Positions 1-64,000 of a stretch of 64,000 nt of DNA are shown in pieces. Below the pieces are notes generated by a model, which did no database searches, was not told the origin of the DNA, and saw nothing but the letters and a program-made list of their open reading frames with translations. Both the position numbers and the translations under genes were made by a program. The stretch comes from Trypethelium eluteriae (Eukaryota): assembly GCA_051942245.1 (NCBI GenBank), contig JAVECL010000010.1, positions 1 through 64,000 on the forward strand, written 5' to 3'. Position 1 is the stretch's first letter. The number at the start of each line of letters is the position of its first letter.

Positions 1-615
1 GACGAGGGAGAGGATACTAGAGGCGGTGTCGAGGAGTTCGGAGACGTTGGAGATGAATTCTTCGGTTTCCGAGGTTTCGGATTCGCTTGATTCTTCGCTA
101 TCTAGAGTAGTGTGTTAGCTTGGCGGTCTGCTCATATGCAAACGTGGAGAAAGAGGTAAGGGTATACCTAGTGTGAATGGTGTCTGGAGATCTCCTTCTG
201 TTGGTATTCCAGCTGCCATCCCAGCTTGGTATTCTCCACTGGAAGAGCTGCCGGGCGACGAGCTTGAGCTACCAGATAACTCGCCTCCGCCCGTTGGGAT
301 TATCCCGCCCTCTCCTTCTCCTTCGCCTCCGCTTGAGCCACTGGTTCCTCCTTGGCCAGAGCCACTGGTTCCGCTTTCTCCAGGCACTATTTCTGGTTCA
401 CCCTCAGGAATGCCACTGTTCCCTTCTATCCCAGACGTATCAGCACCGGCACCAGCTTCTGCACTGGCGCCAGCTTCTGCACCAGCTCCTTCGCCAGCAG
501 CTATATCAGGGACTGCGGCATGGATATACGGAAACAGAACGAAGAGTAAGAATAAAAGAGATAATAACGAAGACGTTTTAAAGGGTGCTGATGGTGAGAA
601 CAGTAAACGCATCAT
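1..615 (-). CDS. Secreted or cell-surface Gly/Ser/Glu-rich protein, 3' end runs off the window
   Basis: Hydrophobic N-terminus (MMRLLF...SLLSLLFLLFVLFPYIHA) then a low-complexity G/S/E tract. An intron at 102-167 (GTATAC...GCTAAC...TAG) splices in frame to DSEESSESETSETEEFISNVSELLDTASSILSLV, open to position 1. Confidence 0.65.
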
Positions 616-2166
616 TTTCAAGAAGACGATACTCAATACTTAGGCATAGATAGTATACACACTGCAAAGACAGGCCATGGAAAGCATGAGATCCTCAGCT
701 CCTTGTGATGTCGTCTGCAAGTCGTAATCTTGTATGCCTGTCTGGCCCCCACTTATCATATATGTGGCCTGGTGGGCCCTTGAGAGCTAAGTTCTACAGG
801 GTCCTTGAAGAGGAATTTATAGTAGACCCTGTAGAAAATCGTGAGATTGATTTGTAGATGGACTCAGGGCGAAACATAAGCGAGGAATCCTTCGGTCCGC
901 TGTCTCTTTGTGGCTATGGAATCATTAGTAGACGTTTACTCAGCCCCCAACGCAAAACGGCTCGTGGAAATGCTTTTTCAGCTGGACTTTTTCGCAACTC
1001 AATCGCCCTGATTTACAATCCCTCCTTCTACTGTCTTCTGGGTAGGTGTAACCTCATCCTAGGTCTGGCGATATGAAGCCATCTCGTAGTTTTCCCTTCT
1101 CTTCACCTGAACGCTCCATAGCAGGTTCATGATATGTTCATACGCTGGTAGGCAGGCTGTTTCCACCCCTCCAATATCGCGCTTCTCTATGTTCTCATCG
1201 TAGCCCTTTCTCATACCATGTGACGACGATAAAATCCCAGTAGAGTAGTAGGCCATGTGCCGCACGGAAAAATCCGTACTGCATTCCATTGCCCTGCGCC
1301 TGGATCGGCTACAGCCTTTACGCCAATTCTGAACATCTGCATAAATAAACAGCCTCGTCCAATGGGGGTGACAAAGAGAATTCAAACGAGGCCAATGTCA
1401 ATTCGTGGGGAAAGGGATCCCTGCTGTCTTGTCTTTTACTTATACGCAAAGCAGAAATCCACTCTTTGCTAGTATTCGAGGTTCGGGCATGATTACAGGA
1501 AGAAGAGTCAGAGTTCAGGTGTGGATGTGCTCCATATCACGATCCAGGAAGGCTGAGGCAGTGTTGGATTTGCATGTGGGAAGTACTCTACACATCAACA
1601 GACAGTCTTTACTAATAGAGGCGTGCTGGCTTCAATCTGCAAGGCTCTGCGTGCCTACAAATTGCGTTATTTTGAGTCTTAGCGAGCGTAGGTAGCAAAC
1701 GGGATTATCATTGGCTGAATTAGACTGGTACCCAGGCTTTGGTGGGCTGAGGCACCCCGCGCTATCCAGCTTGTGTATGTAGAGTTTGTGTGTCTGTGTG
1801 CTGCGTCACGGCGTCAAGGCGAGCACTGCCCGAATTCATTCACTCACACACAGATCCCACATGCCCATCACTTCACGAACAATACAATCCCCCCTCAATA
1901 CGAAACGTGCCTGTCAAAGGCACTGGCCATAGCACAATAGCCTATTCTTCTTGCTGCCCCATCATGTCCGTCACTCAGATACACGCCCTTCTGTCCCAAG
2001 ATTATCCTTTCTCCCGATCCACGGGAATGATGCACCGGAACGAGGTATAGTACTGCATACACACGCTCGGTGAGACTATCCACTCTTCCAAATCTTCGAC
2101 TCTCGCTTTGCGCCTACTGCGCCCACACCATTTCCCACTTCGCCAACCTCCTCGCCTTTGCCGAGC

Positions 2167-3511
2167 ATGACGCGCTCGTACCGCAATCCTCGCAACAAAC
2201 TCTACGGCCCCCAGAGCAGCATGCCGGGCAAGCCCGAGAGCAAGATCTTCAACTGTGTCGTCGACGATATCGCCTTGATCATTGGTACGAAGAAATCTAC
2301 GAGAGATGGATTCAGGAAGTGGGTTGCGAATGGCGCCATCCGCCTTTACGTTCCTCTCTATAGTAAGTCGCACACCCGCATGAGTACCGCCACACGACTA
2401 ACTCGCTCTAGCGCTTGGACAGCTTGACTTCTTAAAAAGTGTTAGTGACCGCATAGGCAGTGAAGCACGAGAAGTCCTCGAATGGCTTGACGAAGTTACA
2501 ACTGCCCATCCTCAGCACGCCATGCTGCAAGGAGGACAAGAAACATATGATACATGGGCAGAGGTTGAGAAACACCTCTTGCCTGAAACTCTTCTTTCCG
2601 CGCCTGACGACGCCTCGGACGAACTGACTGAAAACCTGGAGCAGACCTCTCTAGGTTCCGCAACTCCTTCGTCGCCACGCTCCGCTCGCTCTTCGACCAA
2701 CTCGGCCTCCGCTCCCGCGAGTCCAGCAAAAACCACGAAATCAATCTCCTCTGTACAGAGTTCGCAGGCACCAGCGCCTGTCTCAATGCCGGAGACTGAA
2801 GAGAAGGACACTTCCCCAGAGGACAAATCCACAATTCCTCAGCGCTTGCAGCCTTTGCTTAACCACCTTCTTTGGCGCATCCACAAGGATCCACAAGCCG
2901 ATTCCGACTTTCGCTCCTACATCTTTGTCGCCAACAACCCTGACGCTCGTTCCGCCGCTCAGCGCTTTGGTGTGCGCGTCAAGACCTTTGAACAAGTTCG
3001 TGAAGTTATCAAGCGTGAAGAACGGGATCTCAAAAACAGAATGGCCTTCTGGCGCAAGGAGAATCAGGGCGCCTCTCCCGTGGCTTCCCCTGCGCCCGTT
3101 GCTCAAGCGCCAGAGAAACCAATGGAAGCGACCAAGCCACCCACTGACGACGTCGATCCAGATTCAGACGAAGAAGTCATAGTCATGCGTCCCCGCGGCT
3201 CTCCACCCAAACCAACGGTCCAGACTCCGGCCCCAGCCAAGCCTGTACTCGACCCGAACGATTTTGGCCGTGCTGCTCGCTCCCCTAATACCGCTCCTAC
3301 GGGACCCAATCGCCGCGGTGGTCGTGGAGGCGCAAATGCTAGTCGTGGCGCCTTGCGCGGTTCTCCGAAGACACAGCAGCATCACGCGCCCTTTGCCGGA
3401 TCTGCCCAACGCAATCCGACCTGCCCCATCGACCCCGACTCATACGCGCGACCACCACCGAGCGGGGGAAACATGCGTGGAGGACGACGCAAATTGTGGA
3501 CACCGACTTGA
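2167..3511 (+). CDS. PIN-domain-like protein with disordered Pro/Arg/Gly-rich C-terminus
   Basis: Exon 1 MTRSY...IFNCVVDDIALIIG...IRLYVPLY; intron 2363-2411 (GTAAGT...ACTAAC...TAG); exon 2 TLGQLDFLK...AREVLEWLDE joins ORF 2522-3511. VVDD, VP-x-TLxxLDxLK and FVANN resemble PIN-fold motifs. Confidence 0.7.
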
Positions 3512-4778
3512 GAATTTCGCCATACGCACTCAACCGATCAGATGATCTTCGATGTTTTCGTGACATGGAGCGAAGTCAAATTAAAACCGACAACAACAAC
3601 ATCAACACCTAAGCGCAAGTTTTCTTGATGATGATGGAAGGATAGATGATTGAAAGGATGGTATGTGGGCTTTTCTTCCTGCTGCAAACTATCAGCAAGC
3701 GCATCTATGGACAGAATGATCAAGGTGGTATGAAGGCATGGAAGTTCCCTGAACAAACGCTACCAAACACGGACAATAAACACGAGACGATGAAAGTTTT
3801 TCCGTTTACGTGGTCTAAGGAGAACTGTGAGAGAAAGGATAGGATGAAGAATGAAAGGGGTCGTCACGATACTCCATACTGAGGCCGGTGGGTCTCTTCA
3901 ACTGACAGTTGATTTTCCAGAATGCAATGGTCTCTTTTTCATGCTATTTTAATGTGTCTCTGGCTTTGACTTTGCTTTGATCAATGGGGGTAGCTTCTTA
4001 TTGTCATCAGTTGCTTGTCATTCAACATGATTTTTCTCAACAGACACTCTTTAGACAGTTCCCTGAAATTGATGTCTGGTTCTTCAACCATACTTCCGAT
4101 AATTCTATGTCGAGGAGGGTAGTTCCAATCTATCTTGATAGCTGTCCTCACGGTGCAAACTACTATAATTTCCACGGAGCCTTGACGTGTTTATGATTTA
4201 AGTCATTTTATCTCAATACTTGACTATTGACCTATGTGCTTCTACCCTTATTCGATTCCTTCATGCCATTGCTTCTCTGATCATCTGATTTGATCGAAGT
4301 TCCCCTTTTTCCATGACTTTCAAAGTGACGCTTCCACTTCACATCAAGCGTGTAAGTCACCATAATCTAGGGCCAACAACCTATAACTTTTGAAACACCC
4401 AGCAAATCAAGTTCGAATAAACAAAGCTTTCAGATAGAACCGAGCTATTAGAAGTACAAAAGTTCGATATCATACAAAAACAAGAAATGTGCCCACAAGG
4501 CAGACGCCAAGAAGAATCCGAGTATCCTCCGCCAGGCCTATACCAATACATTAGTCTCAAAGCCAGAAGAAATCGATATAGAGTATCCTCTCATTGCCCA
4601 TATTTTTTCGAGGCTCTTCTTTATTAGGCCATTCCTCCTTACCTCTACGGTTCTTTTAACACCCAGATTTCGTATGGCCAAAAAGGAAAAAAGAAAAGAA
4701 GATATAGTCTACCCTATCGTACACACACCACATTTATCTCGTATTCTCATCTCATCTGAAAACTTACTCGTGGGCTCA

Positions 4779-6246
4779 CTAACCGCTGCCAGGCATAAAA
4801 GTCGCAGTTCGCGAATACGCATTAATGCTCCTCATCAGATTGGGCACCTGCTCCGGCGCACACTCTGCCTCGATGAGGATCCGCTGCATTGCATCCACGT
4901 CACTCTCAATACTGCTGCCCCCACTTCTTTCTACTCCCTCCTCCAATATCGCGCTGTCTCCATAGGGGCCCGACGACCCGCCAGCCCAGGGATACACATC
5001 ACTGCTGGAGTCGCCTCCATACACGCTTGGAGAGTGTGCCAACATGCCGCCACTGTGCCCATAGCTATGGGTCGGACTGGCGAGTTGCCCAGCAGCGTGG
5101 CTGAAGGAGCCTGTGTAGGAGTGTGCAGCAGTGGAGGCGGGAGAGAGACCCTGGGCTGCTACGCTCGAGCCGGCAGAACTCGCAGTTCGTGGTTTGCGCA
5201 GGGAAATCGGAGAAGCGCGCAGCGGTGATTGGGGAGCGAGTTGAATTGGGGAGGTTGTGGCGGCAGCATGATGGGGAGAGGTGCTGCCAAGGATAGGGCT
5301 GGTGGCGTCGGGATGGAAGAAACTGGTGTTGAGGTCCAGATCTGCAGGAGCAACGTATGGGCGCGCTGTTGTATTTGTATAGGACGAGGGGAGTTCGTAG
5401 CTGGAAGCGGTAGTATGGTAGAAGGCTGAACTAGAAGAAGGGAGAATACGGTTCGGCGTGGAGTAGTATGGGACTGTCCGGGTGCTGGACGTGGGATAGA
5501 CCATGTTTTGAGTGGTCGCCATGGGTGAACCAAACCAAGGAGAAGATGCTGTGTTCCCACTGGCTGATGAGGAACTCCTGGGGATAGTAGAAACAGAGTC
5601 TTGGTACCCATGTTGTCTAGTTGGACTTTCAGGGCTTGTTTTTGAATTTGATTTGCGGTTTAGTAAAAAATGGCGATTTTTAGCAGAAAGAGCGCTTCGA
5701 TGGGGGAGATGATTAGATACGATGGCCTGCCAGTTGTGACCATATTGATTGACGAAGCTTAGCAACGCTTGATCCTGCGAACATCTGAGTTGATTTTTAT
5801 GAAAATTAGCACATCTCAACTAACCTCTTCTTTGGTCCATGGGCTACGATCCAGGGATGGATTTACGGAATGACTCCAACGTTTGGAGCATTGGTCGCCA
5901 TTTCTGGTTCGAACCTCAGAGGAAACGCGCGCCCATTTGGTGCCGTGTCTTCGTACGGCTTCTCTCAGTCTCTCGTCCTCAGAAATACTCCAAATGCCTT
6001 CGTTGCCACTATCAGCTAACGAATTGTGCCATCTCTTTCGACAATCCTTATTAGTTCGACCAGGCAGTTTGGAAGCCACAGCCTGCCATTCAACCGGCCT
6101 AGATGCACGCTCGGCTACAGTCATGATGAGTTGAAGGGCTTGAAAATTATGGTCATTGCGTAGAGAAAGGAGCACTCACCCTGCTCAACAGCCTCGCGTA
6201 AAACACGATCCTCTTCAGAAGACCATTTACGTCGCTCTCGTCCCAT
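4779..6246 (-). CDS. Myb-family transcription factor with three Myb repeats
   Basis: [20 protein letters not shown]; intron 6115-6179; [18 protein letters not shown] and [36 protein letters not shown]; intron 5775-5824; [33 protein letters not shown]; Ser/Pro-rich tail. Confidence 0.9.
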
Positions 6247-9200
6247 CAGGATTGATACTTTTTGAACCGTAATTGGGAGAAGTTCGCCGAAGGTTACGAG
6301 ATATAAAAAAAATTAAGGAAACGGGAAATAGTGATGATAATGCGAAGTCAAGTGTGAGCGAGAAAAAATAGGAGCTTTATAAGTATATAGGTTCGTTGCG
6401 GGTGTACCCGTTCTGGCATGACGAAAAGGTTTCACAGCGTCTCAGCGGAGATTTCTTGACTCAGGAACAGCTTGTGTTTTAGCTGCAGGCTTTGTTTTTA
6501 TATCACGGTTGGAGTGTGCTCCATGAATGGCTAGCTCGGATGTCATTGCATACTAAAGACTATTACCTCCCTTTGATAGTGCATACACTCCAATCTGCAT
6601 AGCTGTTAGCTTCTGGAAAGGTGCTGATTGCAGCATGGACGTTGGTAGTTGCTGATCTGCACTGACTCGAGAGCAGCATTGGCGGTAGATGCCCTAAGGG
6701 TTTTCGAAGTAGTCTAGACGAGAGAATGTGTGGAGCAAGACATGGGCTGCCTTGCAAGTCACCGGGAATAGATTGATAGCCCCCATCAGCATTTGACCCA
6801 TTTCACCGTCGTGGGAACTCGGATGCTAGGCTGTGCCGATGTGAAGTCACATAAAATCCTCTCCTGTTGGTCTCATACATGTACGAAAGGGGGTTGTTCA
6901 GAGCCTTGACAGGGATGGGAAGAACCCTGGCTATCTTGCCAGCAACGAAATAGGTGCTGGCTTCAGGCCGTTTGCAGTTCCCGAGGTACTCGTGCAGAAG
7001 TAGGCCACGCCGGACCAACATAAACGTTCAGCCGTTTCAAATCGTAGCCGTAGCCAGAAACAGGACTGCTCTCTAGAAGATCGCTATCGTCCCTAGGCTT
7101 GAAGGACCTGCGTTTTGGACCCCACCCCCACTTCAACCGCGAGCCGTCCCGCATCTCCAATTCCTTTCCGCAGAAAGTTGGGTGCCTAGTATTAGGTACG
7201 TTTGCCTTGGCCTCAGGTGGGCCTGGAGTACGCGTCTTGCGGGAGAAGCTGAGCCAAAGCCACATTCAGAGGTAGGCGCAAGGCTGCTCGTCGCGAACAT
7301 CCCCGGATACAAATGCACCATCACCCAAATCTGAGCGACGCTGGAGGAATTGCTCACGTAACAAGACAACAACACACCTTCACCAGAATAGAATGCATAA
7401 TCCAATCGGCTATGCAGAGATGCGCAGAGATAGGTGAAAACCATGTTCATATTGATTAAGCGGAGATTCACTTCGAAACAGACGTTCGCGTTCGGCTAGG
7501 GAGAGTGCAAGCAAGTGGTGAAATCATAAGAGTTAGTCAGGTGTCGCAACTGTGTCTGGTTGGCTGAGGTGTAAAAATAGGATCAGCCAGAATAGACGCA
7601 AGTTTGGCGCCGATCGATGCCGTAGCGTACCTGCCCATCCACCCACTCATGGAAAAATTTCCAGCCTCTCACAGCGCTTACACATGTTCTGTCTTGACAA
7701 ACAATGCTGTCTGCAGGCTGCTCGTATTAGATGTGTGTAATGGGAAACCCTCGTTCCTGATCGGGCACTATGTTGCGCATCAATCCGGTGAGAGAGGCAT
7801 TCTTGTCTTCAACTTCGAATAGCGGTTCAACCAATCTATCGCGCGTAGCGACTATCGTACTCTGGCCAATGTTTTGGTTGCCTTGATCGCTTCGCTTGTA
7901 CACTTATACCTGGAGCCTGAAATCGTACCATGCCCTGACCTGCGACAATCTCCACTCGTCAGAGCCTTTCCAAGACGTCGCCCTGGGCGAAGCTTCTTGG
8001 ACAGCCGTCGGCAAATTAGGCTGGGCCCTTTTTTCATCAATACAGAAGAATTCTGCTCAAGCATTATAGCGCCTATTCTTCTCGAATCCCATGCCGGACG
8101 CACGGATCCATCCTCATTCCCCAAGTTCTATAAGTCTGACCGGAGATTGCCGTGAAGAGATTGAAAAGGATGCCACGGATCAATTTGCGGCCACTCCTTG
8201 AAGCCTTCCATTACATGGAAGAGAATGCAAGCAAGCCTATGCAGCTCAGCCTTTAGGGACGAGAACAGCTACTGAAGATCACTGCTCTTGCCAAGGTTGT
8301 TTGTGGGCCCTCTGCACCACCCGACCTTTGAGGACGGTTGCCTTCTGCGAGGCAGGCACGCCCAGCCCACAGGCCAAGGCATTGCCTGTCGAGCACGATA
8401 CTCCAAAGCCCATTCTTCACCATGGGACCAGTAGCTGCATCTTGAATGCTTCTCTCTACCTTCATCGACCGCAATAGGCATATGTTCCGCCTGCCACCGC
8501 ATAGAGGAAGCATAAGCGAATGACGGAGACTTGGTATCCAAGATCAGCAAAGTCAATCCATGGGACCACATTGCAACCACATTGTCACATAGCATACGTG
8601 GAGAGAGGCATGCGATATCTATATTGAAAAGGGACTAACGTTCGAAATGAATTGCAATAGCCTGGTTCCCTCTCTGAATTTCTCCTGCATCCGCGGACGT
8701 CCTCTCCGGATCTGGAAGACCCATAGCAATCAAGATAGCATATGTGCACTGCTGAATTGAATTGGATCGAATCAAGGTGCTAGCTGGCGCGTCTCACTGC
8801 CGAGGAACAACTCCAGAGGGGCCCTTGATGCTGAGGCGTTGGGGAGATCCACCTCCGCGCAGATGTAACTGAGGAACTTCAAATGAGGTTGATGCCTTGT
8901 GATAAGCCACTGTACCTACCGATTGTAATGATCTTCAGAGACATAATGGGCGGAGCAGTGGCTTAGCATGAAAGAGTCTTACTGTAAGGTTCAATCTTAA
9001 CGATAGCATCGTACAACTAAGGGAGCCTTGCTTCGGCAAAACTCTGTAACGCAAGTTAGAATCGAGACTTCGAGTCAGAATATCTTCATGTCAAGTAGAA
9101 GTCAAAGGTCGTACTAGGAGCATAGCAGCTTGTACATCAAAAAATAGCTAGCAACGCTTGCTCAACTATCCGTGTTGGTCGAAAAAACAAACTCCTAAAA

Positions 9201-12200
9201 AAGCAAAGACACGCAGACTCCAAGGAGCAGCGTAACTGATGTCAAATACCAAAGAGGAAATTCTTGTTTACATATCAGCCCATTTGTCGGAACCCGAGGT
9301 TCTGAAATCAAAGCCCAGCTTCGGGGTGGAAGGAGGGCGTAATTTAGATTGGATCTTTGCCGTTCAAGTCTAAGCGTAGTAGAACGGCTCATGGCTCAAA
9401 GCTTGTGGTAATGCTGCTTATTGTCCCTACTACGACATCCGAGCGGCTGGAAGTAGCGGGTACTGTAAGCTCTGACACAATCAGTCAGGCTAGAGTGAAG
9501 CCATTGGCACTAGGATGGCACCTGTTGAAGACATACCGATGCATTGCAGGACTGAATACCATCAAGAGCACCACCAGGCTTGAATTGCCGTAGATCGACG
9601 CGCAGTAGCCCGCATGAGCTAAAGCTGCGAACCGTGAAGTTATCTGCAAGCATGAGCATACATCGACGATAAATTTTGTAAGGCAACCGCTCGGAAACCA
9701 TCGAACCTGTGGTCAATCGAAAAGAAAAAAGAGAATCAAAACTCAAGAAAGTGCGTGAAGTATTGCTGCAGTACAGTCTAAATTGGAAGAAGCATGGCGC
9801 GCAACCCCCCAACGCCAACATTCTTGTGCTCTTCTTAAAGTGCTGCTGCGCATGGCTACATAAGTACTAGGCAAGAACAATGATCAGTACCGCTTTCATG
9901 AAGGGAGCGACATTGCCCATCAAACCTTCTCCTGATCATCGTGGGAAATCGTACCAAAGCAGGCTCCTACTGCAGGGGAATAATAGTAGAATATCCGAAA
10001 GAGCCCCAAAATAATCTTGGGTAACTGAGATCTGATCAGACCCACGAAGTACCTAGGCCTTGTGATGGGTAAGCGAGGAGAATCCAGAATAGGGAAATCA
10101 TTACGGAAGGCTGGCTTTTGACTCGCAAGTGACTTTGGTATGACGTAGAAATACGTCGCAGCTTATACGCCGAAAGTAGATAGTTTCAGGAAGCATAGCC
10201 GAAGTGATATTTTTCCGCCATCAACGATTGGCACAAAAAGGTCGCGAAGTCGTTGGTATCGTGATGAAAGTGGGTGACATTTCCATGTCTACAAGCATGG
10301 TACTGATGAAGCTGACAGCGGGATGTTAGGCCGAAGTACATCCCCATTGCAGAATTGACAGCGTTAGAAAGGTTCAACTCGGGGCCATGTTGTTGGCATA
10401 GAGACTCAGAGTATAAAGTGTAAGACGCCATAATGTCCAAAAGCATCGAAGTCTGAGACGTGTTTTAAGTTTTGGGGGCCGCCAAGAAGAAAAACAACGC
10501 TTATGCAAACTATGACTTACGTATCACATACATATACATATGCAAAAGAGGGTGGAATTAGACCGACAGAGTGCATGCAGGTACCATCATTGATCGTCAT
10601 TTCTCACTCACTAATTCGACTAGTGTACTCCGTCCGTATACCTCACGAAGGTGGCTCAACTTCAGCCGCAAGTGAGTTGAGGTTGTTGGCCAAGCATCCC
10701 CGCTAATCGATGTGATCTGCCTGACGAATGCGATACGGTTGTCTGTGAGAAAGAGTTACATAGAGTCGAACTTCTTACTGGGTTAGCCGTAAACAAGGAG
10801 TATAGCTTTAGATTCCCTCTGCTATCGCTCTGCTACGTCGTCAAATTATCAGCTCACTCATCCTTTTCGGCAACAAGGAGCTCTTCAGGTCTGGAGCTGG
10901 GATCATATAGGTAGCCTCGCCGTGGTCTGGACAAGTATCTGGCTGCCGAAAATCCGCTCTTCAGCCTAGAATATTCGAAGCTGAAACTTCAACGAGAGCA
11001 CAAATTCAGCTGGGACAGCCGATGCTCAACATGTCGCTGCATTCAATAGGCGTCGTCTGCACATGCAAGGTGCGCGGTTCGGAGCGTCCGGCATGAGACC
11101 GTTTTCACTGGAGTTACCGATGGACCGTCAAACCCTTAAGTCAGCTCACAGTAGTAAAGGAAACCATGCATAGTAACAAAGGTCCGGGGCTTGCTTTGTA
11201 TGGTTACGCAAAATGCTGGAGTATCCGCAAGCCTGAAGCCTATGATTACTTCTTCTGCAGGCACGGTTGCCTGGCGCCAAATCGCAACCACCGTCGCGAA
11301 AATGATCCACGGACTGGAAGATCTCCGATCCGCATCGGTCCTTTGACGTGTTACGGTCGATCCGATAGAGGTAAAATCCTGCGAGATTGACGCGATAACT
11401 ATTAGAATCAGTCCACACGATATCACCGTATCACTAGCTGGAATGTATATGCAGCTCATGCGTGAAATCGAGTAACATGCGACGAAAGAAGGGCGAGACT
11501 GCTGTGTTTGGTAAGGAGTCGACTTGAGCACCTCCTCGACTATTAACCCTAGATACCGACAGACAGAGCCAATGGAAGCAGTATGCGAGGGCGGCAGGAG
11601 CTGACATGCAAGATGTACAACATAAGGAGCGAATCATAGACCTGGCGTTCAGCAGGCTGAGAACAGCAGAACAATTGTTTATGACCCTTCAAGGCAGAAG
11701 ATGTCATTTTCCGAGCCTTGTCCGTATGCCAATCGAATTGCTACATCACATGTCGCGGTAGCTTGCTCCTGCATCCACATGAATGCCATGTGGCAAACAG
11801 CATGGTAGAAACAAGCAGAACATCGCAACACCGAGTCAAGTACGGAGTAGCCTGAGCCGGTAGTTCTCTTATCCTAGGACATACTTCGCATATAAACATG
11901 ATTGGTGTCGATAGTCCATTGGACAGCAGCGCCACATGCAGGATAAGCGACCGGAATTGGATGTTTCCTAGGTGTGGTATTATCTATCGAAAAACTGTGC
12001 CCTGAGAGAGGCTCACCAAGTATGGAGTACTCTACGCCAGGCTGAACGCGCATGGAAAGAGGCAAAGTGGCTGTCAAGACAACAATTGGCTGCGAAATTT
12101 CTTCTCTCAGGGTCCGTGCACTTTATTCCCGTACTCTATGGCGTGCTCGCGCCTGAACACTTCGTCTATCAAGCTCTGCATACGATATTTCTGCACGAAC

Positions 12201-12587
12201 CGCTCGATGACTCACATGCCTAAGACTGGGCACAGCACCGATCGCAGGATACTGCACTGGAGCATCATCAAGGTGAGGGAAAACGGTTTGCCTGAGTATT
12301 ACCTGTGAAAAAGGTCATAGACGAACTGTCATAGGTAATTGAGGCAAGCGAAGGGGCATGATCAACTGAAAATAGACGAACGCTATAAATTATGAAATAC
12401 CGTAGAGCAGTCGAGATCGAGGGAAGGACTACCCGTCAACTCTACGACTTGTCAAGAGTGTGAGACCACGCTGCTTTGGGCGCGTCATCATCATCATCAC
12501 ATCTTATCCACTGATGACAATGTTTCCTTTCCTAACGCATTGCAGAGAATCTTTCTTTCCAGAATTCGATATCCATTCAGTCCTGCA

Positions 12588-13602
12588 TCATCCATCGAAG
12601 TCTTTGAGCCAATCCTCCCGTCCATCAAGATATCTATATACCACTCTCGAGTCTAAATCCTTACATCGCGGATCTTTACTGGCCTTATCGTATGTTTCCA
12701 GCCCAACCTCGCTAAGAACAGTCTTCGCTCCAACCCTCCGTGCAGTATCTACTGCCAAGGAAAAATCTTTCCGCATAAGCTGGACCTTAAACCCGCCCTG
12801 ATAGCCGTGACTTGGAGGAGCCTCTGGCGACAAGCCAGGAACAGGGTTGAACTTCTCCGCGATCGCGCTTTGTGCCGTGCTCGTCTTGAAGACATTAGCT
12901 AACACTCTAGGATCCATCCCCGCCCTCATCCCAATGTTCATGGCCTCCGAAGTAGCGAGGGCAATGAGAGCAGAGCAATAGTTGTTGCACAATTTCGCCG
13001 TCAATCCAAGTGAAGGTCCTCCACAAGCTACTATCGATTTGCCCATCATTCCCAAGAGTGCCTGTAGCTCTGGCCATTTGGGATCGTCCTCTGCACAGCC
13101 TACCATGAATGTCAAGGTTCCCTTCTCTGCACCAAGAGCGCCGCCCGAGACAGGCGCATCGTAGAAGCCTGCTGTTGGGTATTTCTTCAAACACTCTTCT
13201 CGAACCTCTAGAGAACTAGCTGTATCGATTGTACTGCAGTCAACTAATAGCTTTCCAGAAGCGTCCAACCCCAAGACCCCAGTATCAGGAGTGAGATAGA
13301 CTGAACGGACATGAGAACCCTCGGGCACCATTGAGAGGATTACTTCCTGGTCCAAAGATCAGTCTGAATCTGCGATCAATGTTTCCTGCCTTACTCTAGC
13401 TTACTGACTTCTCGGCAACCTCTCTTGAGCTGCTACATATTCGCACTTTGTCGTGCTTCGCTGAGATCTTCTCTAGAGCTTCTCTGGAAATATCGTAGAC
13501 CTGAATCTGACAATTGGGCATTTTTCGGATCACATTGCCGATCATAGGTTCCCCCATAGCCCCGAGGCCTATGAAGCCGAGTGTGTCGTATGATGGTGCC
13601 AT
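12588..13602 (-). CDS. NAD(P)-dependent beta-hydroxyacid dehydrogenase (3-hydroxyisobutyrate dehydrogenase / 6PGDH-like family)
   Basis: GFIGLGAMG Rossmann motif, VDCSTID, DAPVSGG, GTLTFMVG, catalytic Lys in AKLCNN, GGFKVQLMRKD; intron 13347-13404. Confidence 0.92.
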
Positions 13603-13966
13603 TACAAGACCACCGATGCGATCAATCTGGCCGTCTCACAGTCAAATGAAGAGAGCTCGCCATTGCAAGTCAAAAGGGCTCTCTTGAACCAATGGGCACA
13701 TTACTAGTGTCTTTGATTCTCGGCATATGGTGACGTACCCCGATATGACCTCCTCCATCCCTGCCCCGCGATCCGGCTTAGAAGTATGGCGGGGTAAATT
13801 ACCTGAGATCCCCTCATCGTGAACCGGCATTCAAGCTCTTCAGGGTAGATGTCGTCACATTTGATGAAGCATTTCGAAGGTAGGTGCCAGTTGAGTTGTA
13901 TCTGACTGTCTCGCTACCATTTCCTACCCGGTCAAATCACAATTCCTCACTGCTTGACTATCCACC

Positions 13967-14446
13967 ATGTCGTCCCAAGCAGCATCAGCGCATAAAACCC
14001 TCTACGACGAAGGTCTCCAAATCCGCTACCAAGTCGCAGGCAAAGAACATGTCGACAAATCTCTTGCCAGCGGCTCCTCGTCCTTCTCACGACCCATGCA
14101 GGAGTACGTCACCGAGGCCTGCTGGGGTTCCATCTGGTCTCGGCCAGGTCTCGAGCGCAAACAACGAAGCCTGCTGAATATTGCAATGCTCTGCGCATTG
14201 AACAGATCTACGGAGCTGGGCGTACATGTGAGAGGAGCAATCAACAATGGGGCAACGGAAACCGAGATTAGGGAGACTTTACTACAAGCGGCTTGTTACT
14301 GTGGTATGCCCGCTGGTATGGAGGGATTCAGAATTGCGGAAGGAGTCCTGAACTCCATGAAGAAGGATGGGTTGTACGAGAAGGATCCGACGCATCACGC
14401 GGTTGAGAGAGACTTGGACGTTGCCGATAGGCATGTCGTAGATTAA
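13967..14446 (+). CDS. Carboxymuconolactone decarboxylase (CMD/PcaC-like) family protein
   Basis: Intronless 159 aa: GLQIRYQVAG..HV, WGSIWSRPGLERKQRSLLNIAML, ELGVHVRGAINNG, EIRETLLQAACYCGMPAG. Confidence 0.9.
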   Translation: MSSQAASAHKTLYDEGLQIRYQVAGKEHVDKSLASGSSSFSRPMQEYVTEACWGSIWSRPGLERKQRSLLNIAMLCALNRSTELGVHVRGAINNGATETEIRETLLQAACYCGMPAGMEGFRIAEGVLNSMKKDGLYEKDPTHHAVERDLDVADRHVVD

Positions 14447-14761
14447 GAGCAACAGATTGCGAAGGTCGAGGATGCAGGTTTGCCGGCCACCTTTTCTTTC
14501 TTGTTACTGTGTAGAAATTGTCGACTGTTGATGTATATCCTGTCGGTCCTTTGAATTATTGGGCCTCTACCTCTGAAATGGTATGCTACGTCACCAGCAT
14601 CAGAGGAGAGCCATGCTGATCGACATGCGGGGTGCAACATCATTTGTACAATATCTCATCCGATGCAAATTGCAACCAGTCTCAACTTCAAGCTTCTCCT
14701 CAAATTCCTTTGCACTACACTCTTTTCCTAGCACTGGGCCACTCTTCCTTCTCAGTTCATC

Positions 14762-15760
14762 ATGTCACCATCCACCACCTCATTCCTTCCTACGCCCTCC
14801 ACCAATCAAACCTACGTTACTGTATCTCCAATTGAAGGCGGATTCATCACCCTCCCAGAAAAGTTCTTTATATCTCCGGCCGACCCTGATGCCCGCAAGA
14901 CAGTGCCTTCCCTTTCCTTCCTCATCACCCACCCTGGCCCTATTCCCCCCATTCTCGAACCATATGCCATAGCTGCCCACAAAACCCCCATTCACATCCT
15001 TTTTGACCTGGGCCTGCGCCGCTCTACTTCACGCTACTTGCCCATCCAGCAAACTCACCTCAATGGTCGGCAGCCGTACCGTCTGGAGCCAGGGGTAGCT
15101 CAGCATCTTCGAGCAGGAGGCTTGGAACCAGACAAGGTCGACGCCGTATTTCTATCCCACGTGCACTACGATCATCATGGGGACCCTGAGGATTTCCCCG
15201 AGAGCGCGTTCGTAGTCGGTCATGGTGCTCCGGACGTGCTGCAGCACGGGCTTCCAGGGAAGGGATCGCATCAGTATTTCCAGAAGGATCTGCTACCCAG
15301 GTCGCGTACGCTTGAACTGCCTTCTCCGATGTCTCGAGTTGACTTGGAAGCTACGCAGCCAGCGCTGAGGCCCTTGGGTGAGGATAGTAAGTGGGCACCC
15401 CTTGGGCCCTTTCCTGCAGCACTGGATCTCTTCGGGGATGCTTCAGTATATATAATAGATACACCAGGTCATCTTCCTGGACATATGAACTTGCTATGTC
15501 GAACCGGGCCTCAGAAATGGGTTTGTCTTGCTGGAGATGCATTTCATGATAAAAGACTCTTGACGGGGGAAAAGGAAATTGGAACATGGCAAGGGGAAGG
15601 AGGCGAAGACTTTTGTATCCACATCGACAAAGACACAGCAAGGAGTAGTATTGAGAGATTAAGGAAGTTACAGGAGGAGGAAGGGGTGGAGATCGTGGCA
15701 GCACATGATGTAGGGTGGTGGGAAGAGAATAAAGGAAAGCTTTTCCCAGCGCACCTTTAG
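14762..15760 (+). CDS. Metallo-beta-lactamase-fold hydrolase, AHL-lactonase/lactamase-like
   Basis: PSLSFLITH, LFDLGLR, SHVHYDHHG (HxHxDH), DLFGD.SVYIIDTPGHLPGH, LAGDAFH, C-terminal AHD; intronless 332 aa. Confidence 0.9.
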   Translation: MSPSTTSFLPTPSTNQTYVTVSPIEGGFITLPEKFFISPADPDARKTVPSLSFLITHPGPIPPILEPYAIAAHKTPIHILFDLGLRRSTSRYLPIQQTHLNGRQPYRLEPGVAQHLRAGGLEPDKVDAVFLSHVHYDHHGDPEDFPESAFVVGHGAPDVLQHGLPGKGSHQYFQKDLLPRSRTLELPSPMSRVDLEATQPALRPLGEDSKWAPLGPFPAALDLFGDASVYIIDTPGHLPGHMNLLCRTGPQKWVCLAGDAFHDKRLLTGEKEIGTWQGEGGEDFCIHIDKDTARSSIERLRKLQEEEGVEIVAAHDVGWWEENKGKLFPAHL

Positions 15761-16642
15761 GTTGAGGCCATTGAGATGGATCGAAACTCACGAGATTTAC
15801 TTCGATAGACATGGGCCATCGTCATTTAGCCCTGCGAATACTTCTCGTTGAAACCGAGAATGAGCGGGAAGTTATTTTGGAACGATGTTGAAGGTGGAAG
15901 TCGAGCCAAATGGATACAAAGGGTACCCTGCTGTTTTCGACGAGTTCCGGAACCCTCAGCTTACGGAAATGTTTGCGAGTTCAATAGTATTCTTATCTGC
16001 ATTGACTTGCATGTCTGTTGAGGGAGAACATCAGAGCCAGCTCGATTATGCTACGTATCTGGGTATTGAAGCATACCTATTTCACCTGTGAAAACGAAGA
16101 TCAAACATATAGCTTTCGATATTCCCCGTGAGATGTATCGTATAGTCGACGCGCTCGGCTCTTATAATAGGGCATCTTCTAGGGGGACCAACATACCAAT
16201 TGTACGCTATAGGGCAGTCTCTAGTGCAGAAGAAGTGGAGCTTCTTGCAAAAAGGATCAAGGAAGAGATCATTTCCTTTTCGATGTATTTTTACCTGGGC
16301 CGCTTTAGTGAAACAGAAATTGGCAAGTCATTTCCAGGAAATGCAGGTACTATCAAGCATTATACCGCGTTTCGTGTTATTTTGGAGGAATAAAGTGTAC
16401 ATGTACATAACTGACGAATTTTTAGACAACATCAATAACTTTCCTAGTCCCAGATCAACGCGATGAGTCAAACCCAAATAAAATGTGCTCTCGACTCACC
16501 AGAACAAAGCACTCCTAGATCGCGGAAACGGGAAATCGTCCTCGTCCACCAACGCCACCATCCTGGCCCTCCACCTTGCTTGCAGACCCTCATACAATCT
16601 TTGCGGCCTTTATCTTTTATGCTTGTTATTTCCCACACTTCG

Positions 16643-17995
16643 CTAGGACTTTGGAAGCGCAGCCCCAAATCCGAACATGTCATCTTTACCTCCACCGCCA
16701 GCCACGCTAGGAGCCTTGCTTGCACCGCCCCCTCCAATACTCTTCGCGCCTCCTCCAGTACCACCAGGCTTATTCGGCATGGCAGACCCAAGCCCAAACA
16801 TGTCATCCTTACTCCCTCCCCCACCAGCCCTACTCCCCGTACCTTGTACGCTTTTTGGTCCTCCACCACCAGGCTTATTCAACGCCGCCCCAAACCCAAA
16901 CATGTCATCTTTGCTCCCTCCACCAACTCCCTTCCCGACACTCTGCCCACCCTTTGTCGCACTGCCGCTCGCATTCTGCCCGCTCTTCGATGCTCCACCA
17001 GCACCAGCACTGGCGCCAGCCCCACCAGGCCGCGACCGCTTATCCGGGATCACCTTCCCACTGTCGTTCTTCCGACTCGTCACGCCGACCATGGGCGAGC
17101 CCTTCGTCGCAGTTGAAGCCGGGCCGGGTGTTGGCGTCGCTTTCTTGCCTTGACTCGCCGGCAGGCTTTTATTCACCGCTGGCTTGCTCGCCGCGCCACT
17201 GCCATTGCCACTGCCATTGCCACTGCCATTGCCATTGCCGTTCCCCGACTTGGTGTTCGTCGATGCCTTGCCAGCGCCGCCAGGTTTGCTTTCAGGGCTG
17301 GTGGATTTCTTCCCCGAGTTGCTGGTGCTGGATTTTGAGTTGTCGGAGCTGTAGGGCGCAGGGAGGGCTTTTTTGGCGTTGTTCACGGTTGTGGTGCCTG
17401 CCTTTTTGGCACCTTCTGTGCTTGGGAGTGCCCTCTTGGCACCTCCGAGGGCGGATTGGGACGTTTTGGTGCTGGGAGCTGGGAGGGCCTTCAAAGGTCC
17501 CCCAGCGGACGGAAGGGCCTTCTGTGCGCCACCTGCAGAAGGAAGGGCTTTCTTTTGGTTCTGCTGACTGGACCTTGACTTGTCATCCTTTTTCTTGGAT
17601 GGAAGGACAGTCTTTTGAAGTTGCTGAGGGGAGTCCGCTTTGGTGGCGTCGACGGCGGCAGTACCGTAAGAATTGATAGAATTACCCCAGCCTGCTGCTG
17701 TTGCAGCGACACCTGTGAGAGACTCGGGTCAGCGCTGTTCTGCTAAGCTAGCAGCATGGGTCTGCATTTCAGTTTTGAAGCCATTGAGAATGGACGAAAA
17801 CTTCAGACTGTCTCCTATGACATGTGCGATACGATGGACAAGCTATAGCATACCATTCCCGACTTGTCGCCCGCTTGCTTCGATCAGGTCTCCTGCGCTG
17901 TTCACGAGTCCTCCTGCAAGATTGCCAGCATACGTGATGCCCGACTGTATCGCACCCTGCGCAGCATTCTGGATGAATCCTGAGATCATATCCAT
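16643..17995 (-). CDS. Low-complexity Gly/Ser/Lys-rich hypothetical protein with short internal repeats
   Basis: ATG 17995 (MDMISGFIQNAAQGAIQSG...); intron 17713-17853 (GTATGC...GCTGAC...CAG) splices in frame into ORF 16643-17494. Contains about six KALP-type repeats, an NGSG run and three GGGxKDDMFG(F/L)G repeats. Confidence 0.75.
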
Positions 17996-18346
17996 TTTTT
18001 CCGACTCCGAAACCCTGCTTTGGATGAATGTCGGAACAATACAAAGCTTAGCACAGCCGTGGGAATAGAATTTCCAGCAAATGCTTCATACAAGAGAATC
18101 AGAGGTCTGGACAAGACTTGCTAGGAGATCGAATAGTGGAATGGTTGCAGTGCTCCAGCCACAGTGGGCTCCGGATTGGAGAGTCGACAGCGTGCAAGCT
18201 TGACGTCAGAGCGATCGCTGGCCAGGATTCTACCGTTCCCAGAAACTACGCGCCAATGGTCCGCCACAGACGCAAGTCTCCATTTCCCCACCCTCGCACG
18301 TGATCATCGAGATGTCTCCACGCATCCCTGATTCTCGCAGTTAGTA

Positions 18347-18598
18347 CAGTGGTCATTTTTGAAGTGGGCCAGCACTAGACTGGGGGACCTGAATACTACC
18401 AATCAGTATCCGTACTAGCCTTGTCTAGTCTCTGCCACTGATCCATATGAAGACTTAATAAAGTGAATTTTGACCAATTAAAAGAATTGATACCTGAAGC
18501 AGCTATCTAGTAAAGGACTAAGGCTGTTTTTGAGAACCAATCGGATTACACACTATAATCCCCTGTCTAGCGCTGTTCCACTTCAAAAATGACCACTG
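18347..18598. mobile_element. MITE family A, Tc1/mariner-type non-autonomous element, 252 bp
   Basis: TA-flanked. Perfect 21 bp TIR CAGTGGTCATTTTTGAAGTGG / CCACTTCAAAAATGACCACTG, extending to ~39 bp with mismatches. AT-rich non-coding interior. Confidence 0.9.
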
Positions 18599-18600
18599 TA

Positions 18601-18785
18601 CCTTACAGCGGCTGGGGGGTTTCCTTAACTGGTAATTAATACAATGTTATTTTGACTTTGCTGTTATGACCTTGTTGGTGGTTCATGTCAACATTGCCTT
18701 AACATAGGCGAACATGGTCATAACAGTTAGACTGAGGTAACATTATATTAATTACTAGTTGAGGAACCCCCCAGCCGCCGTAAGG
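18601..18785. mobile_element. MITE family B, fold-back element, copy 1
   Basis: TA-flanked. Ends CCTTACAGCGGCTGGGGGG ... CCCCCCAGCCGCCGTAAGG. Nearly the whole element is an imperfect inverted repeat. Homologous to 48105-48285. Confidence 0.9.
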
Positions 18786-19161
18786 TACTCTTCAAGATGT
18801 ATCCGTAACTTCATGAAACCATTTCCTACGATCTCGCTGGAAAGGTAGTTCTGTTAATGCCATGACTACATGTAGGTAACGCGCAGCTCCCTCAGTGTCA
18901 CTTTTCTATGGCACTGCAAATACAATGTAAAATGAGTGAGAGCATTAGCTTTCAGATGTGTCCGACGACCAATGTCAAGCAGTAGCTGTACGGTACCAGG
19001 CGCCGCAGCCTTGCCTGGTATTGCTAGAAGGCCGGGCCAGAAACATTCTCCGTCCATTTTTCACCCATCATCATGTCACAACCGCAACACTTACTGTTCT
19101 TCCTTTATCTGTCCAAAATCTGATAGCATCTCACGTTGGAATCCACAAGTTCTCAGCTGAG

Positions 19162-22100
19162 ATGGCTGTTAAGCGAAATGGCACTGTCTTTCGTGTCAGT
19201 GGTCTTCCAGCCTCGCCGGCCAACGATGAGCTACAAAGAACGCTGGAGCACACCATCAAGTATAATCTTTTAGACGATGAAAAGTCGAAGATACTGCTTA
19301 GCATCGACATCGTGCCCTCCTGCTACAACAATGGACAGGAAAAGATCGCGCTGGTAGAGTTCCAGGGTGGAACTCCCCACTTCTTGTCCAAGCTGGAGGA
19401 AGACCCATTGGAAGACTGGCAGCTGGAAATGAACGATGTAGATATCAATTTCGATCGTCATTTTTTGGGATTCACACAACTTTATGCACCAAAGCCAAAT
19501 ACACCTATCACAGCGGAGTACGTAGCAAGCCTCTGACAGTATACTCGACTCGCGCGGCTGACCTACGCTGTCGCAGCATAATCGCAATCACCGGCCTCGA
19601 TGGGCATGCATACGGCTCTTGGAGAGGACGAGGAAATTTGGGTCGAATGTAGCTACGCGACTTTCTGTGCAAAGACCTGCCTCATTGTCGCACAATAACC
19701 TATGGATACAACTCCAAACTTTCAAGCAGGGGCATCGACACAATTATGGACTATGGTCGGGAGTTGATAGAGGAATTGAAGAAGGTTAGATCGATGGATG
19801 AGGTATCGATTTTTCACGATGCGTAACTGTGAGGACGCGTGTACAACACTGACAGCCTCAACCATAGGAGAGACGGCGACCCCTATTTCTCGTTGCGCAC
19901 AGTTTTGGAGGTATCATCATGGCTCATGTAGGTCCTACCCAGCTCGCGCTACGAAGATTCCACTGATTTAGCGGGCCAGTGTCTCATTCAGGCAGAGCAA
20001 ACAAGGCAAGATGATGAATCAACCATTGCGTCCCTTTACAGAGCCACATACGGCATGCTCTTATTTGCAATACCGCACAAAGGCCTTATCGTTGATAATA
20101 TTCAAAAAATGCTGTCAGGACAAGAGCAACATCCTCGAAATAACCTACTATCACAAATCAAAGTCCAGTCTGATGTCCTCGCGATCCAGCTAGGTCATTT
20201 CAAAAATCTCCTCCGCGACCGGAAGATTACTAGCTTCTACGAGATGAAACAGACCAGACAGCCTCAATTTGTACGAGAATGCATCAGCACTCGATCATGG
20301 AAATCGCTAATATCCTCGTCATAGGACAGTGAAAGCCAAAGTTGGAGAAGAAGTGGTGACTACGTAACAGCCGTTGAGACTGACTCGTCTCTTCTACAGC
20401 TCCCAGATCAAATCGAGGAAAAGATCCCCTTACATGCTGATCACTCCGAGATCGTCAAGTTCAATAGCCGGACAGACAAAGGATACACGAGTGCTCTAGG
20501 AAAGCTTAGACAATTTGAGCGGGACGCCCCATATATTGTCGCTACCCGTTTCGATCCGCATTGTGAGTGTATTCTCCCCTGTCTTCCATAAAGTACCAAG
20601 GTGTTCATGTTTTATGTCTAGTAATCTTCCTAATAGCTAATGCCATCACACTTCAGCACGACCGCCAGACATGCCACAAATGCCCTGCGAGGCAGCGCTG
20701 CAGGGGACACACGCGCCTATTCGTCAAGATTGCTCCATTGGCTCTGCACTTGAAAGAGATAGGGAAAGCAGACAAAGGCTGTACAACGATCTCATAGAGT
20801 CGCTAAATTTTCCGCGCGAGGACGCACGTCTCAGGAACGTCAAAAGAGCACACGGCAAGACCTGCTTATGGATCTTTTCACAAGCAGAATTTAAGCAATG
20901 GCGCGACGCACGCAACGTGGCAGAACATCATGGTTTTCTGTGGATCAAAGGCAAACCGGGATCTGGCAAATCGACCATAATGAAGGCTTATGATGTGAGG
21001 AAGAAGAAAGCGAACGAAGTAGTCATTGCATACTTTTTCAATGCTAGGGCGACCGATGTGCTGGAAAAATCGAGCTTGGGAATGTATCGCTCTTTGGTTC
21101 GTCAGCTCCTTAGAGCATTGCCACACTTAGAGGATGCTTTCCTCGAACAATTTCACACGAAGGCAAACAAAGGCGATGCTGATCCGTGGACAAGTACCGA
21201 GCTTCAGGAGTTTATACTACAAGTTGCTGAGAGCCTTGGTCATCGATCGCTCACTGTCTTCATCGATGCCCTTGACGAGGGGCAGGAGGACGATATTCGC
21301 AGCATGATTCAGTTCCTTGAAGAATTAGGACAAGTGTCAGTTGACAGTCAAGTATCACTCAGGATCTGCCTATCAAGTCGACATTACCCATGCATCAGAA
21401 TCAAGAAGGGAATTGATCTAGTTGTGGACAGTCAGCCAGGTCACAACAATGATATTGCCTCGTATGTCAATGATCATCTGAAGATAGATGATAGTACGCA
21501 AACGGAAGCACTAAAGCAGAAGATTTGCGCTAAAGCATCTGGAGTATTCCTCTGGATAGTACTGGTCATCCCAATCTTGAATAAGCAGGCTGATCATGGC
21601 CATATCGATGCAATGAATAAATGCCTGGACGACATTCCCCCTGAACTGGACGACCTTTTTGCTCGAATTCTGGAAAGGGATACCGAAAATAGAGGTGAGG
21701 TCCTGCGGTCGCTGCAGTGGGCCTTATATGCTCAGCGTCCGCTCAGTCCGGTGGAGTTGTATTTGGCCATCAAGGCCGGATCTGAATCCCCAGACGAACT
21801 GACTTCCGAGATTCCACATGAAGAGGCTATTCGACGATACCTTCTCAGTTGCTCTAAAGGCCTTACCGAGGTTTCAAGCTCTGAGCCCCCAATAATTCAA
21901 TTCATCCACGAGACCGTTCGAAGCTTTCTGTTAAAGGAAAATGGATTGACCGACCTTCAATCCGATCTCGGACAATCCTCGCCTGGGCGCAGTCACCAGC
22001 AACTGAGGCAAAATTGTTTTCGATATTTGTTGTTAGTGGATGGATTGCCCCAGTTCGACGAGGTTAGCCTTGGTAAAAGAAAACGCAACGCCACATCAGA

Positions 22101-23529
22101 GGGTAAACAAATGGACGAAAACGTGAAGGACGATATATCCCGAGAATTTCCATTCACAGAATACGCTGTAAAAAATGTTTTCCTTCACGCAGAAGCAGCT
22201 CAAAGCCATGGACTTTCGCAGCGAGCTTTTCTAAAACACCTCGCAGGAGAGGCAAATGCTGCATTCAGAAAATGGATACTTCTCTACAACATTTTCCAGC
22301 GTTACAGAATCCGTCGGTATACTCCAAGAGCCAGTCTACTTTACATCACCTCAGATCATAACCTGATCAACCTCGTCAAGGTCTTGATAGGGGACTCATT
22401 CGACATCAATTTCAAAGGTGAGAGGTATGCCACTCCTCTCGGAGCAGCGTGTGCAAATGCCCACGAAAAAGTAGCTCATCTGCTTATGGAAGCGGGAGCG
22501 GATGTCAATATCCTTGGTGGGGAACACAGTCATGCTCTCTTTGCGGCCATATCCCGTAAAAACGATTACATTGTGCGACTTATACAGAGCAAAAGCGAGT
22601 TTGAATCACGGGACATACTGTGCGTAAAACTGGATGTGACAATCCGCCGTGGTTATGTCTTCGGTGTAGAGGTCTTACTTGATCTAGGAGCTTATACGGA
22701 CGCCGATGGACACATCATGTCAGCTGACCCACTCTTCTTAGCGGCGGAGAACGGTAACCGCGAGATTGTCTTGCTTTTGCTACGTCGCGTTGCTCATACT
22801 ACTATACTGAACGGAGTTCTATCTTCCGCCAAGTCCAAGTTTCCCTCGAATCACCAGGGAAGTACAGCACTGCAGGTGGCTTCATACTATGCCTTTGAAA
22901 ACGTCGTAAGGCTGCTGCTTGATCATGGCGCCGACGTCAATACACAAGGCGGGGAATATGGCACAGCACTCCAAGCGGCTTCGTACTATGGCTCTGAGAA
23001 CATCGTGAAGCTATTGCTGAATAACGGCGCCGACGTCAATGTACAAAGTGGGAGATATGGCACAGCACTCCAAGCGGCTTCAAAGGGAGGCGTTGAGAAC
23101 ATCGTGAAGCTATTGCTGAAGAACGGCGCTGACGTCAATACACAAGGCGGGGAATATGGCACAGCACTCCAAGCGGCTTCATCTGCATATGCAGACGCTA
23201 AGCATGTCGTGAAACTATTGCTTGATAGAGGCGCAGATGTCAATGCGCAAGGTGGAATACATAGTACCGCGCTCATAGCAGCTTCGAGATATGGAATGTC
23301 GATCTATGACAGCGAGCCGACCGTGACGCTACTACTCGACAGAGGGGCCGACGTTAACGCACAAGACGCCCGGGGCGACACCGCGCTTCAAGCGGCTCTA
23401 AGCCGGGTGAGCGATGATGGAGCAGAAAAGATCGCGTGGCTTTTGCTTGGTCGCGGAGCAGACGTCAGTCTCCTCCCGCAAAATTTAGGCTACGTCGAAA
23501 GACTTCAGAAATTTGGAATTTTGGATTGA
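19162..23529 (+). CDS. Fungal NLR-like protein: SesB/PGAP1-like alpha/beta hydrolase + NACHT + ankyrin repeats, with an in-frame premature TAG at 19650-19652
   Basis: Six exons splice in frame: IIAITGLDGHAYGSW, GRM*LRDFL, TYGYNS, AHSFGG (nucleophile elbow), AIPHKG, ADHSEIVKF, then ORF 20671-23529. That ORF has P-loop GKPGSGKS, Walker B FIDALDE, SSR sensor, FIHETVR and multiple GADVN...TALQAAS ankyrin repeats. Confidence 0.9.
22927..23180 (+). repeat. Near-identical 99 bp tandem ankyrin-coding repeats
   Basis: GGCGCYGACGTCAAT recurs at 22927, 23026 and 23125 (exact 99 nt period). Copies 1 and 3 share an identical 50 nt stretch. Confidence 0.9.
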
Positions 23530-24364
23530 ATAGTGGAGACCTATGAAAAGTGGCTCAGCTTATAACTAAAGAGTCGCCTCCTCGCGACCATACAGTCGAG
23601 TTCATGTCTAAAGGATTCTTCGCTGAGTGAAACGTGGAGCAAAGGATGCTGTGAGGACTCCCTATGATGGCCTTGTACTCCATACGCACGCAAACTCTCA
23701 CAAATTGATCCGGGAGGTACTCGATACTTGGCTCTCGAGCTATTTTAAGTGTACTGAATCTTTGGAGAAAATCCAGTAGTTTGGAACCCCAGAGGGCGGT
23801 CGATATCTAGGAGATCGTACCTCCAAGCAAATATAAAGAAATATGTCGTGGACCGAAACTACCGATTGAAAAATCGCAGTCGGTGGATTTCCACAAGTCA
23901 GGACAGATCGTCCATCATCCAGGCTCGCCTGGTTCTAGCCTGGCTCTAGCCCCTCCGAGACTCGGTAACATCATTCCACGACATCCGGATTAAGGATATC
24001 AAGGGGGAACGCAGCGAGCACAAAGAAACGCTCTATCACCGAAGTAATCCTTCCTATTCTAAGATGACAGCTTCTTTGCATGTCTTTCAAACCCAGTCTA
24101 CAGAGCAGAAGGGACTGTATCCTAGCTTCTGAACCTTGATGCTCACGTGTTCCAGAACACCACGACGAAGAGTCGACGACGTTGTCAGATGACGAGCTCA
24201 GATAGCCGAGAAATTCTCTAGAGTCAGATCAGGCCTGGCTCAGTGTCCTCTGGCCTCCCAAGCGTGTCTGCTCGAATGACCTAAGTACTGGACTTCCTCC
24301 AGAGCTTAGGACCAGAGCGAATCTTCAATAGACATCTGATATATCCAGACTTTTTCTGAGAATC

Positions 24365-26667
24365 TCAAGTCCCAATCGTGTTCTGAGCCACTTTCATTTT
24401 CTCCAAAATTGCTGGATCCACAGTGATGGTTTGAGGGCCTGTCTTGGACTGCACCTGGACCCGTTCTTTGGTAGATTGGAATGCGGCTTGATTCTGCTGC
24501 GCTGACTGCAGCTTAGCAAGCATTGTGGGATCGACGGTGATTGGCTTGGCCGCGCCTGCGATTGCAGCCAATGATTTCCCTGGACCTGCCTTAGATTGTT
24601 GAGATGCGGGTACGTTCAATTTAGAGGATCTCGTTTGAAGCTTTGGTGGTTTAGTAGCTTGGGGCCTGGACGGAGGGCTTGACAGCTTGGGCGGACCAGT
24701 TGTTGGCGCTTTTTGTACAGCACTTTTTCTCGCCATTTGCTCGGCTTGCAGTCTCTTCAAGACTTCTGGGTCCAATGTGACAGTAGGTACCTCACTGGGA
24801 CCCTGAGTTTGTGGCGCTTGCCCCGGCTGGGCTACGGGAGTTTTGCTTGCCCCCGTTGACATTGCTGCGCTCTTAACGCTTGGACCTCTAGTCGAGGGAG
24901 CGACCTTGCTAGCAGAAGTGGCTGACGTGACAGTGGGCGAACGCACACTTGGGGTACGAGTACCACCCATGGTGAATGTACTATAAGAGGGACCAGACGA
25001 TAGCGTTGATATCGAAGTGCGCCGACGTGTTTGTGCTGGACTTGATCCAATAGACCCTACCGGCTTTCCTCGAGCGACAGCAAGTGCATGGTCGAGCTTC
25101 ATTTGAGATGTTGAAGAGGGACCTGAGGGGCCATTCCTGGCCGCTGAACTTGCGAAATCCTTCTTTTCGGTAGTTTTGGGCACATTCTTGGGCGCCTTCT
25201 CTATTTTTGGGGCCTGGGGAGCGGCTGGCCCATTTGTGATCAGTTTCCGTGCTTCTTCCGGAGTCATGTCTTTCTTTGGCGTCAGTATATCCATGATTGA
25301 GAGCGGCTGTCCAGATTTGGGTGCGCTCCCATCTTTGTTAGTGATGGGTAATTTACTTGCACCCCCTTCCAGGAGATAGAGCCCCATCATCAGAGCAGTG
25401 ATAGGCTCAAAAATCGATACGAACTCATTCAAATTCTTCGTCTTGATCTCGGTCTCAATAAAAGGTGCTATCCTACTGGCACCAGAGTTTGACGAATTGA
25501 CAGAGCCCTCCTTCAAAATCCATTTCTCGTCAGCGGGGAAGCGACCGGTGCGGTAGAAGTGTTCTAAGAGGTAATCTTTCTCCCGCCAGCGGTTACGCAA
25601 CCAGACCTCGAATTTCCTCTTGTCATCAATGGGAATATCTGGAATATAGAAGCGTCGCCAATGCATGTTTACAGATTTCGGCGGTCGTCCTTCAAAGAAG
25701 GATGATCTGAGCGTGTAGATATCCTGGCCATATTCTCCTTTCGGAATTCCTTCGTATCCGATTGTGCAGTCATAGAGCCAAGACGTCGTGGTGCGCAGCT
25801 CTTGCAAGCAAAATTGCAAGCCGGTACTCCGCGGTAGAAGTTGGTGCTTCATATCCTCGAGACCGTTTTTATCAGCCCATCGCTTGCTAGCTTCCCTGGT
25901 CGTTTTGGAAAGATTAGTACCCTCCGGAAAGATAACAAGCCACATGGGATCAGATGGTTTATTCAGATTTCGAAGTTGCCTTTCCATTTGTGGTCGATCT
26001 GTTTCCCAGTTTCGAGATAGAAAGATAAAATTGTAGAACTGTGCGGCCCAACCAAAGATCGGAATCTTCTTTATCGACTCTTTAAGTATGATGAAGATCC
26101 GTCCATGCATATTATTGGTGTACGCTATCCACCAGAGGTACAGCCAATCAGTGTACAACTATCAGAAATGTCAATCCATTGTTCTTACAGTATGTCGGTT
26201 TCGTCAAATACCTGATGATTAGCCATCAAAACCAGATGATTGGCAAAATTGCATTTGAGAGTTCCGTCCTTCAACCGATAGAGTTGACCGCGCATACTCG
26301 AATCGCCACTGACACGTACAATCGTAGGTGACCACCACTGCGTCATAGTGGTGACGAGGATGGCAAAAGACTCTTTGGTTTGATTCATGTACGACTTGTA
26401 AAACCCCGGGTCTACAAGCTTCAAGGGCGCACCTAGAAATTGAGAGGCGCTAATACTACAAGTTGACTGTCATTTTGGAAGTTCATCCATAAGAATAGTA
26501 GTGCAACACTCTGAGAGGGCTCCTTACGCAAAAGATCCTGAAAGAAATGTAGAGGCGACTTGGAACGCCCTCTCGGCTTGAGTCTTTGGTCCATGCTTGG
26601 CCGGTCCGGAAGGATGATTGCCTCCATTGCTTTGCGACATACTCAAGCCAGCAACGTTCGGTGCCAT
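24365..26667 (-). CDS. Lysophospholipid acyltransferase (PlsC superfamily, Cst26/LCLAT1-like) with long C-terminal extension
   Basis: Spliced NHQLYTDW (HX4D), ILKESIKKIPIFGW, FIFLSRNW, IFPEGT, LLPRSTG, YDCTIGY, W.EKD; two introns in the 5' part; ~330 aa S/T/P/K/Q-rich tail. Confidence 0.88.
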
Positions 26668-27282
26668 GTTGTAGCTGGCAACTAGACAAGCCCCTGAACG
26701 GGGAAAATCCAATCTTTAGCCTCCGCTTCTGGACGTCTTGTTATCTGAAATATAGCTGTCAGTCAATCATCTATATTTTGAGTAAGTGCAGCACACCTAT
26801 CGAGTAGCCGTCGTTCTCGTCCGTTTTGATGCGACGCTCGGGCGCACATGGCGAAAGAAAGTTGGTAATTCCAAGAAAAGCGGGAAAGGTCAGATCTCCA
26901 TCCCCATCTAGATGACTCGCACAATGATCGACGCAAATGGCCTGGTAGTAGCGCCTAATCGGGTGGCAGGTGTGGCGCAAATGGAGGCTGGCCAAGGGCC
27001 CTTGCAGGCCACCGTGACGTCAGACCGTCGTCGCGTCTGGTGTTTCCAACCCCTCGAGCTCACCAAGCTTTCGTCTTTTGCAATCCTTTACCGCTACCCT
27101 GCACGCCCCAATTGGTCGATTCAAAGATCTACACTTGCTCTAGAACAACTTTCATCTTCTCTTCCTGCCTTGATTCCTCAGAGCTCTTACTTTCTTCACT
27201 CCCGACTTTCTTCTGTCTTACTCATAGTAGACCAGAACAGGCCTTACTACTCCCACTCCTTCCTCCTCTCCCATCATTGAAA

Positions 27283-27900
27283 ATGGCCTCGCAAGTGACC
27301 AACAATCTCCCCTCGCGCCCGAGAGCTCAAAAGCTTGGCGCTCCCAAAGGCCTACCCAAACTCAACAAGGCTCCGGGCATCGGACAAGCGACAGGGGCTG
27401 TCAATGGTGTTGGAGGTCAAGCGACCAATGCTGTGAACCAAGCAGCACAGAGCGTTCCCTCAGCTTATGAGATTATGGCTGGCAGGATTGCCAACCGCGT
27501 CGCTGAAATGGCCGAGAACATCACTTTTGTCGAACGGTGCGCTCGCCTCCCTTTCTTATTACCCTTCCATTCTGTTCTTGCTGATCTCCGCTCTAGACCA
27601 AGGCAATCCGAAGCCCCACTTCAAGAGACCGATCCTGCTACAGGCAAAAAGCGTCCTCGTAAACTCGACATTCGTCTTGGCACCTCTACAAAAGGCGATG
27701 TCTCCTTCAGCCCTGCGTTCCTCGATAGTCTCCTGAGCAAGATGTTGACTCTGCAGGCACGCATGCTGAAGGTCAGTAACGAGCTGGGCGGTGTGACGGA
27801 TGTAGAGGAAGAGACGAAGAAGGAGCAGTATGAGCAGACGAGTGAGTTGAGTCGCATCATTGCTTTGATTTGTGCGGAGAAGGCAAGGCAGGGAGCATAA
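27283..27900 (+). CDS. Small hypothetical protein, probably intron-containing; 3' end uncertain
   Basis: ATG in AAAATGG context after a CT-rich leader, divergent from the acyltransferase. Plausible coding composition, with candidate in-frame introns (GTGCGC...GCTGAT...TAG; GTGAGT near 27842). Confidence 0.55.
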   Translation: MASQVTNNLPSRPRAQKLGAPKGLPKLNKAPGIGQATGAVNGVGGQATNAVNQAAQSVPSAYEIMAGRIANRVAEMAENITFVERCARLPFLLPFHSVLADLRSRPRQSEAPLQETDPATGKKRPRKLDIRLGTSTKGDVSFSPAFLDSLLSKMLTLQARMLKVSNELGGVTDVEEETKKEQYEQTSELSRIIALICAEKARQGA

Positions 27901-28159
27901 GATAGGCAACATATTCAGGCGGAATCTCAAATGGTGGATTAGGGCAGCTTAAGTGAGCATTAGGATCGCAGAGTTTCGATGCTTCTCATCATTAAGTTCT
28001 GGTTCAAGTTTTCATCGCACGACTTTGGGGACTATGATGCTTAGGGCATTTCGTCGGAGTCTTGTATTTTCAAGTTTATTGAAAGCTAATTGTCTGTGTT
28101 GTACATCATGTTTACATAGTTTTGCCAACGTGCGACATGATCTATATACAGCAGTCTGT

Positions 28160-29961
28160 TCAAGACCCTTGCAGTTCCTGACCCATTCCACCAAGTGTAA
28201 CCATCTTGATAACCTCATACTCGCTGACTCCATATTTGCTTCCCTCTCGTCCAAACCCACTGAACTTCACACCTCCAAAAGGTGCTGCCGGGTCACTGAT
28301 CAGTCCCGTATTGATCCCAACCATTCCAGTCTCCAGTGCCTCCGCCACTCTGTAACAGCGCTGTATATCTTTTGAGAAGAAATATCCTGCTAACCCGACC
28401 TCGGCCTGGTTCGCCATTTTCACAACGTCAGCCTCTGTCTCAAATGGGAAGAGTCCTGCCACTGGACCGAACGTCTCTTCTTGCGAGAGTCGCATGTTCG
28501 GTTTCATATCCCGAATGACTGTCATCTGAAAGAAGTTTTCACCTAGATCCGGCAGCTTCTGTCCACCGACCAGGACCTTACCGCCTTGGGATACGGCGTC
28601 CTGGACATGGCTCTCTACCTTGCTCACTGCGCGATTATGAATCAATGGCCCATGCGTAACTCCCTCCTCGTACCCTCCACCCACCTTGAACCCTTTCACT
28701 TTCTCGGCAAACACCTTACAAAACTCATCGTATATCCCCTTCTGGACATATATCCGATTCGCACACACACACGTCTGCCCACTACTCCTAAATTTACTCG
28801 CCAGCGCACCCGCAACCGCACTCTCCAGATCCGCATCATCAAACACAATAAACGGCGCATTCCCACCGAGCTCAAAGCTCAGCTTCTTCAGCGTGTCGGC
28901 ACTCTGCTTCATCAACAGCTTGCCGACGCCCGTGCTCCCCGTAAACGAGACCTTGCGCACCACGGGACTACTCGTCAGCGTACTCCCGATCTCGGCCGTG
29001 TTATGCAGCGCAGTGACGATGTTGACGACACCCGCGGGGATGCCGGCGCGGTGGCCCAGCTCGGCGAGGGCGGCCGCCGTGAAGGGCGTTTCGCCGGGGG
29101 ATTTGGCGACGAGGGTGCAGCCGGCGGCGAGGGCGGGGCCGATTTTCCGGGTGATCATGGCGGCGGGGAAGTTCCATCTGGAGTCGGGGGATTTGGATTA
29201 GTTGTGGGTGGTGGGGTGAAGTAGTGGGAGAGGAGTTGGGATTGGGAAGAAGGGACGCGAAGGTGAGGCATGACGTACGGTGTGATAAGACCACAGACAC
29301 CGACGGGCTCTTTAATGGTGTAGACGCGGTTTCCAGGGACGGTCGCCGGGATGGTGTCGCCGTAGGTTCGGGGTGCCTCTTCGCTGAACCATTCGAAGAA
29401 GTTGGAGGCGTAGGTTACTTCGCCTTTGGCATCGGCGAGAGGCTTCCCATTCTCCCATGTTATTAATTTTGCCAGATCATCCGCATTATCCACCATCAAC
29501 TGGTACCATTTCCGTAGCATCCGTGCCCGTTCCCGGCCAGTGGTTTTGCGAAAGGAGACGAGGGCTTTTTCGGCGGCTTTGATGGCTACTTCACAATCCG
29601 AGACGTCCATCTCAGGCATTGTGCCTATGGATTTGCCAGAGGCGGGATCTAGGAAGCATCAATCGAGTTCTCTCTACGTTTTGTAATTGAGAACACTGAC
29701 CTGTGACCTCGAATGTCTTGCCCGACTTCGCACCGATCCATTTTCCATCGATGTAGCATTGGGATTTGAGGAGCGATTTGTCATTGAGCTAAAGGATGTA
29801 AGTGTGTTGCACTCCATATTTTATCTCGAGATAGCTCAAGAGCATACAGGAGGAACACTGTGGACCATGGCGTATGATCGAGGTATTATTCTGGGAAAAT
29901 TATAATTCTGTAATCGTGACCTGACGGTAGCTCGAGGGAGTAGGGAGAGGAGGGAACGCAT
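28160..29961 (-). CDS. uga2: Succinate-semialdehyde dehydrogenase (ALDH5/GabD/Uga2 type)
   Basis: ITWENGKPLADAKGEV, WFSEEAPRTYGDTIP, ITPWNFPAAMITRK after splicing, SFTGSTGVGK, ELGGNAPFIVF, KFRSSGQTCVCANR, EETFGP, PFGGVKFSGFGREGSKYG; three introns. Confidence 0.93.
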
Positions 29962-31878
29962 TGTTGCGCTTGGGATAGTTTAAGTAGAGGTAAGAGACGC
30001 ATGTGGCAGTCGCATGAAGTGGTGACGGCAACAATGCTGATTGGCGTGTAATGATGGTGTCAAGCCATGTGCTCGATCTGCCCATTCGTCTTCCTTTTTG
30101 CTCCTCGGTCTCTCAGACGTAGTGGAGTGGTGGGGTACTCTAGCTCTAGTACTTAGAGTAGCACCGCAGGTAGAGTAGCTTCAGGGGACTGCCGAGCGTG
30201 ACGTCATGCCGGAAACTTCACCGACTATCTACCCCTACTGCTTGAAGGATAGCTAAGCAATGCTGAATTGCACAATTTCTCTTTCACATCTTGGACCAAA
30301 GTAAGAAAAGTGATGCAAAAAGCTACCAGCTCTATACCCAGCGTTAGTATTATCTTCACTGCAGAACGTCGAGAAAGGTTTCCGGGCAGTTCTCTTTGTG
30401 CTCCCTGCTTCCTCACAACCTCCTGCGACTTGGGGTATGAGGCTCCTTTGTTACAGGGGGGCCAGAAAGCTTATGAACCATCAATTGACCTTCCTGAGAT
30501 CTGATATCCTCGTTGGTGGTAATGCTTTAATGTTCCTCACCGAGCTCGTCCCAAAAGACTCTCTGAGACGCGGGCAACAATGTGCAGTTCGGATGTGAAG
30601 GCCTTACACTACTTGGTACAATACCGTGCATTTTCAGATCCATCGCCTTGGATCATGTGTACGGTGGCTGCTCTTGTGCCTGGCTTGGGCCTATCCTGCG
30701 GCTTACGGTGGGAGGAAGCCTTTTGATTCGGCCCACAGCTGATCATAGCCTGATGAATGTGCTTGCGGACATCACGATAGCGCTGCCCTTGATATTTAGT
30801 AACATGTCGAGGTAACTTTTGGCAAATAATAGTTCATAAAGCATTGGCCCTTGTAGGCATTGGTCCCATCCAAGTGTCGATTCCCCCAGCTCTCTATGCA
30901 GTCACAGGAAAGAACAATACGATTCCTGGCGTGAGAACTATAGATTCGACAACTCTACCTACCGTAGCCTAGCTACCAGTCCCTAGTTTCTTGTTTTGTT
31001 TGATGGCAAGAAGAATGCCAGTTCTAGTGGCATATACTCAAAGAAGACCTTGTGCATCAAATAGATCCATAAGACGTACATCGTGACTACAGATGCACAC
31101 AGTTGACTTAAGTTCTTGCTCCTGTGTCGCTTGTTTCAGCTTACTTAAAGAAGAGCTATCACCCTGTTCCTGAGCCAGTAAGACGTCAAGTTCGGAGCGA
31201 AGAAGTAGCTTTTGTCTGAGACCGTCTATGAAGATGGCTGCAACTCCATAGTCTCCAATATGTTGTCAACCCAAAATACTTAGAGTGGTCCAAGATGATT
31301 GGAGACGATCTAACAGTGAGAATTTCTAGTGAAAAAGCTCAAGGTGTAGATCGATGTATTTATATAGAGGTGTGTGAAAGAGATTGCTTTACGCAAATTG
31401 ATCACAGTGAAAATATGGGTCGGTAGACAATATAGAGTTGATAATTAGCAATAAAATGATCCTCGGCACATTTTGAATGCTATCGTATGATGAGACTCTC
31501 GGAAAATCTGCGTATGCTATGCTTTTCGTTATACATACTCCCTGTAACGAATGGAAATACCGATCAGAGCTTTCCATTTACCTCATTATGTCTCAACTCC
31601 TCCTTTAAAGAGCTGATCTGTAGCGTAGCCTCAGCCCCCAGTACCAGTATAGCAAGCATTTCAAGCATGTAGAGCTTCACACTGATAGATATCAGAGGAA
31701 ATCGGCTTTCTTCTTGTTAAGAGTTTCGAGTTGCATGCAAAGGCGACTCAAGACTTTCTCGATAGCTAGCTCTCATCGAGTGATACAGTGAGCGAAGATC
31801 CTTCAAATGAAGATAAGCGACTCTGTCTTGCTCGTCAGACATTAGTTCTAATGTAGGCTGAGAAAAAGATTGACTTTC

Positions 31879-33558
31879 TTAGGTCGGTGCACCGATATAC
31901 AGGGCGCCATCGTGTTCATAATGTCCAATTCCAGTGTTAACCAGCTGATTTGGAGTCACTTGCAGTGGACTGGAGATCTTCTTTCTTCTTGGAGCAGCTG
32001 GTAGCCCTCTGATAACATCCTTCAGGCTGTTATCGAGCAGTCGCTTGTAGATCAAATTCGCATCCCTCATAAGCCCCTCATATCCAATAAAGTGTGAAAG
32101 TACACTGCCAACAACTGCAGTCGCCATGGATGTACCTTCAGGTATTGATTTAGCCAGTAGCTTTGCGATCGAGTCTGGGCCTTACCATGTCTAGAGCCTG
32201 ACGAAGTATCACTACCTGAAGTTGCGACGCGCATGTCATCACCTGGTGCAATAACCTCCACAGCCGAGCCATGATTGGCAAACTGGGATGACCATCTATA
32301 AGTCCTATCACATGCAGTAACGCAAATTACTGAAGGTGAATTACAAGGAAACCTATTAGAGGCGAGTATGGGTGGCCGTCTATCGCGATATTATGAAGAG
32401 AAACTCATAAATAGGCAGGGGACGTACTCATTTCCAGCGGAAGCAACGAGAGCAATACCTGAGCTTTTTGCCACCCTTAATGCAGAAGTAATGGTATAGG
32501 ATGCAGTTGTGCTAAAAGACATATTAATAATCGAACCTTTGAACCCGTGTGATGGAGCTTGACTATTGTGTCGGTGATCTTCTGTAACGTCTGCAATTGC
32601 CTTTGCAATAAACGATGCCTTGGTCGTTTCCTTACATTGAATTTTGACATTGATGATATTAGCCAATGAGACACTGTATAGCTCACCAGCGAGAAGACTT
32701 GCGACCTGATCATGTTGTCAGAATAAAGTATGGTCCAGCCCTCTGAGTATAGAAACTGACAGCAGTACCATGGGAAGTGGGCGAACTGTCGCTCCATTCC
32801 ATATTTCCTGAAGTGCAATATGGCGTCGTTGTGGTGTTGCGGAAATTCGATGCGCGACCCTAATGAAACTTACTGAGTACGTTATTCGTAGTAGGCAACT
32901 TCGCAGGACGGTACCTGAAAGGCTTTATGGGTGATTCTGACACCATGGTCAAGTACGTATATGTTCACCCCAGCACCTGGGTTCTTGATTACTTTGACGG
33001 AGTATTGATGGGGCAATTTCTGAGAAGATTTTAGAGAAGGTCTTGGGTCTTGCTTGATCTTCACTTTTCCTTTCGACGTGACCATATATGAGGGCCAATA
33101 ACCGTCCATGAAGTCGTGCTCCAGGTCTCGCTTGGAGTGATTCGCAGTGAACAAGTTATTTGACGCATTCATAGTTTCGGTTGGCTGAATTACGTAAGTA
33201 TCATGCTCGACGTATTCAACGCCGGGGTCGGTGCGGATCATATGATCAACTGTGTACTTGTCTAACTGTGCCCGATAACTAGAAGTTGAGATATCAGTGA
33301 AGATTGTGTTTCGAGACCGCTACTAGTCTACCTTCGTAACAGCGATATCTCTTCAAAATCAAGACTCAGTTGCGATAAATTCGCTCCACAGTGTGCAAAA
33401 TGTTGTGCAAGGGTATAATTCTCGAAAAGGCGTACGATATACTGTTCCGGTACCAAGTTTGGACCTGGGACTAAGTACGGAGCAAGATTTCCTCCTCGTC
33501 GCGAGGCTTTTGTAAAATCACTTAAAATAAATAGGAGAAGGCAAGCGAGAAATAGCAT
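31879..33558 (-). CDS. Secreted subtilisin-like serine protease (S8, proteinase K-like, I9 propeptide)
   Basis: Signal peptide, propeptide (YIVRL, VEYVEHD), catalytic triad in YVLDHG, SHGTAVAS and GTSMAT, INMSF, oxyanion SAGNE. Five introns splice to an uninterrupted frame. Confidence 0.88.
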
Positions 33559-34694
33559 GCTTGAAACTGGCCAGCAAATTAAAAGGAAAAATGCATAAAA
33601 TATGCAATCTTATGTTTGCATGAGTAACAGAGAAGAATCGACGGATGGAGTACTACAATCGAAACTCAGGGAATGAAATCAACAACAATTATTTGAAAGG
33701 CGTCATTGAATGCCACGTTAGATACCCAGTTTTGCAAGCCATTCTACTCAGAATAATCCCACAGATCAGATACCTGGTCAGAGAGTCGCAAGATGAGCTT
33801 CAGCGAATACTTTTTGTTATCTACTAAGTTATGTCGATATCAAGTCACATTCTACTATCTGTCGAATTCTCAATGGCTATTCAGTGGCCAAGGCGTCAGT
33901 TCCACTGTGGCACCAAAACCCGGAGGAGGAAATATTGATAGTTGTTCGCTGATGAATTCGGAGATTGCCGGATGGGCCGTTTGTCAGTTGATGCCAGCAC
34001 GGCCAGTCAAAACAGAACGGTGGTGGCGAAACCGGTCGAGCGGGTACTCTATGTGCTTCGCTAGAAGCGATGCACTCGGCATTTGAAACTTCATGAGTAT
34101 CGATTCATGTTAGAATACCAAATCGCATACTCGAGTGTAGAGTACCTAGATGGGAGTCTACCGGACAAGGATGGATAAACGCAGATAGAAGTGACGTCAT
34201 TTGGGTTGGGGCACCTCTGTAGTTTTACTGTTATGACCATGTCGACCCGTGTTGAGGCAGCGTTAACATGGGCCAATAAGATTAGAAGTCCGCACCACTC
34301 CGTGCACGATCCACCTCCGTGCACGCCTCAATTCGTCCGGCGCACACATGTTCAAAATTGATTATCTCCACTAATATGGGGTCAATTGCTTCAGCTCTTG
34401 CTTTTTTAGAAACTGCGGAGGTTTTTAATTACGCTGAAGCTGCTTAAATTTTTAATGTTGACTGTATAACGCTGTTGTGTTGCCATAGGGGCGCGACACG
34501 GGGTAAGGAGCAGTCCATCTAGGAGAGCAAACTCCTTACATTAAAACAACAAAAATTAGCTCTTGTGGACTATATTAATAAGCTTTTGGATTATGGCATC
34601 CCTCTTATAGTGTGAATGGTTAGGAATTTTGCTTTAAAAATCTTTAAAAAGCTATTAAGAAAGAACTAGATGTATTATTTTATTAAACATTACC

Positions 34695-35189
34695 TGTTAT
34701 GAGCCTATACCCCCTGGTACAAGCCCAGCTTGTAGCAGGTACGTAGAAGGGTCTCAGAAGTTTTTCACGTAGGAGCGGAGTGTCAAGGATCCAATAATGT
34801 AAGAAGGGTTACTAAGCTTTGAACAACTTAATAATAAATAAGGTCTTATTTAATTTGGCTTATAACTAACTATAGGTACAGCTTTGGTATAATATAGTAA
34901 AGTAATAAAACGCAAGGAGAAAAATAAGAGTGTGCTTAGAACTCAGTTCCTTAAATATTTATTCCTTCTCCACTACAGCCTTCCTTCTTGCTGGTGTTGC
35001 AGCGAGGAGGGCGAGATGTCGTCTCGCTCTCTGCAAGGTGAGATCTCGCTCATCTCGCTGCGAGATGGTTGAGGTGTCCGTGCCACGTCCTTGCTTACTC
35101 CTGTTGCGAACGCGCTCAGTGTTACGCGATTGGTGCACTACAAGTAGTGGCTACCTCCAACGCGTCCTTGGTCAGGAGCGTTCGTAACA
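34695..35189. mobile_element. Solo LTR (495 bp) nested in the outer transposon
   Basis: Begins TGTTATGA and ends TCGTAACA; exact 5 bp target-site duplication TTACC at 34690-34694 and 35190-35194. Confidence 0.9.
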
Positions 35190-35410
35190 TTACCACAAAA
35201 ATCTTAAATCTGCCTACTTGATAGGGCTAAATTTAGAGTGTAAAAAGGCTGATAATATTCTTAGGATTTAAAAATTCTTTAACTTTATAAGTTTTTTTAA
35301 TTGCTTTATTTATTTTTTTATAATTTAATAAATTAGGGAGAAAATTAAAAAATATAAAATCCAGCCCCAAAATATTTATAATATGGACAAAAAAGGCTTT
35401 TTTTTAAGTA

Positions 35411-37266
35411 GAGTCTAGACCCTAGCTTTGATCAGACCCCAGCTTTGATCAGTCGCGTACCATGCTTTTTGTATGCAACACGCGTTATTTTTAATAATGC
35501 TAAAAAAATCTATTTAAGAACTCTTAGATTATAAAATTTAACTTTAAAAGGCCTTATTTGCACTTAAAAATTAAGAGATTTTATCTGTTTGGGCAGCTAC
35601 TTACCAGTTTAAAGTATCACATTTAACTCTTATGCGCAGGCATTATGCAGGCAATACACAAGCTATAAGCTATAAAATACAGCAGCTTTTTATAAACACA
35701 AAAGAATTAACTTTTGTATAATAAATTAAATAATATATAATAATTAGAATACCCATTACTTATTTAATATTAAAAGATTTTGCTTATAAGGTGCGCGTTG
35801 TACGCGTCTCGCATGCATCTTGCAGAATAACTGCCCACATAAAATACCCTCTTATTAATAATAAATAGATTTAATACTTTAAAAAATAACATCTAAAAAT
35901 ATGGATAATTCTAGCCCAATAACTAGAATACTCTTAATATAAAGGTGCAACTTATAAGCATGTAGAATACTGGTTTAATGCAGTTACTTTATAAGTAGCA
36001 AAGCACAAATATTACCTTTTAGACATGTATAATATAAATAAGTTAGGTTTTAGTGTTAAAAAAGAGCAGATAATAATAATTTTTATTCACCTTAATAATA
36101 TTAAAAAAGAGAAGGTTGTGCTTAATAAGCAGGATTGGGTAATTAATATTAAGTGTATTAGTGCTGCTGGCAAATTATTTGCGCCTTTTTTAGTATTTAA
36201 AGGTAATTATATAAATACTTAATAGATTTTAAAGTAAACACCTTATAACTGGTTTTTTATTACCAGCTAGAATAGCTGGATATTAAATAATATTAAATTA
36301 TAATAATTAATTAAAGTTTTTAATCCTTAAACACGCAAAAAGGCTGCAGATTATTGGCGTTTATTAATTATTAATAGGCATAGCAGCTATATTAAAGCAG
36401 ACTTTATTGCGCATTGTATAAAAAATAATATTAATCTTATAATTATGCCTCTTTATTATTCTTATTTTTTACAGCCGCTTAATATGGGAGTATTTTTATT
36501 ATTTAAGCTATAATATAATTATAAGTTGTATGCACTTAGCTAGCTAAGCTTATAATAAATCCCTTGCGCAGAATAAGTTAAATTACTTATAATAGCTTGG
36601 GCGAAAGCAGTTATAAGCAAGAATATTCTTATAGGCTGGTGAGGAGCTGGCTTAATACCTGCAAATTGCTATTAAGTACTTAAAGGGCTTCCTTATAAGG
36701 CTACTTTAACTGCTGCAAAATTACATACATTATTTAATCCAACTAATTTAGACCTCTTATTATTTTACAGCTTTTTTTTAAAAATAATCGCATTATTTTA
36801 ATTAAATATAAAGTTTGTGTAAATATTGCGTAATTATACCAAAGTTATATTGCTAGTATAACAGTACATGGATTATATAATAGGTCTTTACAAAACCTTA
36901 TCTATTATTATTACTTTTTAAAATTAGCAATTAGCTAATTAAGCTAAGCTTCTTAAAAAGTAAAAAAAAATAAAAAAAGGCAAAAAAGTTTAATTAAAGG
37001 GTGTCTTAATTTATTTTATTAAGGATATCTTATAAATAGCCCGCAAAATAAAGGCAAATATTAAGCATAAAAGGAAAAAATCTTAACACCAATAAGCTGC
37101 ATTAAATAAAAACTTAGATTAGATAGAAGATCCATTATTTAAGATATTATTTAGCAATTTTAATGAAGCGCCGGCTTCGCGCAGGCGTTGCGCACGCATT
37201 GCGCAGGTGGTTGTATGATTTTCACCGATCAAATCTAGGGTCCGATCAAATCTAGGGTCCAGACTC
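35411..37266 (+). mobile_element. Second pogo/Fot1-like transposon (1856 bp), RIP-degraded, nested in the outer element
   Basis: ~43 bp imperfect TIRs GAGTCT(A/G)GACCCTAG(C/A)TTTGATC... with an internal 17 bp direct repeat; TA on both sides. Relic transposase motifs MYNINKLGF, CISAAG..APFLVFKG, LLII.RHSSY, QPLNMGVF. Confidence 0.92.
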
Positions 37267-40200
37267 TATTATTAAGAAGTCTTAATATATTTTTAATATC
37301 CAAGCCTAAAAGAATAGCAAATTACTTAATACAGGCTAATATAGCTTAAAAAAATAAATTATAATAATTGCTTTAATTTATATAAATGGGATGGCTTTAT
37401 TACCACATATTATTTACGCCTTAAAAATAAACAATATTAAATATAACTGGATTAATAATTTTAAGCCTAAAGAGCATATAAGCTACTTTAGTAGCTTATT
37501 AAACAGCTAAATAAATAATAAAATAGGCCTTCTTTAGCTCTAGGAGCTATTTTATTAACACACGCAAAAGAAGGCTAAAAATGGATAAAATTTATGTTTA
37601 TTTATTATTAATAATTATAATAGCTATTATAATATGCAGTTTATTAACCTAAGTAATAAATATAGTATTATATTAGTTATATTCCTGTCCTATTTAACTT
37701 ATAGGCTTTAATTATTGGATGTTAAATTCTTTTATCCACTTGTACATTATTACTTAAAAAAATTGGATAAGTTTTTTAATAACTTATAACATATTAATAA
37801 TTTAAGTAAATATAACTTTTTTAACCTCTTTTAGCCTGCATTTAAGTATGCAATAATCCTAAAGAATATACTTAATAAATAGGAGGCTGTAAGGCTTTAA
37901 CTGTTTAATCCTAAGCGCGTGTTAGGCATACTGCGGCAATTATTATTTTTAGAACTAAAAAATAATTTAATAAAGCTTATACTTTAAATTCCCCTTAATT
38001 TATTTAAGCTATAATAAGCTATTATTTAAATTAAGAATTTGGTAATAAAAAAGCTCCTCCAATCTCTTAATATTACTTAAGTAAAGAATAGCCTTTTTTA
38101 TGCTAAAAATAAGGGTCTTTAGCAAGCTTTAATTAAAAAAAACACTAAACAGTTAAATAAAAAGGTATTTATTAATAATAAGCTTAGTAAGGCTTAAATT
38201 TTAACCCCCATAAAGGTTTAATTATTTCATAATAAATAAAAGCGTTTAAATAAGGAAGAAGCACAGCAAAAACAGCAGAAAGCAGCTTAAAAAAAGCAGC
38301 TATAATTAAATAGGCAGATTAAAAAGCAGGAGAAGCAGCAGTAAAAGCAACAGCGCAAAAAAGCTTGAATTCAGCAACAGCAGGCTTAAACTAAAAAAGT
38401 TCAGATTTAGCAGGACTTTTTTTAGAGCGAAATAAGCAGCTCAACAGCTTCAAAATAAATCAAAACACCATAAACAGAAGCAGACAAAAACACAGAAGGC
38501 TTCAAAACAGCCTAATTCAGAAGTTGCACCTGCAGAGGTAGAATCTCTAGTGGTTGAGGTAGTTTCTCATATTTCGCGCTCTCAGCGCGAAATTCGCCTA
38601 CCACAACGGTTTATGGAGTAAATTAAATAGCGCATTCAATTTGTCTAGTTCTCTACTATCTATCTATCTAATTATCTAGTTTATTGAGCAGTTCATTGTT
38701 GAATTATAGCCTTATGAAGCTGTGGAGATGAAACGCGTCCCACCGTGCACGGAGGTGGATCGTGCACGGAGTGGTGCGGACTTCTATAGCAGCAAAGTTA
38801 GAATAACATTGTGTAGATTACCTGTTGAGAAACCCCCCTTCCGCTGTAAGGTACTCTGCACTGTCTGCAGGTAGAAAAGCCCGGCGGGGCACCCGCTTTT
38901 TTTTGCTGCCCAACATCTCTAGAGTAACTGCGGGCCCCGATAGAATCGTTTAAAGAGAATAATTGAGACGCCTTCTGGTATATTCGAGCGCTCAAAGAAA
39001 CGCTCGAAGCAATGCTCAGAGGAGTTCGACTTTTCTAGAAAGCTGAGACCCAAGGAAATTAATGAAGTCAATCCAAATCGATTAAATCTACCTTTTTTTA
39101 GAGAGTGCAAGGCAATGCAAATCTGTTCAAGAACCAGATTTTTTTTTGTCCGTGCACAGCCAACACCCAGGTATTATCCATGCACCTTCATTCAGGGAAG
39201 GATCAGGGCTAGGAGTTTCTGCCATGACTTCGAGCACATACAGCAGGAAGGTTCGTCCGATAGCTAGCGTAACAGAGCTCCAGATCCAGAAAGACGCAGA
39301 ATCATCCATAAACCATGGAGTTGAAAGAGAAGCTGATTTGTGAATGTACGCTGGGAAGATCTGCAGACATTTTGTTTGGCTAGAGGATTTCCAAGTAGCG
39401 TCAGTTTAGCCAGCAGACTCGCCTAATTGCTACAGCTACAAGCCATCCACCAAACCCGGTCAAGGACTGGAGGCGAAATTCCTACATCGAACGTCTGGTG
39501 GATTTGTGAGCGATTGTTTAGTGCAATTGTCAAGTGGCAAGCGGCATGGCACAGCCTATCCGCAAGCGGTCCAACGGAAGCACCCTCACATGAGAAACAA
39601 TTCCATCCAAGTCTGCTCCTGCTTCCGGACCCCAGCTGGTAATGCTCTTGCTAGAAATTGAGCAGGCAGCTTGGGGAAGTCAACGTGTTGCGAGTCTTCC
39701 AAGGTGAAATCGTGAGCGGTATCTTCAAAGTCGGAAAGAGCCTTAAAACGTTCTCGACGTTCAATACGACAGGCTTGTCGATGCTACCATGATTGGTTGT
39801 AAATAGTCTGTATCCGACACAGAAAATCACATATAAATTGAAAACCTCGAATTTGGAAAGCATGAGCTGATGTGCCTTTTCCGAAGTGCTACTGCCAAGG
39901 TTCTCCAAAGGAAAGAGTCATGATCCTACGCCGCACTTGTAACGGAAATGCCTTCTCCTGCCTTGATAACATAAAGCTTTGTAGAAAGTTAAAGGCAGGT
40001 ACTCGTCACGATGTAGGTCGAGGCTACTGGCTACTGCAGGTGCGGACCTTTTGCAATGAGCGCAGCTCCCTCTTGATCAGATCACCATGTCGCCGCTGCC
40101 AACATGGTCAGCCATCAGACATCGCCAAGCTGCTTCCAGCCAAGTGGTACTTTCTCGACCTAGATTGTTATGTAAATAGAATCGCCTACTCCTTCATCTT

Positions 40201-40685
40201 TGACTGGAGTTAGCTGGCCAAAGTTATTCACTTCTCATCAGGCAGGACTCAAGCAGCGTAGAGCTTTACGTGCTGACTTTCTGTCTTTGTGGAAGTGTAT
40301 TACCTAGCCACTGCCGTCTTATGACTTATAACAAAAGCAGTGCGGGAATGTCGCTGCTATCAAAAGCTCCATGTAGGCAATGACCTCCTCTGTGTCCTGA
40401 CTGCAAGTCAGTCACGCTCCAGCGATTGTTGAACATAAAAGCCGTCCGCCGTCTGTCTCTGTTCTTCTCTCTTCTCTTCTGATACCAACTACACAACGCT
40501 TCCGCGATAATGCCCTCGACTTCATCCCATCCAGTCCGATCTCTTCCCTTGATTTCTGTCTTTGAACCTGCCAACTTTTTGACTTTTGAGTTGCTTCCCT
40601 TCTCCTTTAGTCGATGGCTACCGACGAATTCTTGTAACCAACCCACTTGATCGAGTCTCGTGTGCTTTTTTGGTCCCTACCTTGA

Positions 40686-41320
40686 GACCTCAGAAGATCT
40701 TGATAGCTCACCCTTGAGTTTGCTCCTCATCATCGATCTTCAAAGCAAGTCATCCATATCAATCAACACATCGTATCAAATCTGAGCGCTATAGTGCAGT
40801 GATGAAGAAACTCTTGTAGGTGATGCTCAGCCTCGGCTGACTTTGCTCAGGACCTCAGAAATTGATAGGCCCTTTTCGTGCCTCTTCCTCGTCATCGGGC
40901 TTTCAAGGCAAGTGATCCATATCAATCAACACATCGTATCAACTCTGAGCACTATGGCGCAGTGATGAAGAAGCACTTGTAGGTGATGCTCAGCCTCGGC
41001 TGACTTTGCCCAGGACCTCAGAAATCGACAGGCCCTTTTTGTGCCTCTTCCTCGTCATCGATCTTTCAAGGCAAGTGATCCAATGACCCTGTGGTAAGTC
41101 TGAGCACTATAGTGCAGCGATGAAGACCGTCTAGGTGATGCTCAGCCTCGGCTGACTCTTTGCCAAGACCTCAGCAATCGATAGCCCCTTTTTGAGCTGC
41201 TCACTCATCATCGATCTTTCAAGGTAAGTCATTCACACAAATATTTCCGTTCACCTCTGAGTGTCGCGGCACGATGATAAGAGACAGTCCGTGATGCTCA
41301 GCTTCGGCCGACCTTTTGTT
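40686..41320. repeat. Four-copy tandem repeat, unit 153-165 bp
   Basis: GACCTCAG unit starts at 40686, 40851, 41014 and 41167. Shared blocks TCATCG..CTT, TCTGAG and GTGATGCTCAGCYTCGGCYGAC. Confidence 0.92.
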
Positions 41321-41349
41321 CCCCCTAAACACTTAGGCTTTCAGAACGA

Positions 41350-42485
41350 GCCTTGTCCAACAGTGCCGGACAATCGATGAGCTCGAGCTCATTTGAACCA
41401 AGTGGATGCAATTGGAGGATTGATGCAAATCTTGTTCATTTCGATTGGTTAGCTGAGGTGTTCAGGAGGCGTTCAAAGAAGCCCGGGACGTGGCTGAAGA
41501 GCCCCCTCTTTTTGATCTCTTACTGTTGCAATGTGAAAGAAAATAGCCCGGCTAGCTGCGCGCAGGGAATATGGTGGAGACGGTGGATGTGGACTTGGCG
41601 CTTTTCCATTTTCTGTTGGCCCATGGACGACAGGTGACGTCCTCATGATCCCATTCTCGATAACATGCTCCGAAATTGTATCCTACAGGTGCTTGCGCAC
41701 AAGACAAATCTCCCGGAAGCCAGTCCACAGCATATGTCTGTTTTGGCGTCCGTCGCAAGATCTTGGCGAATGACATTAAATAGTGTTTGATTCTGTTGAG
41801 TGAGACGCGAGAGACAAATGAAATTTTTGCAGGCCTTCTCTGTGGTGTCCGCTCTCATGCTGGACAGTTATTCCATGGGGCTTCAAGAAGGCGGTATTGA
41901 AAACGCGCTCAACTGGGTCTGGATCTTGCGTACTTCTTCAAGGTAAAGTTCAACGTCCAAAGGATCAGCAATCACATCGTCTAGGTGATCTGAATACTCA
42001 ACCGCATCAAAAAAGATGGCCAGGTGCCTAAGTAAAGAGTTTATGACACTGGTAAGTGGTGCAGCAGACCACTCGCACCAAGTACTCTAGCTAGTAATAT
42101 TCGGACTGGTCGTTCGTTAGGATCGAGAATTGACAGCGGTGACGGTTTTTCAGAAACCGGACGTAGTTCCACTTGAAGGAGCTTTCTAGCACAATATGCA
42201 GATACCCTCCAGCCGCCGTAAGATAGGCATCTTGGAAAGTCAAGGCGTTGAGCTGAGGTTCCGAAAGCCACGCTCTAAACTCGGCTCGGTGGAGGCCAGA
42301 AGGAGGAGTGCGGTCATGGTGCGCGGTTGCCGTCACCTTGCCGGAGTGGAGCGGCAAGGTCCTCCGCCCAAACTCCGAAAACCTCGAAACCGACTCCTCC
42401 TCTTTAGGATTTCTGGTGGGAGAGAAGAGAAGCCTCTCTTTCGCAGATTCAATAGATTGGAGTTTTTGTTGAGATCATCGCCCAT
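41350..42485 (-). pseudogene. Possible decayed gene with F-box-like start
   Basis: Fragments with protein-like composition in different frames (GFSSLPPEIL; LLRHLAIFFDAVEYSDHLDDVIADPLDVELYLEEVRKIQ), broken by stops. Confidence 0.3.
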
Positions 42486-43857
42486 TCTGTGCCTCAATGA
42501 ATAGCAGCTACAGGTATCGCACAAACTCTCACCATGTCCAAGGCTCTCACCATTTCCGATTTAGCTGTCGGCTGGATATGTCTGTTTAGAAGACGTCATT
42601 GACATTGCATTTGACAACCCTTCAGGTGTCGAACCCACTCGGACGAACCACTCGACAGAACTTGGTAGATGTGCCAGTCTGCTGCAATGAACACACTTCA
42701 TCGGGAAGTCCCTTGTGAACGCTAGGTCCCCCGTGCATCCCAAGTGGGTGTGGCGCAACCAAGCTACAGAGTAGCCAACATGACTGTCATGCCTGTTGAT
42801 TGTCCTAACCATGGATAATGGTGACAATAGGCATTCACAGAATATCTGTGAAAGAGGTTCAAAGATATTTCCAGGCGAAGGGACGGGAGACTTACTAATT
42901 AAAGCTCAGGGGGGCTTTATCTACCCGGGAGATACCTTAGGTACCTAAGGTATGCCACAAGAGCCGCTCGTGAGCTCGAGGCAACTGATCCACGATTTTC
43001 GACTCATCAGGCCTTAGTGGCACAAGTCTGGGTCAAGAGAGAGGACAGCCCAATGCTCGGGCAAACGGAAGTGGCTTAGGGCTTCCCTGAGATATGTGAG
43101 TCGTGTTAGCGACCACAAATTCGGGCTCCCTACTATTGTAGCGCTTCGTTGATGGAATCGACAATCACGGCGTGACATTTAACCTAATTTTCCTGAGGGT
43201 AGCAGAGATAAAGGAATACCCCATTCGATCCCTCATGGTGCATCCTTCATTGGCCGTTGCGGCGCTCGGCTTATGGGACAGGCATCTGCGTCTGAGATCC
43301 CTATGCCAGCTCAGCAAAGCTATTCCCTTAGGTACCTACGAACTCCTCATTTTACCATGACTTCCTACGCCTGTTTAGTTCCATGCTAATTATGTAGAGA
43401 TTTTATAGTTCAAATTGCTGAGACGAAGCAGAATTTCTACCTCTATCGCCCAGAAGCGAATAAGTGGTGGCGCCGTATCGCATCTTCCACTGGACTTCGA
43501 ACGTACTTGTGGACCTGGCTCAGGCTTGGTCATGTTAGCGAGCGGGGCAGAAACACATTTGGAGTATCTTTATGGTAGATCATAGTCTTCGGCTGGATCA
43601 AAATTTTACTCAGCTCCATGATAGTCGTACCCTCCTACCTTATCAACTCTATGACTATGTTTTGGGAGCAAGAGATCGGATGACATGGATAGACTTCGGA
43701 GAAGTTGATGCCTCGCGAAAAGTCTGTTTCTGAGGATTTGACTGAAGACTTTCGTCGATTGCCAAGACCAACCATCACCTAACCGCACATTTTTCTAAAA
43801 CTAGCAGGGACTCCCTTCTCCTTCGAAGACACGAGGCGGTACTCGTACTCACACAGC

Positions 43858-44670
43858 ATGGCAACCTATACAAATTCGGTGGAGACTAATCAGGGAGCTT
43901 CCACGACCGTAAGCGCGTTGGCAATCATAGATCCCAGCAGTTTTATTGATCAGTACGTCGAGATCCAAGAGCATAGATGAGTTGTTAGACTCACCGGTTC
44001 CCGTAGATTATCTATTGACCAAGTCCTCCAAACCACCTTACCTTCGTGGCTCACTGAGTTAGCAACTAGCAACCTGGCACTAGCGTCTAGTGAGGTGGTC
44101 GCCGAGTTCGCCAATGGAGCAACCCCTGGTTGGTTTGCGAGCCTTCCAAGCGGCGCTCAAACCTACCTCAGACCTCCGCCTGGCTCGAACAATACAGCAC
44201 CAGCCATACTGGGCATAATTTTCAGAGGCATCAACTCATTCACAACCTCCTCATCCAATACGACCGCGGCTTCTTCCTCACACATCATACCTATGCCCAG
44301 CCCCGCAACTTTTACTCCATCAGCGACCCTGACGTCGACGCCCACGTCCGGACCGACTCCGACTCAGAAAGGATCCATCGTCGGGGGAGTAGTCGGAGGC
44401 ATTACCGGCCTCTTGCTGGTTCTACTAGGATGGTTCCTCTACAGGCGGCGACAGAGAGCACGGGAAACTAAAGGGCTCGAACATGGAAAGATAGGACCAG
44501 TATAACTCGAGGAAAATTCGAGAATGGAGATGGAGGCAAGAGAGCGGATACAGGAGGCTCAAGGAAGCGAGCCGCTGGTTGAGCTCGAAGGCACTTCGAG
44601 GCCGGGAGAGCTAAACGCGGATTCGGAGATACCTGCGTACAGGATGCATGAACGAGGCGGAAGTCAGTAA
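43858..44670 (+). pseudogene. Single-pass membrane protein (PxWFxxLPS motif, S/T stalk, Mid2-like TM) with premature TAA at 44503-44505
   Basis: ATG 43858, one intron (GTAAGC...TAG), TPGWFASLPSGAQTYL, S/T/P stalk, GSIVGGVVGGITGLLLVLLGWFLYRRR. The frame stays open for 55 codons after the TAA (PV*LEENSRMEME...VELEG). Confidence 0.65.
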
Positions 44671-46631
44671 GCACGTGAGTGCAGCTGAGACTTTAGTGGT
44701 CACCACATTTGCCCTCGTTACTAGGGATCAGAAAAGTCGTAGAAATGGAAATTTCCTCAACGGTCGCGCCGGCAGCAAGAACTCTCACTGGGCTTGGAAT
44801 GATATCGCAATGATGACGCAAGGTACGGATGCCGGAGAATGACCAATGGACATGTATGCTGTCTCGATTGAAACCAAATTGAGCTTCCACTGATGTTGGG
44901 AATAATATCTCTCAACGCATCTGCGAATCGAAATGGTTAGGAATAGCGGGAGAGCGATTGTGCCAGCGAAGATGAAGTACCTAATAAAGTGTGGAAGAGG
45001 AAATCGGGGAGCGTGCGTTTGCTGCTTGACCTTGATATGGTAGACTTGACTAGAATGTCAGTTTTGGGTCTAGAACGACCTCCAAGACCAGTTCTATGCG
45101 TGCATGCTACGAGTATCGATATTGTCCCTCGAATCTCGATGCTTGGTCTCCCAATGAGCAGCAGGCAGGATGGGATGGGGAGAAGCTGCCGGGAATGGAC
45201 TGGCCTGCTTACCTTATACGGTATGCCTGAAGGAGTTAGAGTAGGTACTTTAGGCTTGATGCGGGCTCTTCAAATTCGGCGATGCCCTTCAACTTCCGCA
45301 ACCCTGAAACCAAACTCCCCGTCTGCAGCAGTCTCAATCCATGTAAGCAGAGCATCAAGCTGGTGAACATTTGCGTTACCTCGCAGTGCTATCTAGCCTG
45401 AGGATGCAGGTACAGATTTGTCGTCAATCTTGGCAAGCCAGGTGTTGGCCCAGGATAGTATCGTAGCAGCCCTTTGCTGATCAGACTGTGCCGCAATCCT
45501 GTCGTCGAAGTAGATCCAACCATTCCCATCTGTCCTGCCACCAGGAGCTCATTTATATAGCATATTGATATGAGGAAAAATTACCACGTGTTTTCTACAT
45601 TTCAATCCAGCCATCGCAGCACTTATCGATCGTTTTACGAGCGCCGTGGTGCCGTCAACTTCGCGAGCATTCAAACCATGTTTCCCCAGCATGATATTAC
45701 ATTGTATCATGACAACAGACCGATCCGTGCCGCAGCTACAAAGGATCCCCAGGATCTCGCAGTTTGGGGCTCATCAGCGGCAGAGCAGTTTCTGTCATGT
45801 CGTCAGAGGCCACCATAGTCGTTGTCCCCGGTCTTAAATATGGTAGGTGCATCGAATTTCCTCCCGTCTGACGCAACTCCAAGCTGTAGGACAAAAGGAC
45901 ATTGTCGATGAAACTCGTCTCTCCTACATTGATTTTCAAGATCACTGGAAACATTGCTGGATATCTCCGTACCGTTATGTTCGAAAATGCAGATCATACA
46001 GCATACTCTAGCAATACTTGAGAGTGAATGATTTTTCTTTGCGAATTTGCCTTTCTTGGCTTTGAAGTCTCATCCAAATGGCAAGCGAAACGATAACGAC
46101 TTCATCGCCGATCGACTTCAATTTTGGCACAAGCACCTCCACCTCTTGGACGAGGTACAGGACCGTGGTACCTTTTAATACGTGCGTCGAGTTTATTCAG
46201 TGCAACCTGATTCGAAATACTGCTTTGGCCATCATTACTGACATTGCGCTAGGTATTCAGCAGATTCTGTCATTGCCAATGCGCTCCCTGGCACGCTTTG
46301 GTCTCTGGAGCTTACCAATACGGCGTCCTTTGACTCAGTAATTGCTTCTGAGGTCGTCAACCAAGGCTCCTGCACCTCAATCCGCAGCCTGCAGAACCCA
46401 GACACGTACCATCTATTGGTGGGACGGAATGGTCTTTTTCAAGGTGGATTTCCTCGAGAAGGAAGATAGTAACTCTTTCGGCCTGGAAAGGTGAAACTTA
46501 ATGGGTCCTTTTTTGTGGAAGCGGCCAAAGTTACCAGTCGAGTCCTCACCATTGTAGGGATATTCTGACACAACATGCCGCTCTCCCACCATTCATCCAA
46601 ATTACCTCCATCATCTCTTACAGTCCACAAC

Positions 46632-47135
46632 ATGGCGTCCTTTCTGGATCTACCAGCAGAAATTCGCAATCAAATCTATGACTTGTCCCTACTATTTGAT
46701 TGCGAATACCGTATCGATGAGCGTGACTTCCGAGAGCTAGTCCCTACGGGATCTCTTCTGGCCGTTCAAAAAGATCGGACACTTCTGCGGACCTGCAGGC
46801 AAGTCCGCGCGGAAACTCTTGCTATGTATTACAGCAGAATCACCTTCTCGTTCACCGACGGCCCCATCTCGCTTAACATGGTTAAGCGTTTCCTCGCAGC
46901 CATTGGACCAGATGCGAGGGCTAATCTATGGCAACTGAAGTTCCACGGATTTTGTAGTTGTATCGTCTGCAGAGTGTGGGGTGGCTTCAAGTGGTCTTTC
47001 ACCAAGCTTGTTGTCGTCAAACCCAATCAATATGGGGGGATTCCATGGCATCTTCAAGGCGAAGCTAATGAGTTTCGGGAGGAGTGTCGACTGAAATTCT
47101 TGACTCCGCTGATGGGATGGAGTGTCAAAGCTTGA
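46632..47135 (+). CDS. Fungal F-box-like protein (LPAEIRNxIY ... LLRTCRQ family)
   Basis: MASFLDLPAEIRNQIY, LLRTCRQVRAETLAMYY..TFSF, RFLAAIG motifs. Confidence 0.75.
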   Translation: MASFLDLPAEIRNQIYDLSLLFDCEYRIDERDFRELVPTGSLLAVQKDRTLLRTCRQVRAETLAMYYSRITFSFTDGPISLNMVKRFLAAIGPDARANLWQLKFHGFCSCIVCRVWGGFKWSFTKLVVVKPNQYGGIPWHLQGEANEFREECRLKFLTPLMGWSVKA

Positions 47136-47312
47136 AGAAGAGTGAGCCTGGGTCTGCGTTGTCAGGGGAAATCATTACGTTTGACCTTATCGAAAATGAA
47201 CCGAAAGGGAAATACAGAAGGAAATTCATCATGTGTATATGTGCAAATCGTCTGCGCAGAGGCCGGACTTGGTCGTTCTTTGCCAAGCTTCCTTCTTCCC
47301 TCCTCTTTTGGT

Positions 47313-47930
47313 TCAATCCGGTTTGGAGCGACTATGACTTTCGCCTGCACTAGGCTCTGAGCCTGTCTCTGTCGCCGGCTGCTCTCTTCCATCCAACTCA
47401 CTGATTACCATTGGGGTAGGAAGTTTCGCCAGATTCGTCGCGGTCGCCGGCTCGAACCTTGACTCGTTGGCCTCAAGCTCCACACTCCCTACACTTTTGG
47501 GGGCTTCTTCTGTTTCCTTCTCCTGACTTAATATACCTTGTTCTACACTCGACGGTTCATATGCGCCCTTCTTGCCTTGCCATGTACGTCGCCAGCGGCG
47601 CAGAAGATACGCACCCAGGCCGACTATCAGTGCAGTGCCACTGATTGCTCCAGCAATGCTCCCACCGAGTACTCCGGCGTTCGTCGAAGAGCCGCCTGTT
47701 GAGGTTGATACGGGCGCTGGGGCCGGCGCTTGGGTTGTCGCTGCAGTTGGGTGGGAGGTTGGTGTTATAGTCGTGCTGACGGACTTGGTTACGCGAGGTA
47801 CAGATATGGAAATTGCGGTAACGGGATGACTGGATGGCGGCGTGACGAAGATGCTTGGTGTACCGTACAAGAAGAAACTTTGGACATCGCTGGGCATATT
47901 TCTGAACCAATCAGGTGTCGGGCCCGTCAC
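47313..47930 (-). CDS. Single-pass membrane protein, likely paralog of 43858-44670; first exon not located
   Basis: Acceptor TTTTCTATCCAG at 47931; TPDWFRNMPSDVQSFF, S/T stalk, GVLGGSIAGAISGTALIVGLGAYLLRRWRR, VELEA and SELDG motifs in the tail. Confidence 0.7.
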   Translation of the reverse strand: MTGPTPDWFRNMPSDVQSFFLYGTPSIFVTPPSSHPVTAISISVPRVTKSVSTTITPTSHPTAATTQAPAPAPVSTSTGGSSTNAGVLGGSIAGAISGTALIVGLGAYLLRRWRRTWQGKKGAYEPSSVEQGILSQEKETEEAPKSVGSVELEANESRFEPATATNLAKLPTPMVISELDGREQPATETGSEPSAGESHSRSKPD

Positions 47931-48104
47931 CTGGATAGAAAAACAAGCTCTGGCTCACTGCGCGGAGTTGTATGCGTTGAATACGAAAAGGCTCAAACCA
48001 GGCTTTATCAAGAGAAAAGCCCTCATTGCCTCACAACGCCCCGGAGTCCATCAAGGTCGCTGTCGAGTTTGCTGAAAGATGAAGATCATTGGATCTGCTT
48101 TGTA

Positions 48105-48285
48105 CCTTACGGCGGCTGGGGGGTGCCTCAACTGGTAATTAATACAATGTTATTTCGACCTCACTGTTATGACCTTGTTGGTCCATGTTAACACCGCTTA
48201 AACATGGACCAACATGGTTATAACAGTTAAACTGAGGTAACATTGTATTAAGTACCCGTTGAGGCACCCCCCAGCCGCCGTAAGG
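48105..48285. mobile_element. MITE family B, fold-back element, copy 2
   Basis: TA-flanked. CCTTACGGCGGCTGGGGGGTGCCTCAAC ... GTTGAGGCACCCCCCAGCCGCCGTAAGG (28 bp perfect TIR), with arms of ~85 bp around a short loop. Confidence 0.92.
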
Positions 48286-48400
48286 TAGTTAGTTCACTTT
48301 TCACCGACTCAGAGATTTCAGACGGCAGATTTTTCCTTTGTCATAGAGTGTAGAATTCAAGTCGAATCTGTCATCGGTGGATAAGCCGCAACGCGTCTCC

Positions 48401-49540
48401 CTAAGCTGCTCCGTATTTCATCTTTAGCAACTCTGGTCTCTCCTTCGCCATCTTATGGAATACCGCAATATCGCCTTTTCGACGCGACGCATTCAACTGA
48501 TGCAGCAACACATCCAGAACCATCAATCCCATCATATCGTCCACCTCCGGCACAATCTCCCTTCCAACCAGCACATCCAGGAATTCCCTCCCCACAGTTG
48601 CACGCTGTTGCATATCTTCACCATCTCCGGCCTCATCCCCCTGCGCTGCCTGCTCCTCCTCACTCTCCGCAGGCACAAACAGCATTCGCACAAACTCTTC
48701 CAGCTGCCTCACCCCCTCATCATTCAGCGTCTCAATCCCCGCTACGTCCGCTTCCATAGTCCCCCATCCTACATCTTCTGCCACCGCCTGCAACAAATCC
48801 CGCAGCTCGCCATGCTGGTAGTCATACGCGTAGAGATCACTCCTCCTCTGATGCCTTAACGCCGTACACGTGAGCGTCGCATCCAGCGGCCTCGTGGCCA
48901 CCACCGCTGCATCACCCGGGCCGTAGTGCGCAGTGACCCAGACTTCCGAGTAAAAGATCGGGGCGTCGTCATACTCGATCTCTTCGCCATCAGATCCCAT
49001 CCAGACATTATCATCGGGGCAGACGGCGGACTCGATGGGCTGCGTCATCGTCCTGTAGCCGTACGAGAGCTCAAGCACCATGTCCGGAACTTGCGGGTCG
49101 GCGGGGACGAGGTAGAAGCGGGCGTGCACGTTGAGCTCCTGTTGGTGCAGGCCCTTGCCGAGGGCTTCGTTGGTGTCGATCTTGCGGCCGAAGGCTGCGA
49201 GGCTGATCTCGCCGCGCAGGGTGATACTAGAGAGCTCGAGAGCTTCGCGGAGGTGGGCGGCTGGGCCGCGGAGCGCGTTCGCGGTCTGGATTTCGGAGAG
49301 GAGCGCTTCTTGGTTTGCGTGGGGGAGCGCGTTGATCTCGGCGAGACATTCATCGACACTCTTTTCCGTTTTGTCAAGGGTTAACTCGCTGGCGCTCGTG
49401 GGGGCCCGTAAGCGGACGGTCCTACGTAGAGGGTCGATGGCGCGCTGATATGCGAGGTAGTGTTCGAGAGCGGTCGTGAACCGAGCAAGGTCTTCATCAT
49501 CTAAAGTCTGAATCGACCGAGAGAGGTTCCTGAGAGACAT
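48401..49540 (-). CDS. Hypothetical protein, acidic, intronless, unknown family
   Basis: Long GC-rich ORF (421 codons stop to stop). Likely start MSLRNLSRS at 49540. No recognised motif. Confidence 0.7.
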   Translation of the reverse strand: MSLRNLSRSIQTLDDEDLARFTTALEHYLAYQRAIDPLRRTVRLRAPTSASELTLDKTEKSVDECLAEINALPHANQEALLSEIQTANALRGPAAHLREALELSSITLRGEISLAAFGRKIDTNEALGKGLHQQELNVHARFYLVPADPQVPDMVLELSYGYRTMTQPIESAVCPDDNVWMGSDGEEIEYDDAPIFYSEVWVTAHYGPGDAAVVATRPLDATLTCTALRHQRRSDLYAYDYQHGELRDLLQAVAEDVGWGTMEADVAGIETLNDEGVRQLEEFVRMLFVPAESEEEQAAQGDEAGDGEDMQQRATVGREFLDVLVGREIVPEVDDMMGLMVLDVLLHQLNASRRKGDIAVFHKMAKERPELLKMKYGAA

Positions 49541-49935
49541 CTTTCTCAGGCCTTCACGATGATTAGGGAACGCCATGGGAGGCAGAAGAATGCCAGGGCT
49601 TCCGGTTGGCCACATGACGTTCTGCAAGTGAGAAAAGTATGGTGAAAACCTATGCGTGTAGGACACAACATGAGCGTGCGGAGACCGCTTAATTTCCTTA
49701 TATCACAGAGAAGGCCTAAGTCTATACCCGAGTTGGCGGGGAGCTGTTACCTGTGGTTGCGGTGACCCAGGCACAGTTTTGTGATAGAACGAAGTTGTGA
49801 CTATGGGAGTCACCCTCCGTTGACTGCATCAATGTACCAGATCGTAGGAAGTAGATGGGCAAGCCGATTTGGATATCATAATGGTTCAGGGGCTTCGCGA
49901 GTGCGACCAAATTGATTGACACTGTCTATACTAAT

Positions 49936-51368
49936 TTAAGCGTGGAGGCTATCGTAGACTGCCTTTTCGCATCCCGCCCAAGAACCGAGAACTTGCATAT
50001 CTGCGTTGTTGTGAGCATTCAGGTGTTCAGCTGCTTTCAATCTTAATGACGATATACTCACTGGCAAAAGGCACAATCTGCGAGGCAATAATGCCTGCGA
50101 CTCCATTTTCCCTATCGCACCACCAGAACAAGTTTGGCAATCCCGCCCAATGGACTGTCCCGTTACTCCTTCCGGTTCCCTTGCCCTTGCCAGATTCATC
50201 GGTACTAATGAAAAATGATAGACCCCATCCCTGTGGTGGGTTTCCTTCTTGAGGATACACGTCGGGAAGGGCGTTTGTTAGCTCAGGCTTCGCTGCTGCA
50301 ATTCCTTGTCGGCCAAAGTCGGGGAATTGAGGAATGTGGTTTCGGAACATATTGTCGACCGTCTCTGGTTTAAGAATCTGCGCGTTGGTTGTCGGAGAGG
50401 TTCCGTTGTTCAGAAGCGTGGCCAGAATCTCTGATTGAGGCGAGGCCAGTCAGGGTACAGGTTCCAAGTGGAAATCATCTCGGAAACTGATAGACTTACT
50501 GCAGTATTCGGTAGGCTTTGCAAAGCAGCCTGCCCCGCCACTGTTGAAGATGTGTTTCTTCTCGTGGTCAGTTTTAGCCGTCATAGCGCGCTGATGGATA
50601 TGATCTCTCTCCCTGACGCTGCCATCGAGGTCAGTTTGGTGCATACTGGCAAGTCGCGCCTTCATCTCTTCACTTGGAAACATAGAAATTTCTGTAATCC
50701 CAAGAGGTCCAAAGATGTGCTTTTGAAAGTAGTCATTCAGGCTCAATCCAGAAACACGTTCGACAGCAATACCAGCCCAATCTAAGTTAATTCCATATTC
50801 CCATCTTGTGCCAGGCTGGTTGACCAATGGCATATTCATAAAGTCTGCCACATCGCCATTAAATTCGGAGAAGCCAATGGGTCGCCCGTAGTTGCGGAGT
50901 TTCTCATTGAATAAGGTGTAGCCAAATCCGGCAGTATGAGTTAGAAGCATCTCTAAAGTGATTTCACCCTGCTTTGGTTCCAGTTGCCCTTGATCATTTA
51001 GATACTTCTTGTCAGTGAGCTCTGGAAGCACCTTATAAAGTTGGCCAGCATCATCAAGCGAAAGTTTTCCTTGTTCTACCAGCTGCATGCATGCAATACC
51101 TGTGATCATCTTTGTGCCTTCCGAAGATTAGTCAGTTTTGTCGCAGATTGCCACGCGAGTGCCTACAAGAAGCAATCCAGAAGACTGAATCCATAGACAT
51201 AGGCTCGTTTCGATAAAGTCCGAGCTTTCCGGATGCGTGCGATGCAACAATGGAGCCCTTCTTGTCCACAGCGGCAAACACCATCCCCGGGACCCCATTC
51301 TTCGGGTCGGATGTCACGCTATCAAGTGTTGCCTTAACGCCCGATTGAGCCTTTTCCCAGATTGCCAT
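49936..51368 (-). CDS. Serine beta-lactamase-family esterase/transesterase (LovD/EstB-like fold)
   Basis: FWIASCTK (SxxK split by an intron), LLTHTAGFGY, PGTRWEYG, GGAG, WGLSF, WAGLPNLFWWCDRE; three introns. Confidence 0.9.
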
Positions 51369-51800
51369 ATTGGTGCAACTTTCTCAGAACTGAGCAATCG
51401 TTGAGGAACGGAAAAGCAGCCGAGGGATCTCGAGAGATATTGTAAATTCTTGGAGATGTCATGCTTTTCGGGAATGTCTCTGTCAATGCGATGAATGGCA
51501 TGGTCTTACCCTGGCGAGACCGGCCAACCCCACCATACCCCGCGTCGCACTAAACATCTCCGGAGATCCTAGAAGAGATCCAAGAACTAGATGGAGTGCC
51601 AAATCAATAGTGCTAGCCCATTGGTATAGCTACGAATAGAGGCTGCACAAGGTCGGATTCCCGTGTCAGAGGGGCCAAGCGGCAGATCCTAGCTCGGAGT
51701 GCTTGCCAAGAACGACTCAAACCTCACTGTTGAAATTAGTATACCTCTTGCAGAATGATCCGTCACGGATGGAATCCTGCAATCGCGCACATGCCGTCAT

Positions 51801-53576
51801 CTAGCGGGATTTTTTTCCTCTAGCGATTGCCTTTCTGACTTCCTTGACTGCGGCCATAATCAAAGGCACGGCTACTGGACCGAGAAGTGGCAGATACACA
51901 GCTACTTTATGTTCATCCGGAAAGTAGACTTGACCTACCATTGCAGGTTCGAAGAAAGCCTTCTCAACTTCTCTGTCTGCGATCCTGCTGTTCTCTAGGG
52001 CGGTTTGAAATTTGCCTTCTCGCAAATCGTCGCAAGCGCGGTGCAGATGAGCAATGGTAAGATCGACTGACTCTGCAACGGTATCTGGAATAGAGATCGA
52101 AGGGAGAGCACGAGTGAGGCGAGCCAGCGATCCGAGAGTGGAAGAAGCAGAGAAAAGCAGTGACGCAGCACGCACTCGAACTAGGGTGGAAAGGCGTAGC
52201 GGCAGCGAGGAAGGGGTCTCGGGAACACCCAAAAGGGACAAAAGTTGATTCGAAAAGGTAAAGAACGGCCCTTCAAGCATCTCTTTGGTCAGTCTCTTTG
52301 AAGCTGCATGAGCCTTGTCGTTTCCAGTAGGTAAATTCAAGATGCGTACACCACCCCATTGCGGAAGAAGCCAGCTATCTCCACCATTTTCTTTGATGAG
52401 CAGCGGGGTTCGACTTTCAGAAGGGACATAGAGGACAAAGTTGACGGTTGGCCCTTCCCCTATGCTAGGACTGAGGGGCCATTCAGCTGCGTTAATGAAT
52501 CCACTGAGATCTTCCCTCCGCAATACCCATGATTTGGAATGCTCATCGTACTCCGGCTCATGGATTGACGGTGCAAAAGTTGCATAGAGCTGAACCTGAG
52601 TGTCAACCGTGAAATTGCTGATAGGTGCGAGTGCTTGAAGTAAAGCAGTCATATGATCTTCAAGAGCAGCTTCTATAGCCCAATCCGATGGCTGAAAATT
52701 TGGCGTAAACAGGGAGAACGTCAAATGATATGTTGCAGCCGATTTGACAGATCGTGTCGTCCGCTTGGCAAGACTTTCGGCCACTTCTCGAGACAAGGCC
52801 GGTGACTCAATCCCTGCCGCGCTCGAACTTGAAGATAGTAGGTATGCAAGGATGGCCTTCTCTTCCCCATATAAATTTTGTAGTTCAAGTGCAATGAAGG
52901 TCGCCAACGGCGAAGATGTGGATGAAGGTGATGGAAGCTGGTTGGTCGTATAAAAAACATCGAGCACCGAGTCGTACGGATGTAGACTGGCTCGAGGCGT
53001 GTTACCATTTGAGGAAGGCACAAGACGAATGGTGAGAGCAATGTTTGTGTCATCCAATCCAGCCACGTCTGGCGGATGCATTGCTTGTGAGTCATTGTTC
53101 TGCCTTGTTGATTCGGAAAGAAGCAATCGTAAATGGTGAGCAGAGAACTCGTTGTGGTCATCGATTGCGTGCTGAGTGGTACGCAGTAGATGTTGAGCAT
53201 CTGCAGCAGAAATATATGCAGACTCAACAGCTATCTTTAGAGGAAACTCTGGGCGACAGGCCTGCAGATAGTTAGCTTTCTTCCTTGCAGATTCGCATTC
53301 ATTTCATGCCTGTCCGTCCGCCCACGCATTCATTGCCTGAAGAGGCAGGGAGGCGCGATGGATCGTCGTGGTCCTCCACCATATTGGGAGACCAAGCAAG
53401 ACTGCAATCGCCCAGAAAGAAGTAATTGTGAGAAGACGCGTCCAGGTGGCTGTTGTCGATTCTGAAGGTGGCTGCTTCGGGGTCGTTACGGCGTCTACAA
53501 CACGATCGCCGGGCTTGATAGACGGTGAAGCAGCAGGCTGACCATTTCCATCTGCTTGACCACCATCGACCGACAT
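51801..53576 (-). CDS. gpi17: GPI transamidase subunit PIG-S / Gpi17
   Basis: N-terminal TM LGLPIWWRTTTIHRASLP, NFTVDTQVQLYA, LSGFINAAEWPL, NFVLYVP, LPQWGGV, TLGSLARL, AFFEPAMVGQVYFPDEHKVAVYLPLLGP; one 48 nt intron 53262-53309. Confidence 0.93.
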
Positions 53577-55904
53577 GATGGTGATCCAATTGGCTCGAAT
53601 AAATAGCTTTGGCTGGCAAGACGAATAGCCAAAGCTTTTGGGGCTCGAAGACAACTTTTTTTGCCGTGCGGAGTAGAACACACGGGACGTCGGAAGAAGC
53701 CGGCCTCCGTGCACAGCCAAACGACTCTGCATCTGCGCAGGTACCTACCCCGTAGAGTACACTGTGAAGACGTAGGTACGATGTACGATAACCTGATGAC
53801 TTAAGAGGGTACAGGATATCCCATCGTATATCTCTACTGCCTTATCGATTTACACCCAAAACTTAAGCAGTCCGGCTCCGCGGAAAGTTGTGGGCTTTCT
53901 CTGTTATCGTAGTCTTTAGACAGACTCCGAATATTCCATGGTGTCGAGCTCCTGGACATCTACTGTTGGTTCCAACCCAGCTTCACCCCCCGGCATTTGT
54001 AGGTCAGACAACATGATAGAGAGTGAGGAATGAAAGGAGCAGCTATGACGGTTCCCATCAGATCGCACGATTTCAAAGTTATCAAGGACACCGCGTATGA
54101 AGCTTTGTCTGTCATGCGATGACCGTAAACATGATAACCGTTCATGTACCTTCAACCCTCGATTCATCATATGAGGCGGGTTTGTGACATGAATACTCAT
54201 AGTAACACACTCGCTTATCCTCTCATACCATGAGCCAGACATCAATTAGGTAAGAAAAATACCAGGGCGCACAGAAGTTCACGACACAACTACACGGTAG
54301 AGCGAAAATTCTCTTGCAATATTTCTCTAGTGTGAACAGGGTTGAAATGCCTCTTGGTCATGGAGTTTCTTCCTCAATGAGTGGGCTACTACCAAAGGTA
54401 CCCAAGGACAAAGAGTTTTTGGAAGAGCATGTAATTAATCTCACCTTCGCTAGAGGTACGGTGTACTCTCGCGGTGGCTGTATTGCTCGAAGGAAGCTGA
54501 ATGAGTTTTGAGGCCTACCAAGAACCCTAATCGTCAGGCCCGCCGAAGCGTTCCTGAGACTTTTCATCGAACATATTCAGGGACCTGTGGAGCTATTTGG
54601 GATTGCTGCTATGTTGCGACGTTCAAAGGTCAATACTAGTAATCGTCGTCTCCACACTGCACTTTCTCATGTTCTTCCGTTCCTTGAGGAAAGAGGGAAT
54701 CGAGGGTTTGTACGGCGTTTTATGCACAGGCCAATCCAACCTTCTTTAGCAGACACGGACATCGTCTGAAAGTCTATTCGACTCACAGCAGATTACAGCT
54801 TGGGCTAAGTTGGTACTGTCCTTCGAACATACTACTGATATGGAAATGTTGAGGAGCTACTTTCTGACTGAGACACGTCGCGCGTCTCGGTCGAAGAAAT
54901 TCCGTCCGGCCGAGATTCCCGCACCTGCAGCAACCGCTGCGACACTATCTTTGTCCGTCCCATCGATCGACTAGCCCCTGCAATCATCATGTCTAGCAAT
55001 CGAGAGCTTGGAGCATAGGTGCCCCTTTCCATACACCGAACTAGAAACCAACCTTCAGGCTACCAAACTTCAGTCTAAGAAGAACGGGATGTTTGACTCG
55101 ACGCCCTCGGGGACGATCCAGCTTTAGCGAGCAAAGACGGGCCAAGCCTCAAAACCCTGCCTGCAAGGTACGACGGTACAACGTCATCCGGCATTGCGAT
55201 AGCCACGCTCGCCACCATAGCATCATAGGTTCATCGAACACGAGCTCAGACCGGAATACGCAAGAAATTGGACTCGTCGATCTAGATACGCCCCAGGATG
55301 CCGGGATAAGCCTTGGAAATCAAGTGGAGTCGCATGGTCGTATCGGGAAGCTGCGCAAAGATGGAACGATGTATATTAGTTATTGTCTTGATGTACGACC
55401 AAACTTCCAGGCGACACCGACGGCGTCATCCGTACTGACGGGGCGCGTGGCAAGTGACAGCTTGGTTACGCGGCTAGAATATGCGTTTTCGGCGGGCCGC
55501 CTGCATGTCTGGTACCGAGCTCATCCGTGGCATGGTGGTTCCGCGTGGCTAGAAACTCGAGTTTCAATATACGAGAGGCTTCGAGGATGACCTCGAATGT
55601 CGTGGCATCATGCATTGTCGGATCTTGACTTCACACACAAGCAGTTTCGTCAGCAGAAACAAGCAGGGTAAGGTCCTTGTTTTGTCCATTATTACAAACA
55701 TTTGTATGATTTCGAGCTCTAAACGTTGCGAGAGCAAAGCGAGTAAGCGCCGCAAACTTGCCCAATTCCACATTAAGCTTTTTACATTATTCTTGTTGTC
55801 TAAGTCGTCAACCCTGTTGCACATCCCCAAAGATCCATGTGCCAGTGCCACGCTCCATTTCCCCTCATGCCATCCTCGTCAAAGTTTCCCGATGTAGCCC
55901 CAGA

Positions 55905-57322
55905 TTAGTGGTGTGTTGATGCATTACCAGCGAAGACGAAGTCTCCATTGACGGTAGCTGTGCTCTTACTGAGCGGAGCACCAAAGTAGTCCAGTTCGAT
56001 TTGCCTGGTGTTGAGCTGTACGCCTCATGTCAGCATCTCATCTTAGAGGTTGAGGGATGTATTTTGGGTATACTTACGAAGGTAGTATTTCCTCTCCACG
56101 CGTTAATATCGGACTGTCCCAAAAGCGCCATCTCCGTTATCAACTCCTGCTGAAGAATGCTGATCATCTTCGATACACCCTGCTGACCGTAGACGTTCGA
56201 ATACATGGGTGAGCGTCCGAGACCGACAGCTCGCACTCCAAGCGCAATGAGCGCCAGCACGTGAGTGGCGCGGCGGACGCCACCATCAGCATAGATCTCC
56301 AGTTGCGAGAAGACCTCGGGATACTGATTATGGACGTCAAGCAGAATCTCGATGGCAGTCGGTGCAAGGTCAACGACCCGCCCGCCGTGATTCGATATGT
56401 ATACAGCGGGGAAGCCTAGGTCAGCACAGAGCTTCACATCGTGAGCTGTCTTGACACCCTTTGGCACGATCGGCAGAGACGTCATGTTCCTCAGCTGGTT
56501 GAGCGCTTGGATTGTGAATGTTGCGCTGTGGCCCGTGTCACCACCACCTTCAAAGCGTAGCGAGCGATCCCTAATGCCATTGACACCCGTATTGTCAACG
56601 GTCAAGAAGATGGCTTTGAAGCCAGCGGCCTCAATCTGCTGTAGCTCTGTCTGCAAGCGGTTCTGGTCACTCCAGATGTACTCCTGGTGGAACATGACCT
56701 GGCCAGGGGCGGCGGCAGCGCCAATGGTCTGAATGGACTGTGTCGAAGAGATAGAAGGAACGTAGAGGGCGCCGGCGGCGCCAGCGGCTTTGACAAGGTT
56801 GGTCTCGGCACCAGAGCTAGCACGACCAGCCTGGGCAGCTGGGGCAATGAAGAAAGGAAGGCTGAAGTTATAGCCCAGGATGGTGGTTCTAGAAAGTTTG
56901 CCAGTTAGAATGCAGGCCCTTTGCAATTCTGAAGAAGTCTGAAGCATACGCTAAGTTTAGGTTCGATACATCTACAAAACTGAAGCCATTGAGACGCAGC
57001 TTTTCCCAGATGAATAGATTATTATTATAAGCTACTTGCGGTCAGCTCACGTACTTTTTTGAAGTGGATTTACACCAGAGGCTTACTTACTGATTTCATC
57101 CAGCGCGCCTGTACGATAGTAGGCATAGTTTGCACCTGAGAGGGTATTCTTGGCCGCAATCTGCATATCGTTGAGGTCTACCAGATCAGCAATTGGAGGT
57201 GCCGTCCCTGTGGTCCATGATGAGGTGTCTAGACCAGTATCTGGAAGGCCCTCCATGTCAATCACTACGGCATGAGCAGAGAAGCTCAGCCCGACGGCCA
57301 GAAAAGCTAGTGAATGAAGCAT
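55905..57322 (-). CDS. FMN-dependent alpha-hydroxy acid dehydrogenase/oxidase with N-terminal signal-like peptide
   Basis: YAYYRTGA, PFFIAPA, GFKAIFLTVD, PIVPKGV, ISNHGGR, YADGGVRR, GLGR; three introns; N-terminus MLHSLAFLAVGLSFSAHA. Confidence 0.9.
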
Positions 57323-60300
57323 TATTGCTGCTGTAAGCTCAACGCAATTGAACTGAGGGACTCCGAAGGGAAAGGACTCCTCTCTTAACAAAGAAGGCCA
57401 GGAGAGAAGAGAGGATAAGGAGAGAAATGACTCGCGGGCCGATCGTAAAGAGCAGCTCATATGCTGGCCATGGCGAGCTTATGTAGCTTCCGGGTATCCG
57501 TAACTATCGATCGTCGCTGGGTTGCAGTACCTCGCGGCAAATACCCAAGGACGTGGTATTTCTCAGAAGCTAAGGCAGGTGAGCAAGCCTTTGCAAATAT
57601 CAGATGTGGGTATGGAGGAGCTCATCGAGCCGCTCCTTGTATGGAGTGACCCTTGTCGCGCTCACGAGCCCCACCTCGAAAGGGTCTGGCTGCACAGAAT
57701 AGAGTATGGCGGCATCGTGAGCAGTGCGGACGGTTGGGATCAGGGCTCATTCGATAGTTAGCTGGGCGCATATGTCGTTAGATCTGCAGAGACGGTTTGT
57801 GCCCCCGTGCGAAACTATGGAGGAGAAGTAAAAATATCTGAACCCTGGCAGATCGACATCAACGAGCTGCCCTATTGGCACCCTGGAGATGGACGGGCCA
57901 AGATTCCAGCCTCGGTTCCCTGTCATCAGCCGTTTCCTCCGGACTTGTTGAGGCGCTCGCTAATGCGCGGGTTAGAAGCTGTCCATCAGCGCTTTACCAT
58001 CAGCGGCGCCTTTCCCCGGGTTCGCCAAGGACCCCAAGGAGATTTTTCAATGGCTGAAGCGCAAGCCATCGCTTATGCTTTCTGCAATTCAGTTTGGCAG
58101 GTGGCCATCAATAATACCTCTGTCATCCTTCGACCTGTCGGTATATGAAGGCGCCAAAATGATCGGTTCTCACTGGAGGCTAGGCTGCTGGAGTAGCAAG
58201 GCTATTGATATCTTTGGACAGTCGCTTGTGAAGAGCGATTTAGGTCGCACACCTTCCAAGAGCCACATATGCGGTCTCAGCGAGGTCGATTGTAGGTCCT
58301 GATGATTGACCTAGCGATTCAGACCTGGAAAAGTGATTGGAAAAGCGCACCAATGAGTGTAGGCCTGTCCTCCAGTTCCACCACATCGAGCCCGTTTTCT
58401 GGCGCAGATGCAAACTGCGCGATGATGCGAAGACGATAACCTGTCCGGACATCTCTCCCCACGTGGCGAGAATACCGTCAAGGTCACACTATGAACTGGA
58501 TGGTTTGCAAGAGAGTAGTAAGCAACAGCAGAAGTTTCGCTGGAAGGGGTCGACCGCAGTCTGCATGGAGCTGGGTTTGGCTAGCGAGATCTGCATTACC
58601 CTTAACAGGAATCCCATGCTTTTATCCGAGTGGAGGCAGAACTGAATAATGCAAACGCCTGCGAATGCTCTTCGATGTAAGTGGGTGATACCTCCATACA
58701 GATCATTGTCGCTTCCCCTGTACATACTGACACATCCAGGTATCTATGCTGCACCTAATAATACCTGATCTATCTGCCGACGGGAGAAGCGACAGGAGAG
58801 TTGTCACGCGCTCTTTCCTCCGCAGAAGTGGCATGATAGCTGTCCAGCCATTGACCAGGGTGTGGCTCTCTCCAAACGAGGCTGAATCTAACCAAGCACC
58901 TAAGGGTCCAACACGCATGGTGGTGGTGGTAGGGCAGGGTAAGGTACGTGGGTACCTACAGGGTCGGCATCAGACGGGAAGGTCCGACCTACCTGGCGGT
59001 GCTCGCCGTATGTGGAGAAGTCTCCGCTATCTCCCATCCTCCTCTTATCCAACATAAAAACAAATACAAAGCCTACCGTTAGGTACCTACGTAGTACAAT
59101 CTGTACGTCGGCGACGTTTGAACCCGTCGTGCGGACTGCATTGAACGGCTCTCACCGCCTCTTGTTGGTTTTACGTTCCGTTGAGGTAAGAGGCATCGTT
59201 TGCTCCTGGCGAACCCGCCACAAAGCCCCACCAGGGCAAATGAGAGATGTATGAGGTAACTGCACATCAGCCTCGAACTCCGTAATCTTGCATACAAAGC
59301 CTCATCAATAAACTGTAAACTTGTGCCATTCCGGCGTGGATCAATCTTGGAGAGGTCTTGCTGATAGCAAGGTACCCAGCGGTAGCATGCATTTACTTCT
59401 CTATAAATAGCTACCTTATGTAATTCCAGCCTCGTGGACATTGGTAAAAGAACAAACATTTCTTGAATACAAAGTCAACCCAGCGGCACAGTGACAACGT
59501 GCAAATAACCACGAAGTCCCAATTTACATTGGGTAACAGATCTCCTGTTACCCGAATCATCATTCTCTACAGGTGATGGTGAATCGAACCACGTACTTCG
59601 TGCCGATGGTACGTCCTTGCGTATTGTTGGCGTTCTGACGGTCGAACCGAATGCAAGATAGCCGCCCCTAGCCTAAGAACACTACCTGATGTTTAGAAAG
59701 GGAGAAATGAGACTTGAGGACAGGACCAATCCAGTGGCCTAAGCAAGCAGATGGCCATTTCAGGCCCACAAAATTCATTATGTTCCGGCCGATTGTTTCC
59801 CGACACGAAAAGCAACTCACACCGGATCGTTCGTATGGAGCCTTGCCTGTTTGCACACCCGAAGTCTTCGTAATTGAATACAGCAACATCCAAGCAGTTG
59901 CTCAGTGTATCATCGTATCGAGTCTAAAGAAGCCTTACCTGAAGAACCCCTGCCCCACGTCACGTACGCGTACACTTTGGCCGGCAGCCGTGTCCTTGAG
60001 TACCGGCGACATCCGCATCTCCGCAGACTGTCTCCAATCCACGTTTCTGATTGCGCGCGGCAAAGAAGCTACGAAGGCTTCGAACCACCGTGCGGGCTCA
60101 AGACGCCAGGCTTCTGCGCAACGTATCTAATTCTTTGGCCGCCTCCCACGTGAGATGATCGAGCCTAGCAGCCGAGTCTTGACCAACGCACTGCAAGTTA
60201 TCAGTCAGACAAAAGCTTGCGACTGTACCAGTTCATACTGATTCGACACAATACTCGAAGTTCGTGCATTCACGTGCCCTGCGCCTCATTCTGATTCAAG

Positions 60301-61186
60301 GTGTTGAAAGACGTCGCATCTCTGTGGGGATGCATGCGACCCTGTTGCACCGTGCCTCAGACTAGAATTCCTCAGCAATGAGACTCCGCTTAGGAAACAC
60401 AGCAGTTCAGGAAGCATGATTGAACGATGTCGGCCACTTACCTGGACTAATGATTTCCTCTGGAAGGATAGACCGCTCGATGTGTCGATACTGAAAAGGA
60501 CCTGTGCTGAGGGCCAGCTATTTAGCTAACTGTATAAACGCAGCCCGCATAGAGCAACCAAATTATATTATTACCAGTGATGGTTGTGATAGAGCGAATG
60601 AATCCAGCTAGACTGGTTCATGTGAACATTGGTCACTGCATTGCTAGTGAAATAAGGACTGCCGCTGTGCGTGTTCATGAATGCTTGTTCGAAATAAGTG
60701 TGTCTTTGAGTTGGAAGAAGTGAAGACTTAAGAAGCCGCCAGGGGTCAGTATAACGACAACATGACTGTGAAAAGGTGCCAGCAGCGTGGATGTTAGAGA
60801 TGCACGGTCGAAAAAACGTGCCTCGACGGCCAAACCGTATCTAGAGACAACGAAGTTGGCACGAATGAACGACAAACCGGTCTTTCAGGTTCTTCGTACT
60901 TGCCATCCTTGGCAAGAGTAGTTGGGAGGCCTTGGATAAGGGCGGTAACGCGAGTAAAAGTGTGGAGATCAAAAGAGCGTACAGGCTAGAAAGACAAGCC
61001 TGTAAAGACGAAAGCTTGAGGCTCAGGAAGAAATGGAATTAGAGAAAGCTTTTAGATGTCATACTTCTACATCGCATACAAACCAAGCTATTGATGAAGG
61101 CTTTCAAGATCAAAATGCATCAGCACGAAATGACAGGCAGCTTCAGTGCGCACAAGATGCCCCCAGATTTTTTCTACAGAGAACTT

Positions 61187-62142
61187 TTATCTCTCTCCTG
61201 CTAACCTCCGGCCTTGTACTTCTGTCAACGCTCTCGTTCCACTCAGGAATGCCACAACTCCCACGACAGCGACAGCAGGTAATGTCTGAAACAGATTCAA
61301 AGATGTGTAGTACGCGACGAAGATGCCCTCCAATGCTAATATAGATAGAAAGAAGACGCCATGTGCGGCAGGAGCGGTATCGAATGCCTTAGGCAAATGG
61401 CTGAAATTGGCCCCGACTGTGAGCCATGTCCCGAGGAGCACCGGCAAGGTAGCGAATATGGCAAGGGAGAAGACGATGGTAATCAAGACGTTGGGACTCT
61501 TGGGGTCCGGCTTGAAGATGTGGTGGATTTCGGGTTGCTTCCCGTACCGGACCGGTGCCGCGGTTTCCATTGGAGCGCTAGGATCGCGCTGAAGGTCGAT
61601 TTGAAAGACCTCAGTATTGATGGGAGTAGATGCGCCGAAAGAGCCGAGGACAATGGATGCTATGAGGTGTGATGTGCTTGCAAGTAATTGGAGCGGGATG
61701 TCCCTTTGAGTCTGTGTTTGTTAACCACTGCTAATCCATTCGTGGCCATCGTTCAACTGACCAATTCAACTTTGCCCTTTCCATTCTCTTTCAAGCTGAA
61801 AGGAAAAGCTTCCTCAAGTCCCGAAGCCGTGTCGGCAATTGTAAGAAATGCCTGGTGGGGCCTGGCGGGCTTCTTGCCATCCGTCGTCGTCAGGACGATC
61901 TTCAGCGAGTCTGCACCTTCGAGTGTGACAGCTTTCGATAAAGGAGATTTGGGATCAAGTCTGTACACGATAATAAGTACAAATAAAATACAGATTGCTG
62001 GATTGGCCTACTTCTCTTTCAATCCACCTCCAACGCCCGTACCTTTGCCCTGAACTGTCAGAGTAGCATCGCTGAAGCTCCAAGATGCGGCAGAGACAGC
62101 GCTGGCACTTAGAAGAGCTACAGCTCCGTATAAAGTCCGCAT
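61187..62142 (-). CDS. swp1: Oligosaccharyltransferase subunit Swp1 / ribophorin II
   Basis: Signal peptide, WSFSDATL, RPHQAFL, RYGKQPEIHHIFKPDPKSP, three C-terminal TMs, LFQTL, GTRALTEVQGRR; two introns. Confidence 0.93.
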
Positions 62143-62961
62143 GACGGCGAAAAAGATGGAGTTTTGCGAGTGATGGTGAAGACAGCAGCGATGAGAAGAG
62201 CTTTTGGATGATGGAGCTACGTTGCCTGAAAAGGTGGTGTCGGGACCAGCCGAGTATCCCTGCCACCGAATCCTGGGCTGTCTCCGTTAACCTCAACAAG
62301 ACAAAGGCTCTTCATGTCGCGTCAGAAAATGCAAGGCAATGGGTCTGATCAGCTATTAGAAGTCTAAAGTGCCCTTTAAGTGGCACGACGACTTCACGAA
62401 ATGTTCATCAGCTTCGCGGGGATGGATGCTAGGCTCCGCCCTTGTGAAATCAAGCCTCTGCGTTAGACAATGCAGTAGGAAGCCTTGTGGCAGTAGAAAC
62501 AGTGATGGACTTGCAAGGTATTCACAAAGTTGCGCTGTGGTTGTTCCCATGTTTGATGCCATTTCTGAGGACTTAATTGTGGAGTACGCTATGTTCAGTG
62601 ACTTTCTATTTGCACCAACGTTAGCTTTTCCTTTCTTAACTGCTCGACGTTATAATTCCTCTCTTGTGCAGTAAAGTCGCTCGCCAGAACGGCCATCCTC
62701 ATCGCACAGTCTTGTCGTATTCTTCTTCAATAACTCACAATATCCACCGCTCATATGCTCAATGCTTCCGGTTTTCTAGATCAGAAGGTTCTCTCGAGCA
62801 AGCTATCTCGCACAAACCTTTTGCAGTTGACACTTAACTGGAAGCTTTTCGCATCACCAGATCTGTCTTGAAGCGATGACATCTATTGAAGGCATCAAGC
62901 ACCAGAAATTCCGGCAACCAAATACTCTAAGCACGCATGACCGACCTTGAGCGCCACAGCG

Positions 62962-64000
62962 ATGGAAGGTCATAAGATTGACCCATACCATCCAGCGCAC
63001 GCCTCTGAAATTGCTAGCCGAAAAGACAGTGATATGTCAAGCAGTATCGAGCATGGCACGGATCCTCCTGATCACTGTACATCCTTTCCGACAAACCCCG
63101 ATGGCAGTACGCCAAGATCTGGCCACGTCCATCAGTCCCCCGTGCAAAAGCTCAAAATCAAGGTAAGACAACCCACATCAAATGACAAAGAAGCATCCGA
63201 AGCGGTCTCACGGAAAAAACTACGTATCGCGACAACACAGGCAAGCTCTACGCCCCGGCGCAACCCCAACCGATCTCGCCGAAAGCAAGGATCTGCCAAC
63301 GATCACATCGAGCGGAAACACCCACAGAATGTGAGTTACGCTCACATCGACCTCCAAAAATCCCGACGGTGCGATGGCAACCTCGTCAACAAGACCAACG
63401 GTCAGGACTCGAAAATGCCACGGGGACAACCATTCCTAGCCAAGGCACAATCAAGGCTCACTCAACGAACGCTCAAACTTCTCGAACGCGGAGTCCTCCA
63501 ATCTGCGACCGACGCACCACAGATCGACACCGAGGTCGCAGAGGTCCTCTGGCACCTTGCCCAAGAATTCGAGAACCAATGGCATGACGGCACGCCCAAC
63601 CCGCTCGTTCATGACCCAGTCATCCGCGACCACTGCAAACGAACCATTGAGAACCTCCTCAAGGGCGGTGGTCCCGTGGTCAACAGCATGATTCCTACTA
63701 TCGAGTCCCGCAAGCTGTCGCAACTGTACTACAATTTGATCAGGCTTTCCGAGAAGGAATCTAAGAATGGCTCCGGGAATAATATGAGAGTGGCAGCGCG
63801 TGAAGGCATACAGAGAGGAGAGGCGGGCATGAGTTGGGCTAGTCTACCTGGAATGCGCTTCCGGTTCGGGGGGGAGGCATCCGGGTCATCCTCGATGGAT
63901 TTTAGAGCATTTCCTGCACGCAAAGCTGCTGAAGATGGAGAAGGTGCAAATGGGGAAGGGGATGTCGAGGAAATGGATGTTGTGGAAAGCGCATCAGTAT
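62962..64000 (+). CDS. Hypothetical protein, partial (runs off the window; absent from the ORF track)
   Basis: Frame from ATG 62962 (MEGHKIDPYH...) is stop-free for 346 codons to the window end. Basic NLS-like patches, then a helical-looking region (EVAEVLWHLAQEFENQW). Confidence 0.65.
   Translation, partial: MEGHKIDPYHPAHASEIASRKDSDMSSSIEHGTDPPDHCTSFPTNPDGSTPRSGHVHQSPVQKLKIKVRQPTSNDKEASEAVSRKKLRIATTQASSTPRRNPNRSRRKQGSANDHIERKHPQNVSYAHIDLQKSRRCDGNLVNKTNGQDSKMPRGQPFLAKAQSRLTQRTLKLLERGVLQSATDAPQIDTEVAEVLWHLAQEFENQWHDGTPNPLVHDPVIRDHCKRTIENLLKGGGPVVNSMIPTIESRKLSQLYYNLIRLSEKESKNGSGNNMRVAAREGIQRGEAGMSWASLPGMRFRFGGEASGSSSMDFRAFPARKAAEDGEGANGEGDVEEMDVVESASV

What the first reader, a model, noticed from the sequence alone, without database searches (positions are those of the whole stretch)
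19650..19652. Single in-frame TAG at a Trp position in an otherwise intact 4.4 kb NLR: RIP knockout, polymorphic null or A-to-I stop correction
Seen: exon 2 reads GGT CGA ATG TAG CTA CGC GAC TTT CTG (GRM*LRDFL). SesB-like hydrolases have WLRDxL here. All other exons, splice sites, the catalytic Ser/His and the NACHT-ANK frame are intact. Known: TGG to TAG is a RIP-type CpA transition on the other strand. UAG to UIG is also the sexual-stage premature-stop-correction editing described in Fusarium and Neurospora. Inference: if edited, a cell-death or immune receptor would be switched on stage-specifically. Alternatively, the downstream ATG at 20671 could give an effector-less NACHT-ANK protein.
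Basis: partly seen in the sequence, partly recalled or inferred. Interest (0 to 1): 0.7.

Follow-up and report, generated by a model that had tools for sequence, protein, structure and literature searches.

The report
Nonsense codon in a lichen-fungus NLR
A fungal immune-receptor-type gene carries one genuine stop codon at an invariant tryptophan and is otherwise intact, which most likely makes it a recently inactivated copy, an ordinary fate for this gene family.

Summary
TAG sits at 19650-19652, in exon 2 of a six-exon gene (19162-23529, +). The gene has 1,347 codons and five GT-AG introns, and codon 144 is its only internal stop. It encodes a sesB-like hydrolase, NACHT and ankyrin NLR.

All 121 homologs examined have Trp at this position, in the motif (G/R)RMWLR(D/H)FL.

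The stop is not an assembly error. A DNA run, X1, covers the site at word depth about 443 with the same letter. X1 differs from the window at two other places, so it is not letter-identical. Two public gene models of near-identical sequence both skip exon 2.

Near-identical proteins are named from Trypetheliaceae, which are lichen-forming Dothideomycetes. [quoted passage not shown]

Against editing or RIP:
- No deaminase gene lies in the window.
- The gene has no RIP signature.
- The local RNA fold is inconclusive.
- No RNA run was listed, so editing could not be tested.

Best reading: a young loss-of-function allele (about 0.85). Editing, readthrough and a functional shorter isoform each get about 0.04-0.05. 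Interest is low.

The parts
19162..23529 (+). Whole NLR gene: six exons, 1,347 codons, terminal TGA at 23527-23529
   Evidence: Gene model. It aligns end to end with P0016 (query 1-1288 against 1-1310, 50% identity).
19162..19517 (+). Exon 1: a 118-residue N-terminal domain with no Pfam family. It ends in phase 2 at a conserved intron position.
   Evidence: One search found 0 families. One search shows 48-54% identity to P0016 and P0026. In one search, 5 of 7 exon-1 fragments from other fungi end at this position (...TAE); the other 2 read on past it.
19577..19802 (+). Exon 2: start of the hydrolase domain (GLDGH, then RM*LRDF). Both public spliced gene models skip this exon.
19650..19652 (+). 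In-frame TAG at codon 144, where homologs have an invariant Trp. It is followed by CUA.
   Evidence: Trp in 121 of 121 homologs. Run X1 has the same letter at word depth about 443.
19868..19927 (+). Exon 3: nucleophile elbow AHSFGG, with candidate catalytic Ser206 at 19901-19903
   Evidence: The catalytic role is inferred from the alpha/beta-hydrolase motif and was not tested.
19889..19889 (+). Variant site: C in the window (Leu202), T in run X1 (Phe, as in P0122 and the family consensus)
   Evidence: The column is at least 95% Phe among homologs.
19980..20270 (+). Exon 4 of the hydrolase domain
20325..20562 (+). Exon 5: end of the hydrolase domain, with LHADHSEIVKF (candidate catalytic His351 at 20442-20444)
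   Evidence: The catalytic role is inferred from the motif.
20657..23529 (+). Exon 6: NACHT (NPHP3_N type) NTPase, then helical and winged-helix parts, then ankyrin repeats
   Evidence: Pfam: NPHP3_N 2.2e-30, Ank_2 2.6e-44, Ank 3.3e-40.
20671..20673 (+).
   Evidence: On the spliced mRNA, 13 other ATGs lie between the TAG and this ATG.
20950..20973 (+). Walker A, GKPGSGKS (aa 489-496)
22864..23182 (+). Tandem array of 99-bp (33-residue) ankyrin units: 3.2 copies, 82% matches
   Evidence: X1's contigs break in this stretch (table 8).
23327..23327 (+). Variant site: C in the window (Thr1281, as in P0121), G in run X1 (Arg)

Best explanation
This is a real germline nonsense mutation (TGG to TAG, Trp144 to stop). 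It lies in the N-terminal sesB-like/DUF676-type alpha/beta-hydrolase effector domain of a NACHT-ankyrin NLR, in a lichen-forming fungus of the Trypetheliaceae (Dothideomycetes). Translation of the normal mRNA would end after 143 residues, before the nucleophile Ser, the candidate His, the NTPase and the ankyrin sensor. With four introns downstream of the stop, the message is also a likely target of nonsense-mediated decay. The allele is therefore a null. The mutation is young, because nothing else in the 1,347 codons is broken and the hydrolase domain still keeps nearly all family-conserved residues. Shown: the stop, its position at an invariant Trp, its presence in two non-identical DNA sources, and the intactness of the rest of the gene. 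Inferred: loss of function, decay of the message, and recency.
For: -
- Trp is present in 121 of 121 homologs, so no tolerated variant is known at this position.
- Run X1 covers the site in a 4,196-base contig at word depth 442.7 with no other letter there. It differs from the window at 19889 and 23327.
- Proteins P0121 and P0122 are near-identical to the window's translation. They have three different gene-model solutions between them and P0003, and all avoid exon 2.
- Both differences between the window and X1 are nonsynonymous. One of them, Phe202 to Leu in the window, hits a column that is at least 95% conserved, four residues before the nucleophile Ser. That fits relaxed constraint after the stop, although n = 2.
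- Stop-codon pseudogenes of NLRs that are intact in other strains are described as common in Podospora (PMC13449251, passages).
- The source names of the near-identical proteins place the window in Dothideomycetes.
- On distribution of editing, the review PMC11156358 (passages) lists Sordariomycetes and Pyronema only, with none found in Aspergillus nidulans or Botrytis cinerea. [quoted passage not shown]
- No deaminase family turned up in 150 of the window's 155 ORFs of 90 aa or more, nor in 8 neighbouring ORFs at E up to 1.
Against: - The rest of the gene is fully intact. All five introns have GT-AG ends, there is no frameshift, and 118 of 125 family-conserved columns of the hydrolase domain are kept. 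A long-dead gene would not look like this, and a conditionally restored gene would.
- The stop is shared by two non-identical sources, so it is not private to one culture.
- UAG is the one stop that A-to-I editing turns into Trp. By definition it has U at -1 and G at +1.
- In a 41-nt fold the A lies in a hairpin loop in 975 of 1,000 sampled structures.
- The stop is followed by CUA, a leaky termination context in fungi (PMC4207609, passages).
- No RNA data could be examined.
- X1 was flagged as a possible source of this DNA, and Logan contigs drop rare variants.
Confidence: 0.85

Rival explanations
1. Conditional restoration by A-to-I mRNA editing. UAG would be edited to UIG and read as Trp, in fruiting bodies or under infection or stress, so the NLR is made only then.
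For: The stop is TAG at an ancestral TGG, the class of site corrected in Fusarium and Neurospora PSC pseudogenes (PMC10776026, passages) and in the zao genes edited by neighbouring OLD deaminases (PMC12754623, passages). The rest of the ORF is intact. The stop is shared by two sources. In a 41-nt window the A is in a hairpin loop in 975 of 1,000 sampled folds.
Against: The lineage is Dothideomycetes. The known machinery is placed at the origin of Sordariomycetes, and genome-wide editing was not found in the Eurotiomycete and Leotiomycete species tested (passages). No deaminase gene was found in the window. The hairpin-loop share falls to 463, 137 and 122 per 1,000 in 61-, 81- and 121-nt windows. 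The 81-nt stretch folds no better than shuffles (z +1.36; 186 of 200 shuffles fold at least as well). In the 7-nt loop of the short fold, the A is the 6th base, whereas tRNA A34 is the 3rd. The window's copy carries a further change at a conserved residue, F202L.
Confidence: 0.04
2. Low-level translational readthrough of UAG-CUA gives a small amount of full-length protein, with Gln, Tyr or Lys in place of Trp.
For: The stop is followed by CUA. In fungi, CU(A) after a stop is enough for efficient readthrough of UGA (PMC4207609, passages).
Against: The same paper reports that replacing UGA with UAG or UAA reduces readthrough. The residues usually inserted at UAG (Gln, Tyr, Lys; recalled, not from a call) would sit at a position that is Trp in 121 of 121 homologs. 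CTA here is simply the Leu codon of the conserved WLRDF motif.
Confidence: 0.04
3. The locus still makes a useful shorter product. This would be either an exon-2-skipped hydrolase-NACHT-ANK isoform, as in the public gene models, or an effector-less NACHT-ANK protein from an internal start such as ATG 20671.
For: Annotation pipelines produced in-frame models without exon 2 (P0121, P0122). An in-frame ATG lies at 20671, upstream of the NACHT domain.
Against: Simple skipping of exon 2 breaks the frame: exon 1 ends in phase 2 and exon 2 is 226 nt. The public models need non-homologous splice sites and lose the invariant GLDGH...W segment. On the spliced mRNA, 13 AUGs lie between the stop and ATG 20671, so reinitiation there is unlikely without an internal promoter, for which there is no evidence. 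No RNA data were available.
Confidence: 0.05
4. The TAG is an assembly or sequencing error, and the organism has TGG.
For: None found. X1 was flagged as a possible source of this DNA.
Against: X1's contig has the same letter at word depth 442.7, and X1 differs from the window at two other places. Gene models on near-identical sequence under two different source names both avoid exon 2.
Confidence: 0.01

Closest known systems
sesB-like / NACHT / ANK fungal NLRs (Dyrka et al. 2014, PMC4986451; passages seen)
   Same: The three-part layout matches: a predicted lipase/esterase alpha/beta-hydrolase effector, then a NACHT NTPase, then ankyrin repeats. That paper lists this architecture, for example in Metarhizium. 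Here, NPHP3_N/NACHT and Ank were found by Pfam. The N-domain is 60-70% identical to the N-domains of NB-ARC-TPR, NACHT-ANK and NACHT-WD40 proteins of several classes. Three of five scanned homologs pass Pfam's DUF676 cutoff.
   Different: The reading frame is interrupted at codon 144. The window's own exon pieces are too short to reach any hydrolase Pfam family. An extra 118-residue domain with no family precedes the hydrolase.
Strain-polymorphic pseudogenised NLRs of Podospora (PMC13449251; passages seen)
   Same: These are NLR genes disabled by stop codons, some of them intact in other strains. Many of the Podospora mutations are G>A or C>T in RIP-like context, as this one is.
   Different: Here there is a single mutation and no AT enrichment. 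No intact allele has been seen, since both sources carry TAG. The organism is a lichenised Dothideomycete.
[quoted passage not shown]
   Same: An in-frame TAG replaces an ancestral amino-acid codon in an otherwise intact gene.
   Different: Those genes belong to Sordariomycetes, which have the TAD2/TAD3/AME1 editing system, and their editing is seen in RNA. Here the lineage differs and no RNA evidence exists. 'NACHT', 'ankyrin' and 'heterokaryon' each occur 0 times in that paper's main text.
OLD-ZAO neighbour editing in Neurospora (commentary PMC12754623; passages seen)
   Same: A UAG in a defence-related gene whose full-length product is costly.
   Different: That system needs an adjacent OTT_1508-like deaminase gene, and its targets are zinc-finger transcription factors. 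No deaminase lies in this window, and the target here is an NLR.

Membership tests
Fungal NLR (STAND NTPase with effector and repeat domains) | Central NACHT/NB-ARC P-loop NTPase | tested here: met
   NPHP3_N scores 2.2e-30, 106.4 bits against a cutoff of 24.8. Walker A GKPGSGKS lies at aa 489 and FIDALDE at aa 592.
Fungal NLR (STAND NTPase with effector and repeat domains) | C-terminal repeat sensor (ANK, TPR or WD40) | tested here: met
   Ank_2 scores 2.6e-44 and Ank 3.3e-40. A 99-bp unit array of 3.2 copies is present.
Fungal NLR (STAND NTPase with effector and repeat domains) | Uninterrupted reading frame joining the three domains | tested here: not met
   TAG at codon 144 of 1,347.
sesB-like / DUF676 alpha/beta-hydrolase effector domain | Significant match to the family profile (Pfam PF05057, or the sesB profile of Dyrka et al.) | tested here: inconclusive
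   The window's exon pieces gave 0 hydrolase families. Close homologs P0016, P0026 and P0028 gave none at E up to 0.001. Of five more distant homologs, P0193, P0195 and P0217 pass (24.9-25.8 bits against a cutoff of 20.3), while P0123 and P0141 fall below it. The window's domain is 60-70% identical to this group. The sesB profile itself is not held here.
sesB-like / DUF676 alpha/beta-hydrolase effector domain | Nucleophile elbow (small-x-Ser-x-small) and a downstream His | tested here: met
   AHSFGG lies at aa 204-209 and ADHSEIVKF at aa 349. Catalytic roles are inferred from motifs only.
Restorative (PSC) A-to-I editing site | Genomic TAG where relatives have TGG/Trp | tested here: met
   Trp in 121 of 121 homologs.
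Restorative (PSC) A-to-I editing site | A in DNA but G in RNA of the same strain | not testable with these tools
   No RNA holder was listed. The only run laid is DNA contigs.
Restorative (PSC) A-to-I editing site | Organism belongs to a lineage with demonstrated mRNA editing | tested here: not met
   Source names of near-identical proteins place it in Trypetheliaceae, Dothideomycetes. Reports cover only Sordariomycetes and Pyronema (passages). The genome itself could not be searched for the machinery.
Restorative (PSC) A-to-I editing site | Edited A in a hairpin loop with U at -1 | tested here: inconclusive
   U at -1 is met. The hairpin-loop share is 975, 463, 137 and 122 per 1,000 sampled folds for 41-, 61-, 81- and 121-nt windows. 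In the 81-nt MFE the A is a bulge, with z +1.36.
OLD-ZAO type neighbour editing | Adjacent OTT_1508-like deaminase gene | tested here: not met
   No deaminase family in 150 of the 155 ORFs of 90 aa or more in the window. The five not scanned were four inside the NLR gene and one at 63454-63843. Eight neighbouring ORFs at E up to 1 gave nothing relevant. A gene built of short exons could be missed.
RIP-mutated gene | C>T or G>A at CpA/TpG | tested here: met
   TGG to TAG is G>A after T, which is CpA to TpA on the other strand.
RIP-mutated gene | Many such transitions and skewed dinucleotide indices | tested here: not met
   For the gene, TpA/ApT is 0.65 and (CpA+TpG)/(ApC+GpT) is 1.33. The thresholds of about 0.89 and 1.03 are recalled, not from a call. 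The two other recent differences are T/C and C/G.
RIP-mutated gene | A duplicated copy to trigger RIP | tested here: inconclusive
   No blastn or tblastx match of the gene elsewhere in the window. The rest of the genome is not held. The internal ANK array is only 318 bp at 82%.
Programmed stop-codon readthrough (UGA-CUA type) | Stop followed by CU(A) | tested here: met
   TAG CTA C.
Programmed stop-codon readthrough (UGA-CUA type) | The stop is UGA | tested here: not met
   The stop is UAG. PMC4207609 reports reduced readthrough with UAG or UAA (passage).

The most novel reading that the evidence does not exclude
A lichen-forming Dothideomycete, outside the lineages known to edit mRNA, keeps a costly cell-death or immune receptor switched off by a UAG at an invariant Trp. 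It restores the receptor by A-to-I editing only in fruiting bodies or under attack. That would extend restorative editing to a new fungal class and to NLR immunity.
Probability: 0.04. Interest if true: 0.8.

Novelty: new member of a known kind. Interest (0 to 1): 0.15.

Why it matters
As it stands, this is a routine case of NLR turnover. Its practical value is as an annotation correction. Three public gene models (P0003, P0121, P0122) cut the locus into pieces or skip exons to dodge the stop. The locus is better described as one six-exon sesB-like/NACHT/ANK gene with a nonsense codon. It would matter more only if RNA showed A-to-G at 19651. That would be the first restorative editing outside Sordariomycetes and Pezizomycetes, and the first to gate an NLR.

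Tried and rejected
- **Whole genome:** not held. The editing machinery, paralogs and genome-wide TAG-at-Trp counts could therefore not be searched.
- **RNA evidence:** no RNA holder listed.
- **Other alleles:** two exact-pattern scans of metagenome contigs, one spanning the site with R at the variable base and one 36 bases upstream, each gave 0 matches. A search for short gene models with exon 1 gave 15 proteins at 52-63% identity and none near-identical. The seven I read are exon-1 fragments of other fungi; five end at the conserved intron position and two read on past it.
- **Earlier findings of this scan:** nothing by place, sequence or words.
- **Close orthologs for dN/dS:** none. The best non-self match to exon 6 is 53% identical and DNA of relatives is not available, so no dN/dS was computed.
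- **Pfam on N-terminal exon pieces:** no family, only a weak TniB match at E 0.038, taken as chance.
- **First gene model:** wrong borders, replaced.
- **Scan for same-frame ORF pairs split by one stop:** 24 pairs across the window, several of them in-frame introns of known genes. None was followed and nothing resembled this case.
- **List of small ORFs (45-89 aa) near the gene:** made but not scanned.
- **Tiny intron removing the TAG:** rejected by reading. GTCGAATGTAG is 11 nt, and a longer intron ending at this TAG would delete the conserved GLDGH segment.
- **Papers opened for 'Dothideomycetes':** PMC10041177 and PMC13123824 held nothing on editing in that class.
Full report
**Observation**

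The window reads GGT CGA ATG TAG CTA CGC GAC TTT CTG, with TAG at 19650-19652. Exon 2 translates as IIAITGLDGHAYGSWRGRGNLGRM*LRDFLCKDLPHCRTITYGYNSKL....

My first set of exon borders was wrong. The corrected model has these exons:

| Exon | Coordinates |
|---|---|
| 1 | 19162-19517 |
| 2 | 19577-19802 |
| 3 | 19868-19927 |
| 4 | 19980-20270 |
| 5 | 20325-20562 |
| 6 | 20657-23529 |

The five introns are 52-94 nt and all GT...AG. The CDS is 4,044 nt (1,347 codons plus the terminal stop), and the single internal stop is codon 144.

The spliced product aligns end to end with the homolog P0016 (residues 1-1288 against 1-1310, 50% identity).

**What the gene is**

Exon 6 carries an NPHP3_N-type NACHT NTPase (2.2e-30) and ankyrin repeats (Ank_2 2.6e-44). 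Walker A (GKPGSGKS) lies at residue 489 and FIDALDE at 592. A 99-bp ankyrin unit is repeated 3.2 times at 82%.

The N-terminal exons are too short to reach any Pfam family on their own. Homology still identifies the domain:
- A search with residues 100-400 of the homolog P0026 returned 194 proteins at E up to 1e-5.
- The 120 listed are NB-ARC-TPR, NACHT-ANK and NACHT-WD40 proteins of Leotiomycetes, Sordariomycetes, Eurotiomycetes and Dothideomycetes.
- The window's domain is 60-70% identical to these.
- Of five homologs scanned, three pass Pfam's curated DUF676 ("putative serine esterase") cutoff and two fall below it.

This matches the "sesB-like" predicted lipase effector domain of fungal NLRs described by Dyrka et al. 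2014 (PMC4986451, passages). I could not run that paper's own profile.

The nucleophile elbow AHSFGG (Ser206) and the ADHSEIVKF motif (His351) are in frame. Their catalytic roles are inferred from the motifs.

A 118-residue domain with no family precedes the hydrolase.

**The stop lies at an invariant residue**

In an alignment-free read-off from BLASTP pairs, the position is Trp in 121 of 121 homologs. These are the 118 new proteins plus P0016, P0026 and P0028. The commonest contexts are GRMWLRDFL (87) and GRMWLRHFL (22). One transition, TGG to TAG, explains the state.

**The stop is real DNA, not an assembly error**

Only one public run was listed, X1. It is DNA, held as contigs, holds 0.98 of the sampled words, and was flagged as a possible source.

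- A 4,196-base X1 contig at word depth 442.7 spans 19100-22962 with one other letter and no gaps.
- That other letter is at 19889 (C>T), not at 19651.
- A second difference lies at 23327 (C>G).

X1 is therefore not letter-identical to the window, yet it has the same TAG.

The protein cluster of the window's own fragment P0003 holds two named members:
- P0121: 1,243 aa, named as a MAG of Trypethelium eluteriae.
- P0122: 318 aa, Viridothelium virens, "DUF676 domain-containing protein".

Both are near-identical to the window's translation, and both gene models skip exon 2.

P0122 has Phe where the window has Leu202, which is X1's letter at 19889. P0121 has Thr at codon 1281, which is the window's letter at 23327.

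At least two sequence versions therefore exist in public data, and every model built on them avoids the exon with the stop.

Limits: contigs drop rare variants, and there are only two sources.

**Taxon**

Both source names belong to Trypetheliaceae, Trypetheliales, Dothideomycetes. The closest homologs with the same N-domain are from Bathelium mastoideum. No whole genome is held for the window.

**Age and constraint**

The hydrolase domain keeps 118 of the 125 columns that are at least 95% conserved among homologs. The family median is 2 departures. The Bathelium models have 12-18, partly from gene-model errors. The domain was therefore under purifying selection until recently.

The seven departures include the stop and Phe202Leu. 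The latter is private to the window's version, since X1 and P0122 keep Phe.

Both differences between the window and X1 are nonsynonymous (L/F at codon 202, T/R at codon 1281). With n = 2 this only leans towards relaxed constraint.

No close ortholog exists for a dN/dS test: the best non-self match to exon 6 is 53% identical.

**RIP**

The change is RIP-type in context (G>A after T). Otherwise the evidence is against RIP:
- The gene's indices are un-RIPped: TpA/ApT 0.65 and (CpA+TpG)/(ApC+GpT) 1.33.
- The other two recent differences are not RIP-type.
- No second copy lies in the window.
- The internal ankyrin array is short (318 bp).

An AT-rich island with partly RIP-like indices lies 12 kb downstream at 35.0-38.6 kb (GC 0.285, TpA/ApT 1.27). 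RIP or something like it may therefore have acted in this genome. A single transition cannot be assigned to it.

**A-to-I editing**

This could not be tested directly, because no RNA holder was listed. The indirect evidence is as follows.

- *Reported distribution.* The review PMC11156358 (passages) lists editing in Fusarium, Neurospora, Sordaria and Pyronema. It says genome-wide editing was not identified in Aspergillus nidulans cleistothecia or Botrytis cinerea apothecia, and it leaves other classes open.
- *Print search.* A full-text search for editing terms together with "Dothideomycetes" gave no paper reporting editing in that class. The two hits I opened use the word in other contexts.
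- *Neighbour editing.* A second system, OLD-ZAO, corrects a UAG in the gene next to an OTT_1508-like deaminase (commentary PMC12754623, passages; the primary paper was not in the library). I scanned 150 of the window's 155 ORFs of 90 aa or more and found no deaminase. Eight neighbouring ORFs at E up to 1 gave nothing relevant.
- *Flanking genes.* These are a metallo-beta-lactamase-fold gene, a low-complexity Gly/Ser/Lys-rich gene, an acyltransferase and an aldehyde dehydrogenase.
- *Structure.* The result depends on the window length. The A is in a hairpin loop in 975, 463, 137 and 122 of 1,000 sampled folds for 41-, 61-, 81- and 121-nt windows. The 81-nt stretch is no more stable than shuffles (z +1.36).

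None of this excludes editing, but nothing supports it beyond the codon itself.

**Readthrough and shorter products**

The stop is followed by CUA. In fungi, CU(A) after UGA is enough for efficient readthrough, but UAG or UAA in its place reduces it (PMC4207609, passages). The inserted residue would not be Trp (recalled).

On the spliced mRNA, 13 AUGs lie between the stop and the in-frame ATG at 20671. An effector-less NACHT-ANK protein would therefore need its own promoter.

Simple skipping of exon 2 breaks the frame. The public models restore it only with splice sites that delete conserved sequence.

**Verdict**

The finding is a true nonsense codon at an invariant Trp in an otherwise intact sesB-like/NACHT/ANK NLR of a Trypetheliaceae fungus, present in two non-identical DNA sources.

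NLR genes disabled by stop codons, often intact in other strains, are described as common in Podospora (PMC13449251, passages). This fungus's class has no reported mRNA editing.

The most likely reading is therefore a young loss-of-function allele (0.85). The alternatives are:

| Alternative | Probability |
|---|---|
| A-to-I editing | 0.04 |
| Readthrough | 0.04 |
| Functional shorter isoform | 0.05 |
| Assembly error | 0.01 |

The case is ordinary. The one cheap experiment that could change that is cDNA sequencing across 19651 from fruiting thalli.

Noticed in passing
window 35000-38600: AT-rich island with GC 0.285 (as low as 0.247 per kb). TpA/ApT is 1.27 and (CpA+TpG)/(ApC+GpT) is 1.13, and it has almost no ORFs of 90 aa or more. 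It looks like a RIP-type degraded repeat about 12 kb from the NLR.
   Followed up: partly
window 16643-17728 (-): The gene just upstream of the NLR encodes a 361-residue low-complexity Gly/Ser/Lys/Ala-rich product. It has repeated ...GGGSKDDMFGFGAAL... units and a (GN/GS)n run, and no Pfam family even at E up to 1.
   Followed up: partly
window 19162-23529: Public annotations cut this one locus three ways. P0003 is a 530-aa NACHT fragment. P0122 has 318 aa without exon 2 and reads into intron 5. P0121 has 1,243 aa without exons 2-3 and with an extra predicted intron in the NACHT. All appear to be work-arounds for the stop.
   Followed up: yes
window 19889 and 23327: These are the only two differences between the window and run X1 over 4,501 bases. 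Both are nonsynonymous (Leu/Phe202 and Thr/Arg1281), and the first falls in a column that is at least 95% conserved.
   Followed up: yes
window 19162-19517 (exon 1): A 118-residue domain ahead of the hydrolase has no Pfam family but is conserved at 52-63% in 15 short proteins from other fungi. Of the 7 fragments read, 5 end at the same intron position (...TAE) and 2 read on past it. Its fold and role are unknown.
   Followed up: partly
window 19577-20562 (hydrolase domain): This effector domain is unusually conserved for an NLR part: 60-70% identity across four classes of Pezizomycotina, fused to NB-ARC-TPR, NACHT-ANK or NACHT-WD40 backbones.
   Followed up: partly
window 22864-23182: Ankyrin units of 99 bp are repeated 3.2 times at 82% identity. 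X1's contigs break exactly here and word depth rises to 674 in that bin, as expected for internally repeated NLR sensor domains.
   Followed up: no
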